Position numbers and translations under genes: made by a program
In this document: piece by piece, positions 1-64,000 of the stretch
Layout of the letters: each line of letters begins with the position of its first letter
How positions within the stretch are numbered: the stretch's first letter is position 1
Origin: an uncultured Gammaproteobacteria bacterium
Lineage (GTDB): Bacteria > Patescibacteriota > Microgenomatia > Levybacterales > UBA12049
Reading direction: 5' to 3'
DNA: 64,000 nt
Assembly: GCA_964515545.1 (NCBI GenBank)
Contig: CAZERI010000002.1
Span: forward strand, 57,612 to 121,611
The notes under the pieces: model-generated
Databases searched by the model: none
Seen by the model: only the letters and a program-made list of their open reading frames with translations
Told to the model about the DNA's origin: nothing

Positions 1-2571
1 TGCCTCAAGGGGAGTCATGTTGGCGACATCGAGACTTTCTAGTTCTTTGTGGAGAAGTTTGTCAGCTAAGGAGTTGTCCTCAATAAGAGGAAGCGGAGAG
101 AGTTCTTGGTAGATTTTCCCTTTTTCTGTTACATCACGATATTCTAGAGTCTGTAGCATCTCATTAGCTTTAGTGATTACTATCTCAGGTACTCCTGCCA
201 GTCGAGCTACAGCCACACCAAAGCTATGCGATGCCCCGCCAGGCAGAATAGTGTGGAGAAAGATAGGTGAGCCTTTGTCGTCAGTAACAGCCATATGAAA
301 ATTCTTAATTTGTTTTGGATACTCTTGTTCCAGCTTTTGCAGTTCATGGTAGTGAGTAGCAAATAGGACTTTAGGTGATGGTTTAATACTTCTGACTAAG
401 TATTCTGCTACAGCCCAAGCAATAGAGATACCATCATAGGTACTAGTACCTCGGCCTATCTCATCCATTACGATGAGAGAGTTTTTTGTAGCATTGTGGA
501 GGATATGGGCTGTCTCTACCATCTCTACCATAAAGGTAGAAAGACCTGAGGTAATGACGTCTGAAGCTCCTGATCTGACGAAGATACGGTCACAGATACT
601 GATATATGCGGATTCTGCTGGGACAAAACATCCCATTTGAGCCAGGAGGGTGATAAGTGCTACTTGTCTGATAAAGACTGATTTACCAGCCATATTAGGT
701 CCTGTTATCAAAAGGAGTGACTGCGAGACATTATCAAGTGTTATATCATTGGGGACGAAAGCTTCTTCGACGAGCTGTTCGACAACTGGATGTCTACCTT
801 GTTTAATCCTTATTTCACCTGAATAGAGAAGCTTAGGGCGGATATATCTTCTTTTTTCTGAAATGACTGAAAAGCTTATTAAGCAGTCTATAAATGCAAT
901 ACTTTCAGCAGATTTTTGAATAATTTCTGTATCCTCAAGAATTTTATTTAAAACACCAGTATATATTTTATACTCAATATCATTTATTTTATCTTCTGCG
1001 GACAGGATAATTTCCTCATGTTCTTTAAGCTCGTGAGTGGTGAAGCGTTCTCCATTAACAAGCGTTTGTTTTCTATCGTAATTCTTGGGGACCAAGTGAA
1101 GATAGGATTTGGATACTTCGATATAAAATCCAAAGACTTTATTAAACCGTACTTTAAGAGAGGTGATGCCAGTCCGTTCTTTTTCTGTTTTTTCAAACTC
1201 TGTAATCCATTCTTTACTTTTGTTGATGCGGTTTTTTAGTCTGTCCAGTTCAGTATCGACTCCTGATCTGATCATGCGACCCTCACGAGTTGTAATAGGT
1301 GGTTCATCTACAATGTATGTCTCAATGCAGCTGATTATTTTTTGAAGATCAGGTGAGAAGTTTTTGGCCTCAGCCGTTAGAAGAAGAGATTTTTCTAGTG
1401 TTTTTACTATTTTTTTAATTTCCAGAATTGTCAGCAGTGCTTGTTTGAGGTTGATAAGGTCTCGTGCATTGCCAAGATTGACTGATAGCCGTGAGAGAAG
1501 GCGTTCGATATCGGGTATCTGCTCAAGGTGAGAAAGGATTTCGGACCTTTTATTGGATTGATTTCCCAATACTTCCACAGCATCATATCTATCCTCTATC
1601 TCTTTTTTATCAATCAATGGCTTCTTCAGCCATTGCTTTAAAAGCCTCCCTCCCATCGCAGTGGTAGTCTGATCAATGATCGAGAGAAGTGATCCTCGAG
1701 TATCATGTTCACGGATCGTTGAGAATAGCTCAAGGTTGATCATCGTAGACCGATCAAGGATCAACCCATCATCTTTTTTATAAGGAGAAATTTTTTTGAT
1801 ATGTCCAATTTCCCCTTTTTGTGTTTCTTTTAGATAGTCTAGGAGTGCAGCAGCAGACTGGAGCCCAGGAGTTGTGATAGCTAGTCCAAATCCTTCTAAG
1901 GTCTTTAGGCCAAAATGTCTCGTTAAGTACTTTTTAGCATCGGTTCCTGATGCAGGGAAAGTTTTAGCAGGATATATGTTCATAGTACGGATTCCTCGAA
2001 GTTGTTTTAAAAAATCAGTATCGTTATAGAGGTCTTCCGGGAGTATACATTCAGAAGGCTGTAGACGGGCTAGTTCCTCTAGGAGATTTTTTTCAAGTGA
2101 CTCCATTTCCTGTTCTGAGACTGTAAAGTATCCTGTTGATAGATCAGCTACACTGAAAGCCACTTTGGTCTCATCAGCAATAACGCTGACAATAAAGTTA
2201 TTTGCCTTTTTATCAAGACTATTTTCATCAAGAAGAGTCCCGGGAGTGACTATGCGGACCACGTCACGATCTACAAGCCCTTTTTTGTTGGGAGGAGAAA
2301 GCTGTTCACAGATCGCTACTTTATATCCCGCTTTCACAAGCTTTGCTATATAAGTATCCACTGCATGATAGGGAATTCCAGCCATGGGAATTCTTCCATC
2401 TTTACCTCCTGCTTTTCCGGTAAGTGTGATATTTAGGATAGAAGCCCCGATATGAGCATCCTCATTAAAAAGCTCATAAAAATCTCCCATACGGTAAAAA
2501 AGGAGACAATCAGGATACTGTTCTTTAATCGAACGATATTGTCGCATCATGGGAGTGGAGAATTCTGCCAT
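1..2571 (-). CDS. mutS: DNA mismatch repair protein MutS (partial; C-terminus runs off window start)
   Basis: Minus-strand frame from the ATG at complement 2569-2571 reads MAEFSTPMMRQYRSIKEQYPDCLLFYRMGDFYELFNEDA, the canonical MutS domain I. The frame stays open to position 1 (last codons ...DVANMTPLEA). It is absent from the ORF track only because no stop lies inside the window. Confidence 0.85.
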   Translation of the reverse strand, partial: MAEFSTPMMRQYRSIKEQYPDCLLFYRMGDFYELFNEDAHIGASILNITLTGKAGGKDGRIPMAGIPYHAVDTYIAKLVKAGYKVAICEQLSPPNKKGLVDRDVVRIVTPGTLLDENSLDKKANNFIVSVIADETKVAFSVADLSTGYFTVSEQEMESLEKNLLEELARLQPSECILPEDLYNDTDFLKQLRGIRTMNIYPAKTFPASGTDAKKYLTRHFGLKTLEGFGLAITTPGLQSAAALLDYLKETQKGEIGHIKKISPYKKDDGLILDRSTMINLELFSTIREHDTRGSLLSIIDQTTTAMGGRLLKQWLKKPLIDKKEIEDRYDAVEVLGNQSNKRSEILSHLEQIPDIERLLSRLSVNLGNARDLINLKQALLTILEIKKIVKTLEKSLLLTAEAKNFSPDLQKIISCIETYIVDEPPITTREGRMIRSGVDTELDRLKNRINKSKEWITEFEKTEKERTGITSLKVRFNKVFGFYIEVSKSYLHLVPKNYDRKQTLVNGERFTTHELKEHEEIILSAEDKINDIEYKIYTGVLNKILEDTEIIQKSAESIAFIDCLISFSVISEKRRYIRPKLLYSGEIRIKQGRHPVVEQLVEEAFVPNDITLDNVSQSLLLITGPNMAGKSVFIRQVALITLLAQMGCFVPAESAYISICDRIFVRSGASDVITSGLSTFMVEMVETAHILHNATKNSLIVMDEIGRGTSTYDGISIAWAVAEYLVRSIKPSPKVLFATHYHELQKLEQEYPKQIKNFHMAVTDDKGSPIFLHTILPGGASHSFGVAVARLAGVPEIVITKANEMLQTLEYRDVTEKGKIYQELSPLPLIEDNSLADKLLHKELESLDVANMTPLEA

Positions 2572-2741
2572 ACCACTTACTATATCTATGAGAGTAGCAA
2601 GGGTCAAGGGCAAGTGTTTTTGTTTTAAAAGTCTTTTATATTAATGAATACATATTACCCTCAAATTAGCTTTGATTTATTATCATATATTGGGTGGGAT
2701 TTGCATTTTTTGCGTATTTTTGGTATCCTTGAAACTTCGTA

Positions 2742-3626
2742 ATGCGACAAAGCGCACATAGTCTACGCTTGGCCGTGTCCCTCCTGCTCGGGGCAGTGTT
2801 TGTAGCTACTCCTATGGCAAACACCGCATTTGCCTCAGGCTCAGATCCCCTTTTAACTGCAGATTCTCTCACTCAGCCCGCTAATCAAACTCCATGTAAA
2901 AATATCCTTTCTAATTCATTATTAGGGATGAGTTCAGCCTTAGTTCCTTCTCAATTTGAACGCATTGATACTACTGCACTTAATAGATTAGTTATTACAG
3001 CTCCTAAGAATGCGCTCCCTGGCTCTCTTATGTCTGTCCAGACAGTACTTAAGAAAGCTACAGAAGATGATTTAGACTCAGATATTGTAGTGACACCTAG
3101 TCCAGCACCATCAATCTCGGTTATGCCAAGCGCACCTGTCTCCTCCCAAGGGATAACTCCTAATACTACTGGTTCAGTTCTGAATGCAGATGTTCTTTTT
3201 GGTCTTGTCAATGCTGCTCGTGCTCAGTATGGATTGCCTGCTTTTCAAAAAAATGATCAGCTATGTGCTGTGGCTAGCTCTCGCGCTCCTGAAATAGATG
3301 GTGAGATCTGGGTAACTCATACGATGCATGCTGGATTTTATGGCCGAAATCTTCCTTTTTGGGCGACAGAGAATCTTATTAGTATGGGTTCTGAGCAGGC
3401 AGCACTTAATTGGTGGCTTAATTCTCCAGTCCACCGCGCTGCAGTACTCGGGAGTTGGCAATATGCCTGTGTAGCCTGCGCTGGACGAAGCTGCAGTATG
3501 ATTTTTAGTAATTTAGAGCCAAAATATGGAGTCAGTCAGCCTGTACAACAGGCAACTCCTACTCCAACTCAAGCTGCAGGAAGCTCCTCGGTACCAACGG
3601 TCACTACTACCCTTCCAACTCAGTAA
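2742..3626 (+). CDS. Secreted CAP/SCP (PR-1-like, YkwD-type) domain protein
   Basis: N-terminal signal peptide. The C-terminal part reads VNAARAQYGLPAF...HTMHAGFYG...ENLI...ALNWWLNSPVHRAAVLG, which matches the CAP-domain signature. Confidence 0.6.
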   Translation: MRQSAHSLRLAVSLLLGAVFVATPMANTAFASGSDPLLTADSLTQPANQTPCKNILSNSLLGMSSALVPSQFERIDTTALNRLVITAPKNALPGSLMSVQTVLKKATEDDLDSDIVVTPSPAPSISVMPSAPVSSQGITPNTTGSVLNADVLFGLVNAARAQYGLPAFQKNDQLCAVASSRAPEIDGEIWVTHTMHAGFYGRNLPFWATENLISMGSEQAALNWWLNSPVHRAAVLGSWQYACVACAGRSCSMIFSNLEPKYGVSQPVQQATPTPTQAAGSSSVPTVTTTLPTQ

Positions 3627-4201
3627 AGAGAAATAAGAGAACCAACTATCTTTTTTTGGGAAATAAATCCATATCCTCTACTATCTAAACTAAAAGGTCT
3701 ATTATCTCCTAGGACAAAGTAGGCTCCTTGAGGAATGACTACCTCCTGTCCCTCCGCTAAAAAATCACTTCCATAGGTCTTAATTCCAAAAGGAAGATAA
3801 CTCTCTGATAATTCTCGTCTATTTATATAGACCTTTCCATTATTTACCATAATTTTCTCTCCAGGAAGACCGACGATTCGCGCAAAATAGGTTCGATCAG
3901 ACTCTCTTTTAAAGAGGATGATTGTTCCTCGCTGCTGTGGTACAAAACGAGAAGGTAGGTTGACGAAGAGGAGTTGATTTTCTTTTATCGTAGGAAGCAT
4001 GGATCTCCCTACAGCATGAAAAGGGCGAATAAAAAAGAGCCAGAGAATGATGTAAAGAATAACTAAGATGAAAGGTATTGTGATAAGAATTTTGAGCCAT
4101 TTTTTCCATGTCGTTCCAAGCCACATGACTAAGAGGCCCAGGGGATAGAAGAGGATAATCAGAATAATAATGAGGATTGTTTTCAGCTTTTTGCTCATCA
4201 A
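3620..4201 (-). CDS. lepB: Signal peptidase I (S26)
   Basis: N-terminal TM segment, SM(L)PT box (GRSMLPTIKENQL) and GDNRPFSLDSRGYGFI box typical of LepB. Confidence 0.8.
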   Translation of the reverse strand: MMSKKLKTILIIILIILFYPLGLLVMWLGTTWKKWLKILITIPFILVILYIILWLFFIRPFHAVGRSMLPTIKENQLLFVNLPSRFVPQQRGTIILFKRESDRTYFARIVGLPGEKIMVNNGKVYINRRELSESYLPFGIKTYGSDFLAEGQEVVIPQGAYFVLGDNRPFSLDSRGYGFISQKKIVGSLISLY

Positions 4202-4237
4202 TTCATTATTGTTTGAGGCAGGAGCATTGTCAACATA

Positions 4238-4246
4238 TGGTAGAAT
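4238..4246 (+). promoter_or_regulatory. Extended -10 (TGGTAGAAT) 9 nt upstream of the rarA ATG; near-leaderless start
   Basis: Motif read directly from the sequence; no SD lies between it and the ATG at 4256. Confidence 0.35.
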
Positions 4247-4255
4247 CGATGGACG

Positions 4256-5461
4256 ATGAACTTAGCAGCACGGATGCGCCCACAGACTCTCGCTGAATAC
4301 GTCGGTCAGGAAGAGTTAGTAGGACAGGGTAAATTAATAAGGCGGATGATTGAGTCTGATCAATTATTCTCTATTATCCTTTGGGGCCCCCCGGGAAGCG
4401 GTAAGACTACACTAGCTTCAATCATTGCACATGAGACTGATTCGAGTTTTTATACACTCTCTGCAGTAAGTACAGGCAAAGAAGATCTCCAAAAGATTAT
4501 CAAAGAAGCAAAAGATGAGACTCTTTTTAAGAAGAAGACAATCTTGTTTATTGATGAAATTCATAGATGGAATAAAGCTCAGCAGGATGTGCTGCTTCCG
4601 TATGTTGAGTCAGGTCTGATAACACTAATTGGAGCTACTACCGAAAATCCTTCTTTTGAGGTTAACAGTGCTTTACTTTCAAGAAGTAAAGTTTTTGTAC
4701 TCAAATCATTATCAGTCCAAGATCTGCACACAATTATTACTCGTACTCTTAAAGATACGGACAAGGGTCTTGGAGATTATAAAAAGACTATCAAAAAAGA
4801 TGCAGAAGAGTTATTAATTCGTTTATCGGGTGGAGATGCTCGTGTTGTTTTAAATGCTTTAGAAATGGCTGCAGCTAGTTTTACAGATAAGATTATTACT
4901 GCAGCTGTTATTCAAGAGATTTTTCAGACAAGAACAGCAGGTCTGTATGATAAAAAAGCTGACGAGCATTACAATATTATTTCTGCTTTTATTAAGTCGA
5001 TGCGCGGATCAGATCCTGATGCAGCTCTTTATTATTTGATGCGTATGCTTGAGAATGGGGAAGATCCTAAATTTATTGCCCGTCGTATGATCATATTTGC
5101 CTCGGAGGACATCGGACTTTCTGATCGGGGAGCACTCATTCAGGCTAATGCAGGTTTTGAAGCAGTTACTAAGATCGGTATGCCCGAGGCCCAATTAATC
5201 CTGGCACATATCTGCCTCTATCTTTCAACCGCTAAAAAGTCGCGAAGTGTTCCAAATGCCATGGGACGTGCGAAGGAGGCAGTCTATCAATTTCCAAATG
5301 AACCAGTGCCTCTCCATTTACGAAACGCCCCGACGAAATTGATGAAGGAGTTAGGCTATGGGCAAAATTATGAATGGAGTGAAGAAAAAGTTGGTCCCAA
5401 GGATCAAAAGCTAGGGTTTCTTCCAGAGAATTTAAAAGACAAAAAATTTTTTGAGGAATAA
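4256..5461 (+). CDS. rarA: Replication-associated recombination protein A (AAA+ ATPase RarA/MgsA)
   Basis: MNLAARMRPQTLAEYVGQEEL... plus Walker A GPPGSGKTTLA and the RarA C-terminal helical domain. Confidence 0.9.
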   Translation: MNLAARMRPQTLAEYVGQEELVGQGKLIRRMIESDQLFSIILWGPPGSGKTTLASIIAHETDSSFYTLSAVSTGKEDLQKIIKEAKDETLFKKKTILFIDEIHRWNKAQQDVLLPYVESGLITLIGATTENPSFEVNSALLSRSKVFVLKSLSVQDLHTIITRTLKDTDKGLGDYKKTIKKDAEELLIRLSGGDARVVLNALEMAAASFTDKIITAAVIQEIFQTRTAGLYDKKADEHYNIISAFIKSMRGSDPDAALYYLMRMLENGEDPKFIARRMIIFASEDIGLSDRGALIQANAGFEAVTKIGMPEAQLILAHICLYLSTAKKSRSVPNAMGRAKEAVYQFPNEPVPLHLRNAPTKLMKELGYGQNYEWSEEKVGPKDQKLGFLPENLKDKKFFEE

Positions 5462-6094
5462 CTAGTCCCCAAGATGAGCGTAGTCATTAAAAGTGCGCAT
5501 TGACCAGTTATTTCCTTTATACTCAGCAACTGTTATTCCAGTATTGGTTGTTTTTGCATTACTATAGAAAGCCTGGAATACATGAGAGTCAAAATCATCA
5601 CCAAAGATAATAGTAAGTAGCACCATTTTAAGAAAAGCTCCATGAGTGACAACTGCCACATTTTTTACATTTTCCTCAGAGACATCTTCTAGAAAATCTA
5701 AAAATTTTCTTGCTCTTTTTTTAATATCGAAGAAGTTCTCCTCATCTGAGTAATGCCAGCCGGAATCATCTAATTTATGCTCAATAAGATCCGTAATTTT
5801 TTTAGTATGTTCATCTGCATAACTTTTCCCAAGTATTTCAGAGGGTCTTTTCCTCTCACGTATTAGTTCCGAGAAGATGAGAGGTTTATTAATACTTTTT
5901 TGTATCGCTTGAGCAGTCTGTTTTGCTCTCATTAAATCACTCGAGTAGATCCTTTCAACTGGGATTGATAAAAATCTTTTTGCTACAAATTCAGCCTGCT
6001 GCTCACCTAAGGGAGAGAGTGGTGTCGTAGGCAGCTGATGAGTATCTGTTGCGTTAAATATACTTTGGCCGTGGCGGACGAAATAAACATTCAT
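5462..6094 (-). CDS. Histidine phosphatase family protein (phosphoglycerate mutase-like)
   Basis: N-terminal VRHGQS catalytic-His motif of the His-phosphatase superfamily; 210 aa. Confidence 0.7.
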   Translation of the reverse strand: MNVYFVRHGQSIFNATDTHQLPTTPLSPLGEQQAEFVAKRFLSIPVERIYSSDLMRAKQTAQAIQKSINKPLIFSELIRERKRPSEILGKSYADEHTKKITDLIEHKLDDSGWHYSDEENFFDIKKRARKFLDFLEDVSEENVKNVAVVTHGAFLKMVLLTIIFGDDFDSHVFQAFYSNAKTTNTGITVAEYKGNNWSMRTFNDYAHLGD

Positions 6095-6717
6095 TAATGT
6101 AAATTGTCTGATTTACGAATCTCTTTATGGATGATTTTGCCATCCTTATCGAGCTGGTAGAGATAAATCTCACCAGTGGCAATTTCAAGAGAAGGGATGA
6201 TGGTATCGGGGACATTTTCTAAGTGCTTTACCAGCGCTCGAAGACTATTGCCATGGGCAACGACGATGACATTTTTATCAGCCTTGATATAAGGGAGGAT
6301 AGTTGATTTATAGTAGGGAATAAGACGATCATAGACATCTTGTAACGATTCACCATGAGGAGGCGGAGTATCCCACCCTCGTCTCCATTTTAAAAATTGT
6401 TCATCTCCATATTCTTTTTGGATTTCAAATTTATCTCTGCCTGTGAGATCGCCATAATCCCGTTCGTTAAGAGCGGGGTCTGAGAAAGTCGGGATATTTC
6501 CTTCATGGAGCTGAGACTGGATGATGTTCCAGGTCTCTTTAGCACGGGTAAGAACTGAGGTAAAAGCGACGTCGAAATGGATATCTTTGAGATGCTCTCC
6601 TGCAGACTCTGCCTCTTTGGCGCCAATCTCTGTGAGACCAATGTCTGTAAGACCAGTCCACCAATTTTTAGCGTTCCATTCAGATTGTCCGTGTCTAACG
6701 AGTGCGAGATAAGACAT
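6094..6717 (-). CDS. 2,3-bisphosphoglycerate-dependent phosphoglycerate mutase-like (short GpmA-type)
   Basis: LALVRHGQSEWN motif (dPGM signature LVRHG[EQ]SEWN). Adjacent to eno and overlaps the next gene by 1 nt. Confidence 0.7.
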   Translation of the reverse strand: MSYLALVRHGQSEWNAKNWWTGLTDIGLTEIGAKEAESAGEHLKDIHFDVAFTSVLTRAKETWNIIQSQLHEGNIPTFSDPALNERDYGDLTGRDKFEIQKEYGDEQFLKWRRGWDTPPPHGESLQDVYDRLIPYYKSTILPYIKADKNVIVVAHGNSLRALVKHLENVPDTIIPSLEIATGEIYLYQLDKDGKIIHKEIRKSDNLH

Positions 6718-6737
6718 AATTAAAAGTTATGATAACG

Positions 6738-8024
6738 TTATTTTAGTAATGCGTTTTTACCGGCAAAGAGGGCTGAGTCGCCTAACCATTCTTCAATTCT
6801 TAAAAGACGATTGTATTTCGCAGTTCGTTCGCTTCGTGAAAGAGAGCCAGTCTTAATCTGTCCAGTCCCAAGTCCTACTGCAAGATCTGCGATAGTCGTA
6901 TCCTCTGTCTCTCCTGAGCGGTGCGAGATGATAGCGTGCCAGCCTGCATTTTGTGCTGTCTGGACTGCTTTTATAGTCTCAGTAAGTGTGCCTATCTGGT
7001 TAAGCTTTATTAGCGCTGCATTGGCTTCTTTTTCAGTAATTCCTTTTTCAATACGCTTTGGATCTGTTACAAAGAGATCATCTCCCACCAGCTGCATTTC
7101 ATTTCCTATAAGTGCTGTCAATTTTTTCCAGCCTTCATAGTCATCTTCTGCTAATCCGTCTTCAATACTAACAATAGGGTAATCGCGTCCTAACTGGATG
7201 AGCCAGGCGATGAATTCATCGGATGATAGGTTTTTGTTCTCGGTAGAGAGGACATATTTATCATCACTCACTAGTTCACTGGCAGCGACATCGAGTGCGA
7301 GGACTATATCTTTTTCCAGTTCATAGCCGGAGCGTTCGATAGCGTGGATAATAAGGTCTAATGCTTCTTTATTACCTGCTTTAACATGAGGAGCATATCC
7401 CCCTTCATCGCCAACTGTTGTTGTGTAGTTTTTATCACTAAGAACTTTTCCTAAGGTATGAAAAACATTTGCTCCCATCTCAAGCGCATGAGAGAATGAT
7501 GCAGCTCCTGTAGGCATGATCATAAACTCCTGGATATCAGTGGATCCTGCAGCGTGTTTACCGCCATTGATGATGTTCATCATAGGAACAGGCAGAAGCA
7601 TCTTGTCTGTTCCATTAAGTCTTTGGAAGTACTCAAAGAGTTTTATCTTTTGGGATTTGGAGGCAGCCTTAGCAACCGCAAGAGAGACGGCTAAGATTGC
7701 GTTGGCTCCTAATTTACTTTTATTATCAGTTCCGTCGAGATCGATCATAGTTTTATCAATCTCAGACTGATTCTCTGCATCCTTACCAATAAGAGCCTGG
7801 GCTATCTCACCTTTTACATGCTCAACTGCTTTAAGAACACTTTTCCCCTGATACATTGATGCATCATTATCCCGTAGTTCAACTGCTTCGTGAGTACCTG
7901 TTGATGCACCGGAGGGGACAGAGGCTCTAGCCCGCGTACCATCTTCAAGGAGGACGCCAGCTTCGACTGTAGGATTACCTCGAGAGTCAAGGATCTGTCT
8001 GGCGTTAAGAGATGTGATCTTCAT
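6738..8024 (-). CDS. eno: Enolase
   Basis: [24 protein letters not shown]... and enolase core motifs. The track ORF is extended 19 codons upstream of the likely start at MKITSL (complement ATG 8022-8024). Confidence 0.95.
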
Positions 8025-8269
8025 CTGTGAACTATTATACTGAGCCTGTACGAAATAACAAGATGAGAGTTGTGTTATCAAGCAAAAAGGGTTATAATGG
8101 ATAAATAATATAGGACTCTGCTAGAGGTTTTAGGCGGAGTTTTCGTATTCCATAATTAATACAAAATAGTATACGACCCTCCGATAAGCGCTCTTTGAGC
8201 CGTCTTCGAATAGAAGTGGAAAGGCGAAAAGTAAGCTAGGGGGGTTTATTGATTTAAGGAACCTAATCT

Positions 8270-10087
8270 ATGAATAATATTAGAAATGTAGCAATCATCG
8301 CCCATGTAGACCATGGTAAGACAACTCTTGTTGACGCTTTACTTCGTCAATCCAAGACTGAATTAGATAAAGATCTTCAAGGATCAGATCTGATCATGGA
8401 TAATAATGAACTCGAGCGTGAACGCGGTATTACTATTTTTAGTAAGAACGCTTCAGTTAACTGGCAGGGAACCAAAATTAATATTATTGACACTCCTGGA
8501 CACGCAGATTTTGGTGGAGAGGTTGAGCGAGTTTTGAGTATGGCTGATGGGTGTCTGCTGCTGGTAGATGCGAAAGAAGGACCTATGCCTCAGACGAGAT
8601 TTGTGCTTCGTCAGGCCTTGGCAAAAAAGCTTCGTATTATTGTGGTTGTTAATAAAATTGATAGACCGGATGCGCGGATTCATCATGTTCTCGATAAGAC
8701 GCTTGATCTATTTCTAGAGCTGGGAGCTAGTGATGAGATAGCTGACTTCCCCATAATCTATGCGTCAGGTAAAGAAGGAAAAGCTGGTCTTGAGCCAGAT
8801 TTAGCGACCATGACTGATATCTCGCCTGTCTTTGATGCAATTTTAGAGCATGTTCCAGCTCCCACAGGAGACTCTACAAAACCTCTCCAGATGCTCGTTA
8901 CTACCCTTGCCAGTGATAATTTTAAAGGCCGTATTGCCATCGGGCGTATCTACAACGGTACGATAAAAATGGGTCAGGATATCATGCACATTAATCGTGC
9001 AGGTGAGATGAAAAAATATCGGCTGGTTAGTCTTATGACATTTGTGGGTTTAAATCGTGTTGATACAAAAGAGGCAGAAGCAGGAGATATCGTCGCAGTG
9101 TCGGGAATTCCAGAGATTACGATCGGGGAGACGATTGCTAGTGCGGAGAGTCCTGAAGCACTTCCTCTGTTAGACATTGAAGAGCCGACAGTAAAGATGA
9201 CATTTGGCGTCAATACTTCTCCTTTTGCAGGGCAGGAAGGCGAATTTAAGACATCGCGTCAGATAAGAGAGAGACTCTATAAAGAGCTAGAGACAGATAT
9301 GGCACTTCGTGTTGAAGACTTACCAACTGGAGAGTGGAATGTCAGTGGACGCGGAGAGCTGCATTTAGCTATTTTAATTGAACGATTACGCCGGGAAGGC
9401 TATGAATTTCAGGTAAGCCGTCCTCATGTTATTGAAAAGGTTGTAGATGGTTCTAAAATGACACCATATGAACAATTATTTTTGGAGGTCCCCCAAGACT
9501 ATTCTGGAGTTGTCATGCAAAAACTAGGTGAGAGACGAGGAGAGCTTAAAGACATGCAGTCAGGAGATAATGGCATTACTTCTTTTGAATTTATTATCGC
9601 TACTAAAGATCTCTTTGGATATCGGTCTGAATTTATTACAGATACCAAGGGGCTTGGTATTATGAATGTATCTTTCGATTCCTATAAACCTGATAGTGGT
9701 GATTCATTAAAACGCGATCGAGGTTCGCTCGTCGCCTTTGAAAGCGGAGTTACTACTCTTTACGGACTAACTGGTATCCAAGATAGGGGAGAGCTTTTCA
9801 TCGGTCCTGCTACGCAGGTCTATAAGGGGCAAGTCGTAGGCCAGCATAGTCGTCCTGAAGATTTGAGAGTCAATGTCTGTAAACAAAAACAGCTTTCTAA
9901 TATGCGCTCAAAAGGTGAAGGAACAATGGAGCATTTCAATGTTCCTCATGTTATGGATCTTGAAGATGCCCTGGAATATATCGGAGATGATGAGCTTGTC
10001 GAAGTTACTCCAAAATCAGTCAGAATGAGAAAAAAGATTTTAGATGAGGTTGAAGAACGTCGCAGAAGAGCTCAAGGATTATTATAA
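8270..10087 (+). CDS. typA: Translational GTPase TypA/BipA
   Basis: [23 protein letters not shown]..., G1-G4 GTPase motifs, 605 aa with the BipA-specific C-terminal domain. Confidence 0.95.
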
Positions 10088-10146
10088 CGTTTCTCCCTAT
10101 TTTTCCTCTTGCTTTCTTAAAACTTCATTGTGTATAGTAGTTACTT

Positions 10147-10647
10147 ATGGATGACGAAAAGATACAGGATGCTGAAGTCGTAGAAGACGCTCCTTTGAGT
10201 CAGGACTTTCCTGGCCTTGATGATGCAAATCCTGCAGGTGAAGGAACAGTCGGAGATGCAGCAGTTCTTCTGAACCTCTCTGAGATGATTAAGAACTATA
10301 TCCAAAGTATCGATAAGCTTCGTGAGGACAAGAAAAAACATCAGGAGATGTTTGAGGATGCATTTGTTAATAATCCTGTCTACCGTGAGAATGCTGAAAA
10401 AGCAAAGGAAGCATTAAAAGTAAAAGCAACTACCAGACAGCAGATCGCAAGTCAGCCTTCAGTTATTGCCTCAGCTCAGAAAATAAAAGATCTAGGAAGA
10501 GATCTTAAAGAGCGTCAGGCTGCCTTATCTGATTATCTTCTGGAGTATCAACGGCTTACAGGAGCTAATGAAATCGAAGATGCTGAGGGACAAATCAGAG
10601 AAATTATTAACTCTGCTAAGCTCATCAAGCGAACCGCCAAAAAATAG
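10147..10647 (+). CDS. Hypothetical acidic coiled-coil protein
   Basis: 166-aa ORF with an acidic N-terminus; I recognise no family. Confidence 0.45.
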   Translation: MDDEKIQDAEVVEDAPLSQDFPGLDDANPAGEGTVGDAAVLLNLSEMIKNYIQSIDKLREDKKKHQEMFEDAFVNNPVYRENAEKAKEALKVKATTRQQIASQPSVIASAQKIKDLGRDLKERQAALSDYLLEYQRLTGANEIEDAEGQIREIINSAKLIKRTAKK

Positions 10648-10838
10648 CTATCAGTTCTTAGGTCTTCGTTCCTAGGGTTTATTGTTATATTAATTCTCTG
10701 TTCCTAATTCCTACGAGCTATGATCTATTACCTTACTTTCAGCTGGGCTTCAGAAATTTCTTATATATTCCTTACACTACTCTACGTTATCTCTTAAGCT
10801 GAAGTACTAAGCTAAGGGAATCGAAAGGAGGTGACACT

Positions 10839-11024
10839 ATGGCTTCTAAAAACGGAAAATCTATGAGAGGTTTTGCCTCAATGTCCAGCGAAAAGCAGCG
10901 TCAGATCGCCAGCAAAGGAGGAAAAGCAGCTCATGCACGGGGAACTGCTCATGAATTCACTAGTGAAGAAGCACGTGTAGCGGGCCGAAAAGGTGGACAG
11001 CAAAGACAAAAGAAAAATAGATAG
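10839..11024 (+). CDS. KGG-repeat stress-induced protein (YciG/general-stress-like)
   Basis: 61 aa with repeated SKGGKA / GRKGGQQ KGG motifs and a strong SD (AAAGGAGGTGA) 7 nt upstream. Confidence 0.7.
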   Translation: MASKNGKSMRGFASMSSEKQRQIASKGGKAAHARGTAHEFTSEEARVAGRKGGQQRQKKNR

Positions 11025-11050
11025 CTGTCTCGCCACTACGATCAATAACT

Positions 11051-11078
11051 AAAAATACTTCGTATACGAAGTATTTTT
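11051..11078. terminator. Bidirectional rho-independent terminator between convergent genes
   Basis: AAAAATACTTCG-TATA-CGAAGTATTTTT: a perfect 12-bp stem with an A-run on one side and a T-run on the other. Confidence 0.8.
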
Positions 11079-11442
11079 AGTTTGTGGATGTTATTCTTGC
11101 AACTGTAGAGGTGAGGATTTCAAGATCAAACGGTTTCTCTATAATTCCTTGAATTTGGATTCCTTGAGAAAGCTGACGCAGACCATGGGTTGCAGAGACA
11201 AGAATGATAGGTATTCCCCGCAGTTCTTCGTCACGCCGTATCTTTTCTACCACCTGCTTGCCAGTCATATCAGGAAGCATATAATCCAGAAGGATAAGAG
11301 ATGGGTGTTCTTTTTTAGCTGTTTGGATACTATCTTCTCCCGTAAAGGCAGTTATTGTTTTATAGTTCTCAAGACCTAAGATTGTCTCTATCGCTGAGAC
11401 GATGTCATGATCGTCGTCAACAATAAGAATTTTTTTAGCCAT
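11077..11442 (-). CDS. Single-domain response regulator (CheY-like receiver)
   Basis: ILIVDDD...LLDYMLPDMTG...K, the receiver-domain Asp pocket; 121 aa with no output domain. Confidence 0.85.
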   Translation of the reverse strand: MAKKILIVDDDHDIVSAIETILGLENYKTITAFTGEDSIQTAKKEHPSLILLDYMLPDMTGKQVVEKIRRDEELRGIPIILVSATHGLRQLSQGIQIQGIIEKPFDLEILTSTVARITSTN

Positions 11443-11560
11443 GATATCTCTTTATAAGAAAAAAAATCTCAAAAAGCAATTGTTCTATCACAACTCTTAC
11501 AAATTTACAGCAGGCTTCTTAATGTTGAGTAGGATACTAAATTACTAAGGAGGTGAAGAT

Positions 11561-11845
11561 ATGACCGATCAAAAAGATAAATCTGCACAGGCAGGAAAGT
11601 TAGTAACAAGCCTTGCAGCAGGTGTCGCACTAGGAGCAGCTACAGTTTATTTAAGTGATAAAAAAAATCAAAAAAAAGTTGCTAAAAAATTAGATGAGGT
11701 GCGGGCTTGGAGTGATAAAACAGTTGCTCAGTGGAAAGAAAAAAATAGTGACATTGAGGAAGATGTCCATAAACTTTCAGATAAAGGAGAGGAAGAAGTA
11801 AAAGAAAATCTGGAAAAGATAGAGAAAAATATTAAGGTAGACTGA
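11561..11845 (+). CDS. Hypothetical small protein (one TM helix plus a charged coiled coil; YtxH/general-stress-like)
   Basis: 94-aa ORF with a strong SD (TAAGGAGGTGAAG). The AAGVALGAATVYL hydrophobic stretch is followed by a K/E-rich helix. Confidence 0.5.
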   Translation: MTDQKDKSAQAGKLVTSLAAGVALGAATVYLSDKKNQKKVAKKLDEVRAWSDKTVAQWKEKNSDIEEDVHKLSDKGEEEVKENLEKIEKNIKVD

Positions 11846-11855
11846 CGTAGGCCAT

Positions 11856-12551
11856 CTAGAGGAATGAAGGGATCGACTCAGTGCCAAGACCTGCCTGAGA
11901 GACGTTGAGACATTCCTCTTCTAATTTTTTATAGTGTGTGATGATGAGATATCGTCCTTGACGTTTTACGAGGCCTTTTCGTTCTAGTTTTTTCATCTCA
12001 AGAGAGGTGGTTTCACGGGTAATACCGATCATGGTTGCGATATCTTTGTGGGTGAGAGGGACACGGAGGATGATCTGCTCTCCATCATTCTCTCCCAAAC
12101 CTTTAGCACACATAAGAAGAATAGTGGCAACTTTTGTATAAGCATTACTAAAAGCCATAGACTCTATACGGGCAAGAACGCCATCAAAGCTGATGAGGAG
12201 GCGTTCTGTAAGTTCATAAAAGAGTTCAGGATCTTTCTTGATAAATTCGATAAAAAATTCCTGAGGCGCTTTCCATAATTCAAGGGGAGTGATGGCTTCC
12301 AGATAATAAGATTGATTGGTAGTACCAATGCCGTATGTCAAAGGAAAAAAATCATGTGATTTCAAAATAGCCAGAGTTAATTCTTCGCCATTTTCAGAAA
12401 TGCGAAAGACTCTAATATAGCCTGACTTTATGTAAAAAACACTAGAGGTACTATCGTTGCTCTTGAGGATAAGGGAGCGTTTTTTGTATTGGTACAATTT
12501 AAATTTCTGGAAAAATTTTTCAAATTGTTGGATAAGATAACTGTCAGCCAT
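11856..12551 (-). CDS. Crp/Fnr family transcriptional regulator
   Basis: cNMP-binding beta-barrel region plus a C-terminal HTH (DIATMIGITRETTSLEMKKLERKGLV). Confidence 0.85.
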   Translation of the reverse strand: MADSYLIQQFEKFFQKFKLYQYKKRSLILKSNDSTSSVFYIKSGYIRVFRISENGEELTLAILKSHDFFPLTYGIGTTNQSYYLEAITPLELWKAPQEFFIEFIKKDPELFYELTERLLISFDGVLARIESMAFSNAYTKVATILLMCAKGLGENDGEQIILRVPLTHKDIATMIGITRETTSLEMKKLERKGLVKRQGRYLIITHYKKLEEECLNVSQAGLGTESIPSFL

Positions 12552-12662
12552 AGTTGTAAGAAAGCTTATTGAAATGTGGTGATAAAGGCTTAATAGAAAT
12601 GTAAGAAATAGATAATAATTTGTTCAGTTAGCTTCAAATGTTTGGAAATAAAATATAATTTT

Positions 12663-12671
12663 TGGTAAGAT
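12663..12671 (+). promoter_or_regulatory. Extended -10 (TGGTAAGAT) 6 nt upstream of the histidine kinase ATG (leaderless-type)
   Basis: Read directly from the sequence; no SD. Confidence 0.35.
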
Positions 12672-12677
12672 ACTAGG

Positions 12678-13835
12678 ATGGATAAAAAATTAGCAATTAT
12701 AAACGACGCTGCTCTTCACTTTTTGATGCCGAGTGAGTTACAGAAAGTATATGCCATTATTGTGGAGAAAGCAGTCGAGCTGGTAAATGGTTCTTTCGGT
12801 TCTATTATTCTTACTAACGATAAAGAAATGGTGAGAGTCTATACCTCCAACCCTGATCACTTTAGTAGTAAGGTTAGAAAAGGAGAAAATGCCTCAAAAG
12901 CTTATTATCAGAATAAAGTTTTGGTAGTCCCCATATCAGATTTATCTTCGTCACATCCTGAGTTAGTAGAAAAAAAAATTAAGTCAACTATCTTTATTCC
13001 TCTAAGCAATAGAAATAAAGCAGTAGGGGTTTTGGTCGTTAATAGCCAGTACGATATAAAGCTTAAATCAGGCGATCATGATCTTCTTTCACTCTTTGGA
13101 GCTATGGCAAGTCTAGCTATTAGGAAGACTCAGCTTTATACCGAGACAAAGACTGCCCTTGAGACTCGAGATCATTTTATTTCTCTTGCCTCACATGAAC
13201 TCAGAACACCGCTTACCTCAATTAACGGATATATTCAGCTTCTCCACAGTAAGATGAAGGATAAGGATACTATTGAATCCAAATGGGTACAGGAGCTTCT
13301 CTATGAAAGTAAAAGGCTCACTAATCTTATCTTTGAACTTATGGAAATAAATCGCATTAAGCAGGGGACTCTTCAATTTAACTTGAAGGAAAATAATTTA
13401 AATGAGTTCTTTGAAGAACTCAAAAAGCGTGTAATACATCTTAATGATAGAGAAATTATTTTTACCAATCTCTCAGCGAAAGATGACAGGATGTTTATCG
13501 GTGATCCGGAAAAACTGATGAATGTGTTTATTGGACTCATTACGAATGCTGAGAAATTTTCTTCTCCTAAAGATCCGATTATCGTTACCCTTCAAGCCTC
13601 TCAATCGAAGTTCTTACTCTCTGTTACTGATAAAGGAAGCGGGATGTCTAGAGAACAGCTTGCAAAAGTCTTTGAAGGATTTAATAAATTTGATAATCAG
13701 GAAGGGCAGGGATTTGGGGTAGGTCTTCTGTTAGCTAAGCACATCATCGATTTTCATCACGGAACAATTGAAATTAACTCAAGAGTAAAAAAAGGGACAA
13801 AGGTTGAGGTGAAGCTTCCCATACTCTCAAAATGA
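12678..13835 (+). CDS. Cytoplasmic GAF-domain sensor histidine kinase
   Basis: No TM segment. GAF-like N-terminal half; H-box SHELRTPLTSINGYIQLL; HATPase_c N/G boxes (ITNAEKFS, DKGSGM, GQGFGVGL). Confidence 0.85.
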   Translation: MDKKLAIINDAALHFLMPSELQKVYAIIVEKAVELVNGSFGSIILTNDKEMVRVYTSNPDHFSSKVRKGENASKAYYQNKVLVVPISDLSSSHPELVEKKIKSTIFIPLSNRNKAVGVLVVNSQYDIKLKSGDHDLLSLFGAMASLAIRKTQLYTETKTALETRDHFISLASHELRTPLTSINGYIQLLHSKMKDKDTIESKWVQELLYESKRLTNLIFELMEINRIKQGTLQFNLKENNLNEFFEELKKRVIHLNDREIIFTNLSAKDDRMFIGDPEKLMNVFIGLITNAEKFSSPKDPIIVTLQASQSKFLLSVTDKGSGMSREQLAKVFEGFNKFDNQEGQGFGVGLLLAKHIIDFHHGTIEINSRVKKGTKVEVKLPILSK

Positions 13836-14917
13836 AAGAATTTAGTAATTTACCAGGGCCCTCTATGTCTCCATTTATCGATGGAGGGATGGGTATGTTT
13901 ATGCTTCCGGAAACTGAGATAGAGATGCTTCTTCATGAAAAGTATGAATTACTTGATCATTTGAGAGTTCCGGATAATGCCTGGGGACATCTCAGTATCG
14001 GAGATTTTCTCAATGATATTACTGGTACGCTTAATACGAAAGAAAGTACAGATATAGCAATCATAGGAGAACCCGGATCAGGCAAAACATTTGCTGCTCT
14101 TCAAATAGCCAACCTTTTTGAGGAGGTAGGGATTACGCCGTATCATATTCCTTTTGTTGATGTTATCCGTGATGCAAAAGAAAGAGGACTTATCCCTCAG
14201 GAGAGTCCTTTTGGTAGTTTGAGTCCTCAGGAGTATCAGACAGTAAGTAATTTAATGTATCGAATCCATGAGCAGGTGGCAGCAGAGACGGAGGGAACTC
14301 CCTCTATTCGGATAGGAGAGTGTCCAGGTATTCCGACATTTGAGAAAGAAGATGAGGATCTGGTAGTAGTCGATAGAGGATTTTCAGCTGTGAGCAGACT
14401 GGTTCAAAATAGAGAGGGATATGTGATGGGTATGTACGGCAGTTCACGCATGAGAGAAAAAGCCAAGAATTTCAGAGGCAAGCTCCCCGGTCTTACTGAT
14501 GAAACTGCTGAGCAGACTCTTTCAGAATTTAATATAAATGTTCAGTCTGACAAGAAAAGATCTGTTGTAGAGACCTTACAGAGAAGCGGAGCCCCAATCG
14601 ATGCGGTAAAGCATTATGAAGATGTGATAAATCAGACATTTGTACTTTTAGCCAAGAGCAGGGAGGAAGAACTGGGTATTGCTGCTGAGAGTATAACCTC
14701 TGAATACCTGGCAGATCATCCTGATGTCAGAACTCGGCTGATTGGGTCTATATTTATTCCTTATCTTTTAAGAGATGAGTATAATGTTCCGGAGGATCAT
14801 TGTGTCGTAGCATATAACCGATTAATCCAAAAGAAAATGCATCGTTTTGATTCTGAAAGTGTGCATTATCATCGCATTCTTTCTCCTGAGAGAATAGATA
14901 TAACTAATTTAGGATAA
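13832..14917 (+). CDS. P-loop NTPase, RecA/KaiC-superfamily-like, translationally coupled to the histidine kinase
   Basis: ATGA overlap with the HK stop. Walker A IAIIGEPGSGKTFAALQIANLF resembles the KaiC/RadA type; candidate Walker B DLVVVDRG. The C-terminal 170 aa match nothing I recognise. Confidence 0.55.
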   Translation: MKEFSNLPGPSMSPFIDGGMGMFMLPETEIEMLLHEKYELLDHLRVPDNAWGHLSIGDFLNDITGTLNTKESTDIAIIGEPGSGKTFAALQIANLFEEVGITPYHIPFVDVIRDAKERGLIPQESPFGSLSPQEYQTVSNLMYRIHEQVAAETEGTPSIRIGECPGIPTFEKEDEDLVVVDRGFSAVSRLVQNREGYVMGMYGSSRMREKAKNFRGKLPGLTDETAEQTLSEFNINVQSDKKRSVVETLQRSGAPIDAVKHYEDVINQTFVLLAKSREEELGIAAESITSEYLADHPDVRTRLIGSIFIPYLLRDEYNVPEDHCVVAYNRLIQKKMHRFDSESVHYHRILSPERIDITNLG

Positions 14918-14987
14918 ATGTATCCTTTCTCTTTTCTTACGTAATTTATCTCTTTTTCTCATCAGCTACGTGTAATCTAGATCACAG

Positions 14988-16166
14988 ATGCGAATTGCAC
15001 AGATAGCCCCAATTATCGAATCAGTCCCTCCAGAGAAATATGGCGGAACAGAGAGAGTCATATCAGCACTCACTGAAGAGTTAGTGAGAAGAGGGCATGA
15101 AGTAACACTCTTTGCCAGTGGAGATTCTATAACAAAAGCTCGTCTCTCCTCAGTCTTTCCGACATCTCTTCGAGAGTCTGGTATTGAGAACATCTATGGC
15201 TATAATATCTGGTCGCTTCTTCATGTCGGTGTGGCGTATCAGCGTCAGGAAGAATTTGACATTATTCATGACCATAATAGCCAGAATAATCCCGTGAGTT
15301 TACCCCTTGCTAATATTTCCCAGACTCCCGTTGTCATGACACTGCATGGACCGCTTAATGGTGATTATGGTTTTGAGACTGATGGACACGGATATCGATT
15401 TTTTGAACTATATAATAAGCCACATCTAGTTACCATCTCCCGCAAGCAGCAGCAGCCTGCGCCTCATCTGAACTTTGCTGGAAATGTCTATCATGGATTA
15501 CCGATGGAGAAGTATCCTTTTTGTAAAAAGGATCAGGGTTATCTCCTTTTTGTCGGAAGAATTCATCTCTATAAAGGAGTAGAAGAAAAAGGTCTCTGTA
15601 ATGCAATCGAAATCGCCAAGAGATTGCATATGCCTCTCCTTATAGCAGCCAAATTAGATACTAGTATTAAAGAGGATGTAGCGTATTTTGATAGCGTTAT
15701 TAAGCCAAATTTGTCTGATAAGATCCGCTTCTTAGGTGAGGTCGATGAAAAAAAGAGAAATGAGCTGATGAGTAATGCATTTTGTCTTATTCACTCAATT
15801 AATTTTGAAGAGCCTTTTGGACTTACTCTTATAGAGGCGATGGGTTGTGGGTGTCCAGTAGTCGCTTTCAATAAAGGATCCATACCAGAGATTATAGATG
15901 AAGGACGCACAGGTTTTGTTGTTTCAGGGATTGAGGAGGCTGTCTCAGTGATGCCCTCTGTTAAGGAACTTTCCCGCATCACAGCCAGGGAATATGCCCT
16001 CAAGAATTTTAGCTCATCTAGAATGGCTAAAGACTATGAGGCAATCTACCAAAATATCCTTTCTCAGCATACTTCCACATTTATCACTACGTCATTTAAG
16101 AAGTCATTTCCCCGCAGTAAGCGAGTTGAGGCGCTAGCTGATGAGCGGTTAGCAGTTGTCCACTAG
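14988..16166 (+). CDS. Glycosyltransferase family 4 (GT-B, retaining)
   Basis: N-terminal MRIAQIAP...YGGTERV and C-terminal EPFGLTLIEAMGCGCPVVAF...GSIPEII...G.TGF, the GT4 signature. Confidence 0.8.
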   Translation: MRIAQIAPIIESVPPEKYGGTERVISALTEELVRRGHEVTLFASGDSITKARLSSVFPTSLRESGIENIYGYNIWSLLHVGVAYQRQEEFDIIHDHNSQNNPVSLPLANISQTPVVMTLHGPLNGDYGFETDGHGYRFFELYNKPHLVTISRKQQQPAPHLNFAGNVYHGLPMEKYPFCKKDQGYLLFVGRIHLYKGVEEKGLCNAIEIAKRLHMPLLIAAKLDTSIKEDVAYFDSVIKPNLSDKIRFLGEVDEKKRNELMSNAFCLIHSINFEEPFGLTLIEAMGCGCPVVAFNKGSIPEIIDEGRTGFVVSGIEEAVSVMPSVKELSRITAREYALKNFSSSRMAKDYEAIYQNILSQHTSTFITTSFKKSFPRSKRVEALADERLAVVH

Positions 16167-16191
16167 TATTGTATGAAATCTCTTGTTCAGC

Positions 16192-16220
16192 TTGACTTGT
16201 CGTCTTTCCTTCGCTAAATT
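16192..16220 (+). promoter_or_regulatory. Sigma70-like promoter (TTGACT-N17-TAAATT) upstream of the glycosidase gene
   Basis: Spacing and hexamers read from the sequence. Confidence 0.3.
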
Positions 16221-16253
16221 CGAGTAAGAATTTATTTCAACAATTTCTGCCTT

Positions 16254-17558
16254 ATGGACTATACATCTCTCCGTTCACGAATTTATACTGATATCTTAGG
16301 TTTGGCCACTGAAGACGGCATAAATGCATCAGGTAAAGATGAAATATATGGCTGCATTTTTGGCCGTGATAGTGCTATAACTGTTCTTAAGATTCTTAAG
16401 GTTACTTCCTCTAAGAAAGCCTCTTATTATTATGATGTAGCCCATCTTCAGGACATGTGTAGGCGGGCGCTTATCAATCTAACAGCACTTCAAGGAAGAC
16501 AGACTGTTTTTGAAAGTGGTGAACAACCAGGGAAATTTATCCATGAATATCGGAAAAATCGTTATGATCATCTGCTCCGCCTAGAAAAGCCGTGGTATGT
16601 CTATCCCGATGGAATTCTTCGTAACTACGACTCACTTGACTCAACGCCACTTGCACTTATCGCAATCTATCGATACTGGCAGCAGACCCATGATGATACA
16701 TTCCTCCTCACAGTTCTTCCTTCGGTTGAAGCTGGACTTAACTGGATTATTACCTATGGTGACTTAGATAAGGATGGACTGGTAGAGTATGAATTGCCTC
16801 AGGATAGGCCCTATGGAGGCCTGCCTGTCCAGTCGTGGACAGATTCACATCAGTCGATAAGTAGCGCTGATGGAAGTATGCCATCCTATCCAATAGCTCC
16901 TGTTGAGGTCCAGGGATATACCTGGCTTGCTCTCAAATTGTGGAGTGATTTTTATGCAACTGACCATGTAGGCGGAAATACTCAGAGCTTTTCTAAAAAA
17001 CTCATGAAATTTGCTGATAGCATGAAAGAGCAGTTTAATAAGCTTTTCCTTTTTGAAGATAATGGATATATGTTCCCCGCCCAGGCACTCGATGGAGTTA
17101 AAAACCAGTTGAGGACAGTTACCGGAAATCCTCTGTTATTATTATGGGCGACTTACCAGAAAGCTTCAGAAAAAGAAGTTATTTTAAGTCCTGACTATAT
17201 TGAACCGTTAGTAAAGAGATCTTTCTTGCCGGATCTTTTTGATCGTGATGCAGGGATTCGTACCATGAGTATGCTGTCTCAGACTTTTGATGCATCAGAA
17301 AATTCATACCATAACGGCAGTTTCTGGCCCAAATTAAATGGAATGAGTCATGAAGGACTTATCAATTGGGGCTATACCGAGGAAGCAGATCTTCTGAAAG
17401 AGGCATCTCTTAAGCCTATTGTTCATTTTGGCAGCCCTATTGAGCTTTATATGAAGAATGGAGATGGAGGATACGGAGAATTTCATTCTAATGGTCAGAC
17501 AGGCTGTCGGGTCCAGGCCTGGTCTGCAGCAGCTACACTTGATCTCCTAACTCAGTGA
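16254..17558 (+). CDS. Amylo-alpha-1,6-glucosidase / glycogen-debranching-enzyme C-domain-like (alpha/alpha)6 glycosidase
   Basis: The GCIFGRDSAITVLKIL (FGRD) motif and overall length fit the GDE_C / GH63-like six-hairpin glycosidases. Confidence 0.6.
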   Translation: MDYTSLRSRIYTDILGLATEDGINASGKDEIYGCIFGRDSAITVLKILKVTSSKKASYYYDVAHLQDMCRRALINLTALQGRQTVFESGEQPGKFIHEYRKNRYDHLLRLEKPWYVYPDGILRNYDSLDSTPLALIAIYRYWQQTHDDTFLLTVLPSVEAGLNWIITYGDLDKDGLVEYELPQDRPYGGLPVQSWTDSHQSISSADGSMPSYPIAPVEVQGYTWLALKLWSDFYATDHVGGNTQSFSKKLMKFADSMKEQFNKLFLFEDNGYMFPAQALDGVKNQLRTVTGNPLLLLWATYQKASEKEVILSPDYIEPLVKRSFLPDLFDRDAGIRTMSMLSQTFDASENSYHNGSFWPKLNGMSHEGLINWGYTEEADLLKEASLKPIVHFGSPIELYMKNGDGGYGEFHSNGQTGCRVQAWSAAATLDLLTQ

Positions 17559-18035
17559 TTCGAAGCAATTTTTATGGAAGTGAAGTTCTGCTTTAATTTT
17601 ACTTCGTGTCTCATACCAGACGTGAAATCCTTTTCGTAGGTTATCTTTAGGATCGATATCTAAGTCTTTACCACAGAGGTCACAGATAAATGCTTTGAGT
17701 AGTGGTTGGGAATGAGTATTCCAGTCTTCTAGTAATTCTTCAAATGTTTCCTTAGTTTTTTCTGAGTAATTATTGGCAAGGATAGGTGGAGTAGCTGGAG
17801 GCTTAAGAGCTATTTTAAGATTATGAGCATGAAATGCAGGTTCACAGGTGTCAGGGCATAGATGAACTGGTACTATGTATCCTCCGCTCGTGAGCCAGTG
17901 GTGCCATGATTCATTTTTATATTCTTGGCAAGCTGCACAACGAAAGCCTCGATATTCAGGGTCAGAACTGAGAGTCCAGCTTTTAACTATAGTGAGTAAG
18001 AGTTGCTGTTCATCCACAGCCTGATTATAGCACAA
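17547..18035 (-). CDS. Hypothetical Cys/His-rich (zinc-ribbon-like) protein
   Basis: CAACQEY...HLCPDTCEP...CDLCGKD...HKNC, several CxxC-like pairs; no family recognised. Confidence 0.45.
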   Translation of the reverse strand: MCYNQAVDEQQLLLTIVKSWTLSSDPEYRGFRCAACQEYKNESWHHWLTSGGYIVPVHLCPDTCEPAFHAHNLKIALKPPATPPILANNYSEKTKETFEELLEDWNTHSQPLLKAFICDLCGKDLDIDPKDNLRKGFHVWYETRSKIKAELHFHKNCFESLS

Positions 18036-18040
18036 CTACC

Positions 18041-18601
18041 TTAATGTCTAGTAGTGTGAGAAGGGATGGGGAGAGCATCTACGATATTCTGATTTTTATT
18101 AAGAATAATATTCATTAGTTGTACTGTCCGTTCTACGGCTATAGTCAGCCTCTCAAGCTCTTCAGATTTGGCATGAATCGTTATATGAAATGTTCCTTTG
18201 GGATCATGGGTCCAGTCCCAATTAGTCACCCCTTCATAACTGGCATAGTCTAGGCCATTCTCAAGCTGGATGATACAGAGATATTCTAGAAGTATGTGTT
18301 CAAAAAGATGTCCAAGTTCAGTTCTGGCTACTTCCTTAGCAAAGGGTAGATGCTCATCGTTATAACACGCAGATTTAAAAATAGTTGGGAGGTAAAGTTG
18401 TAATAGTTGATGTGTCTGGGGGAAGCAGCTCGTATTTACCTCAGGAATAAGGAGCTTCATAAGGATACATGTCTTGGTGGGACGACGATCGATAGAGAGA
18501 GTATAAAGGTCACGACTCGCGATTTCCTCTATGCTCAGCTTTTGCAGGGTTTTGAGCTTAGACATAAAAAATAAATTCATTTTTATGATAGTAAAGACCA
18601 A
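18041..18601 (-). CDS. Hypothetical protein
   Basis: 186-aa ORF that fills the gap in the same orientation as its neighbours; the start is uncertain (several N-terminal Met). Confidence 0.4.
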   Translation of the reverse strand: MVFTIIKMNLFFMSKLKTLQKLSIEEIASRDLYTLSIDRRPTKTCILMKLLIPEVNTSCFPQTHQLLQLYLPTIFKSACYNDEHLPFAKEVARTELGHLFEHILLEYLCIIQLENGLDYASYEGVTNWDWTHDPKGTFHITIHAKSEELERLTIAVERTVQLMNIILNKNQNIVDALPIPSHTTRH

Positions 18602-18722
18602 AAAAGTCTGTCAAGCTGAGGCGTAGATTTTATGTAATAGGTTGTAGTTCTTAGGTCTCTGGGGAATTATATTTATTTTTAATTCGGTTCTCCTCCTAAG
18701 AGCTAAGAGCAAAGGACTAATC

Positions 18723-19397
18723 TTACTCTTTAATGACGTAGCCGAATCCGCGGACTGAGTGGAGGAGCTTTTTTTCATGCTCAAAGTCAATTTTCTTTCG
18801 CAGATACCCCATATAGACGTCGACAACTCGAGTCTCGATATCACTTGAATAGAGCCAGATACGATTAAGGATCATTTCGCGCGTAAGGATACGACCTTTA
18901 TTATTCATGAGGTATTGGAGAAGCTTAAATTCCTGAGGAGTGAGCTGGATTTGTTTGTCTCCTCGGGTGACTTCAAGTGTCTTGCTGTTGAGTTTAAGAT
19001 CAGCGACCTCAAGGAGTGCTTCATTACTGCCGTCTTTACGGCGAAGTCTGGCTTTAATGCGGGCTAAGAATTCATCTGCCACAAAAGGTTTAGTCATATA
19101 GTCATCAGCGCCTAAGTTGAGACCCTGGACAATATCATTAATACTGTCTTTTGCGGTAAGGATAATAACAGGCAGCTCAGGATATTTTTTGCGGACTTCA
19201 CTACAGACTGCCTCTCCGCTCATATTAGGAAGCCCAAGATCTAGTACCAGAAGATCCGGCTGAGTACGGGTGAGAGTCTCCAGTGCCTCAATGCCGTCTC
19301 CTGCAACTTTGACAGAGTAGCCGTTATCCAGGAGTAATTCCTTGAGGTATTTTTGAAGGCCTTTATCGTCTTCGACAACGAGAATGGTTTGTACCAT
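18723..19397 (-). CDS. OmpR/PhoB-family response regulator (orphan)
   Basis: Receiver domain (ILVVEDDKGL...LLVLDLGLPNMSG...K) plus a winged-helix output (LTPQEFKLLQYLM...VRGFGY). Confidence 0.9.
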   Translation of the reverse strand: MVQTILVVEDDKGLQKYLKELLLDNGYSVKVAGDGIEALETLTRTQPDLLVLDLGLPNMSGEAVCSEVRKKYPELPVIILTAKDSINDIVQGLNLGADDYMTKPFVADEFLARIKARLRRKDGSNEALLEVADLKLNSKTLEVTRGDKQIQLTPQEFKLLQYLMNNKGRILTREMILNRIWLYSSDIETRVVDVYMGYLRKKIDFEHEKKLLHSVRGFGYVIKE

Positions 19398-19652
19398 ACG
19401 GGGAGAGTATAGCAGTCTTCTTACAAAACCTCAATGTATCTTTGCCTTTCTTGCGCTTCTCTTACATTCTCATCTATTGCCTCAGAAAAAATAAGCTCTA
19501 CTGAGGACTCGATATGTATTATAGTAATTTTCTTACTTTCTACTCTAGGATAGGTTATGGTTGAGAGGTATACCTTGTCTCCATGGGATTTCTATTGGCT
19601 GAGTATCCTCACAGCTCTCTTACTTTCTTTTGATTTTCAGCTTACGTTGACC

Positions 19653-19680
19653 TTGACTCACATTTTGGGGTTGTTATAAT
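19653..19680 (+). promoter_or_regulatory. Sigma70 promoter TTGACT-N16-TGnTATAAT upstream of the GH18 gene
   Basis: Read directly from the sequence. Confidence 0.4.
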
Positions 19681-19713
19681 CGCTTCTCAAACCAAACTAC
19701 TATAACTCTACTG

Positions 19714-21042
19714 ATGACCTTGCCCGTATTTAAAAAATCTAACAAGATATATGTAAAGGAATATCCTTTACAGACCTCCCAATCGGAGAGAAGAACTTAT
19801 TTTAATTTGTCTGGTAAAAGTGGAACACCGTTTATGTTCTTATTTACTCTCGTTGGGATACTTTTTCTCACACTTTTTATGATAATGAAAAGCTCACAGC
19901 TAATTTCTCCCTTAGTAACCCCTCTGCATTCACTCACAGAGACCCAAGTCAAAAATAATAGTCATGAAGTCTTCGGGTTTGCTCCTTATTGGACTATGGC
20001 TAAATTAGAGAATGTTGATTTTAATGTCCTCACCACACTTTCATATTTTGGTATTTCGGTAAATGCTGATGGGTCTTTTGATACTACAGATCCAGGCTAT
20101 CTTACTTTCCAAAGCAGGGAAGCGACCGAGCTTTTCAAGAAGGCCCACAGTCATGGGACTCGGGTAGTCGTAACGCTTACCCAAATGGATAACGATACAC
20201 TGGACACTTTCCTCATGGATCCTCAGGCGCAGGACAGAGCGATAACAAACGCAGTTCAGGAGGTAAAGAATCGGAGGGTTGATGGGATTAATGTCGACTT
20301 TGAATACATTGGTAATCCAGGCAGTAAGGGACGGACTGCTTTCTCCCGTTTCGTGAAAAATCTTTCTGAAAAAATGCATCAGGAAGTACCTAGTTCTAGA
20401 GTTACTGTCTCGGTATACGCCTCAGCAGCCAAATCTCCTCGGATGGTAGATCTTGCAGAGGTTGCAAAGTATAGTGATGGTATTTTTATGATGGCTTATG
20501 ACTTTGCGGTGGCAGGATCTGATACCGCTATGCCTACAGCACCTCTCTATGGCAAAAAAGAAGGGAAATATGCCTATGATGTCGCAACAGCAGTCGATGA
20601 CTTTCTAACTCAAATGCCTGCTAATAAATTGATACTTGGTGTACCATACTATGGTTATAATTATGTAGTTTATCAGCCAGGGGTGAATGTCCCTACCCGT
20701 CCTGCCTCATGGAGGGGTAGCGGAACCGCTCAGACTGTAGAATACGCTCAAGCTAATGTTCCGATTGAGGCGAGCGGGTGGGATGATGCAGGCAAGGTTG
20801 GTTGGAAGGCCTACTATGTTAAGGAGACAGGTACCTGGAGAGTACTCTTTCAGGATGATGCCAAGTCACTTGGAATAAAGTACGACTTTGCCTTAGAGAA
20901 AAATTTGGGAGGAGTAGGCATGTGGGCACTTGGGTTTGATAATGGTACCAACGATCTTTGGGCATTACTTGAATCAAAATTCGGTAAAAAGCAGATTGCT
21001 GACGGAAGGATTATGAGTCGCGTTATCAATGATATCGAATAA
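19714..21042 (+). CDS. Membrane-anchored glycoside hydrolase family 18 (chitinase-like) protein
   Basis: N-terminal TM segment. DGINVDFEY catalytic motif (the GH18 DxxDxDxE with Glu retained) and a Y-rich TIM-barrel context. Confidence 0.65.
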   Translation: MTLPVFKKSNKIYVKEYPLQTSQSERRTYFNLSGKSGTPFMFLFTLVGILFLTLFMIMKSSQLISPLVTPLHSLTETQVKNNSHEVFGFAPYWTMAKLENVDFNVLTTLSYFGISVNADGSFDTTDPGYLTFQSREATELFKKAHSHGTRVVVTLTQMDNDTLDTFLMDPQAQDRAITNAVQEVKNRRVDGINVDFEYIGNPGSKGRTAFSRFVKNLSEKMHQEVPSSRVTVSVYASAAKSPRMVDLAEVAKYSDGIFMMAYDFAVAGSDTAMPTAPLYGKKEGKYAYDVATAVDDFLTQMPANKLILGVPYYGYNYVVYQPGVNVPTRPASWRGSGTAQTVEYAQANVPIEASGWDDAGKVGWKAYYVKETGTWRVLFQDDAKSLGIKYDFALEKNLGGVGMWALGFDNGTNDLWALLESKFGKKQIADGRIMSRVINDIE

Positions 21043-21045
21043 AGT

Positions 21046-22098
21046 ATGAAGAGACAGAGTGTTTTATCAAAAAAAATCAGGATAGGAGTAGTAAGTGCTG
21101 GAGTTATTATTGGTATGGTGTCGTTAGCTGCCAGCCATGTATCTTTTCTCCACCTTATGTCTCCTCTCTCATCACAAAAAGAAGATGTATTGGCTGAGCT
21201 CCTGCCTCGGCTTACCCAAAAGCAGAATACCTATCATTTGAGTACTCCACATAGCCTTATCAGTCAGGCTTCTGCTGAAACGTTGGGAGATACTGCTAAA
21301 GCCTATGCAGTACTGGACTTTGACTCAGGGCAGATTATAGATAGTAAAAACGGGGAGAAGGAAGTACCTATCGCTTCTCTTACTAAGATAATGACTGCTG
21401 TAGTAGCTCTTGATATTTCCTCACCCGGTGAGAAATTTGCGGTGATGAAGAAAGCTGCAGATCAAATTCCGACAAAAATCGGCGTTCGTGTGGGAGAGCG
21501 ATTCACATTACAGGAGTTATTAGAGGCAGGACTCATGACATCTGCAAATGATGCAATTGAAGTTATTAGAGACGGGATAGATGCCAAGTATAACGATGAG
21601 GTTTTTGTAAAGGCTATGAATGCCAAAGCAGAGTTTTTAGGTCTTACGCATACTCACTTTACCAATCCTCAGGGCTTTGACTCACCAACTCATTACAGCA
21701 GTACATCAGACTTAGCTGTGCTTACTCACTATGCGCTGACTAATTACCCGCTTATCGCAGATATCGTTAAGAAAGATTATGTATTACTTCCTGCTACTAA
21801 GGAGCATAAGCAGTATGACCTTTATAACTGGAATGGGCTTTTAGATGTCTATCCTAATATAAGCGGAGTGAAAATCGGGAATACTGAGAATGCCGGAACA
21901 ACGACTATTGTAAAGTCAGAAAGGAATGGTACTAATCTTTTAGTAGTAGTCCTTGGTACGCCAGGAGTATTAGAGAGGGATCTTGCTGCAGCAGAACTGC
22001 TGGATGAGGGGTTTGAGTCGACCTTAGGACTTATACCGATTAATATTACCGAAAAAGAACTTAGAGCAAAATATGCTACCTGGAAATACTGGAATTGA
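21046..22098 (+). CDS. D-alanyl-D-alanine carboxypeptidase (peptidase S11, PBP5-like)
   Basis: Signal/TM segment; SxxK ASLTKIMT; SxN TSANDA; KTG-like KIGNT. Confidence 0.8.
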   Translation: MKRQSVLSKKIRIGVVSAGVIIGMVSLAASHVSFLHLMSPLSSQKEDVLAELLPRLTQKQNTYHLSTPHSLISQASAETLGDTAKAYAVLDFDSGQIIDSKNGEKEVPIASLTKIMTAVVALDISSPGEKFAVMKKAADQIPTKIGVRVGERFTLQELLEAGLMTSANDAIEVIRDGIDAKYNDEVFVKAMNAKAEFLGLTHTHFTNPQGFDSPTHYSSTSDLAVLTHYALTNYPLIADIVKKDYVLLPATKEHKQYDLYNWNGLLDVYPNISGVKIGNTENAGTTTIVKSERNGTNLLVVVLGTPGVLERDLAAAELLDEGFESTLGLIPINITEKELRAKYATWKYWN

Positions 22099-22112
22099 TA
22101 GGAGGTGAGACT

Positions 22113-22193
22113 ATGATAGAGCGTTTTATACAAAAATTAGTCGAAGCACTTACTCCCAAAAGGCCTGCTTTTGTCCCTGTAAGATCAGAATAG
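22113..22193 (+). CDS. Candidate 26-aa small protein (MIERFIQKLVEALTPKRPAFVPVRSE)
   Basis: Perfect SD GGAGGTGAG 3 nt upstream of the ATG, 14 nt after the preceding gene's stop. Not in the ORF track because it is below the 60-aa cut-off. Confidence 0.3.
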   Translation: MIERFIQKLVEALTPKRPAFVPVRSE

Positions 22194-22225
22194 TACTTCT
22201 CCATTGCAACTCTTCTCTGTATCGT

Positions 22226-22231
22226 TATAAT
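22226..22231 (+). promoter_or_regulatory. TATAAT -10 box 6 nt upstream of the response-regulator ATG (leaderless-type)
   Basis: cgTTATAATagcgctATG, read directly. Confidence 0.3.
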
Positions 22232-22237
22232 AGCGCT

Positions 22238-22588
22238 ATGACGATACTGCTGGCAGAGGACGACGAATCCATAGCATCTGTAGTAACTCTTATCCTTACT
22301 GAGAACGGCCATAGTGTATTACTTGCGGGTGATGAGAAATCGTTTCATCAGCATCTCTCCCAAAAACCACAGCTTATTTTGCTCGATATTTCTCTCCAAG
22401 GGGCAAGTGGAGCAACTCTTGCAAAAAAAGTAAAAAACGATCCCTCTCTGTCTCAGATTCCCCTTATTATGGTCTCTGCTAATTCTAATACTAAAGAGAT
22501 TGCTCGAAAATCAGGAGCAGATGGATTTTTGCTAAAACCTTTTGATCTGGATGAGCTGCTTGATCTAGTAGCAGAGCATACTGCTTGA
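22238..22588 (+). CDS. Single-domain response regulator (receiver only)
   Basis: ILLAEDDESI...LILLDISLQGASG...KPFDLDEL; 116 aa. Confidence 0.8.
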   Translation: MTILLAEDDESIASVVTLILTENGHSVLLAGDEKSFHQHLSQKPQLILLDISLQGASGATLAKKVKNDPSLSQIPLIMVSANSNTKEIARKSGADGFLLKPFDLDELLDLVAEHTA

Positions 22589-22809
22589 GTTTCTTCCTCT
22601 ATCCTTACTTTCCTTTAGTTGTTCTCTTATGAAACTTTTTAATAATGTGCTGAGTACTACTATGAATGCTGACGAAAAGATAATTATTATTGAGGATAAA
22701 AAAAAGAAGAGTTCCTCTCTTGAATTAAAGAAGATTCTTATTAATGCCATTCGGATGCAGGCTGTCTATTCCAAAGGTAAGATAACGATACTTGAGACTA
22801 GTGAGATGA

Positions 22810-23361
22810 TTAACTAGTCTTATCGCTTTCTTGCTTGGAAGTACGCTGTCTTTCAACAGTCATGACCCGAGTCTGCATTTGTGAAACAGATTTGATGAGA
22901 TCATTGAGTCCTGCCTGGATTTTATCGATATCTCGGCCTATCTCATCGACATCCTGACTAATCTCTTCAACATCCTGTTCCAATTCATCATGTTCTTTTT
23001 CTTCCTCTTTTTGTTCTTTCTCATCCTGAAGTTCACGATAGGTATCAACTAAAGCCTGACGATTCTGCGCGATCATAATGAAGGTAGAGAGAAAAATAGC
23101 CTCAAGGGAGACGATCATCGTGAGAAGTCCATAAGGAAAAGGATCAAAGACAGGCACAAATGGATGCAAAAGCCCGGTATTAGCGATGATCCAGAAGCCA
23201 AACCACACAACATGAAAATACACAAAGGTGATACTTCCTGCCCACTGGGTGATGATTTCGGCAAATTTACCCTGTGCTGAGTTGAGCTGCCTGGCAAGCT
23301 GTTCAGGCTTTAGTCCTTTTTGGAAGAGAATAGTACTGGAGGTCTGCTTCTTCTCGTTCAT
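22810..23361 (-). CDS. DUF1003-like membrane protein with an acidic coiled-coil tail
   Basis: Two TM helices (FVYFHVVWFGFWIIAN, LLTMIVSLEAIFLSTFIMIAQNRQ) followed by an E/D-rich repeat region. Confidence 0.5.
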   Translation of the reverse strand: MNEKKQTSSTILFQKGLKPEQLARQLNSAQGKFAEIITQWAGSITFVYFHVVWFGFWIIANTGLLHPFVPVFDPFPYGLLTMIVSLEAIFLSTFIMIAQNRQALVDTYRELQDEKEQKEEEKEHDELEQDVEEISQDVDEIGRDIDKIQAGLNDLIKSVSQMQTRVMTVERQRTSKQESDKTS

Positions 23362-23522
23362 ACCATATTATAGTTTCTCCAGAGAGTATTGTATAGCCAC
23401 AAATTGATATGGTATGAATGGTAATTATCCTTACAGCAGGTTTTATTTTTTCTGATTTAATGACACTAGGCATATTACTGTAAGAATGCTATATCAGACT
23501 ATAGCAATATGGCCTGGCAGGG

Positions 23523-25982
23523 TTGACATCTAGCAGTAATAATGATAGAGTGCTAAGAGTTCGACAGGCTCACCCTACAGCTGTCAAAATTATGGAAAAA
23601 GTAGTACCTATTATCCCAATCCGAGACGGCATCATATTCCCCAATACTGACTCTGTCCTTACCTTCGGTAGACCCAAGAGCCTTGCTGCTTTAGAATCCT
23701 CCTTTGAGCATGAAAGAATAGTCTGTTTTGTCCTTCAGAAAAGTTCCCGTGTCAATGATCCAGAGCCAAATGACCTCTATGAGATAGGTACACTTTCTCG
23801 TATTGAACGCATGATTAGAGCAGATGGTGAGATAAATGCTCAGGTACGTGGTTTAGCAAGAGTAAAGATTCTCTCTTATGAGAAGCAGGATTCATTCTTT
23901 GTCGGACGGATAGAAGAGCTAGAAGAAGAAGTAGATAATACTCCCGAGGTAACTGCACTCTGCAATCACTTAACCAATGAATTCAGACGAGCTATGAATT
24001 TCGGTAAGTCTGCTGACTTCTTAGTCTTTATGAATATCATGTCTGAAAACTCTCCAGCAGAACTTTCTGATTTAGTAGCCTCAGCTCTTGATCTTAAGCC
24101 TCAGGAACGACAGACACTTTTGGAAATGACGAACGTGAAAGAACGTCTCCAGAAGTTAGTTGATTTACTTGCGAAAGAAATCCGCGTCCTAGAGCTTGAG
24201 AAGAGGATTGCTAATAAGACTCAGGAGCGATTTGAAAAAGGAGCTAGAGAAGCGATTCTTCGTGAGCGCCTCAAGACTATTGAAAAAGAATTAGGTGAGG
24301 ATGAAGGCGGGAGTGAAATAAAAGAGCTTCTCCAAAAGATCAAAGAAGCCAAGATGCCTGAGGATGTAGAAGATAAAGCGAAAAAAGAAGTTAAAAAACT
24401 TCAGCAGATGAATCAATTTAATCCAGAGGCGGGTTATATCAGAAATTATATCGACTGGCTCATCAGCCTGCCATGGAGTATCGAGAGTAAGACAGACATT
24501 GATATCAAAGCTGCAGATGAAATCCTTAATCAGGATCATTATGGACTCCCTAAAGTTAAAGAACGTATCCTTGAGTACTTAGCTGTTCAGAAATTAGCAG
24601 GAAAGATGAAGAGTCCTATCCTTTGTTTTGTAGGACCTCCTGGAGTAGGGAAGACCTCACTTGGTAAATCTATCGCTAGATCTCTCGGACGTAAATTTAT
24701 CCGTGTTTCACTAGGGGGAATTCGAGATGAAGCAGAGATAAGGGGACATAGGAGAACATATGTTGGAGCCCTTCCAGGCCGTATCATTCAGGGCATTAAG
24801 GACTCAGGGACTCGAAATCCTGTCTTTATGCTGGATGAGATCGATAAAGTCGGCGCAGATTTCAGGGGCGACCCATCAAGTGCGCTTTTGGAGGCGCTAG
24901 ATCCTGAGCAGAATACTGATTTTTCAGATCACTATTTAGAAGTACCATTTGATCTTTCAAACGTTATGTTCATCACTACAGCTAATATGCTTGATACTAT
25001 CCCTCCTGCATTAAGAGATCGTCTGGAGATCATTCAATTTGCGGGCTATACCCACGATGAGAAGTTCCATATCTTAAAGCAGTTCCTTCTTAAAAAGCAG
25101 ATGGAGATGCATGGACTGAAAGAAAAGCAAGTTAAAATCACTGATGAGGCACTTAACTTTATTATTAATCACTATACCCGTGAAGCAGGAGTGCGTAATC
25201 TCGAGCGGAGGATTGCTACTATTTTTAGAAAAGTAGCTCGGAGTGTGGCTGAGGGTAAAAAGACTAAGATCACTATTACTGATAAAGATATTCCTAAATA
25301 TTTAGGCCCTACTAAATACTCAGGAACAGAAATTGAGAAGCAGGATCAGATCGGACAGTCAACAGGTCTTGCCTGGACTGAGGCAGGAGGAGAGATCCTC
25401 TTTATCGAAGTAGCATTGATGCCTGGACGGGGTAACTTGATCCTTACCGGACAGCTGGGTGATGTTATGAAGGAGTCATGTCAGGCAGCACTCTCCTATA
25501 TCAGAGCTCGGGCTGAGTACTTTGGCATCCCTGATAAGGTTTTCCAGAAGACAGATATCCATGTCCATGTACCAGAGGGAGCAGTACCCAAGGATGGACC
25601 TAGTGCAGGTCTGGCTATAACTACTGCTATCCTCTCAGCACTTACTAAGATCCCTGTTAAAAGGACTGTGGGTATGACAGGTGAGGTTACACTCAGAGGG
25701 CGGGCGTTAGAAATCGGCGGAGTTAAAGAAAAAGTTATCGCAGGACACAGAGCAGGGCTTAAGACGATCTTACTTCCTAAAGACAATAAAAAAGATCTAG
25801 AAGAAGTACCAGAAGAAGTATTGAAGGATGTCGATTTCAAATTTGTCGGACATATGGATGATGTCATCGAGCTTGCTTTTACAAAGCCGTTAAAAATAAA
25901 AGATAAAAAGTTAGATGAAGAGATAGGAGCTCAATCAAGCCGTCCCAATCTAACTACCCGCCAGCCGTATAAAGCCGACTAA
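23523..25982 (+). CDS. lon: ATP-dependent Lon protease
   Basis: LON N-domain (IPIRDGIIFPNT), AAA+ Walker A GPPGVGKTSLGKSIA, and S16 catalytic Ser DGPSAGLAITTAILSAL. The track ORF begins at TTG 23523; the first in-frame ATG is at 23592 (MEKVVPIIPIRDG) and is the more likely start. Confidence 0.95.
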   Translation: MTSSSNNDRVLRVRQAHPTAVKIMEKVVPIIPIRDGIIFPNTDSVLTFGRPKSLAALESSFEHERIVCFVLQKSSRVNDPEPNDLYEIGTLSRIERMIRADGEINAQVRGLARVKILSYEKQDSFFVGRIEELEEEVDNTPEVTALCNHLTNEFRRAMNFGKSADFLVFMNIMSENSPAELSDLVASALDLKPQERQTLLEMTNVKERLQKLVDLLAKEIRVLELEKRIANKTQERFEKGAREAILRERLKTIEKELGEDEGGSEIKELLQKIKEAKMPEDVEDKAKKEVKKLQQMNQFNPEAGYIRNYIDWLISLPWSIESKTDIDIKAADEILNQDHYGLPKVKERILEYLAVQKLAGKMKSPILCFVGPPGVGKTSLGKSIARSLGRKFIRVSLGGIRDEAEIRGHRRTYVGALPGRIIQGIKDSGTRNPVFMLDEIDKVGADFRGDPSSALLEALDPEQNTDFSDHYLEVPFDLSNVMFITTANMLDTIPPALRDRLEIIQFAGYTHDEKFHILKQFLLKKQMEMHGLKEKQVKITDEALNFIINHYTREAGVRNLERRIATIFRKVARSVAEGKKTKITITDKDIPKYLGPTKYSGTEIEKQDQIGQSTGLAWTEAGGEILFIEVALMPGRGNLILTGQLGDVMKESCQAALSYIRARAEYFGIPDKVFQKTDIHVHVPEGAVPKDGPSAGLAITTAILSALTKIPVKRTVGMTGEVTLRGRALEIGGVKEKVIAGHRAGLKTILLPKDNKKDLEEVPEEVLKDVDFKFVGHMDDVIELAFTKPLKIKDKKLDEEIGAQSSRPNLTTRQPYKAD

Positions 25983-26090
25983 TAATTCAGGTTTTAGACA
26001 TTAGATATTCGTTCTTAGGAGTTTATCTCCTACTTACTCCCAAGACCAAAGAGCTACTAGCTAAGAGCTACAATATTATATAATTACCTC

Positions 26091-26948
26091 ATGAGTGAGT
26101 ACGGAGAAGGCAGAGAAAATCCCCCCATTCACCTTGCACGGATAAATAGCCGTGGAGAGCTGGAGTACACAGATCCTGTTCTTGAGGCATTTGAATCAAT
26201 GCTTGAGAGACAGAGACGGTATCCCTTGGTAGGTGAGGTTACGATGTCTGATCCAACGCACCTCTTCTCAGTAGAGTCTAGGACAAGAGGACAAGATCGC
26301 TTTTGGGAGCGTTCATACTATCGTCCGTATCTCTCAGGTGATCCTAAAGAGCCGATCACATTCAAACCTAATTTAAGTACGACTCTTCACAGGGGATTTT
26401 GGACCTCTGGGATCAGGGCCAGTTACTATCCTGAGAACACCTCACTGCTTGCTCAGAGGGTAAATGTCGGACTGGAGGGGCTTCGCTTTATGGCAGAGGT
26501 TGATCTCTTCTCCCCTGATCGATTATCTGTAGACTGGGTGGTGGATGGAGTAGTAGGAGGGGTGGGCTTAGGAGGAACTGATACGGAGAGAAGTAAAAAT
26601 GCTCTCCAGGGTCCTACTTCATTTCATCGTGATAAATTAGATCTTCTCTACAAAGGAGAAATAGAGCGGATTAGTATGCCTATACCTGATGAGTCTGGAG
26701 TAGAACTCGATGCGACACTAGATGAGTATGGGGATCTTATCCTAAGGAGAAGAGGTGGTACTCCATCCCGAGGATACCTCATCAAATCCCATATGACTCT
26801 AGAAGACAGAGATGAGATAGTTAGTAAGATGGCCTCGCAAGAACTGTTGGAACATCCAGATACAGCCCCTATTACTGAGGACCTTTGGAAGGGGCTGGAT
26901 ATCTTACCTACTTTTGGAATTAAAACTCTTCCAGCACAACATTCATAA
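26091..26948 (+). CDS. Hypothetical protein (compositionally atypical, higher GC)
   Basis: 285-aa ORF with locally elevated GC (roughly high 40s percent against ~38-42% nearby); no family recognised. Confidence 0.45.
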   Translation: MSEYGEGRENPPIHLARINSRGELEYTDPVLEAFESMLERQRRYPLVGEVTMSDPTHLFSVESRTRGQDRFWERSYYRPYLSGDPKEPITFKPNLSTTLHRGFWTSGIRASYYPENTSLLAQRVNVGLEGLRFMAEVDLFSPDRLSVDWVVDGVVGGVGLGGTDTERSKNALQGPTSFHRDKLDLLYKGEIERISMPIPDESGVELDATLDEYGDLILRRRGGTPSRGYLIKSHMTLEDRDEIVSKMASQELLEHPDTAPITEDLWKGLDILPTFGIKTLPAQHS

Positions 26949-27045
26949 CAATTTTTATTGCTACGAAAGGCTAATGCTGGGGTTGACAAGAACATCTTAA
27001 AAAGTCTAGTATGTCTCTATGTTTTCTTGTCTATAATGCATGTAA

Positions 27046-27067
27046 CCTCGCTCCGCGGGGTTTTTTT
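27046..27067 (+). terminator. Rho-independent terminator (CCTCGC-TCC-GCGGGG plus T7)
   Basis: 6-bp GC-rich stem with one G-U pair, 3-nt loop, then a 7-T run, about 100 nt after the 26091-26948 stop. Confidence 0.55.
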
Positions 27068-27094
27068 GTAGGCGAGAGGGGAGGAGGTGAGAAT

Positions 27095-28363
27095 ATGAAT
27101 TTAATTAAAAAAATCGCTATCTCTATTTCAACTCTCTTAGCATTGACATCTTTCGCTGCTCCAGCATTTGCTGCCAACACAACAGTAGTAGTCAGAGCTG
27201 GAGATCTTGAAACATCTACAGACAAAGTTGTTGCTGCAAGTCACGATAAGTGGTTTATGTATAACGATACTAATGACACTATTGATAATAGTCTTGGATC
27301 GTTCGTAAATGGGCCAGCAACTCCTATCCACGGAGTTGGGAGTATTGAATTTACGTTGGGAGCAAATCCTAATGATCGTAAAAACATTGCTACATATCAG
27401 TTCCGAGGCACAGCATTAAGCTCAATTACAGCTATGTCATATGGAGCATATTCACATAGTGGAGTAGCGGGGGCAAATGAATCACCATTCTTTAATTTTA
27501 ATGTTGATTTTACTGGTAACAGTACTACATGGCAAAGACGGTTAGTCTATGTGCCAGCTAATAACGGAGCAGTTACTCAGGATGCATGGAATACTTTTGA
27601 TATGATCAATGGTGGAAATGCTATGTGGGTATACTCTGGGGCACTTTGGCCAGCAGGTGGATCTGAGACTGGAACTACGCCAGGTACAACTCCAAAAACC
27701 TGGAATTCTATCCTTGCTGATTATCCAGATATTCGAGTACTCCCAACTGATTCCTGGTTAGGAATTCGTGTTGGTGAACCAGGACCTACAGGCTATACAG
27801 GTAATGTTGATTTCTTCTCGATTACTAAAGGAGGAGATACAACAGTATTTGACTTTGAACCTACTCCAGTCCTAGTTGGACCGCCTGTTCATAAGGATGA
27901 GTGTAGAGATGGTGGATGGCAGACATTTAACAATCCTACATTTAAGAACCAAGGAAAATGTATTGATTATGTAAATCATCATAATCATATAGTTCGCGGT
28001 AATAACGCACAATATCAGGCTTACGGTCTGAACCGTGAAGCTAATTTTGATATGGAGACCGCCAACAACAAAGGTAATTTCCACTACACTGATGGAAACA
28101 AAAATAAATATAGTGTCAAAGTTTCTGAAGTTAAGGTAGATGGGAATACTGCTTGGTTTGCGGGAGAAGTGATAAGCTCCAAGAATAACGCCTATGACGG
28201 TCAATGGCTTTTCGCGAAAGTTGTTGATAATGGCGCATCAGGAGATCTTATCTGGGGAAGTTTTGTAGCTGATGAAACCACTGCTAAGGCAGATGTTGCA
28301 GCTATGTCCGATCCATCTGATGGATCATTTACCCTATTTAAGGGAAATATCAAAGTAAACTAA
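27095..28363 (+). CDS. Secreted protein of unknown function
   Basis: Strong SD GGAGGAGGTGA then the ATG at 27095. Signal peptide MNLIKKIAISISTLLALTSFAAPAFA. 422 aa, T/N/G-rich with no TM. The track ORF is extended upstream, past the terminator. Confidence 0.6.
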   Translation: MNLIKKIAISISTLLALTSFAAPAFAANTTVVVRAGDLETSTDKVVAASHDKWFMYNDTNDTIDNSLGSFVNGPATPIHGVGSIEFTLGANPNDRKNIATYQFRGTALSSITAMSYGAYSHSGVAGANESPFFNFNVDFTGNSTTWQRRLVYVPANNGAVTQDAWNTFDMINGGNAMWVYSGALWPAGGSETGTTPGTTPKTWNSILADYPDIRVLPTDSWLGIRVGEPGPTGYTGNVDFFSITKGGDTTVFDFEPTPVLVGPPVHKDECRDGGWQTFNNPTFKNQGKCIDYVNHHNHIVRGNNAQYQAYGLNREANFDMETANNKGNFHYTDGNKNKYSVKVSEVKVDGNTAWFAGEVISSKNNAYDGQWLFAKVVDNGASGDLIWGSFVADETTAKADVAAMSDPSDGSFTLFKGNIKVN

Positions 28364-28383
28364 TTAGTAGTTTAGATTTGAAC

Positions 28384-28411
28384 AAAAAAGGCTCCGTAAG
28401 GGGTCTTTTTT
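28384..28411. terminator. Bidirectional intrinsic terminator between convergent genes
   Basis: AAAAAAG-GCTCC-GTAA-GGGGTC-TTTTTT: GNRA tetraloop hairpin with an A-tract on one side and a T-tract on the other. Confidence 0.7.
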
Positions 28412-28421
28412 GTTTTGAGAG

Positions 28422-30140
28422 TTAGTTAGTAATGAGTGCTCGGCAGAAATTATTGATAGCTCTCCCTTCGACATTTAGGCTGGAAATACTTAGCGTCTGG
28501 AAAGGATTAAGCGTTACATTCCTACACAGCCTATCATTATAGATAGTATAGGCACTAGTCATCCCCGCTAGCTCCGAGATCCTCAGATTCCCGCTACCTT
28601 TGAGATAGCATCGTCCTTCCTGGACAATCGTGTCGGTTGATGGAGGAGTGACACCAGTGCACGAGACAAAACGGATATTCGGCAGCGTATAGTCATCCCG
28701 CGATCTCTTAGTCAGGTTAGTATTAATTTCATGGGCTGTATCTTTGGTATAGGACTGGCTGTAGAAAATATAATTTCTATACGAAATAGCAGGATCACTA
28801 GAGAGTATTGTGACGTGGGAGTATGAAGAGCTTTCTTTGATATACCTTGCAGCCACTCGTTCAGGGAAGTTAAATATACCAGCTTGCCTGGGTGCTTCAG
28901 TAAAATAGACTGAAAGAAAGTTAATCATAGAGAAAAAGTAAATCGCCCCAATACCAAGACCTACGTATATCCTGTACTTCTTTTTTACTTCTTCAAGAGT
29001 AAAGACTATTCCAAAACCGGTGATAAAAAGAAACATGGTAATAACAATGATGATATGAGGAGTAAAGTTACCAAATTCTTTTCCTCCATGGAGAATCTGG
29101 GGAAGCAGTCCGATCAAGATAAAAGAAGTGACTAAGAGGAGTACTTTTTTTTCTTTCCTATACAGCCCGATTATCCCAAGGAGTAAAAAGAGAGCATCGA
29201 TTACATAAAAGAGTCCATGTCTCTGCTGAGAGAAGAAGTAATCTCCAGTCATAAAAAGGTAAAGCGGTGAGAGAGTGGTAAATGTATTGACGATGAGGAT
29301 GTCTTTGTAGACAGTAAGCTTATTAATAAGCGGGAGGAGTGGTGAGGGGATAGACTGTGCTCTGAGACTATCTACCTGCTGAGTGATTATTTCATTGGTT
29401 GGTAGGAAGATTTCATTAAGCCGTGAGTTAGAAGGATCAGATCGTAGCTGGAAAAATAGCACAGCGACTATAAGAAGAGAAGCTAAGAAGACGATAAGAT
29501 ACTGGATAGCAAAACGCCTCTTCTGGACAAAAAAATACGAATAGATGATGCAGATAAGAACAAAAGGAATAAATATTAATTTAGTCCCGATGTAGGAATA
29601 AAAGGCAGCGTAGAGGATAGGAATACTTGTCAGTATCGTCCAGTTCTTAACTCGTAAGAAAAGAAACAATGCAAGGAGGAAAAAAAATACAGCAGCTGTC
29701 GGCTCATAAGCTGTCCTCCCAATAAAAATAGACCACGGATTAATCCCAGTTAAAAGAGCGATTACTAGGCCTTCTTTCTCGCCAAGCAGTTCTTTCCCGA
29801 CAAAGTACGCCACGATAACAGTACCGATACTTAAGAGAATATTTGGAAAAAGAGAAGTAAGAAATGATGCGCCAAAGAGAAAGAAAGACAGCATCTCCAA
29901 AAAATACGGCAGTTCTGCCTGAGGGAATTCGTGAGGCGGATATTTAAATAAGAATATATCAAGAGGTGAGATAGTGCCACTAGTATCTTTTCCTGTTAAG
30001 AGGAATGACTGGGAGTTGATCATGTAGTGGATCTGGTCATCATTACTTGAGACAGGGACACTGGTGATAAAGATAAGTCTAAGGAAAACAGTGAGGATAG
30101 TAATGAGGAGCAAATACTTATATCGTTTCAGCCATTTCAT
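28422..30140 (-). CDS. GT-C fold membrane glycosyltransferase, PMT/ArnT-like (GT39/GT83-type)
   Basis: About 12 TM helices in the N-terminal two thirds and a soluble C-terminal domain; first-loop motif ...SNDDQIHY...; 572 aa. Confidence 0.7.
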   Translation of the reverse strand: MKWLKRYKYLLLITILTVFLRLIFITSVPVSSNDDQIHYMINSQSFLLTGKDTSGTISPLDIFLFKYPPHEFPQAELPYFLEMLSFFLFGASFLTSLFPNILLSIGTVIVAYFVGKELLGEKEGLVIALLTGINPWSIFIGRTAYEPTAAVFFFLLALFLFLRVKNWTILTSIPILYAAFYSYIGTKLIFIPFVLICIIYSYFFVQKRRFAIQYLIVFLASLLIVAVLFFQLRSDPSNSRLNEIFLPTNEIITQQVDSLRAQSIPSPLLPLINKLTVYKDILIVNTFTTLSPLYLFMTGDYFFSQQRHGLFYVIDALFLLLGIIGLYRKEKKVLLLVTSFILIGLLPQILHGGKEFGNFTPHIIIVITMFLFITGFGIVFTLEEVKKKYRIYVGLGIGAIYFFSMINFLSVYFTEAPRQAGIFNFPERVAARYIKESSSYSHVTILSSDPAISYRNYIFYSQSYTKDTAHEINTNLTKRSRDDYTLPNIRFVSCTGVTPPSTDTIVQEGRCYLKGSGNLRISELAGMTSAYTIYNDRLCRNVTLNPFQTLSISSLNVEGRAINNFCRALITN

Positions 30141-30180
30141 ATCCGCATTTTTATACTAGAGTTTTTAGTCACAGATAGCA

Positions 30181-30789
30181 ATGAGCGGACTAATGTATAA
30201 TTCATACATGTTACCTGAGTATTTCGCCTATATCGGAGCGTTTGTTACAGCTAGTGGCGGGGTGAGTTATCTGGTCCAGACCATAAGAGGGAGAGTCCAG
30301 CCAAATCGTGTGACGTGGTTTTTATGGGCGCTGGCAGCATTCATCGCATTTTTCGCACAGATCAGTCAGGGGGTAGGCATTACGGCATTACTTACCTTTG
30401 TCGTCGGATTTCTCCCATTACTTATTTTTGCTGCCTCTTTTTTAAATAAAAAAGCATACTGGCAACTTACCCGTTTTGACTTCTTGTGCGGAGCTTTTTC
30501 TCTCCTTGGTCTTATTGCTTGGATCATCACCAAAGAAGGGAATATAGCTCTTACCTTCAGTATCATAGCTGATTTTTTGGCATCATTTCCTACTTTTGTT
30601 AAATCATATAAAGAACCTGCATCAGAAAGTGCCTCAGCGTATCTGCTAAATGCAGCAGGTGATGGGATATTATTACTGACTATTAAAAAATGGGACTTTG
30701 CGAATGCAGGATTTGCTGTCTATTTATTCCTTAACTGTTTGGTCCTTATCTTCCTTATTACATCAAAGATCGGGAAGAAAAAGAGCTGA
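30181..30789 (+). CDS. Hypothetical integral membrane protein (6 TM)
   Basis: Hydrophobicity pattern only. Confidence 0.45.
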   Translation: MSGLMYNSYMLPEYFAYIGAFVTASGGVSYLVQTIRGRVQPNRVTWFLWALAAFIAFFAQISQGVGITALLTFVVGFLPLLIFAASFLNKKAYWQLTRFDFLCGAFSLLGLIAWIITKEGNIALTFSIIADFLASFPTFVKSYKEPASESASAYLLNAAGDGILLLTIKKWDFANAGFAVYLFLNCLVLIFLITSKIGKKKS

Positions 30790-30813
30790 TTTATTAACCT
30801 TAAAATTTGTTTT

Positions 30814-30822
30814 TTGCTATAA
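30814..30822 (+). promoter_or_regulatory. Extended -10 TGCTATAAT 11 nt upstream of the YhhQ-like ATG
   Basis: The same TTTTTG(C/T)TATAATAGC motif recurs at 33351-33366. Confidence 0.35.
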
Positions 30823-30833
30823 TAGCCCAGCAT

Positions 30834-31481
30834 ATGTTTAAGATTCAGAAAACCGACCTCCTTATCTCTTTTTATATTGGATGTATTGCTATCTCAGAAC
30901 TTATGGGAGCAAAGACATTTCCTCTTTTTAAAGTAGGATCATTTAATCTCAGTGCTAGTGTAGCCATCTTCGTCGTTCCCCTTATTTATTGTATTAATGA
31001 CATGATTACGGAAGTCTATGGTAAAGAGAGAGCCAGAAGTATCGTCAGGAGTGGATTAGTAGTTATCCTTTTTTTCCTTCTTTTTTCTCTTCTAGCAACA
31101 CATCTCCCCCCAACATCCCGTTTTGCTGGTTCTGAAAAAGCATATGAGGCTGTCTTTAGTGTCTCAGCACGTATAGCAGCAAGCAGCCTGATTGCCTTTA
31201 CTATAGCTGAGTTTTTGGATGTTTTCATCTTTGCCAGGCTCCGTCAAAAATTCGGCAAGAAAGCACTCTGGCTTCGTACCAATATCTCAAATATCATCTC
31301 CCAATTTTTTGATACGACACTTTTTATGGTCTTAGCATTTTATGCTCTTAATAGACCATTTGGTGATAACTTCAGTTTTCTTATCGGGCTTATCATTCCA
31401 TACTGGATTATTAAATGTCTGATGTCTTTTATCGAGACACCTCTTGTCTATCTGGGGGTAAAATGGCTCAAGGACAAATAG
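30834..31481 (+). CDS. Queuosine-precursor transporter YhhQ-like (DUF165/VUT family)
   Basis: 6 TM helices; motifs ...IYCINDMITEVYGKERAR... and FLDVFIFARLRQKFG, typical of the YhhQ family. The track ORF starts at a non-ATG codon 27 nt upstream. Confidence 0.65.
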   Translation: MFKIQKTDLLISFYIGCIAISELMGAKTFPLFKVGSFNLSASVAIFVVPLIYCINDMITEVYGKERARSIVRSGLVVILFFLLFSLLATHLPPTSRFAGSEKAYEAVFSVSARIAASSLIAFTIAEFLDVFIFARLRQKFGKKALWLRTNISNIISQFFDTTLFMVLAFYALNRPFGDNFSFLIGLIIPYWIIKCLMSFIETPLVYLGVKWLKDK

Positions 31482-31560
31482 CTATTAGCGGATAGCGAAT
31501 GGCGTATAGTTAGAACGCAAAACCCTAAGACCTACGAACTAATTACAAAGAACTAATAAT

Positions 31561-32091
31561 ATGAAGGTTATTTTAGTAATGGTTGCGACCATTAATGGAA
31601 AGACAACGAAAGGTTCGACACAAGGAACTGCTAGCTGGGCATCTCCAGAAGACCAGGATTATTTTTTCAAAACGCTTCAGGACAATAACCTTCTTATTAT
31701 GGGCAGTAAGACATATGAGGTTGCCCGGCCTGAGATGAAGCTGAGTCCTGATAGATTGCGGGTAGTTCTTACGAAAAGACCTCAGGATTATCAGCATGAA
31801 GCATCCTCAGGACAGCTCGAATTCAGCTCAGACAGACCACGTGAGCTCCTGCAAAAACTTGAGGAGAAAGGCTATAGCCAGGCTATCCTTCTTGGCGGGG
31901 CGAGAACCAATACTGATTTTCTTAAAGAGAAATTAGTCGATGAAATCTGGTTGACATTAGAACCTAAAATTTTTGGGGAAGGAAACGATCTTTTATCCTC
32001 AATAGACCTAGATCTTGATTTAAAATTATTAGAGAGTGAGAAGCTCAATGATAACGGTACACTCCTTCTTAAGTATAAAGTACTTAATTAG
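31561..32091 (+). CDS. Dihydrofolate reductase-like protein (RibD C-terminal domain family)
   Basis: MKVILVMVATINGK...LLIMGSKTYE...ILLGGARTN; 176 aa. Confidence 0.65.
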   Translation: MKVILVMVATINGKTTKGSTQGTASWASPEDQDYFFKTLQDNNLLIMGSKTYEVARPEMKLSPDRLRVVLTKRPQDYQHEASSGQLEFSSDRPRELLQKLEEKGYSQAILLGGARTNTDFLKEKLVDEIWLTLEPKIFGEGNDLLSSIDLDLDLKLLESEKLNDNGTLLLKYKVLN

Positions 32092-33322
32092 TTCTCATTA
32101 CCTCATCAATCGTGGCATCATTAGATTGAATAGCTACTAATGGTGAGGGAGCATAGATTTGGACCGAATGACCTTTAGAAGCAGAAGCATTTGACGTAGA
32201 CCAGAAAAAAACTTTTTTCGTTTCGTCATCAATATCCGCAATGAGAGTACTGCCTTTTATCTGTCCCAGATATTTTAATTCAGCTGCTTGCCCGATTATT
32301 TCTCTATCAATTTGGTTTCTTAATGTCCTTGCTCCATATTTGCCGTTCATTGCGTCATAAATAAAGTGTCTTCTTAACTCTTCTGTCGTACTGATGATCA
32401 CAGCATTTTGTGTTTGACTATTGTTTATTTCACCTAAAAATTTGTCAAAAATTCGGTCATATTCGCTAGGTCCCAGATCCTTGAATACAACTGAGTTCGC
32501 TTCGCCGATTCTCCCCAAAAATTCAGGAATTCCTACAAAATGATTTCTGAGAGCTTTCATAGCAGCTTGTTTTATATCAGAAGTTTTAGAAGTGGAAGGC
32601 CCAAATCCTATTTCTCTTTTCCCGCTTTTCACATCTGTAATTGCATCTGCCCCAACATTTGAGGTCATTATCAAGTAAGCCTTGGTAAAATCTAGTGTTG
32701 TAGGTACAATTTCCTTCGTATCTTTTGCTCCATTAGCAGCTGGTTTGTCAGTAGGAAGGGGAACAGTTACTGATCCTTCCTCCATTACTGGCAGTAACCA
32801 GTTATAAAGGGAGCGATGAGCTTTTTCAATTTCATCAAAGACAATAACTCCTCCTTTTTCGAGAAAATCTGGCATAATTAATACCGGATCACCATATCCT
32901 ACATAGCTATTAGGACTTCCTTTAATTCTATTAATACTTGAACTATCTTGATAATCAGTACAGTCTACTCTTTTGAAATGATCTATCCAGTCATTAGGAT
33001 AGAGATGTCGGGTGAGAGCTTTAGCCATTTCTGTCTTACCTACGCCAGTGGGGCCAAGAAAAAAGAAAACACCCTTTGGACGATTTGGGCTAGTAAAGCC
33101 AGCCTCTGACCGCATAATTGATGAGGTGATCGCCTCAACTGCTTCCGGCTGTCCGAAGACATCGGCGTTCAAAGAATCTCTAATAGGATTCTCTGTATTA
33201 GGATCTATTTCTAAACGATTAAAGTTGCCTTCTATTAAATCTCTTCTAGGTATGGAAAGGGATTGAGACCCTTCAATAAATTGCATAGTTGGGAATATAG
33301 TACTGCTTGAGAAATTTTGCAA
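32084..33322 (-). CDS. Stand-alone AAA+ ATPase of the ClpA/ClpB D2 type
   Basis: GQPEAVEAITSSIMRSEAG...PKGVFFFLGPTGVGKTEMAKALT (sensor 1/2 context) ...GSPNSYVGYGD...VIVFDEIEKAH...LIMTSN, a near-canonical ClpB D2 module. 412 aa with no N-domain and no D1. Confidence 0.7.
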   Translation of the reverse strand: MQNFSSSTIFPTMQFIEGSQSLSIPRRDLIEGNFNRLEIDPNTENPIRDSLNADVFGQPEAVEAITSSIMRSEAGFTSPNRPKGVFFFLGPTGVGKTEMAKALTRHLYPNDWIDHFKRVDCTDYQDSSSINRIKGSPNSYVGYGDPVLIMPDFLEKGGVIVFDEIEKAHRSLYNWLLPVMEEGSVTVPLPTDKPAANGAKDTKEIVPTTLDFTKAYLIMTSNVGADAITDVKSGKREIGFGPSTSKTSDIKQAAMKALRNHFVGIPEFLGRIGEANSVVFKDLGPSEYDRIFDKFLGEINNSQTQNAVIISTTEELRRHFIYDAMNGKYGARTLRNQIDREIIGQAAELKYLGQIKGSTLIADIDDETKKVFFWSTSNASASKGHSVQIYAPSPLVAIQSNDATIDEVMRTN

Positions 33323-33354
33323 GAGGAATTTTTATCAAATAGCAAAAATCTTTT

Positions 33355-33363
33355 TGTTATAAT
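33355..33363 (+). promoter_or_regulatory. Extended -10 TGTTATAAT 6 nt upstream of the nadE ATG (leaderless-type)
   Basis: Read directly; no SD. Confidence 0.35.
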
Positions 33364-33369
33364 AGCGTC

Positions 33370-34137
33370 ATGAAATCAATTAATCCTTCAAAGAAAGCAG
33401 GCCAGTTAGTCAGTTTTATTAAAAAATCCTGCGAAAAAGAAAAAATAGATGATGTTCTTATCGGAGTATCAGGAGGTGTAGATTCTGCTACCAGTTTGAC
33501 ACTGGCTGTAAAAGCACTGGGGCGTACGCATGTCCATCCGGTATTACTTCCTTATGGGACACTCAATGATCAAGGGACTAATGATGCATGGTTGATTATT
33601 AATAATCTGAAGATCCCTAAAAAACAAGTTCAAGTTGTTGATATCAAGCCATTTTCAGATACTGTGATCAAGTCAGACCCAGCAATGGATGAAGGAAGAA
33701 AGGGGAATATCATGGCACGTATGCGGATGGTAGTGCTTTTTGATCTTGCCAAGAAATATAATTTCCTTGTTATTGGAACTGAGAATAAGACTGAGCATCT
33801 GCTTGGGTACTATACACGTTTTGGCGATGAAGCGAGTGATATCGAACCGCTAAGAGACCTCTATAAATTCCAAGTTTATGAGTTGGCAAGATATCTTAAA
33901 GTTCCCAAAGAAATTATTCATAAAAGTCCGACAGCTGGACTCTGGGAGGGGCAGACTGATGAAGGAGAGTTTGGTTTTTCTTATAAAGAGGCAGATGAAA
34001 TTCTTTATCTCCACACAGAAAAAAAACTACCAAAGAGAGAAGTTGTTGCCAAAGGATTTGCTAAAGATCTAGTTGAAAGAGTCTGGTGGTGGATTGAGAA
34101 AGGATCCTTTAAAGACCGCGTACCTTATACGTCTTAG
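33370..34137 (+). CDS. nadE: NH3-dependent NAD+ synthetase
   Basis: PP-loop GVSGGVDSA; 255 aa, the NadE size class. Confidence 0.85.
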   Translation: MKSINPSKKAGQLVSFIKKSCEKEKIDDVLIGVSGGVDSATSLTLAVKALGRTHVHPVLLPYGTLNDQGTNDAWLIINNLKIPKKQVQVVDIKPFSDTVIKSDPAMDEGRKGNIMARMRMVVLFDLAKKYNFLVIGTENKTEHLLGYYTRFGDEASDIEPLRDLYKFQVYELARYLKVPKEIIHKSPTAGLWEGQTDEGEFGFSYKEADEILYLHTEKKLPKREVVAKGFAKDLVERVWWWIEKGSFKDRVPYTS

Positions 34138-34141
34138 ATCT

Positions 34142-35872
34142 CTATCTTTCATCTTGGGGTTTTGTTGACACAAAAATATAGGCAATGTCGGTGGTTGTAT
34201 AGGGGACAATTTGTCTATCAAAAAAGATTGATACGGGGCGAGTAGGATAAAAAAAGATATTTATGGTTCTGCTCTCTATCTGCACGTCGTTTTTTCCTGT
34301 TATAAATAAAGTATTTTTATCTTCTAGGTCCTTTGACCAGTCCACTTTTCTAAACTCATACTTTCCAACTTTATCCACTCCATTTACTAGGCCGTGTAGA
34401 GAGTAGACAGCATGAGTCTGGTGGAAGGTGGGATCTATTTTTCCATAGAAAAGAAGAGACGTGTAGTAAAATCCGCTTGAGGTATCAAAGACAATTTTGT
34501 CATACTTTTTTTCAAGACTTTGAATATATTGGACTGCCTTTTCATCCTCAGACCTCCAGTCCTGTGCCAGCTCTATAGGGAAGCGGACAAAGTAGGATAG
34601 CAGATAAAACATAATAGAGTAGAGTATTATTCCTCCAGAAAAAATAAAGACAAGATTTCTGATTACTCTTCGTCTTACTCCATAGAGGAGTTTAATTGCA
34701 GAGTACATTCCGTATCCTGCAAAGACAGTAAAAGGGATTACCACTGCATAAGTACGTGTACCATTAGGAACAGATTTTATGATGGAACCGACAAAATACA
34801 TTACTAAAAACCAGAGGACAAAAGGATAAAGACTCTTTACTCGATTTTTAATTATTTGATATGCGCCATAGATAATAAATGGAAGATCGAAATAATAAAA
34901 CATACCTAATCCTCCAGCAATATTTTCATTTGGTCTATCAGCGCCAACGATGAAGAAAAAACTGCTTGAGAAAAATGAGACAAGATTTTTAAGATATGCA
35001 AACGCTACTAAAAATACATAATTAAACATAAATTTTTGGATAAGAAGGGGAAGGGAAGTGAAGTAGCTCCTCGTTAAGATGTAATCTGTCCTGGCAACTT
35101 TTCCGATAAGGAGTGCATCATCATGGGCAGCAAATCCTGGCTGTGACTGCAATGCAAAAAATGTTATGACAAATGGCAATAGCCCTACTCCAAAAAGGAG
35201 AAGAAGAGAAAAAGATTTTTTAAGAGAGTATTTTTTAAGATCTTTATAATAGTAAAGACAAAGCCCCGCAAAAATAATAGGTGAGATGAGACGAGTAACA
35301 TTGTAGGTATAGACTGCTAGTAAAAAAGAGACGATAGAAAGAATAAAAAATAAATATTTTTTGGGCCTCTGGATTGCTAAGACAAAGAATAATACCCCAA
35401 AGAGCATGAGCGCTGTTGCGACATTTACTTCATATCCTGCTCGTGAGAAAAAAAGATGCCAGGGATTATATGCGAGACTTACTGCTACGAGTAGTGCCAG
35501 CCATTTTTTCTTGGTGAGGAGATAAATAAGGGCAAAAAGAGCCACCAGAGATAATGAACCCATGAGAGCTGATGGAAAGCGTACTGCAAAAGCATTTACT
35601 CCAAAAATCTTTTCTGTAAGGGAAGTGGCATAGACGTAGACAGGGAGTTTGTAATCATCAAACGATCTGAAATAAAGAGGCATTTTGACGCCATATTCAT
35701 CTTTTCCACTCATAAGGATAGAATATGCGTTGTAGCCAAGGGCTGTCTCATCAGGATAAAGTCCATTGGGGACTGAGGATAAGTGGTAGAAACGTAGAAA
35801 AAATCCAGAGATAAAGACAAGTGCTGCTAGAAAGACAAAAGAATATTTTTTGAGAAATTTCATCTTTTCCAC
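34142..35872 (-). CDS. GT-C fold membrane glycosyltransferase, PMT/ArnT-like
   Basis: YHLSSVPNGLYPDETALGYNAYSIL first-loop (DE) motif, more than 11 TM helices, C-terminal soluble domain; 576 aa. Confidence 0.7.
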   Translation of the reverse strand: MEKMKFLKKYSFVFLAALVFISGFFLRFYHLSSVPNGLYPDETALGYNAYSILMSGKDEYGVKMPLYFRSFDDYKLPVYVYATSLTEKIFGVNAFAVRFPSALMGSLSLVALFALIYLLTKKKWLALLVAVSLAYNPWHLFFSRAGYEVNVATALMLFGVLFFVLAIQRPKKYLFFILSIVSFLLAVYTYNVTRLISPIIFAGLCLYYYKDLKKYSLKKSFSLLLLFGVGLLPFVITFFALQSQPGFAAHDDALLIGKVARTDYILTRSYFTSLPLLIQKFMFNYVFLVAFAYLKNLVSFFSSSFFFIVGADRPNENIAGGLGMFYYFDLPFIIYGAYQIIKNRVKSLYPFVLWFLVMYFVGSIIKSVPNGTRTYAVVIPFTVFAGYGMYSAIKLLYGVRRRVIRNLVFIFSGGIILYSIMFYLLSYFVRFPIELAQDWRSEDEKAVQYIQSLEKKYDKIVFDTSSGFYYTSLLFYGKIDPTFHQTHAVYSLHGLVNGVDKVGKYEFRKVDWSKDLEDKNTLFITGKNDVQIESRTINIFFYPTRPVSIFFDRQIVPYTTTDIAYIFVSTKPQDER

Positions 35873-35886
35873 TCATTATGCCAGAG

Positions 35887-37437
35887 CTAATTAATCTCAG
35901 CAAGAGATTGTCTTTTCTGGACTACGAAGTTACCAAAATGCTTTTCTTCAAGTATTTTTGATCTGGCATTCTCCTCATCAATTGCTGCTTTGACAAAGTA
36001 GTCAGGAATGCCGGTGGTGGGCTCGATGATGAGATAGTGGAACTCTGGAGGATTATGAGAGGTGGGAAGCTCTCCTAAGTTACCAGTCTGATCTTTACCA
36101 TCCCAGTAAGGAACAAAGCCGTATCTTCTCTGTCCATAGAAATTATACAGATATGCCCAGGTCGTATTAATAAAAAGCGGTTCAGTAACTGTATTGATGC
36201 TAAAGGGCTTTTGATGAGAGGAAGTATAAGTATATTCAAGTATTTTTTGTTCCTCTGTGAGAGTAATTCCCCTCTGGACTGTCAGCGGATTTACTATGTC
36301 TCTTATCCAGGTAAGATTAAGCCATACCTGCGTTATGATGATGCCGAGAATGCCTATGACTAGGAGATATTTTGACGTGATAACTTTAGTGAGAGCGTAG
36401 GAAAAGAGGATAACTACCACAACGAGGGAGGGATAAAAGACAAAAAGGCTTCGGGAGATGCCTGTATCAAAGAGACAAAAAATAAGGAGGTTGGTAAGCC
36501 AGATAACAAGAAAGAGGAGAGGTTTGGTATCAGATTTTGCTCTTTTTCTCAGTGCTAAAAGGAGGAGAAGAGCAAAAAGAACAAGAGGTAAGAGAACAGG
36601 AAGAGACAGCACACTGACAGTAAGAAGCTCATTTACCTTCGCTATCATTGTTTGGAAAGGAGTAAAGATAGACTGAGACGATGAGTGAGGAGAAAGGATA
36701 AAGTGAATGAGGCTTGTCGTTCCTTGGAAGTGATATTTAGCCTCACCGAGAATAATGGTAGAGGAAGTGAGGATAAGACCAAGAACAAAAAGAAAAATAT
36801 CTTTAATTCTGACTCTTATTTTAAAGACTAGAAAATATACAGGAAGAAAAATAAGTAGCAGGATAAAAGCGAGCTGAGACTGGATGACAAGTCCATACAT
36901 GACTCCTGTGAGCAAGGCATTCTTAGGGCTTTGCTGAGAAATATATCTCCAGAGGCAGAGAAGAAGAAAAGGCATACAGATAAGAGATAGTACAGGATTT
37001 GAGAGCCAGCGGGTGGAGAGCTGAAAAAGGGGAGAGAAAGCATAGAGTATGACTGCGATACCAGCTATCTTTCGGCTATGAAATAATTCTTTTGCCAAGA
37101 GATAGGTTATCGGGAGTGTTAGAAAAAATGCTAGAAGGAAAATAGATGCAGTAGGTAAGACTGCCTGGTGGAAAATCCCATAGAGAACTGCCAGGAGGTA
37201 ATACCAGAGTACGCCATGGTGGAGAAAGCGGATATCAGTACTTGGGCCAAGTATTTTGATGTCATGATGCTGCCAGATATTATATGCCTCATAGCCGTCT
37301 CGTGCCTGGTCGTAGTAGAAAAAAAGCTGGTGAGAAAAAGGGATGACAGAGAGGGTAAAAGCGATGAGAAGAGCAATGAATACAACTTTTTCGGGAGTCT
37401 TAGAAAAGTAATGGGTAAGTAAAGTAAGGTATTTCAT
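35887..37437 (-). CDS. Polytopic membrane protein, GT-C-like
   Basis: 516 aa, about 13 TM helices with an ArnT-like topology. Start overlaps the upstream stop (ATGA). Confidence 0.5.
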   Translation of the reverse strand: MKYLTLLTHYFSKTPEKVVFIALLIAFTLSVIPFSHQLFFYYDQARDGYEAYNIWQHHDIKILGPSTDIRFLHHGVLWYYLLAVLYGIFHQAVLPTASIFLLAFFLTLPITYLLAKELFHSRKIAGIAVILYAFSPLFQLSTRWLSNPVLSLICMPFLLLCLWRYISQQSPKNALLTGVMYGLVIQSQLAFILLLIFLPVYFLVFKIRVRIKDIFLFVLGLILTSSTIILGEAKYHFQGTTSLIHFILSPHSSSQSIFTPFQTMIAKVNELLTVSVLSLPVLLPLVLFALLLLLALRKRAKSDTKPLLFLVIWLTNLLIFCLFDTGISRSLFVFYPSLVVVVILFSYALTKVITSKYLLVIGILGIIITQVWLNLTWIRDIVNPLTVQRGITLTEEQKILEYTYTSSHQKPFSINTVTEPLFINTTWAYLYNFYGQRRYGFVPYWDGKDQTGNLGELPTSHNPPEFHYLIIEPTTGIPDYFVKAAIDEENARSKILEEKHFGNFVVQKRQSLAEIN

Positions 37438-37877
37438 CAGTTAAATACCCGCTGATCAGTAAGGACTTTAATTATCTTTCCTCGAGTTCCCAGGACTCTC
37501 CCAAACATTATTCCAGCCAGTATCGCAAAACCGATTGTTTCTACTTCAAAATTATGGGTAACGAAGCCTACGATTTTTCCCCTAAAAATCTCCAAAAGGA
37601 TATAGAGAGCTAAGATGATTATTCCATAAATATCCAGACGGCTGATGACTTTTTTAGCATTTTTATCCCATGAAATATGGTACATCCGTGATGCTACAAT
37701 TCCTATGATCACCCCGACAAGCAGGGCGATGATCCCTAGGTCCAGACGTAAAGCTCCCCGAAAGACATTATAGATAAGTAGGAGAAGTAAGATTCCTGAG
37801 ATGAGGAAATATATCCTTATCATCAAGCGGAGTCTTTTATCAATGTGCTTAACATGAGGACGAAGATCTTTGGGCAT
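37437..37877 (-). CDS. Small integral membrane protein (4 TM)
   Basis: Hydrophobicity only; sits in the operon between the YcnI-like and GT-C-like genes. Confidence 0.45.
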   Translation of the reverse strand: MPKDLRPHVKHIDKRLRLMIRIYFLISGILLLLLIYNVFRGALRLDLGIIALLVGVIIGIVASRMYHISWDKNAKKVISRLDIYGIIILALYILLEIFRGKIVGFVTHNFEVETIGFAILAGIMFGRVLGTRGKIIKVLTDQRVFN

Positions 37878-37942
37878 AATCTTACTATATCAGATTATAA
37901 GAATGCGGGCAGAGATATATCCTGCCCGCATTCTTTATACGG

Positions 37943-38581
37943 TTACTTCCTTTTCATTACGGTAACAAGTGCTACCACTGATAACGCTAAAGATGCAAAA
38001 GAAAATACCATTGCCTGAGACACCTTTTTATCGGTATCAGAGGATGGAGAAGACAGAGTATTATTCTCTTTGGCAAGATCATTTAGGATCTTTGTCTGAG
38101 AATAAGGGCCCAATCCTTTCTTTTCATTCTCTTCCTGCTTCTCACTTGATATATTTTTCATGGAGTCTGGATTTTGGTCCCATGATATGACTGTCCCATC
38201 CTGGTAAGTCTGGTAGGCTTTCCAGATGAGAGTTGTTTCACTTGCTGGAGCTTGTGCTTGAAAATAGAATTCATCACGCTGCCCCATAGGAATAGATCCG
38301 CCTGTCCACTCAATTTCAGTAACCACTCCCTCACCAGATTTTTTGAGATCGATTGTCCAGCCTGGCTTGACATTGGGAGTTACTGATTTTAAGCCATCGG
38401 GTATGAGTAGACGCAGTCCTGTTGTCGGGTTATCTTTTTCATTGGGAACACCAACAGTAAAGACCTGCCGTACAGCTGCACCCGTTTCATTTGGTTTGAC
38501 GACCACATGGGCAAAGCTAGGCATTACTACGATAAAAAGTGAGAGGACAGCACTAGTAGCGCTTATGATAATTTTTTTCAT
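37943..38581 (-). CDS. YcnI-like (DUF1775) extracytoplasmic copper-binding protein with a C-terminal membrane anchor
   Basis: Signal peptide ...VVMPSFA then a mature N-terminus HVVVKPNETGAAVRQVFTVGVPNEKD, the DUF1775/YcnI hallmark (N-terminal His). S/T-rich linker and a C-terminal TM. ATG at complement 38581 with a GGGGGTG SD; the track uses the upstream GTG at 38590. Confidence 0.6.
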   Translation of the reverse strand: MKKIIISATSAVLSLFIVVMPSFAHVVVKPNETGAAVRQVFTVGVPNEKDNPTTGLRLLIPDGLKSVTPNVKPGWTIDLKKSGEGVVTEIEWTGGSIPMGQRDEFYFQAQAPASETTLIWKAYQTYQDGTVISWDQNPDSMKNISSEKQEENEKKGLGPYSQTKILNDLAKENNTLSSPSSDTDKKVSQAMVFSFASLALSVVALVTVMKRK

Positions 38582-39140
38582 GGTGATCACCCCCTTTCTT
38601 TATTTCTTTTTTCAGAGTCCGCTTATGAACCATAAAATAGACAGCAATACAGATAAGAAGGATACTGCCTCCCAGAACAGCTGGTGAGATGAATGACTTT
38701 GCCGTTTTTTTCTCACCTGATGAGGGCGAAGCATCCTGATCTATTCTAAAATCCCATGAAAGAGCAAAGGGCGTAAAGGAATTGTTATTGCGTGATTTGC
38801 CAATAACCGCAACAGTATAAATATCACGTTTTGGGAAGGTATACGCTGCACTCGCACTGAATACATTAGGCTTATTATCTGTTTTAAAAAGGGGTGCTGA
38901 GTAAATTTTCTTCCCATTCTGAACTACTTCAAAGGTACAATCGCAGTCCTCAGCCCTAAATTTATTAGTTTTGTCTTTGAATTCAAAGAGAAAAGTCGCT
39001 TGTGAGTTAGCGATAGGTTCATCATTAGGATCTACATGCAGGATTGCTCCTATACTACCGTCAGTTTCGAGGGTGTGTGCCTGAACATCCGCTGGAAGTA
39101 AGAAAAGCAGTACTAGTAAAAGGGTAAAAAATATTTTCAT
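38553..39140 (-). CDS. CopC-like secreted protein with an N-terminal His after signal cleavage (candidate His-brace) and a C-terminal TM anchor
   Basis: Signal peptide ...PADVQA then HTLETDGSIGAILHV...ATFLFEFKD, arranged like CopC (H1...P...I.L.F.E). S/P-rich linker, TM, then an HH-rich tail (GGDHHEKNYH). The family assignment is tentative. Confidence 0.4.
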   Translation of the reverse strand: MKIFFTLLLVLLFLLPADVQAHTLETDGSIGAILHVDPNDEPIANSQATFLFEFKDKTNKFRAEDCDCTFEVVQNGKKIYSAPLFKTDNKPNVFSASAAYTFPKRDIYTVAVIGKSRNNNSFTPFALSWDFRIDQDASPSSGEKKTAKSFISPAVLGGSILLICIAVYFMVHKRTLKKEIKKGGDHHEKNYHKRY

Positions 39141-40738
39141 TTAACCTCCAAAGTAAAGTCACTAGTAAGTAGCTTATCACCAGGGTTGAATTCTGCAAAT
39201 GCTTTATAAATTCCTGGTGTAAATGGTCCATAAATACCAATAGGCAGAAAATCTACTGTAGGACCGGTCGTAGCGTTGGGAGGTGGTGGAGTGAGGGTGT
39301 AAGGGTGAACATGAATAAAGTCAAAAGTCTTTTCATTGATCATGGTTAGATGGCCAAAAGAGGAGAGATAGGGTTTGAGATTGGTGACAGGCTTCCCTGT
39401 CTTGGCATCTTTGAAAGTAAAAGTGATAGTCTGTTCACCCCGTGACATCTGAGATGCAGAAAGTACTCCATGAGTATCAACAGAGATAGAATAGGAATCA
39501 AATATTTTTGCTTTATCGATATCTGGTACATCTTTTGATAGAACTGGTGTCTCAGGTACCTCTCCGACAGGCAGGGTAAATCCCACTTGCTGCTCGATTC
39601 CGCCTAGGGGCTGAAATTCAACATATAAATGATATAAGTCATCTTTAGGAAATTGTGTAGTTATAGTAAATCTTCCATCATCATTCTCAGTTGGATGGAT
39701 ATGATTAAAGTACGATAGGTTGCTGCTCACGATAATAAAATGCATCAGCTTTTCATAAACAGTATTAAATAACTTTACCTGATATCCGTTACTTGCATCA
39801 TAAACTGTGAAATAGAGTGTGACATCCTCATTTGGCTCTGGATTGGGGGGGTCGGAAGCAATACTTACGGTATATCTCTTTGTAGGATCGCCGTTCACAC
39901 CAGGGATTTTACCCAGGTCTGTATTTCCGATTGTATTTTGGGAACTCTGATCAAGTGCTCTTTGTGCCAACCTTTTATGGGCAGTATGAATATCAAATGA
40001 GATACTGCCATCAGGAGAGGAGATAAGCGGAGAAATAATAGTAACGTAGAGTATTCCTAAGATAACAGCCATAATTCCCTGGCTAATGCTTATTTTGGGA
40101 AGCGAAATAAATCGTTTAAATAACTTATCAAAGCGGGGTGCTTCAAGAAGAAGAAGGAAAGTAAGAGCAATAAATGTCACGTGAGGTATAACGTCTGAAA
40201 GTACTGAGAAATGTGATCCCAGCATTACTGTATGGACCAGAATGGTGATTCCTGCCAGATAGACAAAGCGGTGCAGTAATTTCCATTTAGCAAATGACAA
40301 TTTCTCGACTGCGTAATCAAAAGAGGTAATAGCAAGGAGAGAAAAAATAAAAAGCCCGATAAAGCCTAGGATGATAGCTAATAGATAGCTTCCTTCCAAG
40401 AAGCTTAGCCCTGAGAATCCGCCTAATTGCCCAAACAGCGAAATCATACTATGAAGGAAACCAAAATAAAATGCCAATACTCCCAAGGCCCGACGTGACT
40501 CCATAAACTGATCGCGGTAGTGAAATGAGCGGAAAGTATAGCAGAAAGGTCCTGCGAGGAGAGAGAAATAGAGAAATACAAGAGATACAAGACCATAATA
40601 CTCGACGAGCTTGGCAGTTTGCGAAATACCTAGTGAGTAACGGGTAACGACCAGCATGTAAATAAGGGAAGAGAGGATGATACCACTGATAAGGATAGAT
40701 GCCCGTAAAGATCGTAAATACGTAGAGATATTACTCAT
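39137..40738 (-). CDS. Ferric-reductase-like transmembrane domain protein (FRD, MsrQ/YedZ-like) fused to two extracytoplasmic His-motif repeat domains
   Basis: 6 TM N-terminal domain with LGVLAFYFGFLHSM and WKLLHRFVYLAGITILVH (H-x12-H in one helix, as in FRD/NOX heme ligation). The C-terminal 300 aa hold two ~110-aa repeats, each with F-x-H-[IV]-H-P (FNHIHP, FIHVHP). ATGA coupling to the downstream gene. Confidence 0.55.
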   Translation of the reverse strand: MSNISTYLRSLRASILISGIILSSLIYMLVVTRYSLGISQTAKLVEYYGLVSLVFLYFSLLAGPFCYTFRSFHYRDQFMESRRALGVLAFYFGFLHSMISLFGQLGGFSGLSFLEGSYLLAIILGFIGLFIFSLLAITSFDYAVEKLSFAKWKLLHRFVYLAGITILVHTVMLGSHFSVLSDVIPHVTFIALTFLLLLEAPRFDKLFKRFISLPKISISQGIMAVILGILYVTIISPLISSPDGSISFDIHTAHKRLAQRALDQSSQNTIGNTDLGKIPGVNGDPTKRYTVSIASDPPNPEPNEDVTLYFTVYDASNGYQVKLFNTVYEKLMHFIIVSSNLSYFNHIHPTENDDGRFTITTQFPKDDLYHLYVEFQPLGGIEQQVGFTLPVGEVPETPVLSKDVPDIDKAKIFDSYSISVDTHGVLSASQMSRGEQTITFTFKDAKTGKPVTNLKPYLSSFGHLTMINEKTFDFIHVHPYTLTPPPPNATTGPTVDFLPIGIYGPFTPGIYKAFAEFNPGDKLLTSDFTLEVK

Positions 40739-40954
40739 AAGTAGAATACTCGTATGGCTCAGGAATAGAGAACCATTCCACTATAATACGTTTTTCCTCT
40801 AAAGAGAAGACTCTAAAGCAGGTAATTCTTACGAAAAAAGCCCCAGAAGGGTTGCGAGAAATGAGTCCCTCGGCGCTTTTTTCGTCCCATCGCGTGATGG
40901 GAAAGCATCATAGGCAACTCCTTCTCCCTTGTGGGGCTTTGGATACCAAAACGA

Positions 40955-41560
40955 TCAGGAAGGATTGGGCGCAGGGTGAGGGAAAGGGTTCCACTTAGGG
41001 AGTCTCAGACTCCTGAGGTGGAATTTCCGCAGTTTCCGCCTAGGTCGTTCGCCTCTGTAGACAAAAACGATCTGACCTCCGAGGAGGTAGTCGTCTTCCT
41101 CGATGACGAAGTTGCTGACGTAGACCATCCCTGACCAGCAGGGGATCTCTCTGCTGCAGGGACAGCGTCCGTACCCTCCACGCATCAGAAGATCGTATGT
41201 CACTCCTGAGAGGGTGAATTTTGCCTCGAAGAGCTCTGCCTCTGTCAGCATGAGCGGGGTAATAGCTACAGGGATGGGCTCACTCTGAGACTTGACAAGG
41301 CTGAAGAACGTTGAGACGAACTTCATGTCCCTGCCTACGAATACAGTGTACGTACTGTCCCCGCTACGACTATAGTGATACTCCACTCGGTGTCCATCCA
41401 CTTCGAGGATGGCGGAGGGGAGGAAGCTCCACATGATACGGACGCTGATAACGCAGGTGATAATGACCGCAGGTGGAAGGATTATCCACCCTACGGGAAG
41501 CCCTGAGATCCACAGGAGAGTGATGCCGGCGGACATGAAGGTAATTCCTTTCCAAGGCAT
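40955..41560 (-). CDS. Hypothetical membrane-anchored protein inside a high-GC islet
   Basis: 201-aa ORF with two N-terminal TM helices. Local GC is about 50% against ~40% flanks. Overlapping ORFs in other frames make the exact gene model uncertain. Confidence 0.4.
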   Translation of the reverse strand: MPWKGITFMSAGITLLWISGLPVGWIILPPAVIITCVISVRIMWSFLPSAILEVDGHRVEYHYSRSGDSTYTVFVGRDMKFVSTFFSLVKSQSEPIPVAITPLMLTEAELFEAKFTLSGVTYDLLMRGGYGRCPCSREIPCWSGMVYVSNFVIEEDDYLLGGQIVFVYRGERPRRKLRKFHLRSLRLPKWNPFPHPAPNPS

Positions 41561-41839
41561 TTGACCTGTCCTTTCTGATTTGCTTTGAAAGAGCGATGGA
41601 CACAGTGTCCAGTCCCCATAGTATACAGGAATGAGGCCTTAAGTTCAAACTATAAGATGTAGGAGGAGAGACAGCAGATAAGCGTCACTTATAGGTAGTT
41701 GTGGTAATGTTTGCCTCAGGTATGGATTTCAGGTAAAATATAGTGCTGGCTAATTGCTTATTGCAAATGGTTAATAGTTTATAAATCAGGTATCCTATTT
41801 TGAACTATTAGCTATACGCTATTTGCTATTAACTAATAT

Positions 41840-41912
41840 GGCCCCATCGTCTAGTGGCCTAGGACACTGGATTCTCATTCCAGTAACCGGGATTCGAATT
41901 CCCGTGGGGTCA
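41840..41912 (+). tRNA. tRNA-Glu (anticodon CTC)
   Basis: Cloverleaf folded by hand. Acceptor GGCCCCA/TGGGGTC, D-arm GTCT-AGTGGCCTA-GGAC, anticodon stem CTGGA/TCCAG with loop TTCTCAT, T-arm CGGGA-TTCGAAT-TCCCG, discriminator A. No encoded CCA in this copy. Confidence 0.85.
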
Positions 41913-41913
41913 C
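41896..41913 (+). repeat. Direct repeat copy 1 (GAATTCCCGTGGGGTCAC), the 3' end of tRNA-Glu
   Basis: Exact 18-nt identity with 42276-42293. Confidence 0.85.
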
Positions 41914-41954
41914 TTCGGCAAGCTCAGTGCAAGCACAAATTAGATACTTATCTT

Positions 41955-42251
41955 ATGTGGTTTGTTTACATGCTTCTTTGTGATGAGAAAACTTTCTATA
42001 TAGGGATTTCTGACGACCTCAAAAATCGACTGTTCCAACATAAAAATAAACTAAATATTTCTACCAAAAAGTTTTCTGATTTTGATTTAGTTTATGCAGA
42101 AAAGTATCAGTCTAAATTCGAAGCTGCAAAGCGGGAAAAGCAGTTAAAAGGATGGTCTCATGCAAAGAAGCAGATGCTAATTGATGGAAAGCTTGGAATA
42201 AATGCTTGTACTGAGTTGGCGAAGGGTCTCGTTAGAGAATTAGAACTTTGA
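41955..42251 (+). CDS. GIY-YIG nuclease family protein (YhbQ/UPF0213-like, ~98 aa)
   Basis: MWFVYMLLCDEKTFYIGISDDLKNRLFQHKNK...FDLVYAEKYQSKFEAAKREKQLKGWSHAKKQ matches the GIY-YIG core (YVYIL.C.DG.LY.G.T.DL..RL..H ... E..A..RE.QIK.WSR.KK). The track ORF is artificially extended 5' through the tRNA. Confidence 0.8.
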   Translation: MWFVYMLLCDEKTFYIGISDDLKNRLFQHKNKLNISTKKFSDFDLVYAEKYQSKFEAAKREKQLKGWSHAKKQMLIDGKLGINACTELAKGLVRELEL

Positions 42252-42275
42252 GTTTACTCCGAGCAACGCCGAGGA

Positions 42276-42293
42276 GAATTCCCGTGGGGTCAC
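42276..42293 (+). repeat. Direct repeat copy 2 (GAATTCCCGTGGGGTCAC), followed by CA to give an encoded CCA
   Basis: Exact 18-nt identity with 41896-41913. Upstream flank CCGAGGA resembles a degenerate T-arm (CCGGGAT in the tRNA). Confidence 0.85.
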
Positions 42294-42316
42294 CAGTATG
42301 ACGGTAGTCTTACATA

Positions 42317-42739
42317 TTAATAGATATTTTTAAGGAAAAATCCTCGCACAGTTTTAACGCTGAAATACAAAGCAAAAAGGAAAAGGACAGCCTGTATTTG
42401 ATTTGCCCAGAAATATAAATTTACTATTGAATAAGTAATATAGCTATCGATAGCATAATATCCAAAAATAAAAACTCCACCCAACGCAATAATAGTATCT
42501 AGTATAGCAACCCATTTTTGAGCAGGATTCGTTGCTCCAGCTACTATCCCTAAGGCAAGAACTATTATTAATGCTAGATAAGTCGATACTGGAATATAAT
42601 CCGTGAGAAAAGGAAGTAATAACAGCATTAAAATGGCAGATGTTAGATAGAGTATACGCACTATATCACCATAGTAATGATGCATATTCTTTAATAAGTT
42701 TAAAAATGTAAGTTGTGTGTCCATCATGCTCACTCCCAT
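42317..42739 (-). CDS. Hypothetical integral membrane protein (4 TM)
   Basis: Hydrophobic ORF. I chose the internal start (MGVSMMD...) to avoid a 74-nt overlap with the cupin gene; start uncertain. Confidence 0.45.
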   Translation of the reverse strand: MGVSMMDTQLTFLNLLKNMHHYYGDIVRILYLTSAILMLLLLPFLTDYIPVSTYLALIIVLALGIVAGATNPAQKWVAILDTIIALGGVFIFGYYAIDSYITYSIVNLYFWANQIQAVLFLFALYFSVKTVRGFFLKNIY

Positions 42740-42755
42740 CTCCAAGAAGAGTACC

Positions 42756-43124
42756 TTATTCGTACTCTTCTTGATTGGCCTCCTCCTTTGTTCTATGGAC
42801 AGTTCCGTCTGGATGTTCCGGAGGCGCATATGCTGTAAAGAGCCTCAATTCCTCATCATCAGTATTTCTAATATTGTGTGTTACTCCTGCCGGTACAAAG
42901 ATGAGATCATGCTCTTTTACTTTTTGAGTCTGGCCATTAAGGATAGCTTCTCCCTCTCCATCTATAACGATGAGTATTTGGTCGACACTGGGATGGACTT
43001 CTTCCCCAATATCTTCTCCTACAGGTATACACATGGTAACGATCTGACTATATTTCCCCGTATAAAGAACTCTCCGATAGTCTGTATTCGCCTTTGCTAA
43101 TTCTTTAATATCTTCTACATACAT
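42756..43124 (-). CDS. Cupin-domain protein
   Basis: G(X)5HXH-like and G(X)5PXG-like cupin motifs (IPVGEDIGEEVHP..DQILIVIDGEG ... LIFVPAGVTHNIRN). A strong SD AAGGAGGTGAAGG lies 5 nt before the ATG at 43124; the track's longer start at 43151 contains this SD. Confidence 0.75.
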   Translation of the reverse strand: MYVEDIKELAKANTDYRRVLYTGKYSQIVTMCIPVGEDIGEEVHPSVDQILIVIDGEGEAILNGQTQKVKEHDLIFVPAGVTHNIRNTDDEELRLFTAYAPPEHPDGTVHRTKEEANQEEYE

Positions 43125-43254
43125 ATCCTTCACCTCCTTATTGAAATACATAAGTAGAATACGCTTAGGAGAGTCTTATTACATTAATTTGAATCATAGA
43201 AATAAGGTGATATAAATCAGTGATTTATTATAAGAACTTACGTATTCTTCGACT

Positions 43255-43605
43255 ATGATCAAACTCTTAAAAGAAGGTCGATATACATTATTAGAGACAA
43301 AAAATCAGACAAAAGTCCTGATACTCGATGAAGCCAAAAAGTTCGCATGGATAAATGTCTCAGATATCGGTGAGATATTAGTCACCACCCATAAAACATT
43401 ACGAACGGATAATTTGTTATCTATTGGGAAGTATAGGCTTTATGATGTTCGGGATGAACCAGAATTAACTGATTTAATTCATCTTGAGTTGCTTGTAGGA
43501 GATGGTATGTGGCAAGGATACTTGTTACCATTAGGGATGCCTACTGATATAAAAAAAAGAGGAAGAGTTATTCCAACAGAAGAGACAATTTCGGTTTCCT
43601 ACTAA
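43255..43605 (+). CDS. Hypothetical protein
   Basis: 116-aa ORF with no recognisable family; its stop overlaps the convergent Crp gene end. Confidence 0.35.
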   Translation: MIKLLKEGRYTLLETKNQTKVLILDEAKKFAWINVSDIGEILVTTHKTLRTDNLLSIGKYRLYDVRDEPELTDLIHLELLVGDGMWQGYLLPLGMPTDIKKRGRVIPTEETISVSY

Positions 43606-44246
43606 GTCTCTCTTTCCAGCTCAACTGTAAGCTTTGCTACGTCTTGGATGATAAGTTGATGTTTTACACTTGTAACTAACTTTTTCTCTTTTAATATCTT
43701 TACTTCGCGACTCACTGTCTCTCTGGTAAGTCCAGACTGTGCTGCTATGTCTTTTTCTGAGATGGTTAGGGTAGCTGGAGAATTTCCTTTTGCAAAGCGA
43801 TTAACATAAATCAGCAGCTCTGTTATAAGCCTTGCGTATGCACTGCCAGACATCAAATAAGTCATGCGTGTTAGGAGGCCGTCAACACCGCTAAAAACTC
43901 TACTTATAAGGTCATAGAGAACATCAGGGTTATTCTTTATAAAGGTTATTACTTCTTCTCTGGGAGCACGCCATAACTCGACATCAGACATCGCTTCATA
44001 AAAATATTTATTTGGAGTTTGGTTAATTGCCCAATTCATAGGGAAGAAGGCAATCGGTTTAAAAACATTAATTACCAATTCATCTCCATTATGTGAGATT
44101 GCGTACTGTTTTACGAACCCCTCTTTCAAGTAAAAAACACCTAAGGGGTCATCATCAGCCCTTACTAAGATTTCTCCTTTTGTATATGTCTGATGCTTAA
44201 AGCGAGTAAAGAAAGTCTCAATCTTTTTAGAGATAACTTCATCCAT
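43602..44246 (-). CDS. Crp/Fnr family transcriptional regulator (second copy)
   Basis: cNMP-binding fold plus C-terminal HTH (DIAAQSGLTRETVSREVKILKEKKLV). Confidence 0.85.
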   Translation of the reverse strand: MDEVISKKIETFFTRFKHQTYTKGEILVRADDDPLGVFYLKEGFVKQYAISHNGDELVINVFKPIAFFPMNWAINQTPNKYFYEAMSDVELWRAPREEVITFIKNNPDVLYDLISRVFSGVDGLLTRMTYLMSGSAYARLITELLIYVNRFAKGNSPATLTISEKDIAAQSGLTRETVSREVKILKEKKLVTSVKHQLIIQDVAKLTVELERET

Positions 44247-44333
44247 GGCTGTATTGTAACAGAGGTTGGTTCATGATTCTAATTTCTCCAAATAATTAGC
44301 GATTAGGTGGTCTCAAAGCAGGTTCTAACTCAC

Positions 44334-44361
44334 AAAAAAGCCCACGGAAAGTGGGCTTTTT
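44334..44361. terminator. Intrinsic terminator (AAAAAAG-CCCAC-GGAAA-GTGGG-CTTTTT)
   Basis: Perfect 6-bp GC stem with a 5-nt loop, flanked by an A-run and a T-run; lies just after the minus-strand VOC gene. Confidence 0.8.
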
Positions 44362-44379
44362 AAGAAGGCTGAAATAGCT

Positions 44380-44793
44380 TTATTTTCCTGATATGTTTAC
44401 CAGCCAGTCTATACCGAATTTATCAGTAAGCATACCGAAAGTATCTCCCCAAGGTGCAGTCTCCATGGGTACAGTGACCTTTGCTCCTTCTGAGAGCTTG
44501 TTCCAGTAGCCTTTGAGTTTTTCTTCATCAGTTTTTTCACCGCTTAGTGAGATACTCATACCACCTCTCTGGCCGTACTCCATTTCAGGAGGTGTATCTG
44601 CTGCCATAATGGTGATTTCAGGACCGACAATAAGCATTGCATGCATGATATTATCTGCAGCTGGTCCATCCTGGACAGCTCCGCCTTCTTTAAAAGTAGA
44701 CATCGTAAGTTCACCGCCGAAAATAGATTTATAAAATTCCATTGCTTCGCGCGCGTTATCTTTGAAATGAATATAAGGATTTAGTTTTGTCAT
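44380..44793 (-). CDS. VOC (glyoxalase/bleomycin-resistance/PhnB-like) family protein
   Basis: 137 aa; ...HAMLIVGPEITIMAADTPPEM...WGDTFGMLTDKFGIDWLVN, as in PhnB-type VOC proteins. Confidence 0.75.
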   Translation of the reverse strand: MTKLNPYIHFKDNAREAMEFYKSIFGGELTMSTFKEGGAVQDGPAADNIMHAMLIVGPEITIMAADTPPEMEYGQRGGMSISLSGEKTDEEKLKGYWNKLSEGAKVTVPMETAPWGDTFGMLTDKFGIDWLVNISGK

Positions 44794-44943
44794 TTATAGT
44801 CACCTCCTTCCAAACAGAGTATAGAGTATAAAGCGTCTAGTAGCTAGCGTCTAATTCTTAGGGATAAGTAATGGTCAACTATGCCCTATTAACTAGATGC
44901 TATTCATAATTGATCGTTTCAAGATTCAGTGTATAATTAGGAG

Positions 44944-45705
44944 GTGAGTGATATCTCAGTCTCTGTAATAATCCCCTGCTATAACGAAATGGCCAATCTC
45001 CGTAAAGGAGTCCTGGATAAAGTAGATAGGTATCTTACCAAGCGTAAAAAATCTTTTGAGGTTATCATAGCTGATGATGGATCAAATGACGGCAGTGTAG
45101 AATTTATCCGCGAATTTATTAAAGACCATAAAGAGTTTACTCTTCTTGAAAATAAGCATATGGGTAAAGCAGGAGCAGTTACTGCAGGGATCTTAAAAGC
45201 CACAGGTAAATACCGCCTTTTTTCAGATATGGACCAGGCAACTCCTATCGAGGAGATGGATAATCTACTTCCTTTTTTTGATGAGGGATATGATGTAGTC
45301 ATAGGCTCACGGAGTAATAGAAGGAAGGGATCTCCTCTTATCAGGCAGTTTATTTCACGTTCCCAGGTCGTTCTCCGAAAGACTATTGTAGGGTTACACG
45401 ATCTCTCTGATACCCAGTGTGGATTTAAGATGTTTCGAGGAGATATCGCAGAGACTCTTTTCAGTAGAGTCAAAAAAATCCATAATGGTTTTAAGACGAT
45501 AAGCGGTTCAAATGTCACTTCAGGATTTGATATCGAGCTGCTTTTTATAGCAGAGAAGATGGGGGCTCGGATTAAGGAAGTACCAGTTCAGTGGCTTTAT
45601 GTAGAGACCAGAAGAGTCAATCCTATTAAAGACTCCATCCAAGGAGTGATGGATCTTATCACGATTAAAAAGAATGCCCTCAATGGAATGTATTCAAAGG
45701 TATGA
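44944..45705 (+). CDS. GT2 polyprenol-phosphate sugar synthase-like glycosyltransferase (DPM1/GtrB/ArnC-type)
   Basis: VSVIIPCYNE...IIADDGSNDGS...DMDQ (DxD) in a 253-aa soluble GT-A. GTG start 6 nt after a TATAAT box. Stop overlaps the next gene (ATGA). Confidence 0.85.
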   Translation: MSDISVSVIIPCYNEMANLRKGVLDKVDRYLTKRKKSFEVIIADDGSNDGSVEFIREFIKDHKEFTLLENKHMGKAGAVTAGILKATGKYRLFSDMDQATPIEEMDNLLPFFDEGYDVVIGSRSNRRKGSPLIRQFISRSQVVLRKTIVGLHDLSDTQCGFKMFRGDIAETLFSRVKKIHNGFKTISGSNVTSGFDIELLFIAEKMGARIKEVPVQWLYVETRRVNPIKDSIQGVMDLITIKKNALNGMYSKV

Positions 45706-46898
45706 GAGATTTATTTTTCCGACCGAGTAGGTTACTCATAGGTCTTTATCTAATCCCTCTTCTCTTATTATTTTTTTATAGTTATACCCAGGTTGATCTA
45801 GGTCTTACCCTAACACGAGCTTCTTTTGCCACAGATATCCAAAAAGCTTTCCAATACGTAGGTTATTTTAACCGACCTTTATCGACAGTTCTCTACTTTC
45901 TCATCATTCTTTCTCTCTTTAAGTTCTATGGACTTTTTCTCTATTTTGCTAAAAAGGGTACGCTTTCTAAAAATACACTCTGGAAAATAATTTTTGCTGT
46001 GGCTGCAATTTTAGTCTTTTCCTATACTGCCTTTTCCTATGATCTTTTTAACTATATTTTTGATGCTAAGATCCTGACTCACTATCACCTTAATCCTTAT
46101 ATGTACAAGGCTCTCGATTTTCCAGGGGATAAAATGCTCTCATTTATGCACTGGACGCATCGGACCTATCCTTATGGTCCTACCTGGCTTTTTTTGACAG
46201 TTCCTTTTTCTTTCTTAGGCTTCCAGGTCTTCATCCCGACATTTTTTCTTTTCAAAATTTTAGCCGGAGGGATGTATCTAGCATCAGTCTGGGCGGTAGG
46301 GAGGATTATGCAGATTATCTCTCCCAAAAAAGAAGTATTAGCGCTTACTTTTTTTGCGCTTAATCCACTGGTTATTGTCGAGACGCTTGTCTCAGGCCAT
46401 AACGATGGTGCCATGATGTTCTTGGCACTTATAGGTGTACTATTTTTGATCCAGAAAAAATATATATTAGCCTTTGTACTTCTTTTATTATCAATCGGAG
46501 TAAAGTATGCGACAGGATTTCTCCTGCCTCTTTTTGTCGTAATTTTTCTCTTTGAAAAACGCCACATTGCTATTAAGTGGGGAACGATTTTTCTGATTTT
46601 TATTATTACTATGATTCTCGCGCTCTTTGCAGCTACATTGAGGTCTAATTTCCAGCCATGGTATTTGATGTACCTTCTTCCTTTTGCGGGGCTTATTTCT
46701 GATGAAGACTATGTTCTTTATCCCATATATATCCTCTCGATTATGGGGCTTTTGAATTACCTGCCGTATTTATTTACCGGGAATTGGGATCCACCGATTC
46801 CTGCTATTCTTCTGGCGATTAACCTTATGGGAAGTGTTATTGCTTTGGTAAGTTTTGTATGGTTCTATCAGTATAAAGGGAAAAAAGCTCATGCATAG
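45702..46898 (+). CDS. Polytopic GT-C-like membrane glycosyltransferase (DUF2029/GT87-like)
   Basis: 398 aa with about 11 TM helices; translationally coupled to the upstream GT2. Confidence 0.55.
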   Translation: MRDLFFRPSRLLIGLYLIPLLLLFFYSYTQVDLGLTLTRASFATDIQKAFQYVGYFNRPLSTVLYFLIILSLFKFYGLFLYFAKKGTLSKNTLWKIIFAVAAILVFSYTAFSYDLFNYIFDAKILTHYHLNPYMYKALDFPGDKMLSFMHWTHRTYPYGPTWLFLTVPFSFLGFQVFIPTFFLFKILAGGMYLASVWAVGRIMQIISPKKEVLALTFFALNPLVIVETLVSGHNDGAMMFLALIGVLFLIQKKYILAFVLLLLSIGVKYATGFLLPLFVVIFLFEKRHIAIKWGTIFLIFIITMILALFAATLRSNFQPWYLMYLLPFAGLISDEDYVLYPIYILSIMGLLNYLPYLFTGNWDPPIPAILLAINLMGSVIALVSFVWFYQYKGKKAHA

Positions 46899-46945
46899 CT
46901 CGTAAGCATTGCTTAGGCTTAAGTTTTTACTCTATAATTTTTACT

Positions 46946-48463
46946 ATGCGTTTTATCGCGAAATATCGACGTGAAATAATACTCTGTCTGGCTCTTGTTA
47001 TCGTCTTTTTCCTTCTGAGACTCTTAACGCTTACCCAGCTGCCCATCTTTACTGATGAGGCTATTTATCTCAGGTGGGCGCAGATTGCTAAAAATGATGC
47101 CAATTGGCGGTTTATTTCACTTACTGACGGTAAGCAGCCTCTTTTTATATGGCTTGTCGTGGGGGCGATGAAATTTTTCCATGATCCATTAATTGCAGGA
47201 AGGATCGTCTCAGTTTTTGCAGGATTAGGAACTGCGATAGGACTTTTTTTTCTAGGACGTGAGGTCTTTAAAAATCGCTTTGTCGGGATTATCTCTTCTT
47301 TTCTCTATGTAATTTTTCCTTTTGCGCTGGTCTATGACAGGTTGGCTCTCTATGATTCTCTGGTCGGTACCTTTATCGTTTGGGGACTCTATTTTACCTT
47401 TCTTCTAGTCAGAAGACTTCGACTCGATTATGCATTACTGATGGGATTTGTCACAGGAGCTGCAGTCCTTAACAAGACAAATGGCTTTTTTACTATTTAT
47501 CTTCTACCGTTTAGCCTTATTTTATTTGATTTTAAGCAGAAAGGCTGGAAGAAAAAACTGTTTCTCCTTTTAGGTCTTAGTATCGTGGTCGTAGTGATGA
47601 CGTATGGATTTTATTCACTTCTGAGACTTTCTCCGTTTTTCTATATCATTAATGAGAAAAATCATATTTTTTTCTATCCGGTGTCTGAATGGATTAAAAA
47701 TCCGCTCGCTTATTTTCTGCCTAATATTTCTGCTTTTAATGACTGGACACTCCGTTATGTAGGACTGCCTTTGCTAGTTACCGCTCTGGGAGCATTTTTC
47801 TTGAGTAAGTCATACATGAGAGAGAAGCTGCTGCTTTTGGCGTGGTTCCTTGTCCCTTATCTCGGATTTGCACTAGATGGAAAGACTATTTACCCAAGAT
47901 ACATCTTCCCCATGACGTTATCTCTCCTGCCTCTTATTGCATATAGTCTCACTCTCTTGGCCAAAAAATTTGGGGGATGGAGAGTATATCTCCTTTTCTT
48001 TCTTGTTATTTGCTATTCACTTTTTACGGACTTTTTGATTTTGTATAACTTTTCTAAGTCTCCAATTCCTAACTCTGATAAGAGTCAGTATTTGACAGGC
48101 TGGCCGTCTGGTCTTGGTGTTAAAGAAGCTGTAGATTATCTGACTGAAAGAGCGAAGAAAAATCATATCTACGTCGGGACTGAGGGGACTTTTGGACTCA
48201 TGCCTTATTCGCTTGAGATTGCTTTTGCTGCTAATCCAAATGTTACAGTAAAAGGCTTCTGGCCCATTAATGAGCTTCCTCCAAAAGAACTTCTGGATGC
48301 CTCTCAAAAAGAAGAGACGTATGTCCTTTTCTATCAGGACTGTCCTAGCTGTGAAAGTGTCGGTGTCGCACCAAGTACCTGGCCTCTTCAACAAGTTTTA
48401 CAGGTTAAGAAAATAGAGCCAGGAGTCTATCTGACGCTCTATAAAGTGATGGGAGTTAAATGA
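46946..48463 (+). CDS. GT-C membrane glycosyltransferase, ArnT/PMT-like (GT39/GT83-type)
   Basis: LTQLPIFTDEAIYLRWAQI first-loop DE motif typical of ArnT/PMT, about 12 TM helices; 505 aa. Confidence 0.7.
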   Translation: MRFIAKYRREIILCLALVIVFFLLRLLTLTQLPIFTDEAIYLRWAQIAKNDANWRFISLTDGKQPLFIWLVVGAMKFFHDPLIAGRIVSVFAGLGTAIGLFFLGREVFKNRFVGIISSFLYVIFPFALVYDRLALYDSLVGTFIVWGLYFTFLLVRRLRLDYALLMGFVTGAAVLNKTNGFFTIYLLPFSLILFDFKQKGWKKKLFLLLGLSIVVVVMTYGFYSLLRLSPFFYIINEKNHIFFYPVSEWIKNPLAYFLPNISAFNDWTLRYVGLPLLVTALGAFFLSKSYMREKLLLLAWFLVPYLGFALDGKTIYPRYIFPMTLSLLPLIAYSLTLLAKKFGGWRVYLLFFLVICYSLFTDFLILYNFSKSPIPNSDKSQYLTGWPSGLGVKEAVDYLTERAKKNHIYVGTEGTFGLMPYSLEIAFAANPNVTVKGFWPINELPPKELLDASQKEETYVLFYQDCPSCESVGVAPSTWPLQQVLQVKKIEPGVYLTLYKVMGVK

Positions 48464-50130
48464 AATTTTTCACTAAAAAAACTATATTTTTTCTCTCTCT
48501 GATTGTTTTAGTCTCTCTTCTTATTATCCTTCCATTTTTCCATAAAGGCTACTTTCCCACTCATGATGGGGAGTGGGCGGTTGTTCGTCTGGCGGATATG
48601 TACCGAGAGATAAGAGACGGACAGATTCCTCCTCGCTTCAGCGGTAACTTGAATTTTGGCTATGGATATCCTCTCTTTCAGTATGCTTACCCCATGCCTT
48701 ATCTTTTAGGTCTGCCTGCTTTTCTGCTACATTTTGGTCTGGTAAATAGTATCAAACTCCTTTTTGCTCTCTCAGTACCTCTTAGCGGAATTGCGATGTT
48801 TTTTGCAGCGAGGGAGCTATGGGAGGAAGATGATGCGGGACTTATCAGTAGTCTCCTTTATATGTATTTGCCGTATCGTATGGTCGATTTATACGTAAGA
48901 GGATCACTTGGAGAATCTATAGCCTCAATCACATTCCCGATTATTTTATTTTGCATGAAGCGATTGTCTCAAAAACAATCAGTCTCTACACTTATTCTCC
49001 TCTCTTTATCATTTGCAGTACTTATCCTCAGCCATAATATTATGGCTGTTTTGTTCGGTATTATTCTTGTTGTATATCTCCTGTTCCTCCTTCTTCATGA
49101 GAAAAAAATAAATACCTTCCAAATTCTCATAGGGTTTGGTGTGGGGGCAGGAATAGCTACATTTTTTTGGCTTCCTGCTCTTTTGGAAAAAAATCTTATT
49201 TTACTTTCAAAGATACCTATTGCTGATAGGAATCTCTACTATGTGACACTTCCAAAGTTATTGTTTTCTCCTTTTGGCTATGGAACTCCGACAGAGAGCA
49301 ATCCTTTTACGTATCAGATAGGTATTCCGCAGATAACCATCGGTATTGTCGCGTGTTATTTATCAGTGATGTCGCTTTTTAAGAAGAAGAAGGTGAGGGG
49401 AGATATGATACTTTTTACTACTCTCTCAGTATTTTTCATCTTGATGATGTTACCACTAAGCAGAGTAATCTGGGAGCAGACTCCACTTCTTAGAGAGATT
49501 AATTATCCCTGGACGTCACTTTTTCCTCTAGGGCTTCTTTTAAGTCTTCTTGGCGGAAAAATATTTACTGCTACCAAACAGTATTTCATTATGGGGATTT
49601 TCCTTGGACTTTTTGCAATAGTATTTACCCTTCCCTACGCGAGGCCCAATTCATTTGTGGATAGAGGAGATGGGTTCTATCTCACCAATGATGGTACTAC
49701 CACATCAAGCAGTGAGCTGATGCCCTTAACTGTCAAAACATTTCCGGTGAGTCGTCCTCAAAAGAGAGTAGAAGTAGTAAAAGGTGAGGGTAATGCTGAG
49801 ATAACTTCTGATAAATCTCAGAAAAAAATTATTGCACTTAATTTGAGTACGCCTAGTACAATAAGGCTTAATACGATTTATTTTCCAGGATGGCACTGGT
49901 ATAGGGATGGAAGACAAATACCCATCAGCTATAACAATCCCCAAGGCGTAATGGAAGCACAACTTCCTCAGGGCAGTTATACTGTCACTGCCTCCTTTGA
50001 AAATACTATGGTGAGGATAGCAGCAAATATTATTTCAGGACTTTCTATATTTATTGTATTTGCAGCTCTTCTTATACGAGCGATTAAGCCATACTCACTT
50101 TCTTCTCTTACTGCTCATTATTTCTCATGA
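48460..50130 (+). CDS. GT-C-like membrane protein (paralog A)
   Basis: N-terminal loop HDGEWAVVRLADMYREIRDGQIPPRFSGNLNFGYGYPLFQY, about 13 TM helices, C-terminal beta-rich domain ending in a TM. ATGA coupling on both sides. Confidence 0.55.
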   Translation: MKFFTKKTIFFLSLIVLVSLLIILPFFHKGYFPTHDGEWAVVRLADMYREIRDGQIPPRFSGNLNFGYGYPLFQYAYPMPYLLGLPAFLLHFGLVNSIKLLFALSVPLSGIAMFFAARELWEEDDAGLISSLLYMYLPYRMVDLYVRGSLGESIASITFPIILFCMKRLSQKQSVSTLILLSLSFAVLILSHNIMAVLFGIILVVYLLFLLLHEKKINTFQILIGFGVGAGIATFFWLPALLEKNLILLSKIPIADRNLYYVTLPKLLFSPFGYGTPTESNPFTYQIGIPQITIGIVACYLSVMSLFKKKKVRGDMILFTTLSVFFILMMLPLSRVIWEQTPLLREINYPWTSLFPLGLLLSLLGGKIFTATKQYFIMGIFLGLFAIVFTLPYARPNSFVDRGDGFYLTNDGTTTSSSELMPLTVKTFPVSRPQKRVEVVKGEGNAEITSDKSQKKIIALNLSTPSTIRLNTIYFPGWHWYRDGRQIPISYNNPQGVMEAQLPQGSYTVTASFENTMVRIAANIISGLSIFIVFAALLIRAIKPYSLSSLTAHYFS

Positions 50131-51791
50131 AAAAGCTATTTATACTTCTGGTAATTCTTCTTTCTTTACCTACTATTTGGCCCCTTTTTCAGCAGGGGTT
50201 ATTCCCCATGCACGATGATACTCAGACAGCCAGAGTTTTGACGATGGGCAAGGCGCTCCACGATGGTATGCTTCCGGTACGCTGGTCTGATTACTTAGGC
50301 TATAACCTCGGGTATCCGATCTTTAACTTCTATGCACCGCTTGCTTACTATATAGGAGGGATTTTTACTTTTTTTGGATTTTCTGCCCTCCTATCTACGA
50401 AAATTATGATGGGGGTGGGGATGGTGCTGGCTGGTGTGAGTATGTACTTACTTGCCAGCTCACTTTTTGGCAAGAAAGCCGGACTGATTGCTAGTGTCTT
50501 TTACCTCTATGCTCCTTATCATGCTCTGGATTTATACGTGAGGGGAGCAGTGAGTGAGCTATGGGCATATGCACTTCTACCGCTTCCCTTTTATGGGTTG
50601 TGGGGGATTTATAAGACTAAGAAGTTCCGTTATGTCATAGTATCCTCAGTATCTTTAGCAGGTATTATTATTTCCCATAACTTAACTGCCATGATGGTAC
50701 TGCCCTTTGTCATAGGAAGTATTATCTGCTTATCGATAGCATCAGGAAAAAAAAGAGAGTTTACGGCACTTTATCTCTATGGTACTAGCCTCATAATAGG
50801 GCTGCTGCTTAGTTCTTTTTATGCAGTTCCGGCGTTTTTGGAGATGCAATATACCAATGTCACTTCAGTACTTGGTGGAGGTTCAAACCCTCTCGACCAC
50901 TTTATCTGTCCTCTACAGCTCTGGCAGAGTATGTGGGGATATGGGGGCTCTACTCCTGGGTGTATTGACGGGATGTCATTTATGCTTGGAAAGATCCACG
51001 TAGTATTTATTATTGGAGGAGTTGTGGCAGCAGGATACCTCCTTAAAAGTAAGCGCTATCAGGATTTCTCCGTGATGGCAGGCAGTTTTGTAGGGTTGGG
51101 ACTCTCACTTTTTATGACACTCAGTTACTCATCATCTATTTGGCAAAGTATTTCCCTTTTATCCTTTATCCAGTTTCCTTGGAGATTTTTATCCATTGCT
51201 TCTCTTGCATCCGCAGTTATTGCAGGGGGGGTGATAACAGTCTTGGGTAGAGTTAAGCCGTTTATTGCTCTTGTAGTAACGCTTGTTTTTAGTATTATCT
51301 GTGTCTTTTTCTATGGCAAATACTTTACTCCACAGTATAGTGATCACAATACTGCCAAGTATTCAGATTTATCTCAAATCATGTGGAATGTCTCAAAGAT
51401 TTCTGATGAATATCTTCCAAAAGGTATTATAAAACCTACGTCTCAAAAGGAAGTCGCAATAGGTCTTATTCAGCCTATTACCAGTAAGATTCAGATTCAC
51501 GATATAGTCGAGAAAACTCAGACGAAACGTATTAGTCTCACGTCATCCCAGGGTTCTGTAAGGCTGAATATAGCCTCATTTCCTGCCTGGCAAATAAAAG
51601 TGGATGATAAAGAGATCAAGCCTAGGATTGTCCATGGTTTATATGAATTTGATTTATCTGAGGGGGCGCATAGAATTGAGGCTGTATTCGTCCAGACGCC
51701 TCTTGAATTGGTGGCTGATATTCTAACTATTGTTGGCCTTTCATTCGTTATTCTTGGTATAATAAGAACACGTAAGAGTAAGTCGCTATGA
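50127..51791 (+). CDS. GT-C-like membrane protein (paralog B of 48460-50130)
   Basis: MHDDTQTARVLTMGKALHDGMLPVRWSDYLGYNLGYPIFNFY aligns with paralog A; the C-terminal FPAWQIKVDDKEI...IEAVF region aligns with FPGWHWYRDGRQI...VTASF. Confidence 0.55.
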   Translation: MKKLFILLVILLSLPTIWPLFQQGLFPMHDDTQTARVLTMGKALHDGMLPVRWSDYLGYNLGYPIFNFYAPLAYYIGGIFTFFGFSALLSTKIMMGVGMVLAGVSMYLLASSLFGKKAGLIASVFYLYAPYHALDLYVRGAVSELWAYALLPLPFYGLWGIYKTKKFRYVIVSSVSLAGIIISHNLTAMMVLPFVIGSIICLSIASGKKREFTALYLYGTSLIIGLLLSSFYAVPAFLEMQYTNVTSVLGGGSNPLDHFICPLQLWQSMWGYGGSTPGCIDGMSFMLGKIHVVFIIGGVVAAGYLLKSKRYQDFSVMAGSFVGLGLSLFMTLSYSSSIWQSISLLSFIQFPWRFLSIASLASAVIAGGVITVLGRVKPFIALVVTLVFSIICVFFYGKYFTPQYSDHNTAKYSDLSQIMWNVSKISDEYLPKGIIKPTSQKEVAIGLIQPITSKIQIHDIVEKTQTKRISLTSSQGSVRLNIASFPAWQIKVDDKEIKPRIVHGLYEFDLSEGAHRIEAVFVQTPLELVADILTIVGLSFVILGIIRTRKSKSL

Positions 51792-52504
51792 CCAAACTTC
51801 CTGAGTTATCAATTTTCTTCCCTTTCTGGAATGAAGAGGCAAATATAGCAGCTGTTGTCCAAAAAGCTTTGGAGATAGCTCCTACCATTGCTGATAAATT
51901 TGAAATATTAGTTGTGGATGACGGCTCTTCAGATCGCACTCTGGAAAAAGCTACTGAACTTTCTAAGAAGCATTCCCGTATTAAAGTCATCTCACATAAG
52001 GTAAATAGAGGCTATGGTGCAGCGCTTCGTTCGGGTTTTGAACATGCCCAGTATGACTATATAGTCTTTACTGATGGGGATCTTCAATTTGATTTTTCAG
52101 AAGTTACTAAATTTGTTGAGAAGATAGATCAGGCAGATATGGTAATCGGATTCCGTAAGAAAAGACGCGATAATAAACTGTTCAAAAGACTTCTTCTTAT
52201 GAATCTCTTAAAGGCTTGGGACTTTATATTATTTGGTTTTTATTTCAGAGATATTGACTGCGGATTTAAGATGTTTAAGAAAGAGGCAGTTGATAAGATT
52301 GGACCTTTTCATTCAGAAGGAGCCATGATTACGACTGAGATTTTAGCTAAAGCCACGGCTAAAAAACTAAAAATTATTCAGATAGGCGTTAATCATTATC
52401 CAAGGGAACATGGTGAGCAGACAGGTGCAAATCTTTTTGTAATTGTGAGAGCAATTCTTGAGAGTCTCAGTCTTTTTGCTGATATTAAGAATAAACGTTT
52501 CTAG
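51788..52504 (+). CDS. GT2 polyprenol-phosphate sugar synthase-like glycosyltransferase (DPM1-type)
   Basis: LSIFFPFWNEEANI...LVVDDGSSDRT...TDGDLQFD; 238 aa. Confidence 0.85.
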   Translation: MTKLPELSIFFPFWNEEANIAAVVQKALEIAPTIADKFEILVVDDGSSDRTLEKATELSKKHSRIKVISHKVNRGYGAALRSGFEHAQYDYIVFTDGDLQFDFSEVTKFVEKIDQADMVIGFRKKRRDNKLFKRLLLMNLLKAWDFILFGFYFRDIDCGFKMFKKEAVDKIGPFHSEGAMITTEILAKATAKKLKIIQIGVNHYPREHGEQTGANLFVIVRAILESLSLFADIKNKRF

Positions 52505-52507
52505 TGT

Positions 52508-53959
52508 ATGCAGGACATTGATATCCAAACGATTAAAAATCGTTCTATTAAGGGAGTTTTTTCTCTCGTATCCAGGACTTTTCTTATCCAATTCATCGGC
52601 CAGGTAGTCACTTTTTTACTCACCGTCTATCTCTCTCCTTCGGATTATGGTATTTTTTTCCTTGTTTCAACAGTTATTACCTTTCTAGCGTACTTCTCAG
52701 ATATTGGACTGGCAGCAGCTCTGATCCAGAAAAAGGATTCGTTAACTGAAGATGATCTCAAAACTACCTTTACTATTCAGCAGGTACTTGTTGTAACTGT
52801 TGTGATTATAGGTCTTTTAGCTACTCCTTTTGTAGCTAAGACATATAATTTGAACGGAACAGGTGAAATTCTTTACCAAGCTCTCATTTTCGCATTTTTC
52901 TTATCCTCTTTAAAGACTATTCCATCAATTCTTCTTGAAAGAACACTCCAATTTAATAAGCTTGTTATTCCGGATATCGTCGAGACATTAGGATTTAATA
53001 TTATTGTCCTGGTTTTGGCTATTAAAGGATTTGGAGTAATGAGTTTTACTTATGGTGTTGTCGTTAGAGGACTCGCTGGGCTTATTGCTATCTATGTCAT
53101 ATCACCTTGGAAGCCAGGACTTGGAATTAATAAAAAAGTTGCTAAAGAACTCCTTTCTTTTGGACTTCCTTTTCAGGCCAATTCTATCTTGGCGCTTGCT
53201 AAGGATAACCTCTTTTTCCTCTACCTTGGTGCTATCTTACCTAAGCCTGCCTTAGGATTTATTGGTGTTGCCCAAAAATGGGCATATATCCCTCTGAGAC
53301 TGGTGATGGATAACTTAATCAGGATTACCTTTCCGTCATTTTCCCGTCTGGCTCATAATGAAGAGTATTTGGGTAAGGCAATTGAGAAAACACTTTTCAG
53401 TACTACGCTTTTTATTTTCCCATCGATTGTAGGAATGGTGATCCTGATGCCACACTTTATGCAGATATTCCCTAAATATCATAAATGGGAGCCTGCTCTT
53501 TTCTCACTCGTATTTTTCGGTATCAACGCTATTTTATCTTCTATCTCAACACCCCTCACTAATGCTCTCAATGCAATCGGAAAAATTAAAATTACCCTTT
53601 ACCTGATGATCTTTTGGACTGCAGCGACTTGGATCTTGACTCCAATCCTTATAGCAATATATGGATTTAACGGCGTAGGTATTGCCTCAGCAGTTATCTC
53701 TTTAAGTGTAGTTGGGGTCGTAGTTCTTGTTAAAAGATATATCCGATTTAACATCTTTCATGTGGTTGTATATCCGCTTATTGCAACAGTGGTGATGGGA
53801 GTTGTCCTTTATTCCTTCAGTAATTTGATCCATAATTTTCCTCTCTTCTTTTTGAGTATTTTTGTGGGGGGAGTAACGTATCTGGGAGTTATTTATCTTC
53901 TGGCCAGACAGCTTATCATTTCTGATATACAATTAGTAATAGAGAATCTGAAAAAATAA
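52508..53959 (+). CDS. Wzx-like polysaccharide/oligosaccharide flippase (MOP superfamily, Polysacc_synt)
   Basis: 483 aa with about 14 TM helices; N-terminal ...FLIQFIGQVVTFLLTVYLSPSDYGIFFLVSTVITFLAYFSDIGLAAALIQKK, typical of Wzx-family flippases. Confidence 0.75.
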   Translation: MQDIDIQTIKNRSIKGVFSLVSRTFLIQFIGQVVTFLLTVYLSPSDYGIFFLVSTVITFLAYFSDIGLAAALIQKKDSLTEDDLKTTFTIQQVLVVTVVIIGLLATPFVAKTYNLNGTGEILYQALIFAFFLSSLKTIPSILLERTLQFNKLVIPDIVETLGFNIIVLVLAIKGFGVMSFTYGVVVRGLAGLIAIYVISPWKPGLGINKKVAKELLSFGLPFQANSILALAKDNLFFLYLGAILPKPALGFIGVAQKWAYIPLRLVMDNLIRITFPSFSRLAHNEEYLGKAIEKTLFSTTLFIFPSIVGMVILMPHFMQIFPKYHKWEPALFSLVFFGINAILSSISTPLTNALNAIGKIKITLYLMIFWTAATWILTPILIAIYGFNGVGIASAVISLSVVGVVVLVKRYIRFNIFHVVVYPLIATVVMGVVLYSFSNLIHNFPLFFLSIFVGGVTYLGVIYLLARQLIISDIQLVIENLKK

Positions 53960-53963
53960 GTAT

Positions 53964-54887
53964 ATGAAATTATCAGCAGTTATTTCTACCTATAATAGTG
54001 GAAGCGTTTTGGAGGATTGTCTTAAATCCCTCAGCTTTGTAGATGAAATATTAGTTGTAGATCACAAGTCCTCAGACGAGACAGTAAAGCTTGCCAGAAA
54101 GTATACAAAGCATATTTTCTCACAAGATAATAACCCTCAGGAGATAGATCTCCAGAAAAATTTCGGTTTTGAAAAAGCCAAATCAGATTGGCTCCTCTCA
54201 ATTGATGCAGATGAAAGAGTCAGTGAAGAACTAGCCAGAGAGATTCAGGATGCTATCTCCTCTGACTCAGGATTTACTGCTTTCAGGATGCCCCGTAAGA
54301 ATATTATCTTTAATAAATGGATTCAGCATTCGATATGGTGGCCTGACTATCAGCTGAGACTTTTCAAAAGAGGCAAAGGACGATATACCAAAGCTAAAGT
54401 ACACCAGGATATCGCTATAGATGGGACAATCGGAGAACTGAAGGAGCCGTTAGACCATCACAATTATCAGAGTATTTCTCAATATCTGGCAAAGATGGAT
54501 CAATACACAGAAAATGAAGCTAATTCATATGTTTCTCAAAATATCCATTTTCTATGGGTAGATATAATCCGCATGCCAGCTTCTGACTTTCTCAAAACAT
54601 TTTTTCTCCAGGAAGGTTATAAAGACGGGCTGCATGGATTGGTACTAAGTATCATGCAGGGATTTTATATGTTTTTGGTGGTTACAAAAGTATGGGAGAA
54701 GCAGGGCTTTAGAGAGGAAAATTCGAAGGATTTTCTTAAGACGCTTGTTACTGAATGGGGGAAAATACATCAGGAGGTAAGCTACTGGGTACTCACTGCA
54801 CTAAGTAATAACTCCTCAAATCCTCTTACAAAAATTTCATACAAAATAAAGAGGAAATATACCTCTCGAAAAATAAAAGGACAATAA
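53964..54887 (+). CDS. GT2 family glycosyltransferase
   Basis: LSAVISTYNSGSVLEDCL...VVDHKSSDET...SIDADE (DxD); 307 aa. Confidence 0.8.
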   Translation: MKLSAVISTYNSGSVLEDCLKSLSFVDEILVVDHKSSDETVKLARKYTKHIFSQDNNPQEIDLQKNFGFEKAKSDWLLSIDADERVSEELAREIQDAISSDSGFTAFRMPRKNIIFNKWIQHSIWWPDYQLRLFKRGKGRYTKAKVHQDIAIDGTIGELKEPLDHHNYQSISQYLAKMDQYTENEANSYVSQNIHFLWVDIIRMPASDFLKTFFLQEGYKDGLHGLVLSIMQGFYMFLVVTKVWEKQGFREENSKDFLKTLVTEWGKIHQEVSYWVLTALSNNSSNPLTKISYKIKRKYTSRKIKGQ

Positions 54888-54889
54888 TA

Positions 54890-55804
54890 GTGGAAAAAGT
54901 AATTATTTCAATACTGGATTATAATCAGGAGAAAGACACATTATCGTGCCTCCACTCATTGGATCATCTAGCGACTGATAATTTTACGATTGAGATAGTC
55001 GTTGTTGATAATTATCCTCAGGGTACTTTTAGCTTAGGCAAGGAAAAATTCCGTCATCCCATAACACTTCTTAAGACAAATGAAAATAAAGGATTCTCAG
55101 GAGGACATAACATCGGTATCAAAAAAGCTCTAGCAATGGGAGCTGACTATGTCATAGTTCTGAATAATGATACGAGAGTTGATAAAAATTTGGTTAAAGA
55201 ACTGGTATGTGCGTCTCGTGAGGATAAAAAACGAGGGGCAGTTGTCCCCAAGATTTATTTTGAAAAAGGACATGAATTTCATAAAGACCGTTATAAGAGT
55301 CAGGACTTAGGAAAAGTTTTCTGGTACGCAGGAGGGAAGATGGACTGGGATAATATTAATGGTTCGCATAGAGGAGTAGACGAGGTTGATAAGGGGCAGT
55401 ACGATACTCCATCATCGACAGATCTGCTCACTGGCTGCTGTGTACTTTTCCCGCGTCAGATACTTGAGAAGACCAACGGCTTTGATGAGAAATATTTTCT
55501 TTATTACGAAGATGCTGATATAAATGAACGTATTAAAAGGATGGGTTTTACTATCTGGTATCAGCCGACAGCTGTGCTTTGGCATATTAACGCCGGAGCA
55601 ACCGGTGGTTCCGGTTCAGTCCTCCAGGATTACTTCATCAGTAGAAATCGAATGCTTTTTGGGATGAGGTATGCTAGATTACGGACGAGAATTGCTCTGG
55701 TAAGAGAGAGCATTTCATTATTTAGGAAGGGAAGAGAGTGGCAGAAGATCGGTGTTAGAGACTATTATAGAGGCAAATTTGGAAGGGGAAGTTATCCTGT
55801 ATGA
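54890..55804 (+). CDS. GT2 family glycosyltransferase (rhamnosyltransferase-like)
   Basis: IISILDYNQEKDT...VVVDNYPQG...NKGFSGGHNIG...VLNNDTRVD. Confidence 0.8.
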   Translation: MEKVIISILDYNQEKDTLSCLHSLDHLATDNFTIEIVVVDNYPQGTFSLGKEKFRHPITLLKTNENKGFSGGHNIGIKKALAMGADYVIVLNNDTRVDKNLVKELVCASREDKKRGAVVPKIYFEKGHEFHKDRYKSQDLGKVFWYAGGKMDWDNINGSHRGVDEVDKGQYDTPSSTDLLTGCCVLFPRQILEKTNGFDEKYFLYYEDADINERIKRMGFTIWYQPTAVLWHINAGATGGSGSVLQDYFISRNRMLFGMRYARLRTRIALVRESISLFRKGREWQKIGVRDYYRGKFGRGSYPV

Positions 55805-56556
55805 CAGCTACGTTGACAGCCATTATTTTAGCGAAGAATGAAGAAGAGATGATAGGAGAGGCTATTACTTCTATTTCTTTTGCAGACAAAATTATCGTTG
55901 TTGATAATAATTCCTCAGATAATACGGAAGAAATTGCTAAGAAAAAAGGTGCCCATGTTCTCCATATTAATTCTCAGGATTTTTCAGAGCTACGGACATA
56001 TCCGCTTAAAAAAATAACTACCGATTATATTTTTTATTTAGATGCAGATGAGAGAGTAAGTGATGAATTAAAAAAAGAGATACTAGATTTCCTCGAAACA
56101 CCTAAAGATACAGGAGCCATGAGAGTTCCTCGCAAAAATTTTTACTTTGGTGAACATCCTTGGCCTCAGGTAGAGCATCTGGAAAGATTATTTAAGTCAG
56201 ATAGTCTTAAAGGTTGGCATGGAAAGCTCCATGAGACTGCTGTTGTAAAGGGCAGTATAGGCGAGCTGCAGAGTCCCATTCTTCATTATTCTCATCGTGA
56301 TCTTTCCTCAATGGTAAACAAGACTAATACTTGGTCAGATACAGAGGCAAAGCTTCGGTTGGAAGCCAAGCATCCTCAAATTACCTGGTGGAGATTCCCG
56401 CGGGTGATGACTACTGCCTTTGTGGATTCGTTTTTCCGTCAAAAAGGATATAAGGCGGGTACAGCCGGAATAATTGAGAGTATTTATCAATCCTTTAGCA
56501 TGTTTATAACCTATGCTAAGTTATGGGAAATGCAGGAAGAGAAGAAAAAGAAGTAA
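55801..56556 (+). CDS. GT2 family glycosyltransferase (paralog of 53964-54887)
   Basis: LTAIILAKNEEEMIGEAITSISFADKIIVVDNNSSDNT...LDADERVSDELKKEI is collinear with the 53964 protein (SFVDEILVVDHKSSDET...IDADERVSEELAREI). Confidence 0.8.
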   Translation: MTATLTAIILAKNEEEMIGEAITSISFADKIIVVDNNSSDNTEEIAKKKGAHVLHINSQDFSELRTYPLKKITTDYIFYLDADERVSDELKKEILDFLETPKDTGAMRVPRKNFYFGEHPWPQVEHLERLFKSDSLKGWHGKLHETAVVKGSIGELQSPILHYSHRDLSSMVNKTNTWSDTEAKLRLEAKHPQITWWRFPRVMTTAFVDSFFRQKGYKAGTAGIIESIYQSFSMFITYAKLWEMQEEKKKK

Positions 56557-56820
56557 TTACTTCTTTTTTCTTGAGAGCATTTTAGGCCATGTCTTTATCT
56601 CGGCAAGGGTAAGAGGTTTTTTAGCAAATTTGAAGAGATAAATCAGTTCGAGTATTCCGATCGAATTAACGATAAGGAATATAAAAATAACAACAAACCA
56701 TATCTTTTGTCCCTCTCTGGATGCCCTCCACAAAGCTGCACCTTTCCAGAAGACAGACCAGATACTAAGTACTATGATGAGGATCTGCATTTGGATATTC
56801 ATGTGGATAAATCGTAGCAC
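56557..56820 (-). CDS. Small membrane protein (2 TM), hypothetical
   Basis: 87-aa hydrophobic ORF, the only minus-strand gene inside the plus-strand glycosylation island. Confidence 0.4.
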   Translation of the reverse strand: MLRFIHMNIQMQILIIVLSIWSVFWKGAALWRASREGQKIWFVVIFIFLIVNSIGILELIYLFKFAKKPLTLAEIKTWPKMLSRKKK

Positions 56821-56865
56821 AGCTATCCCAGAAATGCAAAAACTTGCTACAATACTAATGAGTTT

Positions 56866-57939
56866 ATGAAGATAGCTATTTTTGATCCATACTTAGATAC
56901 CATGTCGGGCGGAGAAAAATATATGCTCTCCATTGCGATGTCACTATCTAAAGATCATGACGTAAGCATCCTCTGGGATGAGCTATCAAGAAAAGACATT
57001 CTTGATAAAGCAAATCTGCGATTTGGATATGATTTAGCAAAATTCACCTTTGTTCCTTCTTTTTTTGATAAGAAAATCAGTTTTTTACATCGGTACGAAT
57101 TATCAAAAGAATATGATCGAATTATTGTTCTGAGTGATGGGAGTATTCCTGTCGTTGCTTGTCCTCTTATTCTTCATTTTCAGTCTCCTATGAATTGGGT
57201 AAAAGGTAAGACTCTCAAAAATCAATTAAAGCTTACTCGAGTTAAAAAGATTCTAGTGAACTCCCACTTTACAAAGAATTATATCGATAAGATATTTTCT
57301 AAAAAAAGTATAGTTCTTTATCCTCCTGTTACGATCCAGAGAACGTATGATCCAAAGAAAAAAAAGAATAAAATTTTAAATGTCGGAAGATTTGGTATTA
57401 ATCAGGCAGGATCGAGTTTTAAGAAACAGGATATTCTGGCAGATACGTTTGTAAAGATGCATCATGAGCTTTCCGGCTGGGAGCTTGTTTTTGTCATGAG
57501 TCTGATGGATAAAGATAAATCTGCTTTTGAGAGTTTTAAAAAGGACTATACCGCGTATCCAATTAGGTTTTTATTAAACCCCTCAAATAATGATTTGTGG
57601 GATGAGTATGAGAGTGCCAGTATTTATTGGCATGCTTCAGGGTATGGTGAGGATCTTATAGATCATCCGGATAGAGCCGAACACTTCGGAATTTCTACAG
57701 TTGAGGCTATGGGGACAGGAGCTGTCCCTGTGGTCGTTGCTGCAGGGGGCCAAAAAGAGATCATTACTGATGATAAAAATGGTCGACTTTGGTCTACGCT
57801 GGAGGACCTTCAATCACAGACTTTGGATCTTGCTACAGATAAAACTCAGAGAGAAAGGCTTGCCTTACAGGGAATAAAGGATGCAGAAAATTTTTCGCTT
57901 CAGAAATTCAGTAAGCAGATTAATGAATTAGTAAGATGA
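56866..57939 (+). CDS. Glycosyltransferase family 4
   Basis: C-terminal EHFGISTVEAMGTGAVPVVVAAGGQKEII.DDKNG (GT4 E-x7-E region); 357 aa. Confidence 0.8.
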   Translation: MKIAIFDPYLDTMSGGEKYMLSIAMSLSKDHDVSILWDELSRKDILDKANLRFGYDLAKFTFVPSFFDKKISFLHRYELSKEYDRIIVLSDGSIPVVACPLILHFQSPMNWVKGKTLKNQLKLTRVKKILVNSHFTKNYIDKIFSKKSIVLYPPVTIQRTYDPKKKKNKILNVGRFGINQAGSSFKKQDILADTFVKMHHELSGWELVFVMSLMDKDKSAFESFKKDYTAYPIRFLLNPSNNDLWDEYESASIYWHASGYGEDLIDHPDRAEHFGISTVEAMGTGAVPVVVAAGGQKEIITDDKNGRLWSTLEDLQSQTLDLATDKTQRERLALQGIKDAENFSLQKFSKQINELVR

Positions 57940-60161
57940 ATATAAAAAAATTTGTAGGCATTTTTTTTATTATTGCTGTTGTTCTTATCTTTTTTAGATC
58001 AGTATTTTCATTTACCAAAGTCCCAATTCCTACGGATGTATTGGTAAATCTTTTTAATCCCTACAGAGATTATTATGCAGCTTCTTATCCGCGAGGTGTC
58101 CCTTTCAAAAATCCTCTGGTCGGAGATCCGGTGCTTCAGCAGATTCCATCCAGACAATTATCGCTTGAGCTCTTGAAGAAGGCAGAACTACCTCTCTGGA
58201 ATCCCTACCAAATGGCAGGTTATCCGCTTCTTGGTAATATTCAGTCGGCTCCTTTTTATCCGCTTAATATTCTTTTTTTTCTCCTTCCTTTTGTTCCTGC
58301 CTGGACTATCTTTATTATGCTTGAGCAAATCTTAGGCGGAATATTCATGTTTTTTTATCTGAGAAACCGCTCTCTTTCTCAGGAAGCAAGTATTTTTGGA
58401 GGGTTGGCTTTTAGTTTTAGTGGTTTTTTCATCGCCTGGCTTGAATGGGGAACGATTGCCCATACTGCATTATGGATCCCGTTAGGACTTCTGGCTATAG
58501 ATAAAATTCTTATATCCAAAAGTAACTATTGGTATGGCCTTTTTTGCCTTTCATTAGTCTGTTCTTTTTTGGCAGGACATCTCCAGACATTTATCTATGG
58601 ATTTCTCCTTTGGATTCTTTATTTTCTTTATTACTGGTATAAGGATAGAAATAAAAGGATATTACTCTTTACTATTTTTACCCTATTTGTAGGAGGAATT
58701 ATCACCTTTCCTATCTGGTATGCGCAGCTCAATCTCATTTTGCTCTCTGCCCGGAACGTAGACCTTACTTGGCAGAAGCTGGGGTGGTTTATTCCTCTAG
58801 CTCAGCTTATTCAATTTTTTGCTCCTGATTTTTTTGGTAATCCTGCAACAGGTAATTATTGGGGGGTCTTTAATTATGGTGAATTTATAGGCTATATTGG
58901 GATGGCTCCGCTTATATTTGCAGTTCTAGCTTTATTTTCAAAAAAGCGTAAAGACGTACTACTGTGGGGAGGTCTAGTCATAATCTGTCTGATCTTGGCT
59001 ACCCAAAATCCTCTCGCTCAGCTTCCTTATACATTCTCAATTCCCTTCTTCTCCTCAGCCCAACCGACAAGACTTCTTGTCTTGGTGGATGTCGCGCTTG
59101 CAATTCTTGCTGCTATTGGATTTGAGACAATAAGCAGATCTAAAGAAAAATTACTAAAACCTATCATACTTGTGCTCGGCTTTATAGCAATTATTGTCTA
59201 TGGGTTTGTTCTTCTGAGTGTCCATAATTTTAGTGTTTCAGATTTTACAGTCACGAAGAGAAATCTCATAGTCCCTAGTGCATTATTTTTCCTGACTTTT
59301 GGAGTGCTGCTTTTCTCACAGGTGATACCTCCTGCCAAAAGGAGAATTCTGTTCTATTTAGTAATTGGAGTTACAGTCGCTGATCTCCTTTTCTTTGCGG
59401 GTAAGTATACTCCTTTTGCCCCAACAGAATACTATTATCCAACTACCAAGGCATTGGCATATCTGACTGAGCATGCGGGACAGTCACGTATCATGACAAC
59501 AACCCGGCAGATATTTTCACCAAATATTGCTACGATGTATCACCTGCAGAGTGTTGATGGATATGATCCGTTATACATTATGCGGTTTGGAGAGATGATG
59601 GCTGCATCAGAGCGGGGGAAAGCAGACATCTCCACTCCATTTGGATTTAATAGAATAGTTGTCTCTAATAAAATAAATTCACCAATAATTGATCTGTTAG
59701 GAGTGAAATATATTCTTAGCCTGACTGAGAGAGATGATCCAAAACTAAATAAGGTCTTTGAAGAAGGAGAGACAAAAATATATGAAAATAAGTCTGCTTT
59801 CCCCCGCTCATTTTTTGTAAGTAATGTAGTAAAAGCTGATTCTCCTCAGAAGGCTATCCAGCTTATGTTTGACTCAGCAGTTGATCTCCATAAGACTGCA
59901 GTTGTTGAAGATACTGAGTCCCTCTCATCATCCTACTCAGTAGGTACTGCATCAATACAGACATATTCTCCAAATAAAATTATTATTTCAACAAAAAATA
60001 GTAAAGAAGGCTTTCTTATCTTTACCGATACGTTCTATCCCACATGGAAAGCAGCTATAGATGGTCGTCAAAGTAAGATCTATCGAAGTGATTACAATTT
60101 TAGAGGGGTTGTTGTGCCTGCCGGTACCCATACTGTAGAATTTAGAAATACATTATTATGA
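57936..60161 (+). CDS. YfhO-like GT-C membrane glycosyltransferase
   Basis: 741 aa; WNPYQMAGYPLLGNIQSAPFYPLNILFF and a multi-TM core with a large C-terminal extracytoplasmic domain, as in the YfhO family. Confidence 0.65.
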   Translation: MNIKKFVGIFFIIAVVLIFFRSVFSFTKVPIPTDVLVNLFNPYRDYYAASYPRGVPFKNPLVGDPVLQQIPSRQLSLELLKKAELPLWNPYQMAGYPLLGNIQSAPFYPLNILFFLLPFVPAWTIFIMLEQILGGIFMFFYLRNRSLSQEASIFGGLAFSFSGFFIAWLEWGTIAHTALWIPLGLLAIDKILISKSNYWYGLFCLSLVCSFLAGHLQTFIYGFLLWILYFLYYWYKDRNKRILLFTIFTLFVGGIITFPIWYAQLNLILLSARNVDLTWQKLGWFIPLAQLIQFFAPDFFGNPATGNYWGVFNYGEFIGYIGMAPLIFAVLALFSKKRKDVLLWGGLVIICLILATQNPLAQLPYTFSIPFFSSAQPTRLLVLVDVALAILAAIGFETISRSKEKLLKPIILVLGFIAIIVYGFVLLSVHNFSVSDFTVTKRNLIVPSALFFLTFGVLLFSQVIPPAKRRILFYLVIGVTVADLLFFAGKYTPFAPTEYYYPTTKALAYLTEHAGQSRIMTTTRQIFSPNIATMYHLQSVDGYDPLYIMRFGEMMAASERGKADISTPFGFNRIVVSNKINSPIIDLLGVKYILSLTERDDPKLNKVFEEGETKIYENKSAFPRSFFVSNVVKADSPQKAIQLMFDSAVDLHKTAVVEDTESLSSSYSVGTASIQTYSPNKIIISTKNSKEGFLIFTDTFYPTWKAAIDGRQSKIYRSDYNFRGVVVPAGTHTVEFRNTLL

Positions 60162-61108
60162 AAATTAGTGTTGTAATCCCAAGCTATAATGGCCAGGAGC
60201 TTCTTTCAAGTAATCTTCCTAAGGTAATTTCTGCACTCCTTTATACGAAAAAGGAAAAAAAGATTGAATCAGAAATAATTGTTGTTAATGATGGCTCAAG
60301 TGACGGGACAGTATCTTTTATGGAAGAATTTATTTCAGCGCATAAAGAAGTCCCAATTTTTCTTAAAGATAATAAAAGAAATCTCGGTTTTTCTCCGACA
60401 GTTAATAATGGAGTGAGAGAGGCCAGAGGAGAGATAATTATTTTGCTGAATACTGATGTAATTCCTGATAAAGATTTTATCTTACCGCTTCTTCCTTATT
60501 TTGATGATGAGAGGACCTTTGCTGTAGGATGTATGGATAAAAGTATCGAGGGAGATAAAGTTGTCCTGAGAGGAAGAGGAGTTGGTATGTGGAAAGAAGG
60601 CTATCTCAAGCATAGGCTTGGGGATTTAGATAAAAACGATACTTTGTGGGTAAGTGGCGGAAGCGGAGCTTTTCGGAAAAGTCTGTGGGATAAATTAGGA
60701 GGATTGTGCGAATTATACAAGCCGTATTATTGGGAAGATATCGATCTTTCATACCGAGCACTAAAGGCTGGATATGCTGTCTATTTTGAGAAAAAAAGTA
60801 TAGTAATCCATAAGCATGAAGAAGGAGTTATCAAGAAAACGCAGCCAGCTAGTAAGGTTCTGGAGATTGTTAATCGAAATCAGAATATCTTTACTCTTTT
60901 AAATGCGACTGATCTTGCTATTTACGGTGGCTACCTCTTATTTCTGCCTGTCCATATCCTTAGAGCACTAAAGAATAACGAATGGCTTTACTTGAAAGGG
61001 TTAGCGAAAGCTCTTCTTATGCTTCCACACATTATGTCGGCTAGATCTCACTATCAGAAGTTAGTAAAAGTCTCAGATCATGACGTCATCGCCAAAATTA
61101 AAGCATGA
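60158..61108 (+). CDS. GT2 family glycosyltransferase
   Basis: ISVVIPSYNGQELL...IVVNDGSSDGT...LNTDVIPD. Confidence 0.8.
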   Translation: MKISVVIPSYNGQELLSSNLPKVISALLYTKKEKKIESEIIVVNDGSSDGTVSFMEEFISAHKEVPIFLKDNKRNLGFSPTVNNGVREARGEIIILLNTDVIPDKDFILPLLPYFDDERTFAVGCMDKSIEGDKVVLRGRGVGMWKEGYLKHRLGDLDKNDTLWVSGGSGAFRKSLWDKLGGLCELYKPYYWEDIDLSYRALKAGYAVYFEKKSIVIHKHEEGVIKKTQPASKVLEIVNRNQNIFTLLNATDLAIYGGYLLFLPVHILRALKNNEWLYLKGLAKALLMLPHIMSARSHYQKLVKVSDHDVIAKIKA

Positions 61109-63033
61109 TTTTTATTCAATTAATTTTTTTTATAGTTCTTGTCTATCTCTTTCTTTATGCCCCGGGTAGATATCTGGTAAGGACGACAAAGCTTTCTTAT
61201 TCTCCATGTATTACGGTGCTTCTCTCCTTGGGAGCAGGAATTGCAGTACTTCTTCTGAGTGCATACCTTTTTGCATGGGTAAAGCTTGAGTGGATGGCGT
61301 TGGTTTTGACTGGTATTCTGACAGTGCTGGATAGAGGACAGTCTTTAGGGGAGCTTTCTGTTTTTGTAAAAAAACTGAGGAATTATCCCTTGGAGACAGT
61401 TCTTTTAATGAGTGGAATTATCGGGATGTGTTATCTCACCTGGCGGTCGGGGATAGAGATAGGGGGAGAGTACTACTTTTATGGCGTAAATTCGGTTGAT
61501 TCGTTATACCATTTAGCTCTTATTGGTAACCTCACACATACTTTTCCTCCAGAGCATTTTGGCCTCAGCGGAATTCCGCTGAGGGGATATCATTTTTTTT
61601 ATGATTTTCTGATAGCTCTTTTTGCAAAATATTTCCATTTTCAGATAACTGATCTTTATTTACGATTTTTTCCTTTGTTGGTAAGCTTTTTATATGGAGT
61701 GAGTTTTATTGGATTTTCTCAGTACTTTACCTGGAAGAAAGATGTCACACGAGGTATAATCTTTGTAGTCTTTTTTCTCAGCAACTTTGAATTTTTCTTC
61801 AATTATTTTGTCCATTCTGAGCTCCTTGTCCATATTCCTGAAGGATTGACTCAGATACTTGATCCCTCAGTTCCATTCTCAATAGCGCTCTTTATTTGCG
61901 GGTATATTCTCTTTAGTACTAAAGGAAAAACACTTCCCCAGACTCTCCTGGCAGCTTCAGTAATAGGTATTTTGCCCATGATAAAAGTCTATACAGGATT
62001 CTTATTCTTTGCTGGATTAGGGTGCGTTCTGCTCTGGAGTATTGTGAAAAAAGAATATCAGAGACATCTCCTTTTGATCATAGCTTCAGGAATTATCGCA
62101 GGGATGGTGTACTTGCCGGTGAATTTTGGGGCAGGAAGTTTTATCTTTGCTCCATTTTTATACTGGAGACACTTGATGGAAGGGTCTCATTTCTTCCAGG
62201 AACTTCATTTTCCTCTTCAGTATCTTATCTTTCAAGAGCATTCTAATTTTCCTAGGATGGCATTTATTATTGCGGTTATAGGAGGAGTATTTTTTATTGA
62301 GACACTTGGATGGCGAATTCCTGCGGGGATTATCTATTTACTAAAAGAAAGGAAGAAAAAAATCAGAACTGATATTAGAAGTATTTTCTGGATTGGTGTA
62401 TTTTTGGCAGGTATATTTATCCCGATCCTTTTTATCCAGAGTAGTAGTGTCTTTAATATTGTTCAGTTTTACTGGATTATTGTGACGCTTTCTTTGCCTT
62501 TTTTTGTATTTCAGGTTCAGGTGATTACAGCTCAGTGCCATAAAAGATATATTTTCCTTGTCTGGACTGTTATTGTTCTCTCAACGCTTCCATCGCTTAT
62601 TCTCCTTTTCAAGGAGTACTCCTCTAATCCGACTATTATTCCCAGTACTACTGTAGAGCTGACTAAGAAAATTTCATCCAGTGTACCTATAGACCAGTCT
62701 ATACTCATTCTTGACACAAAAGATAAGAGTCAAGTCCCTCTCTTCTCATCTCTTACTGCGCGTTCTATGTATCTGGAGACTGAGGGTATAGATTTTTCCT
62801 CTATGAAAAATGTCATCTATGATCGAGAGCAAAAAATTGATAAAATTTTAGATGTGGCAAAGAACTGTAATGACTTCACAAAACAGAAAGACACGCAAGA
62901 AATGGTAAGCCTGATTTTATCGACTAACTCACATTATTTTGTCACCTCTCCCTTCTCGTGTCTTGAAAATAATGCTTCTTTTAAAATTCTTTTTACTACT
63001 CCTAATCAGCAGTTGGTTCATGTAATAAAATGA
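61105..63033 (+). CDS. Large polytopic membrane protein (GT-C-like or polymerase-like), hypothetical
   Basis: 642 aa with more than 14 TM helices; ATGA coupling to GT2 genes on both sides. Confidence 0.5.
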   Translation: MIFIQLIFFIVLVYLFLYAPGRYLVRTTKLSYSPCITVLLSLGAGIAVLLLSAYLFAWVKLEWMALVLTGILTVLDRGQSLGELSVFVKKLRNYPLETVLLMSGIIGMCYLTWRSGIEIGGEYYFYGVNSVDSLYHLALIGNLTHTFPPEHFGLSGIPLRGYHFFYDFLIALFAKYFHFQITDLYLRFFPLLVSFLYGVSFIGFSQYFTWKKDVTRGIIFVVFFLSNFEFFFNYFVHSELLVHIPEGLTQILDPSVPFSIALFICGYILFSTKGKTLPQTLLAASVIGILPMIKVYTGFLFFAGLGCVLLWSIVKKEYQRHLLLIIASGIIAGMVYLPVNFGAGSFIFAPFLYWRHLMEGSHFFQELHFPLQYLIFQEHSNFPRMAFIIAVIGGVFFIETLGWRIPAGIIYLLKERKKKIRTDIRSIFWIGVFLAGIFIPILFIQSSSVFNIVQFYWIIVTLSLPFFVFQVQVITAQCHKRYIFLVWTVIVLSTLPSLILLFKEYSSNPTIIPSTTVELTKKISSSVPIDQSILILDTKDKSQVPLFSSLTARSMYLETEGIDFSSMKNVIYDREQKIDKILDVAKNCNDFTKQKDTQEMVSLILSTNSHYFVTSPFSCLENNASFKILFTTPNQQLVHVIK

Positions 63034-63773
63034 AGTTATCAATAGTTATACCAGTCTATAATGAAGAGAGGACAGTAGCGGAAGTAATAAGAGAAGTGAG
63101 TGATGTCCTAATTGACGATCCTTCGACGAGCTCAGGACAAGTTAAGAAGGAAATTATCGTTGTTAACGATGCCTCTAGTGATAAAACAGGTGAGATCCTC
63201 CAGAGATTAGAGAAATCAAATAAAGATCTCGTTGTGGTGACGCATGCGCAAAATAAAGGGAAAGGTGCTGCTGTCCGAACCGGATTTGCTAAAGCCACAG
63301 GAGATTATATCGTTATTCAGGATGCTGATTTAGAGTATAACCCCGATTATTTTAAAGTTCTCCTTAAACCTATCCTCTCAGGTAAGACGCAGGTGGTATA
63401 TGGAACCCGACTTAAAAAGCTTCCTAAGCTTACTCAACATGGTACGATGGGTAAGACCCGTTTTCTCCTCCATTTTTTCGGTAATAGGTTCCTTAGTCTT
63501 GTTACCAGTATTCTTTATTTACAGTGGGTTACTGATATGGAAACCTGTTATAAGATATTCCCTCGAGAGTTCCTTAGGACAACGACACTTCATGGCAATG
63601 GGTTTAATTTCGAACCGGAAATTACTGCTAAGCTGATCAAGGCTGGTTACCATATCGTTGAAATACCTATCACTACTAAGCCAAGAGGATATGATGATGG
63701 TAAAAAGCTCCAGACAGTCCCCGAAGGAATTGAAGCAATAAAAACATTATTTAAATATCGTTTTAGCAAATGA
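63030..63773 (+). CDS. GT2 polyprenol-phosphate sugar synthase-like glycosyltransferase (DPM1-type)
   Basis: LSIVIPVYNEERTV...IVVNDASSDKT...QDADLEYNPDYF; 247 aa. Confidence 0.85.
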   Translation: MKLSIVIPVYNEERTVAEVIREVSDVLIDDPSTSSGQVKKEIIVVNDASSDKTGEILQRLEKSNKDLVVVTHAQNKGKGAAVRTGFAKATGDYIVIQDADLEYNPDYFKVLLKPILSGKTQVVYGTRLKKLPKLTQHGTMGKTRFLLHFFGNRFLSLVTSILYLQWVTDMETCYKIFPREFLRTTTLHGNGFNFEPEITAKLIKAGYHIVEIPITTKPRGYDDGKKLQTVPEGIEAIKTLFKYRFSK

Positions 63774-64000
63774 AAGTCGCAGAATTTTTTATAAATCCGC
63801 GCGGATTTATTTTTCTTGCAATTGTTGTCTTTGCTGTTCTTATCCGCTTTACCTCTCTTTCTTCTCTACCGGTATCTCTCTATTGGGATGAGGTGTCTGA
63901 AGGCTATAATTCCTACAGTATCCTTCATACAGGAAAAGACGAATACGGCACGTCTTTCCCCCTTCTTTTTAGAGGCTATGACGATGATAAGATGCCGGTC
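63770..64000 (+). CDS. GT-C membrane glycosyltransferase, PMT/ArnT-like (partial; runs off window end)
   Basis: ATGA overlap with the upstream GT2; ...LSSLPVSLYWDEVSEGYNSYSILHTGKDEYG matches the first-loop DE motif of GT39/GT83 enzymes. Confidence 0.65.
   Translation, partial: MKVAEFFINPRGFIFLAIVVFAVLIRFTSLSSLPVSLYWDEVSEGYNSYSILHTGKDEYGTSFPLLFRGYDDDKMPV

Follow-up and report, generated by a model that had tools for sequence, protein, structure and literature searches.

In a window of 64,000 nucleotides (the whole stretch of DNA that was analysed), the gene for a soluble histidine kinase (HK) runs into the gene for a P-loop protein, which raises the question of what this protein is and what it does beside the kinase. 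A preliminary description of the locus had taken it for a RecA/KaiC-like ATPase standing in for a response regulator, and had called the two an unusual signalling pair. The pair comprises the following features:

12678..13835, + strand: soluble sensor histidine kinase, 385 aa (GAF, HisKA, HATPase_c)
12735-13121, + strand: GAF domain of the HK, residues 20-148 (Pfam, E=3e-9)
13167-13367, + strand: HisKA domain of the HK, residues 164-230 (Pfam, E=5e-12)
13500-13823, + strand: HATPase_c domain of the HK, residues 275-382 (Pfam, E=1.7e-21)
13832..13835, + strand: ATGA stop/start overlap of the HK and P-loop genes (translational coupling)
13832..14917, + strand: P-loop protein of an unnamed family, 361 aa, with an archaeal adenylate-kinase-like P-loop kinase fold

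A conserved pair of kinase and P-loop genes

The HK has the GAF-HisKA-HATPase architecture without a transmembrane segment that had been assigned to it, as all three domains were matched in Pfam and the Kyte-Doolittle maximum in a 19-aa window was 1.37. With the H-box HELRTP at residue 173 and intact N, G1, F and G2 boxes, it is a classical HisKA kinase, the nearest solved kinase cores being SrrB, HK853 and VicK. A GAF domain was found in every kinase partnered with the P-loop family, and the H, N, G1, F and G2 boxes were complete in eight of the nine full-length ones. The HK of locus L011 has lost its G1, F and G2 boxes and kept the H-box histidine, and the P-loop protein encoded there has a canonical Walker A.

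The overlap of the HK stop codon (TGA) with the ATG of its neighbour, pointed out in the preliminary description, is present as the ATGA at 13832..13835(+). Among relatives, the same ATGA recurs in L002, L006, L011, L012, L014 and L015, while L001/L003 have TAATG and L007 has a 1-nt gap; the HK and the P-loop module are separate ORFs at every sampled locus, with overlaps mostly of 4 nt or 1 nt. Within a linkage sample of 13 family members (~10 clusters at <50% identity), an HK of the same type lay directly 5′ of the P-loop gene in 12, and this linkage across clusters puts the pairing far above chance. It persists at 20-30% partner identity, while the flanking genes differ. Two relatives (P0020 and P0047) carry an N-terminal receiver (REC) domain fused to the full family domain, which ties the partner family to phosphorelay. 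N-terminal extensions in P0010 and P0011 were considered as cryptic receivers and gave no Pfam match. Linkage under changing flanks and the receiver-fused variants together uphold the view of an unusual signalling pair.

Fold and family of the P-loop partner

Profile searches for KaiC, RecA and DnaB had been proposed as a check on the ATPase assignment, and when run they placed the 361-aa protein in the kinase-type P-loop class instead. KaiC, RecA, Rad51 and DnaB_C were absent from the Pfam/NCBIfam matches of the query, which consisted of weak generic P-loop models only, and from the Pfam matches of 35 family members. Likewise, KaiC/RecA/DnaB did not appear among the best 60 matches of the family-profile search against the PDB, nor RecA-fold proteins among the best 50-60 structural matches of the partner model (AlphaFold with a 35-sequence alignment; a 5-sequence alignment had given a pLDDT of 50 and was set aside).

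The best sequence and fold matches of the partner were adenylate kinases. In the PDB search by hmmsearch, the family profile matched the archaeal adenylate kinase AdkA (6pjw, E=3.4e-8; 1ki9, E=1.2e-6) over spans of 84-89 residues, and hhalign of the partner family against AdkA gave 95.5% and E=1.4e-8; the comparison structures were PDB 6pjw, 1ki9, 1kht, 6ln3 and 1nks. This likeness reaches beyond the P-loop, as the NMP-binding segment of AdkA is still recognisable, and the partner has a P-loop NMP-kinase fold. The residues and segments on which this comparison turns are:

14066..14089, + strand: Walker A, GEPGSGKT, residues 79-86
14312..14338, + strand: IGECPGIPT motif, core strand ending in E163 (E/D in 33/35; strand 158-164 in the model)
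14372..14476, + strand: conserved arginine cluster comprising DRG (R182, 31/35), R208 (25/35) and R215 (32/35, +2 K)
14444..14791, + strand: mostly helical insert of ~115 residues (~205-320), between strands 197-203 and 324-329

All conservation counts refer to the 35 family members. The Walker A originally reported is present, at residues 79-86, with K85 kept in 35/35, G84 in 31/35 and S/T86 in 32/35; some lineages have non-canonical versions (SWKT, SFKT, GKE) and retain the coupling to the HK. The proposed Walker B, DLVVVDRG, fared less well, since its strand is gapped in up to 10/35 members and an acidic residue stands at position 181 in 16/35 only. A hydrophobic-Q does follow Walker A in the window sequence, but it does so in only 15/35 members and is thus no family signature. 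The acid that follows the core strand is E163 (E/D in 33/35), inside the invariant IGECPGIPT. This residue probably serves as the Walker-B-equivalent acid, matching the strand end (hhhhD) of the adenylate-kinase Walker B in a region that the AdkA alignments leave unresolved. R182, R208 and R215 we take to be LID-type arginines of P-loop kinases. The helical insert, which contains SGAP, HPDxRT and PYLL motifs and is followed by N329, sits at the adenylate-kinase LID position, and the model also has an N-terminal helical extension.

A single-domain KaiC/RecA-like ATPase, partnering the HK in the manner of SasA/CikA and replacing the response regulator, had drawn on the Walker A followed by hydrophobic-Q in the window sequence alone and on the HK linkage itself. 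Against it stand the lack of KaiC/RecA/DnaB matches in any library searched and of a RecA fold among the best 50-60 structures, the poor conservation of the proposed Walker B and hydrophobic-Q, and a cognate OmpR regulator in the module (see below). As far as the structure model goes, this reading is refuted at the level of the fold, and we give it hardly any credence.

The partner is best explained as a member of an unnamed, rare family derived from an archaeal-type adenylate kinase, to which an N-terminal helical extension and the LID-position insert have been added. Neither Pfam nor NCBIfam nor PADLOC names the family, and 42 representatives in 1.84 billion mark it as extremely rare. A protein search with the 35-sequence profile was dominated by P-loop words and yielded no new members, and two loci from a metagenome scan with a narrower alignment (L009 and L010) were discarded as generic P-loop matches. 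A defence-system reading was likewise dropped, PADLOC giving noise only (mad8, 14.8 bits).

Given that the top sequence and fold matches are adenylate kinases, the partner might be a housekeeping adenylate/NMP-kinase paralogue that merely shares the HK transcript. However, no curated adenylate kinase model was reached by the 361-aa partner (NCBIfam or Pfam, at E<=1 / 0.1), the protein is almost twice the size of an adenylate kinase and has a large insert, and the family is extremely rare and fast-evolving. The 12/13 linkage to one HK family, the translational coupling and the receiver fusions speak against a bystander as well, which makes this very improbable.

The regulator and a shared upstream repeat

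As the preliminary description had stated, no receiver gene abuts the pair, the nearest receivers being encoded at 11077..11442(-) and 18723..19397(-). The second of these and the genes before it are as follows:

14988-16166, + strand: GT4 glycosyltransferase (Pfam)
16254-17558, + strand: GDE_C/MGH1-like glycoside hydrolase (Pfam)
17603-17626: terminator-like site
18723..19397, - strand: OmpR-family response regulator (REC + winged helix), 224 aa, likely cognate

The regulator lies 3.8 kb downstream of the pair and is 71-76% identical to those that adjoin HK-P-loop pairs in L007, L011 and L014; its best NCBIfam similarities (MtrA, CopR, PhoB, RpaB and YycF) were all under the cut-off. The GT4 and GDE_C/MGH1-like genes accompany the pair in L001-L003 only and are absent in L007, L011, L014 and the P0030 contig, so 14988..17558 is a lineage-specific insert between pair and regulator, outside the conserved module. 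Judging by this orthology, the gene at 18723..19397(-) likely encodes the cognate regulator of the HK. Two single-domain receivers (11077..11442(-) and 22238..22588) were considered as partners and set aside since, unlike the OmpR regulator, they are not kept beside the pair in distant loci.

Upstream of both the HK operon and the regulator gene a common repeat was found:

12601..12617, + strand: direct repeat GTAAGAA-N4-ATAATA, a candidate OmpR-type operator located 61 nt before the HK start
12661..12671, + strand: TTTGGTAAGAT, extended -10-like element (TGnTAAGAT), with its end 6 nt ahead of the HK ATG
14924..14940, - strand: repeat copy (2 mismatches) in the 70 nt that separate the P-loop gene from GT4
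19449..19465, - strand: repeat motif in the orientation of the regulator gene, 52 nt before it, with 2 mismatches

The repeat has the consensus GTAAGAA-N4-RTAAGA with an 11-bp period. At 57-77 nt before the HK operon it recurs in L001, L002, L007, L011, L015 and L016; in L012 it precedes a gene that is coupled to the HK. It also stands 56-65 nt upstream of the regulator gene in L001, L007 and L011, and the position between the P-loop gene and GT4 is filled in L001 and L002 as well. Near-matches in the window numbered 16 versus 6.4+-2.3 in shuffles, for a motif defined from the same loci as were counted, and 6/16 of them were intergenic (P~4e-4). The OmpR regulator presumably binds this repeat. 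The extended -10-like element, kept upstream of the HK start in the window, L001, L002, L003 and L007, is a putative promoter element by its consensus. An Rfam search of the window returned tRNA-Glu only.

That the regulator adjoins the pair in L007, L011 and L014 and shares an upstream repeat with the HK operon argues that the P-loop partner is no substitute for a response regulator. The earlier notion of an ATPase in its place thus does not hold, as the window also encodes the OmpR regulator whose orthologues adjoin the pair in distant relatives.

A possible three-component module and its known counterparts

With fold class, gene linkage, regulator orthology, conserved motif and receiver fusion established, we tentatively propose, at a probability of roughly 0.4, that the P-loop protein is a dedicated partner of the soluble GAF-HK and forms with the highly conserved OmpR regulator a three-component module in Levyibacteriota-like (CPR) bacteria (an assignment based on the taxonomic labels of two relatives). 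HK and partner would be made in a fixed ratio from one coupled message and form a complex, in which the partner, going by its conserved residues, may bind nucleotide via K85/T86, E163, R182/R208/R215/R300 and N329. By analogy with ATP binding in the KdpD N-terminal domain and with RapZ-QseE, the nucleotide-dependent conformation of the partner could set how far the HK acts as kinase or as phosphatase on the OmpR regulator. The regulator in turn would bind GTAAGAA-N4-RTAAGA before its own gene, before the HK operon and before envelope/stress genes nearby. Binding, catalysis and the direction of information flow in this scheme are predictions. The partner evolves fastest of the three components, at 20-30% identity against 39-44% (HK) and 70-78% (regulator), and has a non-canonical Walker A in some HK-coupled lineages, which argues for a modulator rather than a housekeeping enzyme. 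On the other hand, regulated outputs are usually built with a fused receiver at the N-terminus, and most members keep all the catalytic-type residues (K, S/T, E/D, several R, N), which also fits a true enzyme; both weaken the modulator reading.

These same two observations favour the possible, if less probable, alternative of an output role. Here the partner would be an active phosphotransferase, either an atypical protein Ser/Thr kinase or a kinase of small molecules or nucleotides, under the control of the HK or, in P0020/P0047, of the fused receiver, and would provide a second, non-transcriptional branch. Such a protein would correspond to the KdpD 'tandem serine-histidine kinase' split in two; in KdpD, the Ser kinase is the Walker A/B domain, and it acts on KdpB (PMC11018627). 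The ATGA-coupled partner gene does occupy the usual position of a phospho-acceptor gene. However, the neighbourhood holds no conserved substrate candidate, several HK-linked members have a degenerate Walker A, divergence is very fast for an enzyme, and the NMP-phosphate-binding Arg after strand 2 (R113 equivalent) is kept in only 9/35 members.

GAF domains are frequent binders of nucleotides and small molecules. Since every partner kinase has one and the partner still resembles the NMP-binding segment of AdkA, the partner might make or consume a phosphorylated small molecule or nucleotide that the HK senses through its GAF domain. We regard this as improbable, given that it leaves the receiver fusions unexplained and that members with a degenerate Walker A are still linked to GAF-HKs. 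Similarly improbable is an energy-charge-gated phosphorelay, in which the partner would exchange phosphoryl groups directly with the HK phospho-histidine or nucleotide pocket, loading, draining or bypassing the HK catalytic domain as the adenylate pool dictates. The L011 pair, in which H-box histidine and canonical partner Walker A outlast the G1/F/G2 boxes, offers an anecdotal hint of it. In a milder version, the partner would be an HK- or REC-gated atypical kinase, as in a split KdpD-like tandem kinase.

The genomes of CPR/Patescibacteria are very small and encode few regulators, which makes it likely that a conserved three-part module controls something central; peptidoglycan and stress genes are part of its candidate regulon. 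With a dedicated partner of this kind, the few P-loop modules that work with HKs (KdpD domain, RapZ, CvnD) would be joined by an adenylate-kinase-derived fold. Direct experimental handles are offered by the candidate operator and by the relatives with a fused receiver. The locus also illustrates that a Walker A beside a kinase should not be labelled KaiC-like without a fold test.

Compared with its closest structural relative, the partner (361 aa) exceeds AdkA (~190 aa) by the N-terminal helical region and the helical insert; the NMP-phosphate Arg equivalent is unconserved in the partner family, and its gene stands behind an HK in all but one of the sampled members. KaiC is likewise a P-loop protein that works with a histidine kinase (SasA/CikA), but it is a double RecA-fold hexameric autokinase, whereas the partner has a kinase-class P-loop fold, no KaiC match and no clock context.

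The N-terminal domain of RapZ has a kinase-like fold. As a P-loop protein that binds QseE/QseF, RapZ responds to a metabolite by stimulating autophosphorylation (PMC7073468). It is encoded apart from qseEF and has an RNA-binding C-terminal domain, whereas the partner gene is HK-coupled; the partner had no RapZ-family match, and RapZ was missing among its best structural matches.

KdpD resembles the pair in that a P-loop domain is physically coupled to a histidine kinase, and ATP binding by its N-terminal Walker A/B domain, an atypical Ser kinase, has been implicated in control of the HK phosphatase (PMC11018627). In KdpD, however, this domain is fused into one membrane protein, whereas the partner is a separate, translationally coupled soluble protein; the KdpD domain (PF02702) matched neither the query at E<=0.1 nor the 35 members at E<=0.01 (Pfam), and the KdpFABC context is absent around the pair.

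Finally, LiaFSR, QseEGF and the Cvn/AGPS conservons likewise combine an HK with a dedicated co-encoded accessory, and such accessories occur with kinases lacking extracytoplasmic sensors, the conservons carrying CvnF and the Ras-like P-loop GTPase CvnD (PMC13343842). Roadblock, DUF742 and Ras-like GTPase genes were absent beside the pair at every locus inspected, and the partner fold is kinase-like, not Ras-like. While the accessories of these three-component systems are membrane proteins, roadblock proteins or a Ras-like GTPase, the system described here joins an adenylate-kinase-like kinase fold to a canonical OmpR regulator.

The histidine kinase gene and its P-loop neighbour

The soluble kinase gene, the gene for its P-loop partner and the element preceding them are located in the window as follows:

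12661-12671, extended -10-like element TGnTAAGAT, TTTGGTAAGAT, ending 6 nt before the kinase ATG
12678-13835 (+), histidine kinase ORF, 385 aa
13832-14917 (+), P-loop partner ORF, 361 aa

Both ORFs and the ATGA overlap between them were present as in the preliminary description, and the kinase indeed contains GAF (residues 20-148), HisKA (164-230) and HATPase_c (275-382) domains, with intact H, N, G1, F and G2 boxes, a core resembling those of SrrB, HK853 and VicK, and, as had been stated, no hydrophobic stretch able to span the membrane. The Walker A motif of the partner, GEPGSGKT, was likewise found, at residues 79-86. Within the pair interval, the opposite strand carried no ORF of at least 60 aa, the sole additional ORF was a 66-aa out-of-frame stretch inside the kinase gene, and an Rfam search yielded no family match. 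The -10-like element is kept in the window and in related loci L001-L003 and L007, and its position so close to the kinase ATG would imply a leaderless or very-short-leader mRNA.

Genomic context was recovered for 13 members of the partner family. In 12 of these (the window, P0002, P0004, P0005, P0006, P0008, P0009, P0011, P0013, P0022, P0030 and P0042, forming ~10 clusters below 50% identity) the gene directly upstream, in the same orientation, encodes a GAF-HisKA-HATPase kinase of ~370-396 aa, which upholds the earlier proposal of an unusual, hard-wired pair. The junctions comprise ATGA (seven loci), TAATG (two), a 1-nt gap, a 16-nt gap and a 29-nt overlap that may be a start mis-call. Because the flanks vary among the linked loci, the linkage is more than shared synteny. 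In locus L012, an extra 285-aa gene without a Pfam match (175-1032) is itself ATGA-coupled upstream of the kinase, and may represent a fourth component.

All linked loci have a GC content of 33-40%, and the lone unlinked member (P0014 in L013, 309 aa) is on a contig of 68% GC. It belongs to a shorter, high-GC subgroup (P0012, P0014 and P0018) in which the partner's helical insert is partly missing; its single recovered context (L013, 228-1157) has no adjoining histidine kinase and has a ThDP-enzyme gene next downstream. The subgroup may have kept an ancestral, unlinked state or may differ in function. Judging from the sampled loci, the partner family seems restricted to CPR-like genomes of low GC. 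Two relatives carry a taxonomic name: a Candidatus Levyibacteriota MAG, whose contig shares ~78% DNA identity with the window, and a MAG labelled "uncultured Gammaproteobacteria" (L001/L005; GCA_964424775.1, CAYRJZ010000007.1). The contig of the latter (38% GC, ~65-78% DNA identity to the window) is syntenic with both the window and the Levyibacteriota MAG, and its label is probably wrong.

Fold and conservation of the partner protein

The partner family is very rare, as a word-indexed search of 5.8 billion clusters recovered 5 proteins, and HMMER, run exhaustively over 1.84 billion representatives, produced 42 matches at E<=1e-3, ~35 of them full-length relatives of 300-440 aa. The partner had been taken for a KaiC-like ATPase of the RecA fold, and this interpretation is wrong. 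Pfam and NCBIfam listed no KaiC, RecA, Rad51 or DnaB model for it, all their matches being to generic P-loop models below threshold (AAA_17, AAA_22, nSTAND3, DnaC/IstB-like), and PADLOC returned only noise. The proposed Walker B, DLVVVDRG, reads ELTAISRG in relatives at 48% identity, and its strand is often gapped across the 35 aligned members, with an acidic residue at position 181 in just 16; the "hydrophobic-Q" following Walker A occurs in 15/35. Moreover, neither structural match list contained a RecA-fold protein among its best 50-60 matches, and a KaiC-like partner is exceedingly improbable.

Conserved residues of the partner in the 35-sequence family alignment
G79, G84: 31/35 each
K85: 35/35
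S/T86: 32/35
E/D163: 33/35
R182: 31/35
R208: 25/35
R215: 32/35, plus 2 K
R300: 29/35
N329: 32/35

The combination of one acid behind a core strand and several arginines is characteristic of LID-bearing P-loop kinases. When compared with the PDB, the family profile matched archaeal adenylate kinase (6pjw, E=3.4e-8; 1ki9, 1.2e-6; 1kht, 1.2e-5) over 84-89 residues, far past the P-loop. Profile-profile comparison with an AdkA fragment gave 95.5% probability over query residues 72-150, which comprise the P-loop and strand 2 as well as the helical segment that in AdkA forms the NMP-binding region. An AlphaFold model built from the 35-sequence alignment (pLDDT 89.4, pTM 0.88) retrieved archaeal adenylate kinases at the top of the Foldseek list, then UMP-CMP, APS, PFK-2 and dTMP kinases and PSTK, with some AAA+ proteins further down. 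These sequence, profile and fold matches therefore place the partner in the P-loop kinase class, as a derivative of adenylate kinase. The structural matches take in 120-208 of its 361 residues; the rest consists of a helical N-terminal region and of a ~115-residue helical segment that, in the model, sits between strands 197-203 and 324-329, a position that would be equivalent to the adenylate kinase LID.

The partner nevertheless falls outside the AdkA family proper, since no curated model was reached, it is twice the size of AdkA, and an equivalent of the NMP-phosphate arginine is retained in just 9/35 members. That it is a bystander NMP kinase, encoded in 12 of 13 contexts directly behind a histidine kinase, seems very improbable.

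Evidence other than gene order connecting the family with two-component phosphotransfer comes from two relatives. In P0020 (500 aa), a receiver domain at the N-terminus (Pfam E=1.6e-21) precedes a full-length family domain at residues 123-487 (hhalign 99.9%, E=2e-32), and P0047 (501 aa, 53% identical to P0020) shares this architecture. Such receiver-N-terminal fusions, along with a mostly intact set of catalytic residues, favour the main rival to the model developed below, namely that the partner is a regulated enzyme output in a split KdpD-like tandem kinase; we regard this as possible, if rather unlikely.

The response regulator, its candidate operator and neighbouring genes

The region following the pair contains these features:

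14988-17558, GT4 glycosyltransferase and GDE_C/MGH1-like (alpha/alpha)6 glycoside hydrolase genes, between the kinase pair and the regulator
17547-18035 (-), gene for a Cys/His-rich 162-aa protein, downstream of the regulator
17603-17626, terminator-like hairpin, right after the hydrolase
18041-18601 (-), gene for a 186-aa protein, downstream of the regulator
18723-19397 (-), OmpR-type regulator
10759-10775 (-), 12601-12617 (+), 14924-14940 (-), 19449-19465 (-), 22592-22608 (-) and 23480-23496 (+), intergenic repeat copies

The idea that the P-loop protein stands in place of a response regulator did not hold, as an OmpR-type regulator belongs to the module and adjoins the pair in L007, L011 and L014. 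In L007 and L014 a 223-aa regulator directly follows the P-loop gene in convergent orientation, and in L011 it is divergent, just upstream of the kinase. With the window regulator these three share 74, 71 and 76% identity, versus <=35% with the window's two single-domain receivers. Among the same genomes, identity is 70-78% for the regulator, 39-44% for the kinase and 20-30% for the partner. In the Levyibacteriota lineage, pair and regulator are separated by the GT4 and hydrolase genes, an insert seen in Levyibacteriota-like genomes only, and also by small genes on the minus strand, one or two in number, the window having two; the distant loci contain none of them. Because the gaps around the GT4 and hydrolase genes are 70 and 87 nt and a hairpin follows the hydrolase, these genes may be co-transcribed with the pair. 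The gene for the 162-aa protein runs with its 3' end 12 nt into the hydrolase gene, and the 186-aa protein weakly matches the cyanophycin synthetase N-terminal domain (25 bits, below cut-off).

The GAF kinase orthologue of L011 (3072-4184) has lost the G1, F and G2 ATP-binding boxes yet retains its H-box, which probably makes it a pseudokinase or a phosphatase. The ATGA coupling persists in this locus, where the partner's Walker A is canonical, and a second, PAS-PAS type kinase adjoins the regulator. This loss bears on more radical readings of the module.

The sequence GTAAGAA-N4-RTAAGA, a direct repeat with a period of 11 bp, lies 57-77 nt upstream of the kinase start in the window (12601-12617), L001, L002, L007, L011, L015 and L016, and upstream of the extra coupled gene in L012; all exact matches in the fetched loci are at this pre-kinase (operon) position. 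Another copy precedes the regulator gene by 52-65 nt, in gene orientation (window 19449-19465, L001, L007 and L011), and further copies stand upstream of GT4 (window 14924-14940, L001 and L002), of the KGG stress gene and, in L001, of GH18, PBP1 and YflT genes. The window has 16 near-matches versus 6.4+-2.3 in shuffles, for a motif defined from these same loci. Six of the 16 are intergenic, all within 10.7-23.5 kb, although intergenic DNA makes up just 6.6% of the window. An AT-rich motif such as this one is favoured by the AT-rich composition of spacers. OmpR/PhoB-family regulators usually bind head-to-tail repeats with 11-bp spacing, and we infer that the repeat is a candidate operator of the OmpR-type regulator, its positions suggesting an envelope/stress regulon. 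A Peptidase_S11 (D-Ala-D-Ala carboxypeptidase) gene (window 21046-22098; equivalents in L001-L003, L007 and L014) turns up repeatedly no more than a few kb from the module, in lineages with little synteny otherwise, which hints at a cell-wall connection.

A working model for the module

Our preferred model, to which we assign a probability of roughly 0.4, is that the adenylate-kinase-like partner would be made stoichiometrically with the histidine kinase and bind it, and that the partner would also bind nucleotide, its nucleotide state tuning the kinase/phosphatase balance toward the OmpR-type regulator. The latter would in turn autoregulate both operons and control nearby envelope and stress genes. 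This model is favoured by the strict kinase linkage, by the fast evolution of the partner, as is typical of input modules, and by kinase coupling that persists in members whose Walker A is non-canonical (SWKT in P0013 and GKE in P0042, both with confirmed context). P0025 (SFKT) and P0046 (GKE), known from the alignment, deviate in a similar way. The partner might instead make a ligand for the GAF domain, which we consider improbable. What largely stands of the preliminary description is thus its observation of the genes and of a hard-wired pair, and not its KaiC/RecA assignment or the missing regulator. Histidine kinases with P-loop modules coupled to them, and "three-component" systems with an accessory protein, are already known kinds; new here is an unnamed partner family with a different fold origin, that of adenylate kinase.

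What the first reader, a model, noticed from the sequence alone, without database searches (positions are those of the whole stretch)
37943..40738. Ferric-reductase-like heme membrane domain, CopC-like and YcnI-like proteins in one operon: candidate extracytoplasmic copper reduction and acquisition system
Three co-oriented minus-strand genes with overlapping stops and starts (ATGA at 39137-39140; 29-nt overlap at 38553-38581). (i) A 533-aa protein whose N-terminal 6-TM domain carries LHRFVYLAGITILVH (His-x12-His within one helix) and FYFGFLHSM, which resembles the heme-ligating helices of the ferric reductase domain (NOX/FRE/MsrQ-YedZ class). It is followed by two tandem ~110-aa extracytoplasmic repeats, each with a conserved F-x-H-[IV]-H-P motif (FNHIHP, FIHVHP). 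(ii) A 195-aa secreted protein whose predicted mature N-terminus is His (VQA|HTLETDG...), with CopC-like spacing, an S/P-rich linker, a TM anchor and an HH-rich tail. (iii) A YcnI/DUF1775-like protein whose mature N-terminus is also His (SFA|HVVVKP...), with an S/T-rich linker and a TM anchor. In Bacillus, YcnI and the CopC-CopD fusion YcnJ are linked to copper import, and N-terminal His is the copper ligand in both families. I do not recall an FRD-type transmembrane electron carrier fused to tandem His-motif domains and partnered with CopC-like and YcnI-like proteins as a described architecture. It suggests quinol-driven Cu(II) to Cu(I) reduction outside the membrane coupled to chaperone hand-off.
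Basis: partly seen in the sequence, partly recalled or inferred. Interest (0 to 1): 0.8.

Follow-up and report, generated by a model that had tools for sequence, protein, structure and literature searches.

The report
Membrane metal reductase with copper-binding partners
An ultra-small (CPR) bacterium carries a conserved three-gene set: a heme/flavin membrane protein that can pass electrons out of the cell, fused to two histidine-lined metal-binding domains, plus two surface-tethered copper-chaperone-like proteins. It is most likely an undescribed bacterial system for reducing copper (or iron) outside the cell.

Summary
Three overlapping minus-strand genes encode:
- **P1** (533 aa): a ferric-reductase-domain protein fused to two tandem His-motif domains.
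- **P2** (195 aa): a secreted, anchored protein whose mature N-terminus is His.
- **P3**: a YcnI/DUF1775 protein that keeps all three Cu(II)-site residues of Bacillus subtilis YcnI.

P1 and P2 are adjacent in 44 of 46 related CPR loci, and P3 follows in 36.

The interpretation needs correcting in four places.
- P1's membrane domain is STEAP/MsrQ-type, with one heme and one flavin; all eight MsrQ cofactor residues are conserved. A cytoplasmic flavin/NAD(P)H donor is therefore more likely than quinol, because CPR genomes lack quinone synthesis.
- P2 is not a CopC family member by sequence. It is a separate large family (N-terminal His, His14, CxC) with a CrdA/CopC/FetP-like fold.
- The repeats are an unnamed domain with six invariant His. 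Bacteroidota fuse it to a heavy-metal-binding domain inside heavy-metal efflux operons, but those pumps look divalent-cation type rather than CusA type.
- Six related loci place a ZIP permease beside P1, which keeps ferric reduction alive as a rival.

Best reading (about 0.45): an extracytoplasmic cupric reductase with chaperone hand-off. I found no description of this architecture in the literature.

The parts
39137..40738 (-). P1, 533 aa: 7-TM flavocytochrome-type ferric-reductase-domain protein fused to two extracytoplasmic His-triad beta-sandwich domains
   Evidence: ORF. More than 120 full-length homologues at 42-66% identity, mostly labelled CPR. AF2 model with mean pLDDT 91.3.
40109..40738 (-). 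P1 residues 1-210: six-TM ferric-reductase domain of STEAP/MsrQ type. Heme ligands H96 and H169; flavin-site residues R82, R83, L135, S139, W152, H156; outer-face H176.
40034..40087 (-). P1 residues 218-235: seventh TM helix, which carries the chain from the cytoplasmic side to the outside
   Evidence: Helix 218-235 in the AF2 model. It is preceded by a K/R-rich loop (RFDKLFKRF), consistent with the positive-inside rule (sequence).
39941..39991 (-). P1 residues 250-266: extracytoplasmic helix with invariant H251 and near-invariant H254 (FDIHxAHxxLA). Candidate metal-docking site next to the outer heme.
   Evidence: H251 is invariant and H254 is at least 90% conserved in 111 sequences. Helix 250-266 in the model, at low pLDDT of 51-65. 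The position relative to the heme is inferred, not measured.
39545..39883 (-). P1 residues 286-398: His-triad domain, repeat 1 (H333, H346, H348)
39140..39505 (-). P1 residues 412-533: His-triad domain, repeat 2 (H463, H476, H478)
   Evidence: Same evidence as repeat 1. Sub-threshold YtkA PF13115 hit at 14.4 bits on residues 429-455; 9 of 33 family members hit YtkA at E < 1.
38553..39140 (-). P2, 195 aa: signal peptide (39078-39140), beta-sandwich domain with mature N-terminal His22, His35 and Cys66-x-Cys68 (38736-39077), S/P-rich linker, TM anchor (about 38610-38684), short His-containing cytoplasmic tail
37943..38581 (-). P3, 212 aa from ATG 38581: YcnI/DUF1775 protein. Signal peptide, Cu(II)-site residues H28, E51 and W137 (numbering from GTG 38590), S/T-rich linker, C-terminal TM anchor.
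   Evidence: PF07987 at 82.9 bits. Match to the BsYcnI crystal chain 7me6 at E = 7e-17, aligning H28/E51/W137 with His27/Glu50/Trp137 (ligands from PMC8424229). RBS and ATG at 38581.

Best explanation
This is a self-contained, membrane-anchored module that reduces a metal ion on the outside of the cell. Cu(II) is the most likely substrate.

P1 is a STEAP/MsrQ-type flavocytochrome b. A flavin on the cytoplasmic face (pocket R82, R83, W152, H156, S139) takes electrons from a soluble cytoplasmic reductant, such as an NAD(P)H-dependent flavin reductase, and not from quinol. It passes them to a single heme b held between H96 (TM3) and H169 (TM5) near the outer face.

A seventh TM helix then places three His clusters outside the cell: a short His helix (H251, H254, together with H176) and two CrdA/CopC-like beta-sandwich domains, each with an invariant His triad.

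P2 (N-terminal His, His14, CxC) and P3 (YcnI mono-histidine brace with Glu and Trp) are tethered to the same membrane by C-terminal anchors. They capture Cu(II) and exchange it with P1's His sites, where it is reduced to Cu(I). The Cu(I) is then handed on, possibly to the CxC of P2, to a target not encoded in the window.

Shown here: domain identities, conservation of the cofactor and ligand residues, topology logic, operon conservation, and the heavy-metal context of the tandem domain in other phyla.

Inferred: heme and flavin occupancy, the electron donor, which metal is reduced, the order of hand-off, and the final destination of the metal.
For: - **Cofactor residues.** All eight residues that bind heme and FMN in E. 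coli MsrQ (PMC12525009) are identical in P1. The two heme His are present in 111 of 111 family members.
- **Topology.** Seven helices and a K/R-rich TM6-TM7 loop put residues 240-533 outside the cell.
- **Tandem domain.** Six His are invariant from CPR to Firmicutes to Bacteroidota. More than 1000 proteins carry this domain, most of them fused to the heavy-metal-binding domain PF19335. In Bacteroidota locus L055 the gene lies between the adaptor and the pump of a TolC/adaptor/CusA-CzcA-family efflux operon.
- **P3.** It keeps the His, Glu and Trp of the BsYcnI Cu(II) site.
- **P2.** It has a strictly conserved signal-peptidase site that exposes His1, plus invariant His14 and CxC. Its nearest solved folds are the periplasmic copper proteins CrdA, FetP, FtrA, PmoD and CopC.
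- **Operon conservation.** P1-P2 occurs in 44 of 46 loci and P3 follows in 36 of 46.
- **Open question in the field.** Work on the Bacillus Ycn system states that no reductase is known for that pathway (PMC13344008).
Against: - No copper importer (CopD, Ctr or CcoA type) and no cuproenzyme is encoded in the window or recurrently in related loci, so the fate of Cu(I) is unknown.
- The only permease that recurs is ZIP, in 6 of 46 loci. ZIP carries divalent ions and pairs with FRD ferric reductases in plants.
- The RND pump next to the Bacteroidota tandem-domain gene lacks the CusA Met triad (N, N and H instead of M573, M623 and M672). Its adaptor scores closer to CzcB/IhpB than to CusB. The tandem domain may therefore bind divalent metals in general rather than copper.
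- The beta-sandwich fold matches are generic: complement MG domains score the same Z as CrdA, and Foldseek E-values are only about 1e-3.
- P2 has no CopC Pfam hit.
- CPR bacteria are generally thought to lack heme synthesis and respiratory chains, so heme would have to be scavenged.
- I could not obtain model coordinates, so the clustering of the His residues is not verified.
Confidence: 0.45

Rival explanations
1. Reductive iron uptake. P1 is a ferric reductase that turns Fe(III) or ferric chelates into Fe(II) at the cell surface. A ZIP-type or other divalent-metal permease then imports the Fe(II), as in the plant FRO2/IRT1 pair. P2 and P3 are copper-containing or metal-shuttling accessory proteins, like P19/FetP/FtrA in bacterial iron-uptake systems.
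For: The FRD family is best known for ferric reduction. MsrQ-like genes clustered with the ferrous transporter VIT1 have been proposed to be assimilatory iron reductases (PMC8238504). A ZIP permease (PF02535, 145 bits) lies on the same strand next to the cassette in 6 of 46 loci, and in 4 of them the gene directly precedes P1, with a 5-318-nt gap. P2 and the P1 repeats resemble FetP, FtrA-P19, Tp34 and HftA, which are copper/iron proteins of iron-uptake systems. The Bacteroidota context points to divalent metals.
Against: YcnI/DUF1775 is so far known only as a Cu(II) binder in a copper-regulated uptake operon (PMC8424229, PMC12154828), and P3 keeps the complete Cu(II) site. N-terminal His-brace sites are copper sites in every characterised case. 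ZIP is absent from 40 of 46 loci and from this window. No Fur box, siderophore gene or Ftr1/EfeU gene was seen.
Confidence: 0.2
2. Copper-dependent extracytoplasmic oxidoreductase. The two His triads of P1 hold permanent copper cofactors that receive electrons from the heme and reduce an external acceptor: O2, superoxide, peroxide or another oxidant. This would give a fermentative cell without a respiratory chain an electron sink or an oxidant defence. P2, P3 and the PKD protein found in related loci are the chaperones that load these sites, or are themselves His-brace redox clients.
For: It explains why the cassette needs no metal permease in 40 of 46 loci. Three-His sites on beta-sandwiches are typical catalytic or type-2 copper sites (established knowledge). 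Ni-superoxide dismutase and its maturation peptidase lie within about 3-5 kb (gene start to gene start) in 9 of 46 loci. Up to three membrane-tethered proteins with an N-terminal His accompany P1.
Confidence: 0.17
3. Metal buffering or resistance at the cell surface. The His-rich domains and anchored chaperone-like proteins sequester excess Cu, Zn or Ni outside the membrane, and the FRD domain has only an accessory or regulatory role.
For: Relatives of the tandem domain sit in heavy-metal efflux operons. The closest solved fold, CrdA, is a copper-resistance determinant. His-rich tails occur in the relatives.
Against: Strict conservation of the heme and flavin residues (111 of 111 for the heme His) argues that electron transfer is the core function. 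Reducing Cu(II) to the more toxic Cu(I) outside the cell would not protect it. No efflux pump is linked in CPR loci.
Confidence: 0.08
4. MsrPQ-like repair system: P1 supplies electrons to an extracytoplasmic protein-repair enzyme.
For: The best NCBIfam hit of the TM domain is MsrQ, and all MsrQ cofactor residues are conserved.
Against: The score of 53.9 bits is far below the equivalog cut-off of 130. No MsrP or molybdoenzyme gene is in the window or recurrent in the 46 loci. The fused domains and the partner proteins are metal-binding types.
Confidence: 0.02

Closest known systems
STEAP metalloreductases (STEAP1-4, eukaryotes)
   Different: STEAP2-4 carry a cytoplasmic F420H2:NADP+-oxidoreductase-like NADPH domain and have no extracellular metal-binding domains. 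P1 has no fused dehydrogenase, and has a seventh TM helix plus two external His-triad domains.
E. coli MsrQ (YedZ), partner of MsrP
   Same: Same six-TM ferric-reductase domain. All eight heme and FMN residues are identical (H91, H164, R77, R78, L131, S135, W147, H151 match H96, H169, R82, R83, L135, S139, W152, H156). By analogy the electrons come from a cytosolic flavin reductase.
   Different: 27% identity. Below the NCBIfam equivalog cut-off (53.9 versus 130 bits). No MsrP partner. P1 has about 320 extra extracytoplasmic residues.
Bacillus subtilis YcnKJI copper-uptake system
   Same: P3 is a YcnI homologue with the same His/Glu/Trp Cu(II) site and the same C-terminal membrane anchor. It partners with other surface proteins that have an N-terminal His. 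YcnJ ends in a YtkA-like domain, to which the P1 repeats show a faint sequence link.
   Different: No CopD permease, no true CopC domain and no YcnK regulator here. The Bacillus system has no known reductase (PMC13344008), whereas here a transmembrane electron carrier is the central component.
Fungal and plant surface reductase-plus-permease pairs (Fre1/Ctr1, FRO2/IRT1)
   Same: An FRD-family reductase acts outside the membrane ahead of metal import. In 6 of 46 related loci a ZIP permease (the IRT1 family) sits next to P1.
   Different: Those reductases are NOX-type, with two hemes and fused FAD/NADPH domains. No permease is present in this window. This comparison rests on established knowledge and was not tested here.
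Bacterial cupric reductase candidates CcoG and CrpH
   Same: Membrane proteins proposed to reduce Cu(II) for delivery to cuproenzymes. CrpH is proposed to use hemes in the membrane and to act in the periplasm (PMC13038864).
   Different: Unrelated folds: CcoG is an Fe-S protein acting on the cytoplasmic side, and CrpH is a PepSY_TM protein. Both serve heme-copper oxidases, which Microgenomates-type CPR are not known to have.
H. pylori CrdA and the CopC, FetP, P19 and PmoD periplasmic copper proteins
   Different: No significant sequence similarity (no PF04234 hit, 12-15% identity). The ligand sets differ (His1, His14 and CxC in P2; His triads in P1). The fold is generic, and non-metal Ig-like domains score similarly.

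Membership tests
Ferric reductase domain superfamily (PF01794), MsrQ/STEAP single-heme branch | Profile match above the curated threshold | tested here: met
   38.7 bits against a cut-off of 28 on residues 49-164; hit in 33 of 33 relatives.
Ferric reductase domain superfamily (PF01794), MsrQ/STEAP single-heme branch | Axial heme His pair on TM3 and TM5 (MsrQ H91 and H164) | tested here: met
   H96 and H169 are present in 111 of 111 sequences.
Ferric reductase domain superfamily (PF01794), MsrQ/STEAP single-heme branch | Inner-face flavin pocket (MsrQ R77, R78, L131, S135, W147, H151) | tested here: met
   R82, R83, L135, S139, W152 and H156 are identical in P1 and 86-95% conserved, except L135, which is Leu in 63 and Met in 43 of 111. 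H156 is Gln, as in STEAP, in 5 sequences.
Ferric reductase domain superfamily (PF01794), MsrQ/STEAP single-heme branch | Six-TM fold like STEAP or NOX | tested here: met
Ferric reductase domain superfamily (PF01794), MsrQ/STEAP single-heme branch | Actual heme b and flavin binding, and transmembrane electron transfer | not testable with these tools
   Needs spectroscopy on expressed protein.
MsrQ proper (MsrPQ system) | Equivalog-level score and an MsrP molybdoenzyme partner | tested here: not met
   53.9 bits against a cut-off of 130. No MsrP-type gene in the window or recurrent in the 46 loci.
NOX/FRE-type reductases | Second His pair for a second heme, and fused FAD/NAD(P)H-binding domains | tested here: not met
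   Only one conserved His on TM3. No FAD_binding or NAD_binding Pfam hit.
YcnI / DUF1775 (PF07987) | Profile match above threshold | tested here: met
   82.9 bits against a cut-off of 25. E = 7e-17 to the BsYcnI crystal chain 7me6.
YcnI / DUF1775 (PF07987) | Mono-histidine-brace Cu(II) site: N-terminal His27, Glu50, Trp137 | tested here: met
   H28, E51 and W137 align exactly. A|H is present in 37 of 37 homologues. Cleavage itself is inferred from the -3/-1 rule.
YcnI / DUF1775 (PF07987) | Genomic partnership with a CopC-CopD importer (YcnJ) | tested here: not met
   No CopC or CopD hit on the P1-P2-P3 operon proteins or their immediate neighbours, or in recurrent neighbour families of the 46 loci.
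CopC (PF04234) | Profile match | tested here: not met
   No hit for P2 at E <= 1. No PDB sequence match.
CopC (PF04234) | Mature N-terminal His as Cu(II) ligand | tested here: met
   His at domain position 1 in 146 of 148 representatives, with an AxA-type cleavage site.
CopC (PF04234) | CopC-type beta-sandwich fold | tested here: inconclusive
YtkA-like (PF13115; CtaK and the YcnJ C-terminal domain) | Profile match above threshold on the P1 repeats | tested here: not met
   14.4 bits against a cut-off of 25.9 in the window protein. 9 of 33 relatives hit at E < 1, best 3.6e-4. Two relatives carry a precomputed PF13115 hit. At most a remote relationship.
Unnamed tandem His-triad domain (this work; HMBD-fused in Bacteroidota) | Two homologous domains of about 110 aa, each with H...HxHP; six invariant His | tested here: met
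   hhalign between the repeats gives E = 5e-12. Six His are invariant in the cross-phylum alignment A4. 1017 proteins at E <= 1e-3.

The most novel reading that the evidence does not exclude
P1 is the first example of a new class of bacterial surface redox enzyme. A MsrQ/STEAP-type flavocytochrome feeds cytoplasmic electrons to copper centres held by the two His triads. These centres, or the tethered His-brace proteins P2, P3 and the PKD protein acting as clients, then reduce or activate an external substrate. That substrate could be O2 or reactive oxygen species, giving an electron sink and oxidant defence for a cell with no respiratory chain. It could even be LPMO-like oxidative chemistry on the host cell envelope during episymbiosis.
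Probability: 0.15. Interest if true: 0.85.

Novelty: new variant of a known kind. Interest (0 to 1): 0.62.

Why it matters
Three reasons.

1. How bacteria reduce Cu(II) outside the cytoplasm is an open question. The Bacillus YcnI/YcnJ field states explicitly that no reductase is known for that pathway (PMC13344008). CcoG and CrpH are the only bacterial candidates, and both serve respiratory oxidases. A YcnI protein in a fixed operon with a transmembrane electron carrier makes the question directly testable, and suggests where to look in other bacteria.

2. CPR/Patescibacteria are thought to lack respiratory chains, quinones and, mostly, heme synthesis. A strictly conserved heme/flavin transmembrane electron conduit, found in more than 120 protein clusters and 46 species-level genomes, means these cells move electrons to their surface for some purpose. 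That bears on how they cope with oxygen and obtain metals from their hosts.

3. The analysis defines two sizeable protein families that have no Pfam model. One is the tandem His-triad domain (more than 1000 proteins, mostly HMBD fusions in Bacteroidota metal-efflux operons). The other is the P2 family (about 1500 clusters at 50% identity). Both have clear candidate metal ligands.

Tried and rejected
- **CopC membership of P2.** Pfam and NCBIfam at E <= 1, and PDB sequence search, found nothing. Rejected as a family assignment and kept only as a fold resemblance.
- **P2 as a third copy of the P1 repeat.** hhalign of P2 against repeats 1 and 2 gave 43% and 0.4% probability over 21 and 8 columns. 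Rejected.
- **YtkA assignment of the repeats.** Sub-threshold. Left as a remote possibility.
- **Copper-specific reading of the Bacteroidota context.** I first read L055 as a Cus operon. Aligning its RND pump to E. coli CusA showed the Met triad replaced by N, N and H and extra acidic residues in TM4, and the adaptor scores nearer CzcB/IhpB. It is therefore only a 'heavy-metal, probably divalent' context.
- **Anoxybacillus neighbour as CopY.** The repressor's best NCBIfam hit is CopY/TcrY, but at 46.8 bits against a cut-off of 122, and it lacks the C-terminal Cys motif. Not used as copper evidence.
- **Geometry of the His clusters.** Model coordinates are not exposed to the scripting tool. The strand register could not be fixed from DSSP alone, so I make no claim about distances.
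- **afdb50 fold search.** The library was unavailable.
- **P4 (37437-37877) and the two PMT_2 genes downstream as part of the system.** P4 is not found near the cassette in any related locus. A PMT_2 relative lies upstream in only 3 loci. Treated as unrelated neighbours.
- **The 1.1-kb stretch upstream of P1.** Rfam at E <= 1 found nothing except the tRNA.
- **Literature.** No paper combines DUF1775 with ferric reductase. The only paper combining YcnI with Patescibacteria looks unrelated by title and abstract; I did not read it.

Full report
**1.

The three minus-strand ORFs exist as described: 39137-40738 (P1, 533 aa), 38553-39140 (P2, 195 aa) and 37943-38590 (P3). P1's stop and P2's start share ATGA at 39137-39140. 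P3 most likely starts at ATG 38581, 8 nt after an AAAGGGGG ribosome-binding site, which gives the 29-nt overlap with P2. A T-rich hairpin and a -10-like TATTATAGT precede P1 (by eye), so P1 probably opens the transcription unit. The window has about 40% G+C, many GT-C/PMT_2-type membrane glycosyltransferases and no respiratory genes. The closest relatives of all three proteins come from Microgenomates-type CPR/Patescibacteria genomes such as Levyibacteriota, Woykebacteria, Curtissbacteria and Daviesbacteria.

**2. The P1 membrane domain**

- Pfam Ferric_reduct scores 38.7 bits (cut-off 28) on residues 49-164, and is found in 33 of 33 relatives.
- The best NCBIfam hit is MsrQ, at 53.9 bits over residues 8-208, well below the equivalog cut-off of 130.
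- An AlphaFold2 model built on 111 sequences has mean pLDDT 91.3 and shows seven long helices.

The recent E. coli MsrQ study assigns one heme b to His91 and His164, and one FMN to a pocket formed by Arg77, Arg78, Leu131, Ser135, Trp147 and His151. It also shows that ubiquinone cannot be the electron donor (PMC12525009). I added the E. coli sequence to the family alignment. The sequence was recalled from memory, and all eight numbered residues have the residue type the paper gives. All eight positions are identical in P1: R82, R83, H96, L135, S139, W152, H156 and H169. The two heme ligands are present in 111 of 111 family members. H156 is replaced by Gln, the STEAP residue, in five.

Only one His is conserved on TM3, so a NOX-type second heme has no partner. 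P1 is therefore a single-heme, single-flavin carrier of MsrQ/STEAP type. Sampled CPR genomes lack quinone biosynthesis and most of the electron-transport chain (PMC8407418). For that reason a cytoplasmic flavin/NAD(P)H donor is more plausible than quinol. This step is inferred.

**3. P1 topology and external part**

With R82 and R83 on the inner face and H96 and H169 toward the outer face, TM6 ends inside the cell. A K/R-rich loop follows, and helix 218-235 takes the chain out. Outside the cell come:

- a helix (residues 250-266) carrying invariant H251 and near-invariant H254, with H176 just beyond the outer end of TM5;
- two beta-sandwich domains (about residues 286-398 and 412-533).

**4. 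The tandem domain elsewhere**

A scan of one genome per species found the tandem domain, without the FRD, in Anoxybacillus tepidamans and in Bacteroidota.

- The Anoxybacillus protein is a lipoprotein with a His/Met-rich N-terminus, next to a BlaI/CopY-family repressor and an M56 peptidase.
- The Bacteroidota proteins are lipoproteins that fuse a heavy-metal-binding domain (PF19335, 40.9 bits) to the tandem domain and end in His-rich tails. In L055 the gene lies between the adaptor and the pump of a TolC/adaptor/CusA-CzcA-family RND operon (TIGR00914 at 817 bits, cut-off 701).
- A profile search found 1017 proteins, most of them with this HMBD fusion.
- All six His are invariant across the three phyla.

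This ties the domain firmly to heavy-metal handling. It does not tie it to copper. The L055 pump has N, N and H where CusA has the Cu(I)/Ag(I) triad M573, M623 and M672. It also carries extra acidic residues in TM4, and its adaptor scores closer to CzcB/IhpB than to CusB. The conservative reading is a His-triad site for divalent transition metals.

**5. P2**

P2 has no Pfam, NCBIfam or PDB sequence match, so it is not a CopC family member. It belongs to a large family of its own: 1546 cluster representatives at E <= 1e-3. In 148 representatives the domain starts at a median residue 25.

| Feature (domain numbering) | Conservation |
|---|---|
| His at position 1 | 146 of 148 |
| Residue at -1 (in the 146 that start with His) | Ala 143, Gly 3 |
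| Residue at -3 | A, V, I, T, S or L |
| His14 | 148 of 148 |
| Asp19 | 147 of 148 |
| Cys45-x-Cys47 | 148 of 148 |

This is the pattern expected if signal peptidase exposes His1 as a metal ligand. SignalP itself was not available.

**6. P3**

P3 scores 82.9 bits on DUF1775 and E = 7e-17 against the B. subtilis YcnI crystal chain. H28, E51 and W137 align to His27, Glu50 and Trp137, the mono-histidine-brace Cu(II) site. All 37 homologues in related loci read A|H. This is the strongest copper-specific evidence in the operon.

**7. Conservation and accessory genes**

In 46 non-redundant CPR loci, the neighbours of P1 are as follows.

| Neighbour | Loci (of 46) | Note |
|---|---|---|
| P2 directly downstream | 44 | |
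| DUF1775 protein downstream | 36 | |
| Anchored PKD-domain protein, about 290 aa | 27-28 | Absent from this window; mature N-terminus often also His |
| Ni-SOD with its peptidase | 9 | About 3-5 kb away (gene start to gene start) |
| ZIP-family permease (PF02535, 145 bits) | 6 | Same strand; the gene directly precedes P1 in four (5-318-nt gap) |

No CopD, Ctr, CopA, CopZ, MsrP or cuproenzyme gene recurs. The ZIP link echoes the plant FRO2/IRT1 pair. It is the main reason to keep ferric reduction as a serious rival.

**8. Mechanism and ranking**

The parts fit a STEAP-like extracytoplasmic metalloreductase. Electrons would pass from a cytoplasmic reductant to the flavin, then to the heme, then to a metal bound at external His sites. 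Tethered His-brace proteins would deliver Cu(II) or accept the product.

| Reading | Probability |
|---|---|
| Cupric reduction with chaperone hand-off | about 0.45 |
| Ferric reduction for Fe(II) uptake | about 0.20 |
| His triads as permanent copper cofactors of a surface oxidoreductase (explains the missing permease and the Ni-SOD neighbourhood) | about 0.17 |
| Passive metal buffering | about 0.08 |
| MsrPQ-like repair | about 0.02 |

**9. Comparison with known systems and novelty**

The nearest systems are:

- STEAP (fold and logic);
- MsrQ (cofactor residues);
- the Bacillus YcnKJI system (YcnI and N-terminal His partners, but with CopD and no reductase; PMC13344008);
- fungal and plant FRD-plus-permease pairs;
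- the bacterial cupric reductase candidates CcoG and CrpH, which have unrelated folds (PMC13038864).

Full-text searches found no paper linking DUF1775 to a ferric-reductase domain, and none that by title links CPR to YcnI. The library does not cover all journals. I class the system as a new variant of a known kind, namely transmembrane metalloreductases. It brings two unannotated metal-binding families and sits in an unexpected host lineage.

**10. Limits**

Nothing here shows cofactor or metal binding. Metal specificity is unresolved. The electron donor and the destination of the reduced metal are unknown.

Noticed in passing
window 40739-41839: About 1.1 kb between P1 and tRNA-Glu has slightly higher G+C (0.45) and only overlapping, family-less ORFs (for example 40955-41560, 201 aa, with no homologue in any related locus). 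A hairpin followed by a T-run at about 40845-40890 on the minus strand precedes the P1 promoter region. Rfam found nothing at E <= 1. It could be an unannotated RNA or an orphan gene.
   Followed up: partly
window 41823-42251 (+) and 41840-41913 (+): The listed 142-aa ORF with a GIY-YIG nuclease domain (60 bits) overlaps tRNA-Glu(CUC). The real GIY-YIG gene probably starts at an internal Met just after the tRNA.
   Followed up: no
related loci, e.g. L001 5120-6004, L015 12196-13224, L003 8087-9019: A fourth protein family travels with the cassette in 27-28 of 46 CPR loci but is absent from this window. It is about 290 aa, with a signal peptide, PKD domains (PF18911) and a C-terminal TM anchor. 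Its mature N-terminus is often again His (for example VSA|HGAGPPF), but Asn in some members.
   Followed up: partly
related loci L011, L014, L019, L024, L036, L046: A ZIP-family metal permease (PF02535) lies on the same strand next to the cassette. In four loci the gene directly precedes P1 (5-318-nt gap); in L036 it is about 0.9 kb upstream and in L046 it is downstream of P3. It is the only recurrent transporter.
   Followed up: partly
related loci L001, L006, L020, L023, L026, L038, L044, L045, L046: Nickel superoxide dismutase (PF09055) and its maturation peptidase lie about 3-5 kb (gene start to gene start) from the cassette in 9 of 46 loci. This hints at a metal or oxidative-stress gene neighbourhood in CPR genomes.
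   Followed up: no
proteins P0261, P0325, P0370, P0139 (P2 family): Longer P2 variants (260-300 aa) add a second TM helix and a tail with a conserved Cys-Cys motif (HPCC, LPCC or NCC). The tail ends in KSPP or RSPP followed by a short, variable terminal stretch. This may be a further metal site.
   Followed up: no
L055 10589-13705 (Bacteroidota RND pump): This CusA/CzcA-family pump lacks the CusA Met triad (N, N and H) and has an acidic TM4 motif, AIGELVDDAIVDVEN. The widespread Bacteroidota operons that carry the HMBD-plus-tandem-domain lipoprotein may export a divalent metal rather than Cu(I)/Ag(I).
   Followed up: partly
window 37437-37877 (-): A 146-aa membrane protein lies 66 nt downstream of P3, and its stop overlaps the start of the next (PMT_2) gene. 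It has only a weak HlyIII hit (21 bits) and is not found near the cassette in other genomes. It may still be co-transcribed here.
   Followed up: partly
window 42756-44246 and 11856-12551: A cupin protein (a homologue at E = 1e-41 lies about 3.7 kb from the cassette in L045) sits close to a Crp/Fnr-type regulator (43602-44246). A second Crp/Fnr regulator is at 11856-12551.
   Followed up: no

Follow-up and report, generated by a model that had tools for sequence, protein, structure and literature searches.

A tRNA 3′-end-associated GIY-YIG nuclease cassette of Patescibacteria as a candidate nuclease-only mobile element

Free-standing homing endonuclease genes of the GIY-YIG class include that of phage T4 SegB, which lies in a tRNA gene cluster (PMC2988022, PMC13096335). 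The cassette analysed here resembles such genes in being small and apparently selfish with a GIY-YIG nuclease as its sole product, in its association with tRNA genes, in its patchy occurrence among relatives and in the way it would be expected to spread, through break repair with flanking homology. Enzymes of the Seg and I-TevI type are members of the UvrC/HEase lineage equipped with modules for DNA binding, whereas the cassette protein belongs to the Slx1/UPF0213 lineage and consists of the catalytic domain only. To our knowledge, homing genes have neither inverted hairpins at their ends nor an 18-nt target duplication that is maintained, nor helices spanning the ORF. Mitochondrial free-standing homing genes, such as that at Allomyces atp6, sit at the 3′ ends of genes and duplicate the 3′ part that they displace. 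Both there and at our locus a GIY-YIG ORF follows an intact gene and is followed by a duplicated 3′ fragment, but the mitochondrial fragment varies in length and decays as a relic, whereas that of the cassette has near-fixed boundaries, is preserved and adjoins a conserved hairpin. Closer in host range are insertions in rRNA genes of CPR bacteria that carry GIY-YIG ORFs and are introns of neither group I nor group II (Tsurumaki et al. 2024, PMC11270868). They share with the cassette the bacterial group and the presence of GIY-YIG ORFs in non-intron insertions of stable-RNA genes, but PMC11270868 makes no mention of tRNA, and rRNA motifs occur at none of our loci, so that an rRNA-gene location like that of other CPR GIY-YIG ORFs was rejected.

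Integrase-driven islands and prophages in tRNA 3′ ends likewise leave the tRNA intact with its 3′ segment repeated on both sides, and successive elements can stack behind one tRNA, as at our locus L068; the cassette differs in having no tyrosine or serine recombinase, a length of 380 bp and a near-fixed repeat of positions ~57–74 across tRNA types. With DNA transposons and casposons it shares inverted end motifs, an unusually long target-derived direct repeat and ORF-less miniatures. Casposons can target tRNA 3′ ends, making 14–15-bp duplications, and this preference is a further point in common. Unlike these elements, the cassette encodes no DDE, HUH or Cas1 enzyme and occurs in a single orientation only, and we know of no hydrolytic nuclease that can carry out strand transfer alone.

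The tRNA-Glu locus and its repeated 3′ end

In the window, by which we mean the whole 64-kb stretch of DNA analysed, ARAGORN finds a single tRNA, tRNA-Glu(ctc) at 41840–41913 on the plus strand, and the Rfam tRNA model (RF00005) matches 41840–41912 with 57.5 bits. Both programs agree with the preliminary description of the locus, which had reported a complete tRNA-Glu(CUC) gene with no encoded CCA; its 3′ end consists of the discriminator A41912 and C41913. The last 18 nt of the gene, GAATTCCCGTGGGGTCAC, cover tRNA positions 57–74, from T-loop G57 to C74, at 41896–41913 and recur, as had also been noticed, in an exact copy at 42276–42293 on the plus strand. These are the only two copies in 64 kb, and allowing up to three mismatches adds none; the chance expectation is 0.03, and 0 of 100 shuffles reached two copies. 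The concern that the 18-mer might be a common repeat is thus not borne out within the window. The proximal copy is followed by TTCGGC and the distal copy by CA (42294–42295, plus strand), which completes an encoded CCA to give ...GGGGTCACCA. This CA is probably the original end of the tRNA gene, given that eight uninterrupted homologous tRNA-Glu genes finish ...GGGGTCACCA; in one strain its A is replaced by G.

The motif CCGAGGA ahead of the distal copy, earlier taken for a degenerate T-arm, proved to be the 3′ strand of a conserved hairpin at 42257–42276. A second, degenerate tRNA at 42200–42295 was rejected accordingly: this flank is the right-hand hairpin, ARAGORN and Rfam detect no second tRNA, intact or degenerate, in the window, and Rfam at E ≤ 5 detects none in 12 related loci. 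Between the repeats lies a 98-aa ORF (41955–42251, plus strand), whose earlier assignment to the GIY-YIG nucleases is supported by a match to PF01541 of 61.7 bits (curated cut-off 22.6; E=8e-17). It is the one ORF of the cassette, which is too short to accommodate another and contains no transposase of DDE, HUH, serine, tyrosine or Cas1 type; the absence of an integrase holds beyond the element too, no tyrosine or serine recombinase, other integrase or transposase being encoded by the ten neighbouring genes of the window.

Comparison with related tRNA-Glu loci, proposed as a check for an empty site, identified eight metagenome contigs (L081–L088) on which the gene is uninterrupted and ends ...TCACCA with an encoded CCA; one of them, L086, shares a glycosyltransferase neighbour with the window. 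A precise empty site would read GGGATTCGAATTCCCGTGGGGTCACCAGTATGACGG. Presence and absence of the cassette at this defined site were seen between lineages, and a pair of empty and filled sites was not found within one species. Four samples contain the species of the window (SRR27900776, SRR24111707, DRR784974 and SRR30183947), and in all of them the cassette is fixed, with no difference between samples.

A recurrent unit behind Patescibacteria tRNA genes

Searching with the GIY-YIG protein returned 473 relatives in species-representative genomes, and 80 Patescibacteria loci gathered in this way were examined. At 39 of the 80 the same unit of about 380 bp lies directly behind a co-oriented tRNA, whose end is 37–136 nt ahead of the ORF on the same strand. 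Eight tRNA types (Glu, Lys, Asn, Arg, Ser, Gln, Tyr and His) are occupied. At least two additional loci (L020 and L066) carry a long-intron tRNA-Asn that escapes ARAGORN at default settings, and intron calls at three others (L022, L026 and L033) are inconsistent. Forty loci have their own exact direct repeat, 16–20 nt long with the exception of two of 47–51 nt; it begins at T-loop position 57–59 and finishes at C74 or A75, the same boundaries as in the window. The cassette separates C74 from the original CA of the tRNA gene and is invariably oriented like the tRNA. On balance, segment 41911–42293 of the window probably represents a nuclease-only mobile cassette that is specific for tRNA 3′ ends and is widespread in, but restricted to, Patescibacteria; its mechanism we infer below. 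Full-text literature searches turned up no earlier account of it.

A tRNA 3′ end repeated directly at the two junctions, with the encoded CCA only at the distal one, is the classical attL/attR picture of integrase-type elements, and the preliminary description offered two origins for it. One, a nuclease-associated cassette that targets the tRNA 3′ end, agrees with the comparative data: the same minimal unit stands behind many tRNAs, each with its matching repeat, and relatives have an empty tRNA-Glu. The other, the decayed footprint of an integrase element that has lost all but one gene, is effectively refuted. It would have to account for some 40 independent loci with the same 380-bp content, conserved ends and an intact ORF under purifying selection, for near-constant repeat boundaries and for the lack of any integrase or integrase remnant in the element or the ten neighbouring genes. 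It would further require a decaying distal copy. dS between cassettes ranges from 0.65 to more than 1.8, yet distal copies are still identical to their own tRNA; identity in the face of saturated synonymous sites indicates that the copy is maintained, by selection or regeneration, and is no relic. The earlier account of the distal copy as the original end, passively displaced, is for this reason inadequate. An exact repeat peculiar to each tRNA is expected from target-site duplication, and equally from a carried, selected copy.

Several observations support mobility. Two copies stand at different tRNAs in one genome assembly (L028 and L055). Two ORF-less miniatures were found, in which the distal copy has one and six mismatches, and tandem copies are marked at four loci by a junction of repeat fragment plus left end after the cassette (L010 and L027) or of right end plus repeat fragment ahead of it (L031 and L080). 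Other copies are displaced from the tRNA. About 24 of the 80 loci have no adjacent tRNA, and there the sequence ahead of the left end agrees with the distal copy over no more than its final 6–8 nt. These loci count against the mobile reading, in that they need a secondary explanation, probably islands inserted between tRNA and cassette. The distal copies of L009 and L068 nevertheless match a tRNA, at a distance of 1.8–3.2 kb, and not the sequence beside the left end, and at L013 the match is to a tRNA at 1.2 kb but for one extra G. In about 20 loci a ‘GTTC + 22 nt’ site replaces the tRNA ahead of the left end; the same site ends other gene blocks at L068 and so is probably part of the inserted islands. 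Phage carriage was rejected, as a viral contig collection yielded no relatives.

The displaced loci bear on a different reading, in which a site-specific recombinase acting in trans on tRNA 3′-end-like sites moves a passive gene cassette, integron- or island-like, with the GIY-YIG gene as cargo or addiction module and the hairpin plus tRNA copy as recombination site. At L068, tRNA-Gln is followed by accessory-gene blocks that each end in a tRNA-3′-like site, GGTTCYGACATAGTCC...CAAC; the GIY-YIG cassette is one unit of this array, in which a 101-nt segment of tRNA end plus flank is repeated exactly. The ‘GTTC + 22 nt’ sites and a right-end hairpin that, like attC sites, keeps its structure while its sequence varies point in the same direction. 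The parallel with integron cassettes extends to one promoterless ORF followed by an imperfect palindrome, and to arrays behind an anchor. But the anchor here is a tRNA end, whose sequence the cassette copies, and a further motif, inverted, lies at the 5′ end of the cassette. The hairpin core, GA-GC...GC-C-GA, contains no attC R or L core, and no IntI or other integrase is present at the loci examined. No recombinase gene occurs in the neighbourhood of the window, and eight array or island genes of L068, L009 and L013 include no integrase or transposase. The ORF is always GIY-YIG, although the loci were collected with that protein, and the conserved ends are specific to GIY-YIG cassettes, the other array units ending differently. 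We therefore consider passive movement unlikely.

In 26 of 42 cases a cassette and its closest relative by protein occupy the same tRNA type, where chance would give 21%, indicating that lineages mostly retain their tRNA, yet switches happen. Between the window and L014, the cassette has diverged about as much as the neighbouring genes, which also fits long vertical residence. In strain comparison L090, a substitution-free tract of 677 nt stops exactly at the distal copy, the first difference falling at 42295, and a second population, P0060, has at its tRNA-Gln a clean tract that runs on for 22 nt past the copy; as footprints of recent transfer, these ends are suggestive only. A search for orthologous locus pairs by flank identity met AT-rich flanks with 50–60% background identity and yielded only L004/L007 as usable.

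The nuclease and the folded unit that encodes it

Members of the protein family measure 93–104 aa. Across 30 sequences no variation occurs at Y15, R25, H29 and E61 and hardly any at Y5, and by analogy these may be assigned to the catalytic core. The AlphaFold model of the window protein (pLDDT 80) has the strand and helix order E-E-H-E-H-H-H and shows the three-stranded sheet with flanking helices of the GIY-YIG fold. Foldseek gives a probability of 1.00 to 1zg2, 1ywl and Slx1, with UPF0213 ranked first and Slx1 second, both above UvrC, and hmmsearch against the PDB returns 1zg2 at E=9e-10 and 1ywl at E=7e-8. Under the family definition of PMC1564403, these matches and the predicted model place the protein in the Slx1/UPF0213 branch, nearest to 1zg2/1ywl and with no auxiliary domains. 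The catalytic domain is approximately the whole protein, leaving no DNA-recognition module; the remainder is a low-confidence C-terminal helix encoded by a structured segment of the cassette, the inner right-end copy described below. With dN/dS of 0.04–0.16, the ORF is under strong purifying selection.

The unit consists of a left-end motif, the ORF, a right-end hairpin in which the left motif recurs inverted, and the copy of tRNA positions 57–74. The left end (LE; CAC-TTCGGCAAGCTCAGTGCAAGC; 41911–41934, plus strand) matches the family consensus with no mismatch, shares its first 3 nt with the tRNA end and forms a stem between CACT (41911–41914) and AGTG (41926–41929); its columns are invariant or nearly so across 33 aligned cassettes. 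A motif scan places the end-hairpin motif on the minus strand at 41911–41929, which is LE: read on the minus strand, LE is the motif of the right hairpin on the plus strand, and the cassette thus has terminal inverted repeats. An extra hit to this motif at 63119–63137 falls within a glycosyltransferase ORF and was taken as chance. The right-end hairpin (42257–42276, plus strand), laid out as CTCC-GA-GC-aac-GC-C-GA-GGAG, combines a variable 4-bp stem, tandem GA and a GC stem, and the distal repeat starts with the final base of this hairpin. Compensatory changes occur at 6 of 6 tested pairs, 98.5% of its cells are paired, and RNAalifold independently predicts the same structure.

Pairing also runs through the ORF. 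The 5′ strands of two internal helices occupy 41973–41996 on the plus strand, where codons 7–9 (CTTCTTTGT) pair with 42162–42170 (plus strand; helix H4; GCAAAGAAG, codons 70–72) and codons 10–14 with 42066–42080 (plus strand; helix H5; AAAAAGTTTTCTGAT, codons 38–42). The two helices have 93% and 85.5% of cells paired and some compensatory changes, and the H4 strand is also paired by RNAalifold and in the minimum-energy fold. The inner right-end copy (GCTTGTACTGAGTTGGCGAAGG; 42204–42225, plus strand; codons N-A-C-T-E-L-A-K) is complementary to LE and pairs with it both in the minimum-energy fold and by RNAalifold; this helix is 92% paired, with G-U alternating with G-C. For the whole structure 90.5% of cells are paired, compared with 39–48% in slid controls, and the fold z-score is −2.8. 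Codon choice by position supports the internal helices, Leu7 being CTT in 77 of 78 sequences and AAG being used over AAA at K39, K71 and K72. G-U cells outnumber A-C cells 85 to 18, indicating that the plus strand is the folding strand. As judged from these alignments, the nucleic acid of the entire unit is constrained to fold, and long-range helices fix synonymous codons in the ORF, which would make the cassette a clear case of synonymous sites fixed by nucleic-acid pairing.

The fold matches no known RNA family of Rfam. At the Rfam gathering threshold tRNA is the only family in the window, and in 12 cassettes searched at E ≤ 5 no match overlaps the unit; a known ribozyme or intron was rejected on these grounds. 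By eye, G8 and A9 of the hammerhead are missing from the CUGA..GC..CGAA core, and the 4-bp stem does not qualify as a bulge-helix-bulge. No promoter-like site was found between tRNA and ORF, so that the ORF is probably co-transcribed with the tRNA.

Folding on the plus strand, as an RNA would, is also what one would expect if the cassette were a domesticated resident of the tRNA transcription unit, not currently mobile, with a protein serving the host in Slx1-like repair or RNA metabolism and with helices and distal copy acting as processing, stability or translation-control signals of a tRNA–mRNA co-transcript. Constant co-orientation with the tRNA and the lack of an intervening promoter-like site agree with this account, as do the strong selection on the protein, the fixation in four samples of one species and the view of prokaryotic Slx1-like proteins as vertically inherited housekeeping nucleases (PMC1564403). 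Domestication nevertheless sits poorly with eight tRNA types and changes of tRNA among close protein relatives, with different tRNAs occupied in one assembly, with tandem junctions and ORF-less remnants and with related lineages that have no cassette at the same tRNA; and a host RNA signal leaves the new exact 18-nt copy at each tRNA unexplained. We regard it as improbable.

Candidate mechanisms of insertion and targeting

For the mobile cassette, which we favour, the nuclease would act on the 3′ region of tRNA genes or on branched or hairpin structures at the cassette ends, and so drive insertion or homing. The duplicated 18 nt would place tRNA sequence on both sides and serve as a portable right-hand homology arm, so that repair could copy the cassette into any genome that has the tRNA in question, irrespective of the downstream sequence. 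Target-site duplication, through cuts at 56/57 and 74/75, may instead have produced the repeat. The upstream tRNA would remain functional, maturing through 3′ trimming and CCA addition. Counting against a mobile cassette, no cleavage, excision or insertion was observed, a catalytic domain of 98 aa offers no obvious way to recognise a specific sequence, and 18 nt is short for RecA-dependent homology.

Slx1 is a structure-specific nuclease. A bolder proposal, which we put forward tentatively and think more doubtful than not, is a new class of nuclease-only mobile element, one whose folded nucleic acid would take the place of a protein domain in providing recognition and in bringing the ends together. 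The inverted end hairpins and the helices spanning the ORF would present a branched substrate to the minimal Slx1-type nuclease, and the 18-nt copy would be a programmable targeting or homology segment, so that the element could retarget by altering those 18 nt.

In its strongest form, this proposal would make the 18 nt a true guide, with the structured cassette transcript or single strand as a scaffold directing the minimal nuclease to cassette-free tRNA genes, in the manner of TnpB. In IS200/IS605 elements, the structured RNA of TnpB overlaps the 3′ end of the ORF and the right end and is followed by a target-identical flank of 16–20 nt. The cassette layout could be read in the same way, by analogy, as a scaffold over the ORF 3′ end and right end followed by a flank of 17–18 nt, and the likeness includes the proposed role of keeping the element at, or returning it to, its site. 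A protein with no DNA-binding domain would suit such a scheme, and the distal copy follows the tRNA of its genome even at a distance from it and decays in ORF-less copies. TnpB, however, has a different nuclease fold in a protein about four times larger and is accompanied by a HUH transposase, and guide use is only a proposal here. We know of no nucleic-acid-guided GIY-YIG enzyme, and 98 aa is very small to hold a guide–target duplex. The copy is in tRNA sense and matches the occupied site too, so that self-cleavage would have to be avoided, and the homology-arm role explains all of the supporting evidence equally. A true guide is accordingly a long shot.

If the cassette is mobile, the Slx1-like GIY-YIG branch has a selfish, site-specific lifestyle, contrary to the housekeeping view, and a 98-aa catalytic domain targets tRNA 3′ ends precisely, aided by nucleic-acid structure and the 18-nt copy. 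Such a system would be minimal, testable and possibly reprogrammable. It would explain the recurrent small GIY-YIG genes beside tRNAs in CPR genomes, and would identify the 3′ ends of tRNA genes as sites in these reduced genomes where insertions concentrate. As a separate observation on annotation, small CPR genes labelled ‘GIY-YIG family protein’ beside tRNAs are often annotated 20–40 codons too long, through the tRNA.

A nuclease gene bounded by two copies of a tRNA 3′ end

The sole tRNA gene of the window, a tRNA-Glu(CUC), was called by ARAGORN at 41840-41913 and is matched by the Rfam tRNA model over 41840-41912 (57.5 bits), supporting the preliminary description. An exact search of the 64 kb finds its final 18 nt, GAATTCCCGTGGGGTCAC, at two places, 41896-41913 (proximal copy) and 42276-42293 (distal copy). 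This count is unchanged with three mismatches allowed (chance expectation, 0.03 matches). The proximal copy is followed by TTCGGC and the distal copy by CA, giving ...GGGGTCACCA at the distal copy only. Between them lies an open reading frame (ORF) of 98 aa at 41955-42251 with a GIY-YIG domain match (E=8e-17). Repeat, flanks and ORF were thus accurately described beforehand, except that CCGAGGA before the distal copy, first read as a decayed T-arm, is one strand of a conserved right-end hairpin. The upstream tRNA-Glu is intact, and its maturation must use 3′ trimming and CCA addition. The same must hold for most other tRNAs of these genomes; CCA is encoded in 3 of the 21 cassette-free tRNAs of the loci examined (L005-L080), many of which carry C-A immediately after the discriminator. 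Public gene calls make this protein and many relatives 20-40 codons too long, reading straight through the tRNA gene; in the window, the call is 137 aa long, from a TTG at 41823 (41823-42251).

Relatives of the protein number in the hundreds and come almost entirely from Patescibacteria (CPR) assemblies (Levybacteria, Gottesmanbacteria, Roizmanbacteria, Paceibacteria and others), and none was found in viral contigs. Scanning one genome per species returned 473 encoding loci, the best 80 of which were examined. A same-strand tRNA gene ends 37-136 nt upstream of the ORF in 39 of these 80, the tRNAs being Glu(CUC/UUC), Lys(CUU), Asn, Arg(UCU), four Ser isoacceptors, Gln(UUG/CUG), Tyr and His. At least two further loci (L020 and L066) have a tRNA-Asn with an anticodon-loop intron of ~190 nt that default ARAGORN misses; L022, L026 and L033 share its 3′ part, but their intron calls are inconsistent. 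Several others are interrupted by contig ends. An exact direct repeat flanks the ORF in 40 loci, 16-20 nt long apart from two of 47 and 51 nt. In each it is the 3′ end of that locus's own tRNA, starting at T-loop position 57-59 (GAATCC...) and ending at C74 or the next A, indicating that the window arrangement is an instance of a rule rather than a single-locus accident. This family-wide conservation contradicts the suggestion that the unit is a decayed integrase element, and the recurrence at tRNA 3′ ends supports the other reading offered at the outset, a cassette that targets this site; full-text literature searches found no description of it.

The tRNA-Asn(GUU) insertion (L020:2540-2940 and L066:2540-2940, probably also L022, L026 and L033) resembles a group I intron core by sequence (AAGGTTCAGAGACTA ... 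GATATAGTCC), and ARAGORN detects these tRNAs only with introns permitted. A 'GTTC + 22 nt' site precedes the GIY-YIG cassette in ~20 loci without an adjacent tRNA.

Hairpin ends, a fold across the ORF and the encoded protein

The tRNA end always gives way to a nearly invariant left end, (CA)CTTCGGCAAGCTCAGTGCAAGC, followed by 15-30 variable nucleotides and the ORF start. The right end, after the stop codon, reads GTTTAC-NNNN-GA-GC...GC-C-GA-N'N'N'N', and its last base doubles as the start of the distal tRNA copy. Of all elements in the alignment of 33 complete cassettes, this hairpin has the strongest support, with 98.5% paired cells and compensatory changes at all six tested pairs (for example CCCT/AGGG, CTCC/GGAG, TGGT/ACCA and TATT/AATA). 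The left end shows this motif too when taken on the minus strand (CACT-GA-GC-TT-GCC-GA-AGTG), making the ends a genuine pair of inverted hairpin repeats. A motif scan of the window gave two meaningful positions, 42257-42276 (plus) and 41911-41929 (minus); another match, TCCT-GA-GC-TC-GTC-GA-AGGA at 63119-63137 (minus), lies inside a glycosyltransferase ORF and was judged chance. A third, inner copy at 42204-42225, in the 3′ end of the ORF where it codes for N-A-C-T-E-L-A-K, is paired with the left end by RNAalifold as well as in the minimum-energy fold computed for the window sequence. Elsewhere, the left-end motif stands in tandem between tRNA and ORF (3-5 copies, period 23-24 nt; L058:2900-2970, L073:2888-2990, L075:2867-2980 and L077:2870-2990) or is divided by a 20-25-nt insertion (L005, L021 and L026).

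Parts of the ORF are frozen at the codon level. CTT encodes Leu7 in 77 of 78 sequences and Leu8 in 69 of 71; Thr13 ACT, Ser41 TCT and Ala70 GCA are fixed in nearly all sequences; and AAG encodes Lys39, Lys71 and Lys72, against mostly AAA for the remaining Lys residues. The frozen stretches are mutually complementary, codons 7-9 (CTTCTTTGC) with codons 70-72 (GCAAAGAAG) and codons 10-14 (ATCAGAAAACTTTT) with codons 38-42 (AAAAGTTTTCTGAT). Taken as a whole, the nested structure is paired at 90.5% across the alignment; sliding the partners by 1-3 columns lowers this to 39-48%. Its covariation exceeds all 500 shuffles. Opposite a left-end G the ORF partner alternates between U and C, producing Ala/Val and Phe/Leu alternation in the protein. 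The excess of G-U over A-C cells (85 versus 18) indicates that the plus strand folds, as transcript or as single-stranded DNA; fold z-scores for the two strands of the window cassette are -2.8 and -2.65, both better than shuffles. No Rfam family matches the cassette. A scan of 41600-42450 gave neither a terminator-like site nor, between tRNA and ORF, a promoter-like one.

The protein is a bare catalytic domain, lacking a DNA-binding domain, in which core residues Y15, R25, H29 and E61 are invariant; dN/dS among family members of 0.04-0.16 indicates strong selection. Its nearest solved structures by sequence are the UPF0213 proteins 1zg2 and 1ywl. In a fold comparison the AlphaFold model (pLDDT 80) is closest to these structures, followed by the nuclease domain of Slx1, an endonuclease that cuts branched DNA in a structure-specific manner; UvrC ranks below both. 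Prokaryotic Slx1-like proteins have been described as minimal, vertically inherited enzymes and selfish GIY-YIG enzymes as deriving from a UvrC-like lineage (PMC1564403), which makes a site-specific cassette built on the Slx1-like lineage unexpected.

Empty sites, turnover and upkeep of the distal copy

We searched metagenome contigs for uninterrupted GGGATTCGAATTCCCGTGGGGTCACCA, a sequence impossible in an occupied locus. Eight contigs contain it, each with a complete tRNA-Glu, an encoded CCA and no cassette. In one, L086, the tRNA is 95% identical to that of the window, 11 nt of leader included, and a glycosyltransferase gene lies ~115 nt beyond it; the same gene stands 3 kb downstream in the window (65% nucleotide identity). 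Locus L014 shares this neighbour and carries the cassette, indicating patchy presence among related lineages. The empty genes indicate that the ancestral tRNA gene ended in CCA and place the insertion at the C74/C75 junction or, given that C is likewise the first base of the left end, after A73. The empty sites sought by the preliminary description exist in related lineages; in the window's own species, the cassette is fixed in four samples. Against one strain variant of that species (L090), window:41618-42295 is a 677-nt tract of upstream spacer, tRNA and cassette without substitutions, whereas its flanks of 1518 and 831 nt have 14 and 18. To the right, the sequences first differ at 42295, the A of the distal CCA. 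This edge may mark the end of a gene conversion; no comparably sharp edge is seen in a second population (L093-L102).

Rearranged copies take several forms. A left end directly follows the distal copy in L010 and L027, yielding the 47-51-nt repeats; right end and tRNA copy precede a left end in L031, L076 and L080; left ends are tandem in L058, L073 and L075; and single assemblies hold two copies behind different tRNAs (L028/L055 and L075/L076). In 26 of 42 comparisons the nearest relative by protein occupies a matching tRNA type, where chance would give 21%. A lineage usually stays at its tRNA, yet switches have occurred repeatedly, as in L011 (Lys), whose closest relative is the window (Glu; 75% identity). 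Two ORF-less copies behind tRNA-Lys(UUU), L012:900-1006 and L019:1740-1840 (both minus), consist of left end, ~35 nt, right end and tRNA copy, resembling miniature derivatives of transposons. At L013:1766-1810, right after tRNA-Glu(CUC), a tRNA-His-like 3′ fragment and a His-type left-end variant (GGTCACCC-ATTCGGAAGCTCA) look like what is left of another cassette lineage. A domesticated tRNA-operon gene with RNA-processing signals would fit some of these facts, namely cassette orientation, plus-strand folding and fixation within a species, but not the many tRNA types, the tandems and remnants, or the empty sites.

Synonymous sites are saturated between cassettes: L004/L007 give a dS of 0.65, and comparisons of the window with its closest relatives give 0.96 to >1.8. 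Even at 0.65, 18 sites would stay unchanged under neutrality with a probability of about 1e-5. In about 40 loci the distal copy is nevertheless identical to the neighbouring tRNA end, and it varies between hosts as the tRNA does (GAATTCCCG... twice in the window, ACTTCCGG... twice in L014). Where 1.8 and 3.2 kb of other genes separate tRNA and cassette (L009 and L068), it matches the distant tRNA and not the sequence adjoining the left end, and in L013 it matches a tRNA 1.2 kb away apart from one extra G. In the ORF-less miniatures it has 1 (L019) and 6 (L012) mismatches. Exact identity despite saturated dS and the tracking of distant tRNAs indicate that the distal copy is selected or regularly regenerated, not a passive scar.

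Proposed modes of movement and relation to known elements

The best fit is a mobile cassette specific for tRNA 3′ ends, with the GIY-YIG nuclease as its active component. The unit recurs at one precise position of many tRNA genes, is bounded and oriented, has conserved inverted hairpin ends and a single selected nuclease gene, and is accompanied by empty sites in relatives, remnants and tandems. As the preliminary description noted for integrases, no integrase, transposase or reverse transcriptase occurs in the cassette, in the ten neighbouring window genes or in the blocks of accessory genes at three related loci. We infer its mode of movement from its anatomy, with which two forms are compatible. 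Staggered cuts at 56/57 and 74/75 followed by repair synthesis would create the 18-nt duplication at every insertion. Alternatively, the cassette would bring the 18 nt along as a right-hand homology arm; an empty tRNA gene would be broken and repaired by copying the cassette via tRNA sequence on both sides, independently of the non-conserved downstream DNA. The second form would explain the conserved copy, its co-variation with the tRNA and its decay upon ORF loss. Because the hairpin ends and ORF-spanning helices would join both tRNA copies at the base of a long stem, they are plausible nuclease substrates or synapsis devices. The cassette layout would also allow the 18 nt a guide-like role, a much less likely reading.

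A less likely alternative, a passive cassette moved by some recombinase that uses tRNA-end-like sites, is suggested by an array behind tRNA-Gln (L068:60-4750). Its accessory-gene blocks (hydrolases, peptidase S51 and MFS transporter) each end in a tRNA-3′-like site, GGTTCYGACATAGTCC...CAAC, which is the 'GTTC + 22 nt' site also seen before cassettes that lack an adjacent tRNA, and a 101-nt segment of tRNA end and flank is exactly repeated 3202 nt apart; no recombinase was seen in the array.

The cassette resembles each of four known classes in part and lacks a defining feature of each: unlike homing genes its protein has no recognition domain, unlike integrative elements it has no integrase, unlike transposons no transposase, and unlike integron cassettes no attC or IntI. 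We therefore rate it a site-specific nuclease-encoding selfish cassette, and there is a real chance that its mechanism is new in kind. The nearest report (PMC11270868) notes that non-intron insertions in CPR rRNA genes can contain GIY-YIG ORFs, but it does not include the present architecture; no rRNA context was found at the loci studied here.

A second, distant GIY-YIG family (31-45% identity) lies directly upstream of tRNA genes (L023:2560-2960, L046:1886-2189, L078:2656-2959 and L018:1491-1818). In L023, where the protein is 72 aa long (PF01541, E=4e-15), the tRNA leader and first 10 nt (AAAATTGTGAGCACRATCCGCAGTGG) are duplicated beyond the ORF, a mirror of the 3′ cassette.
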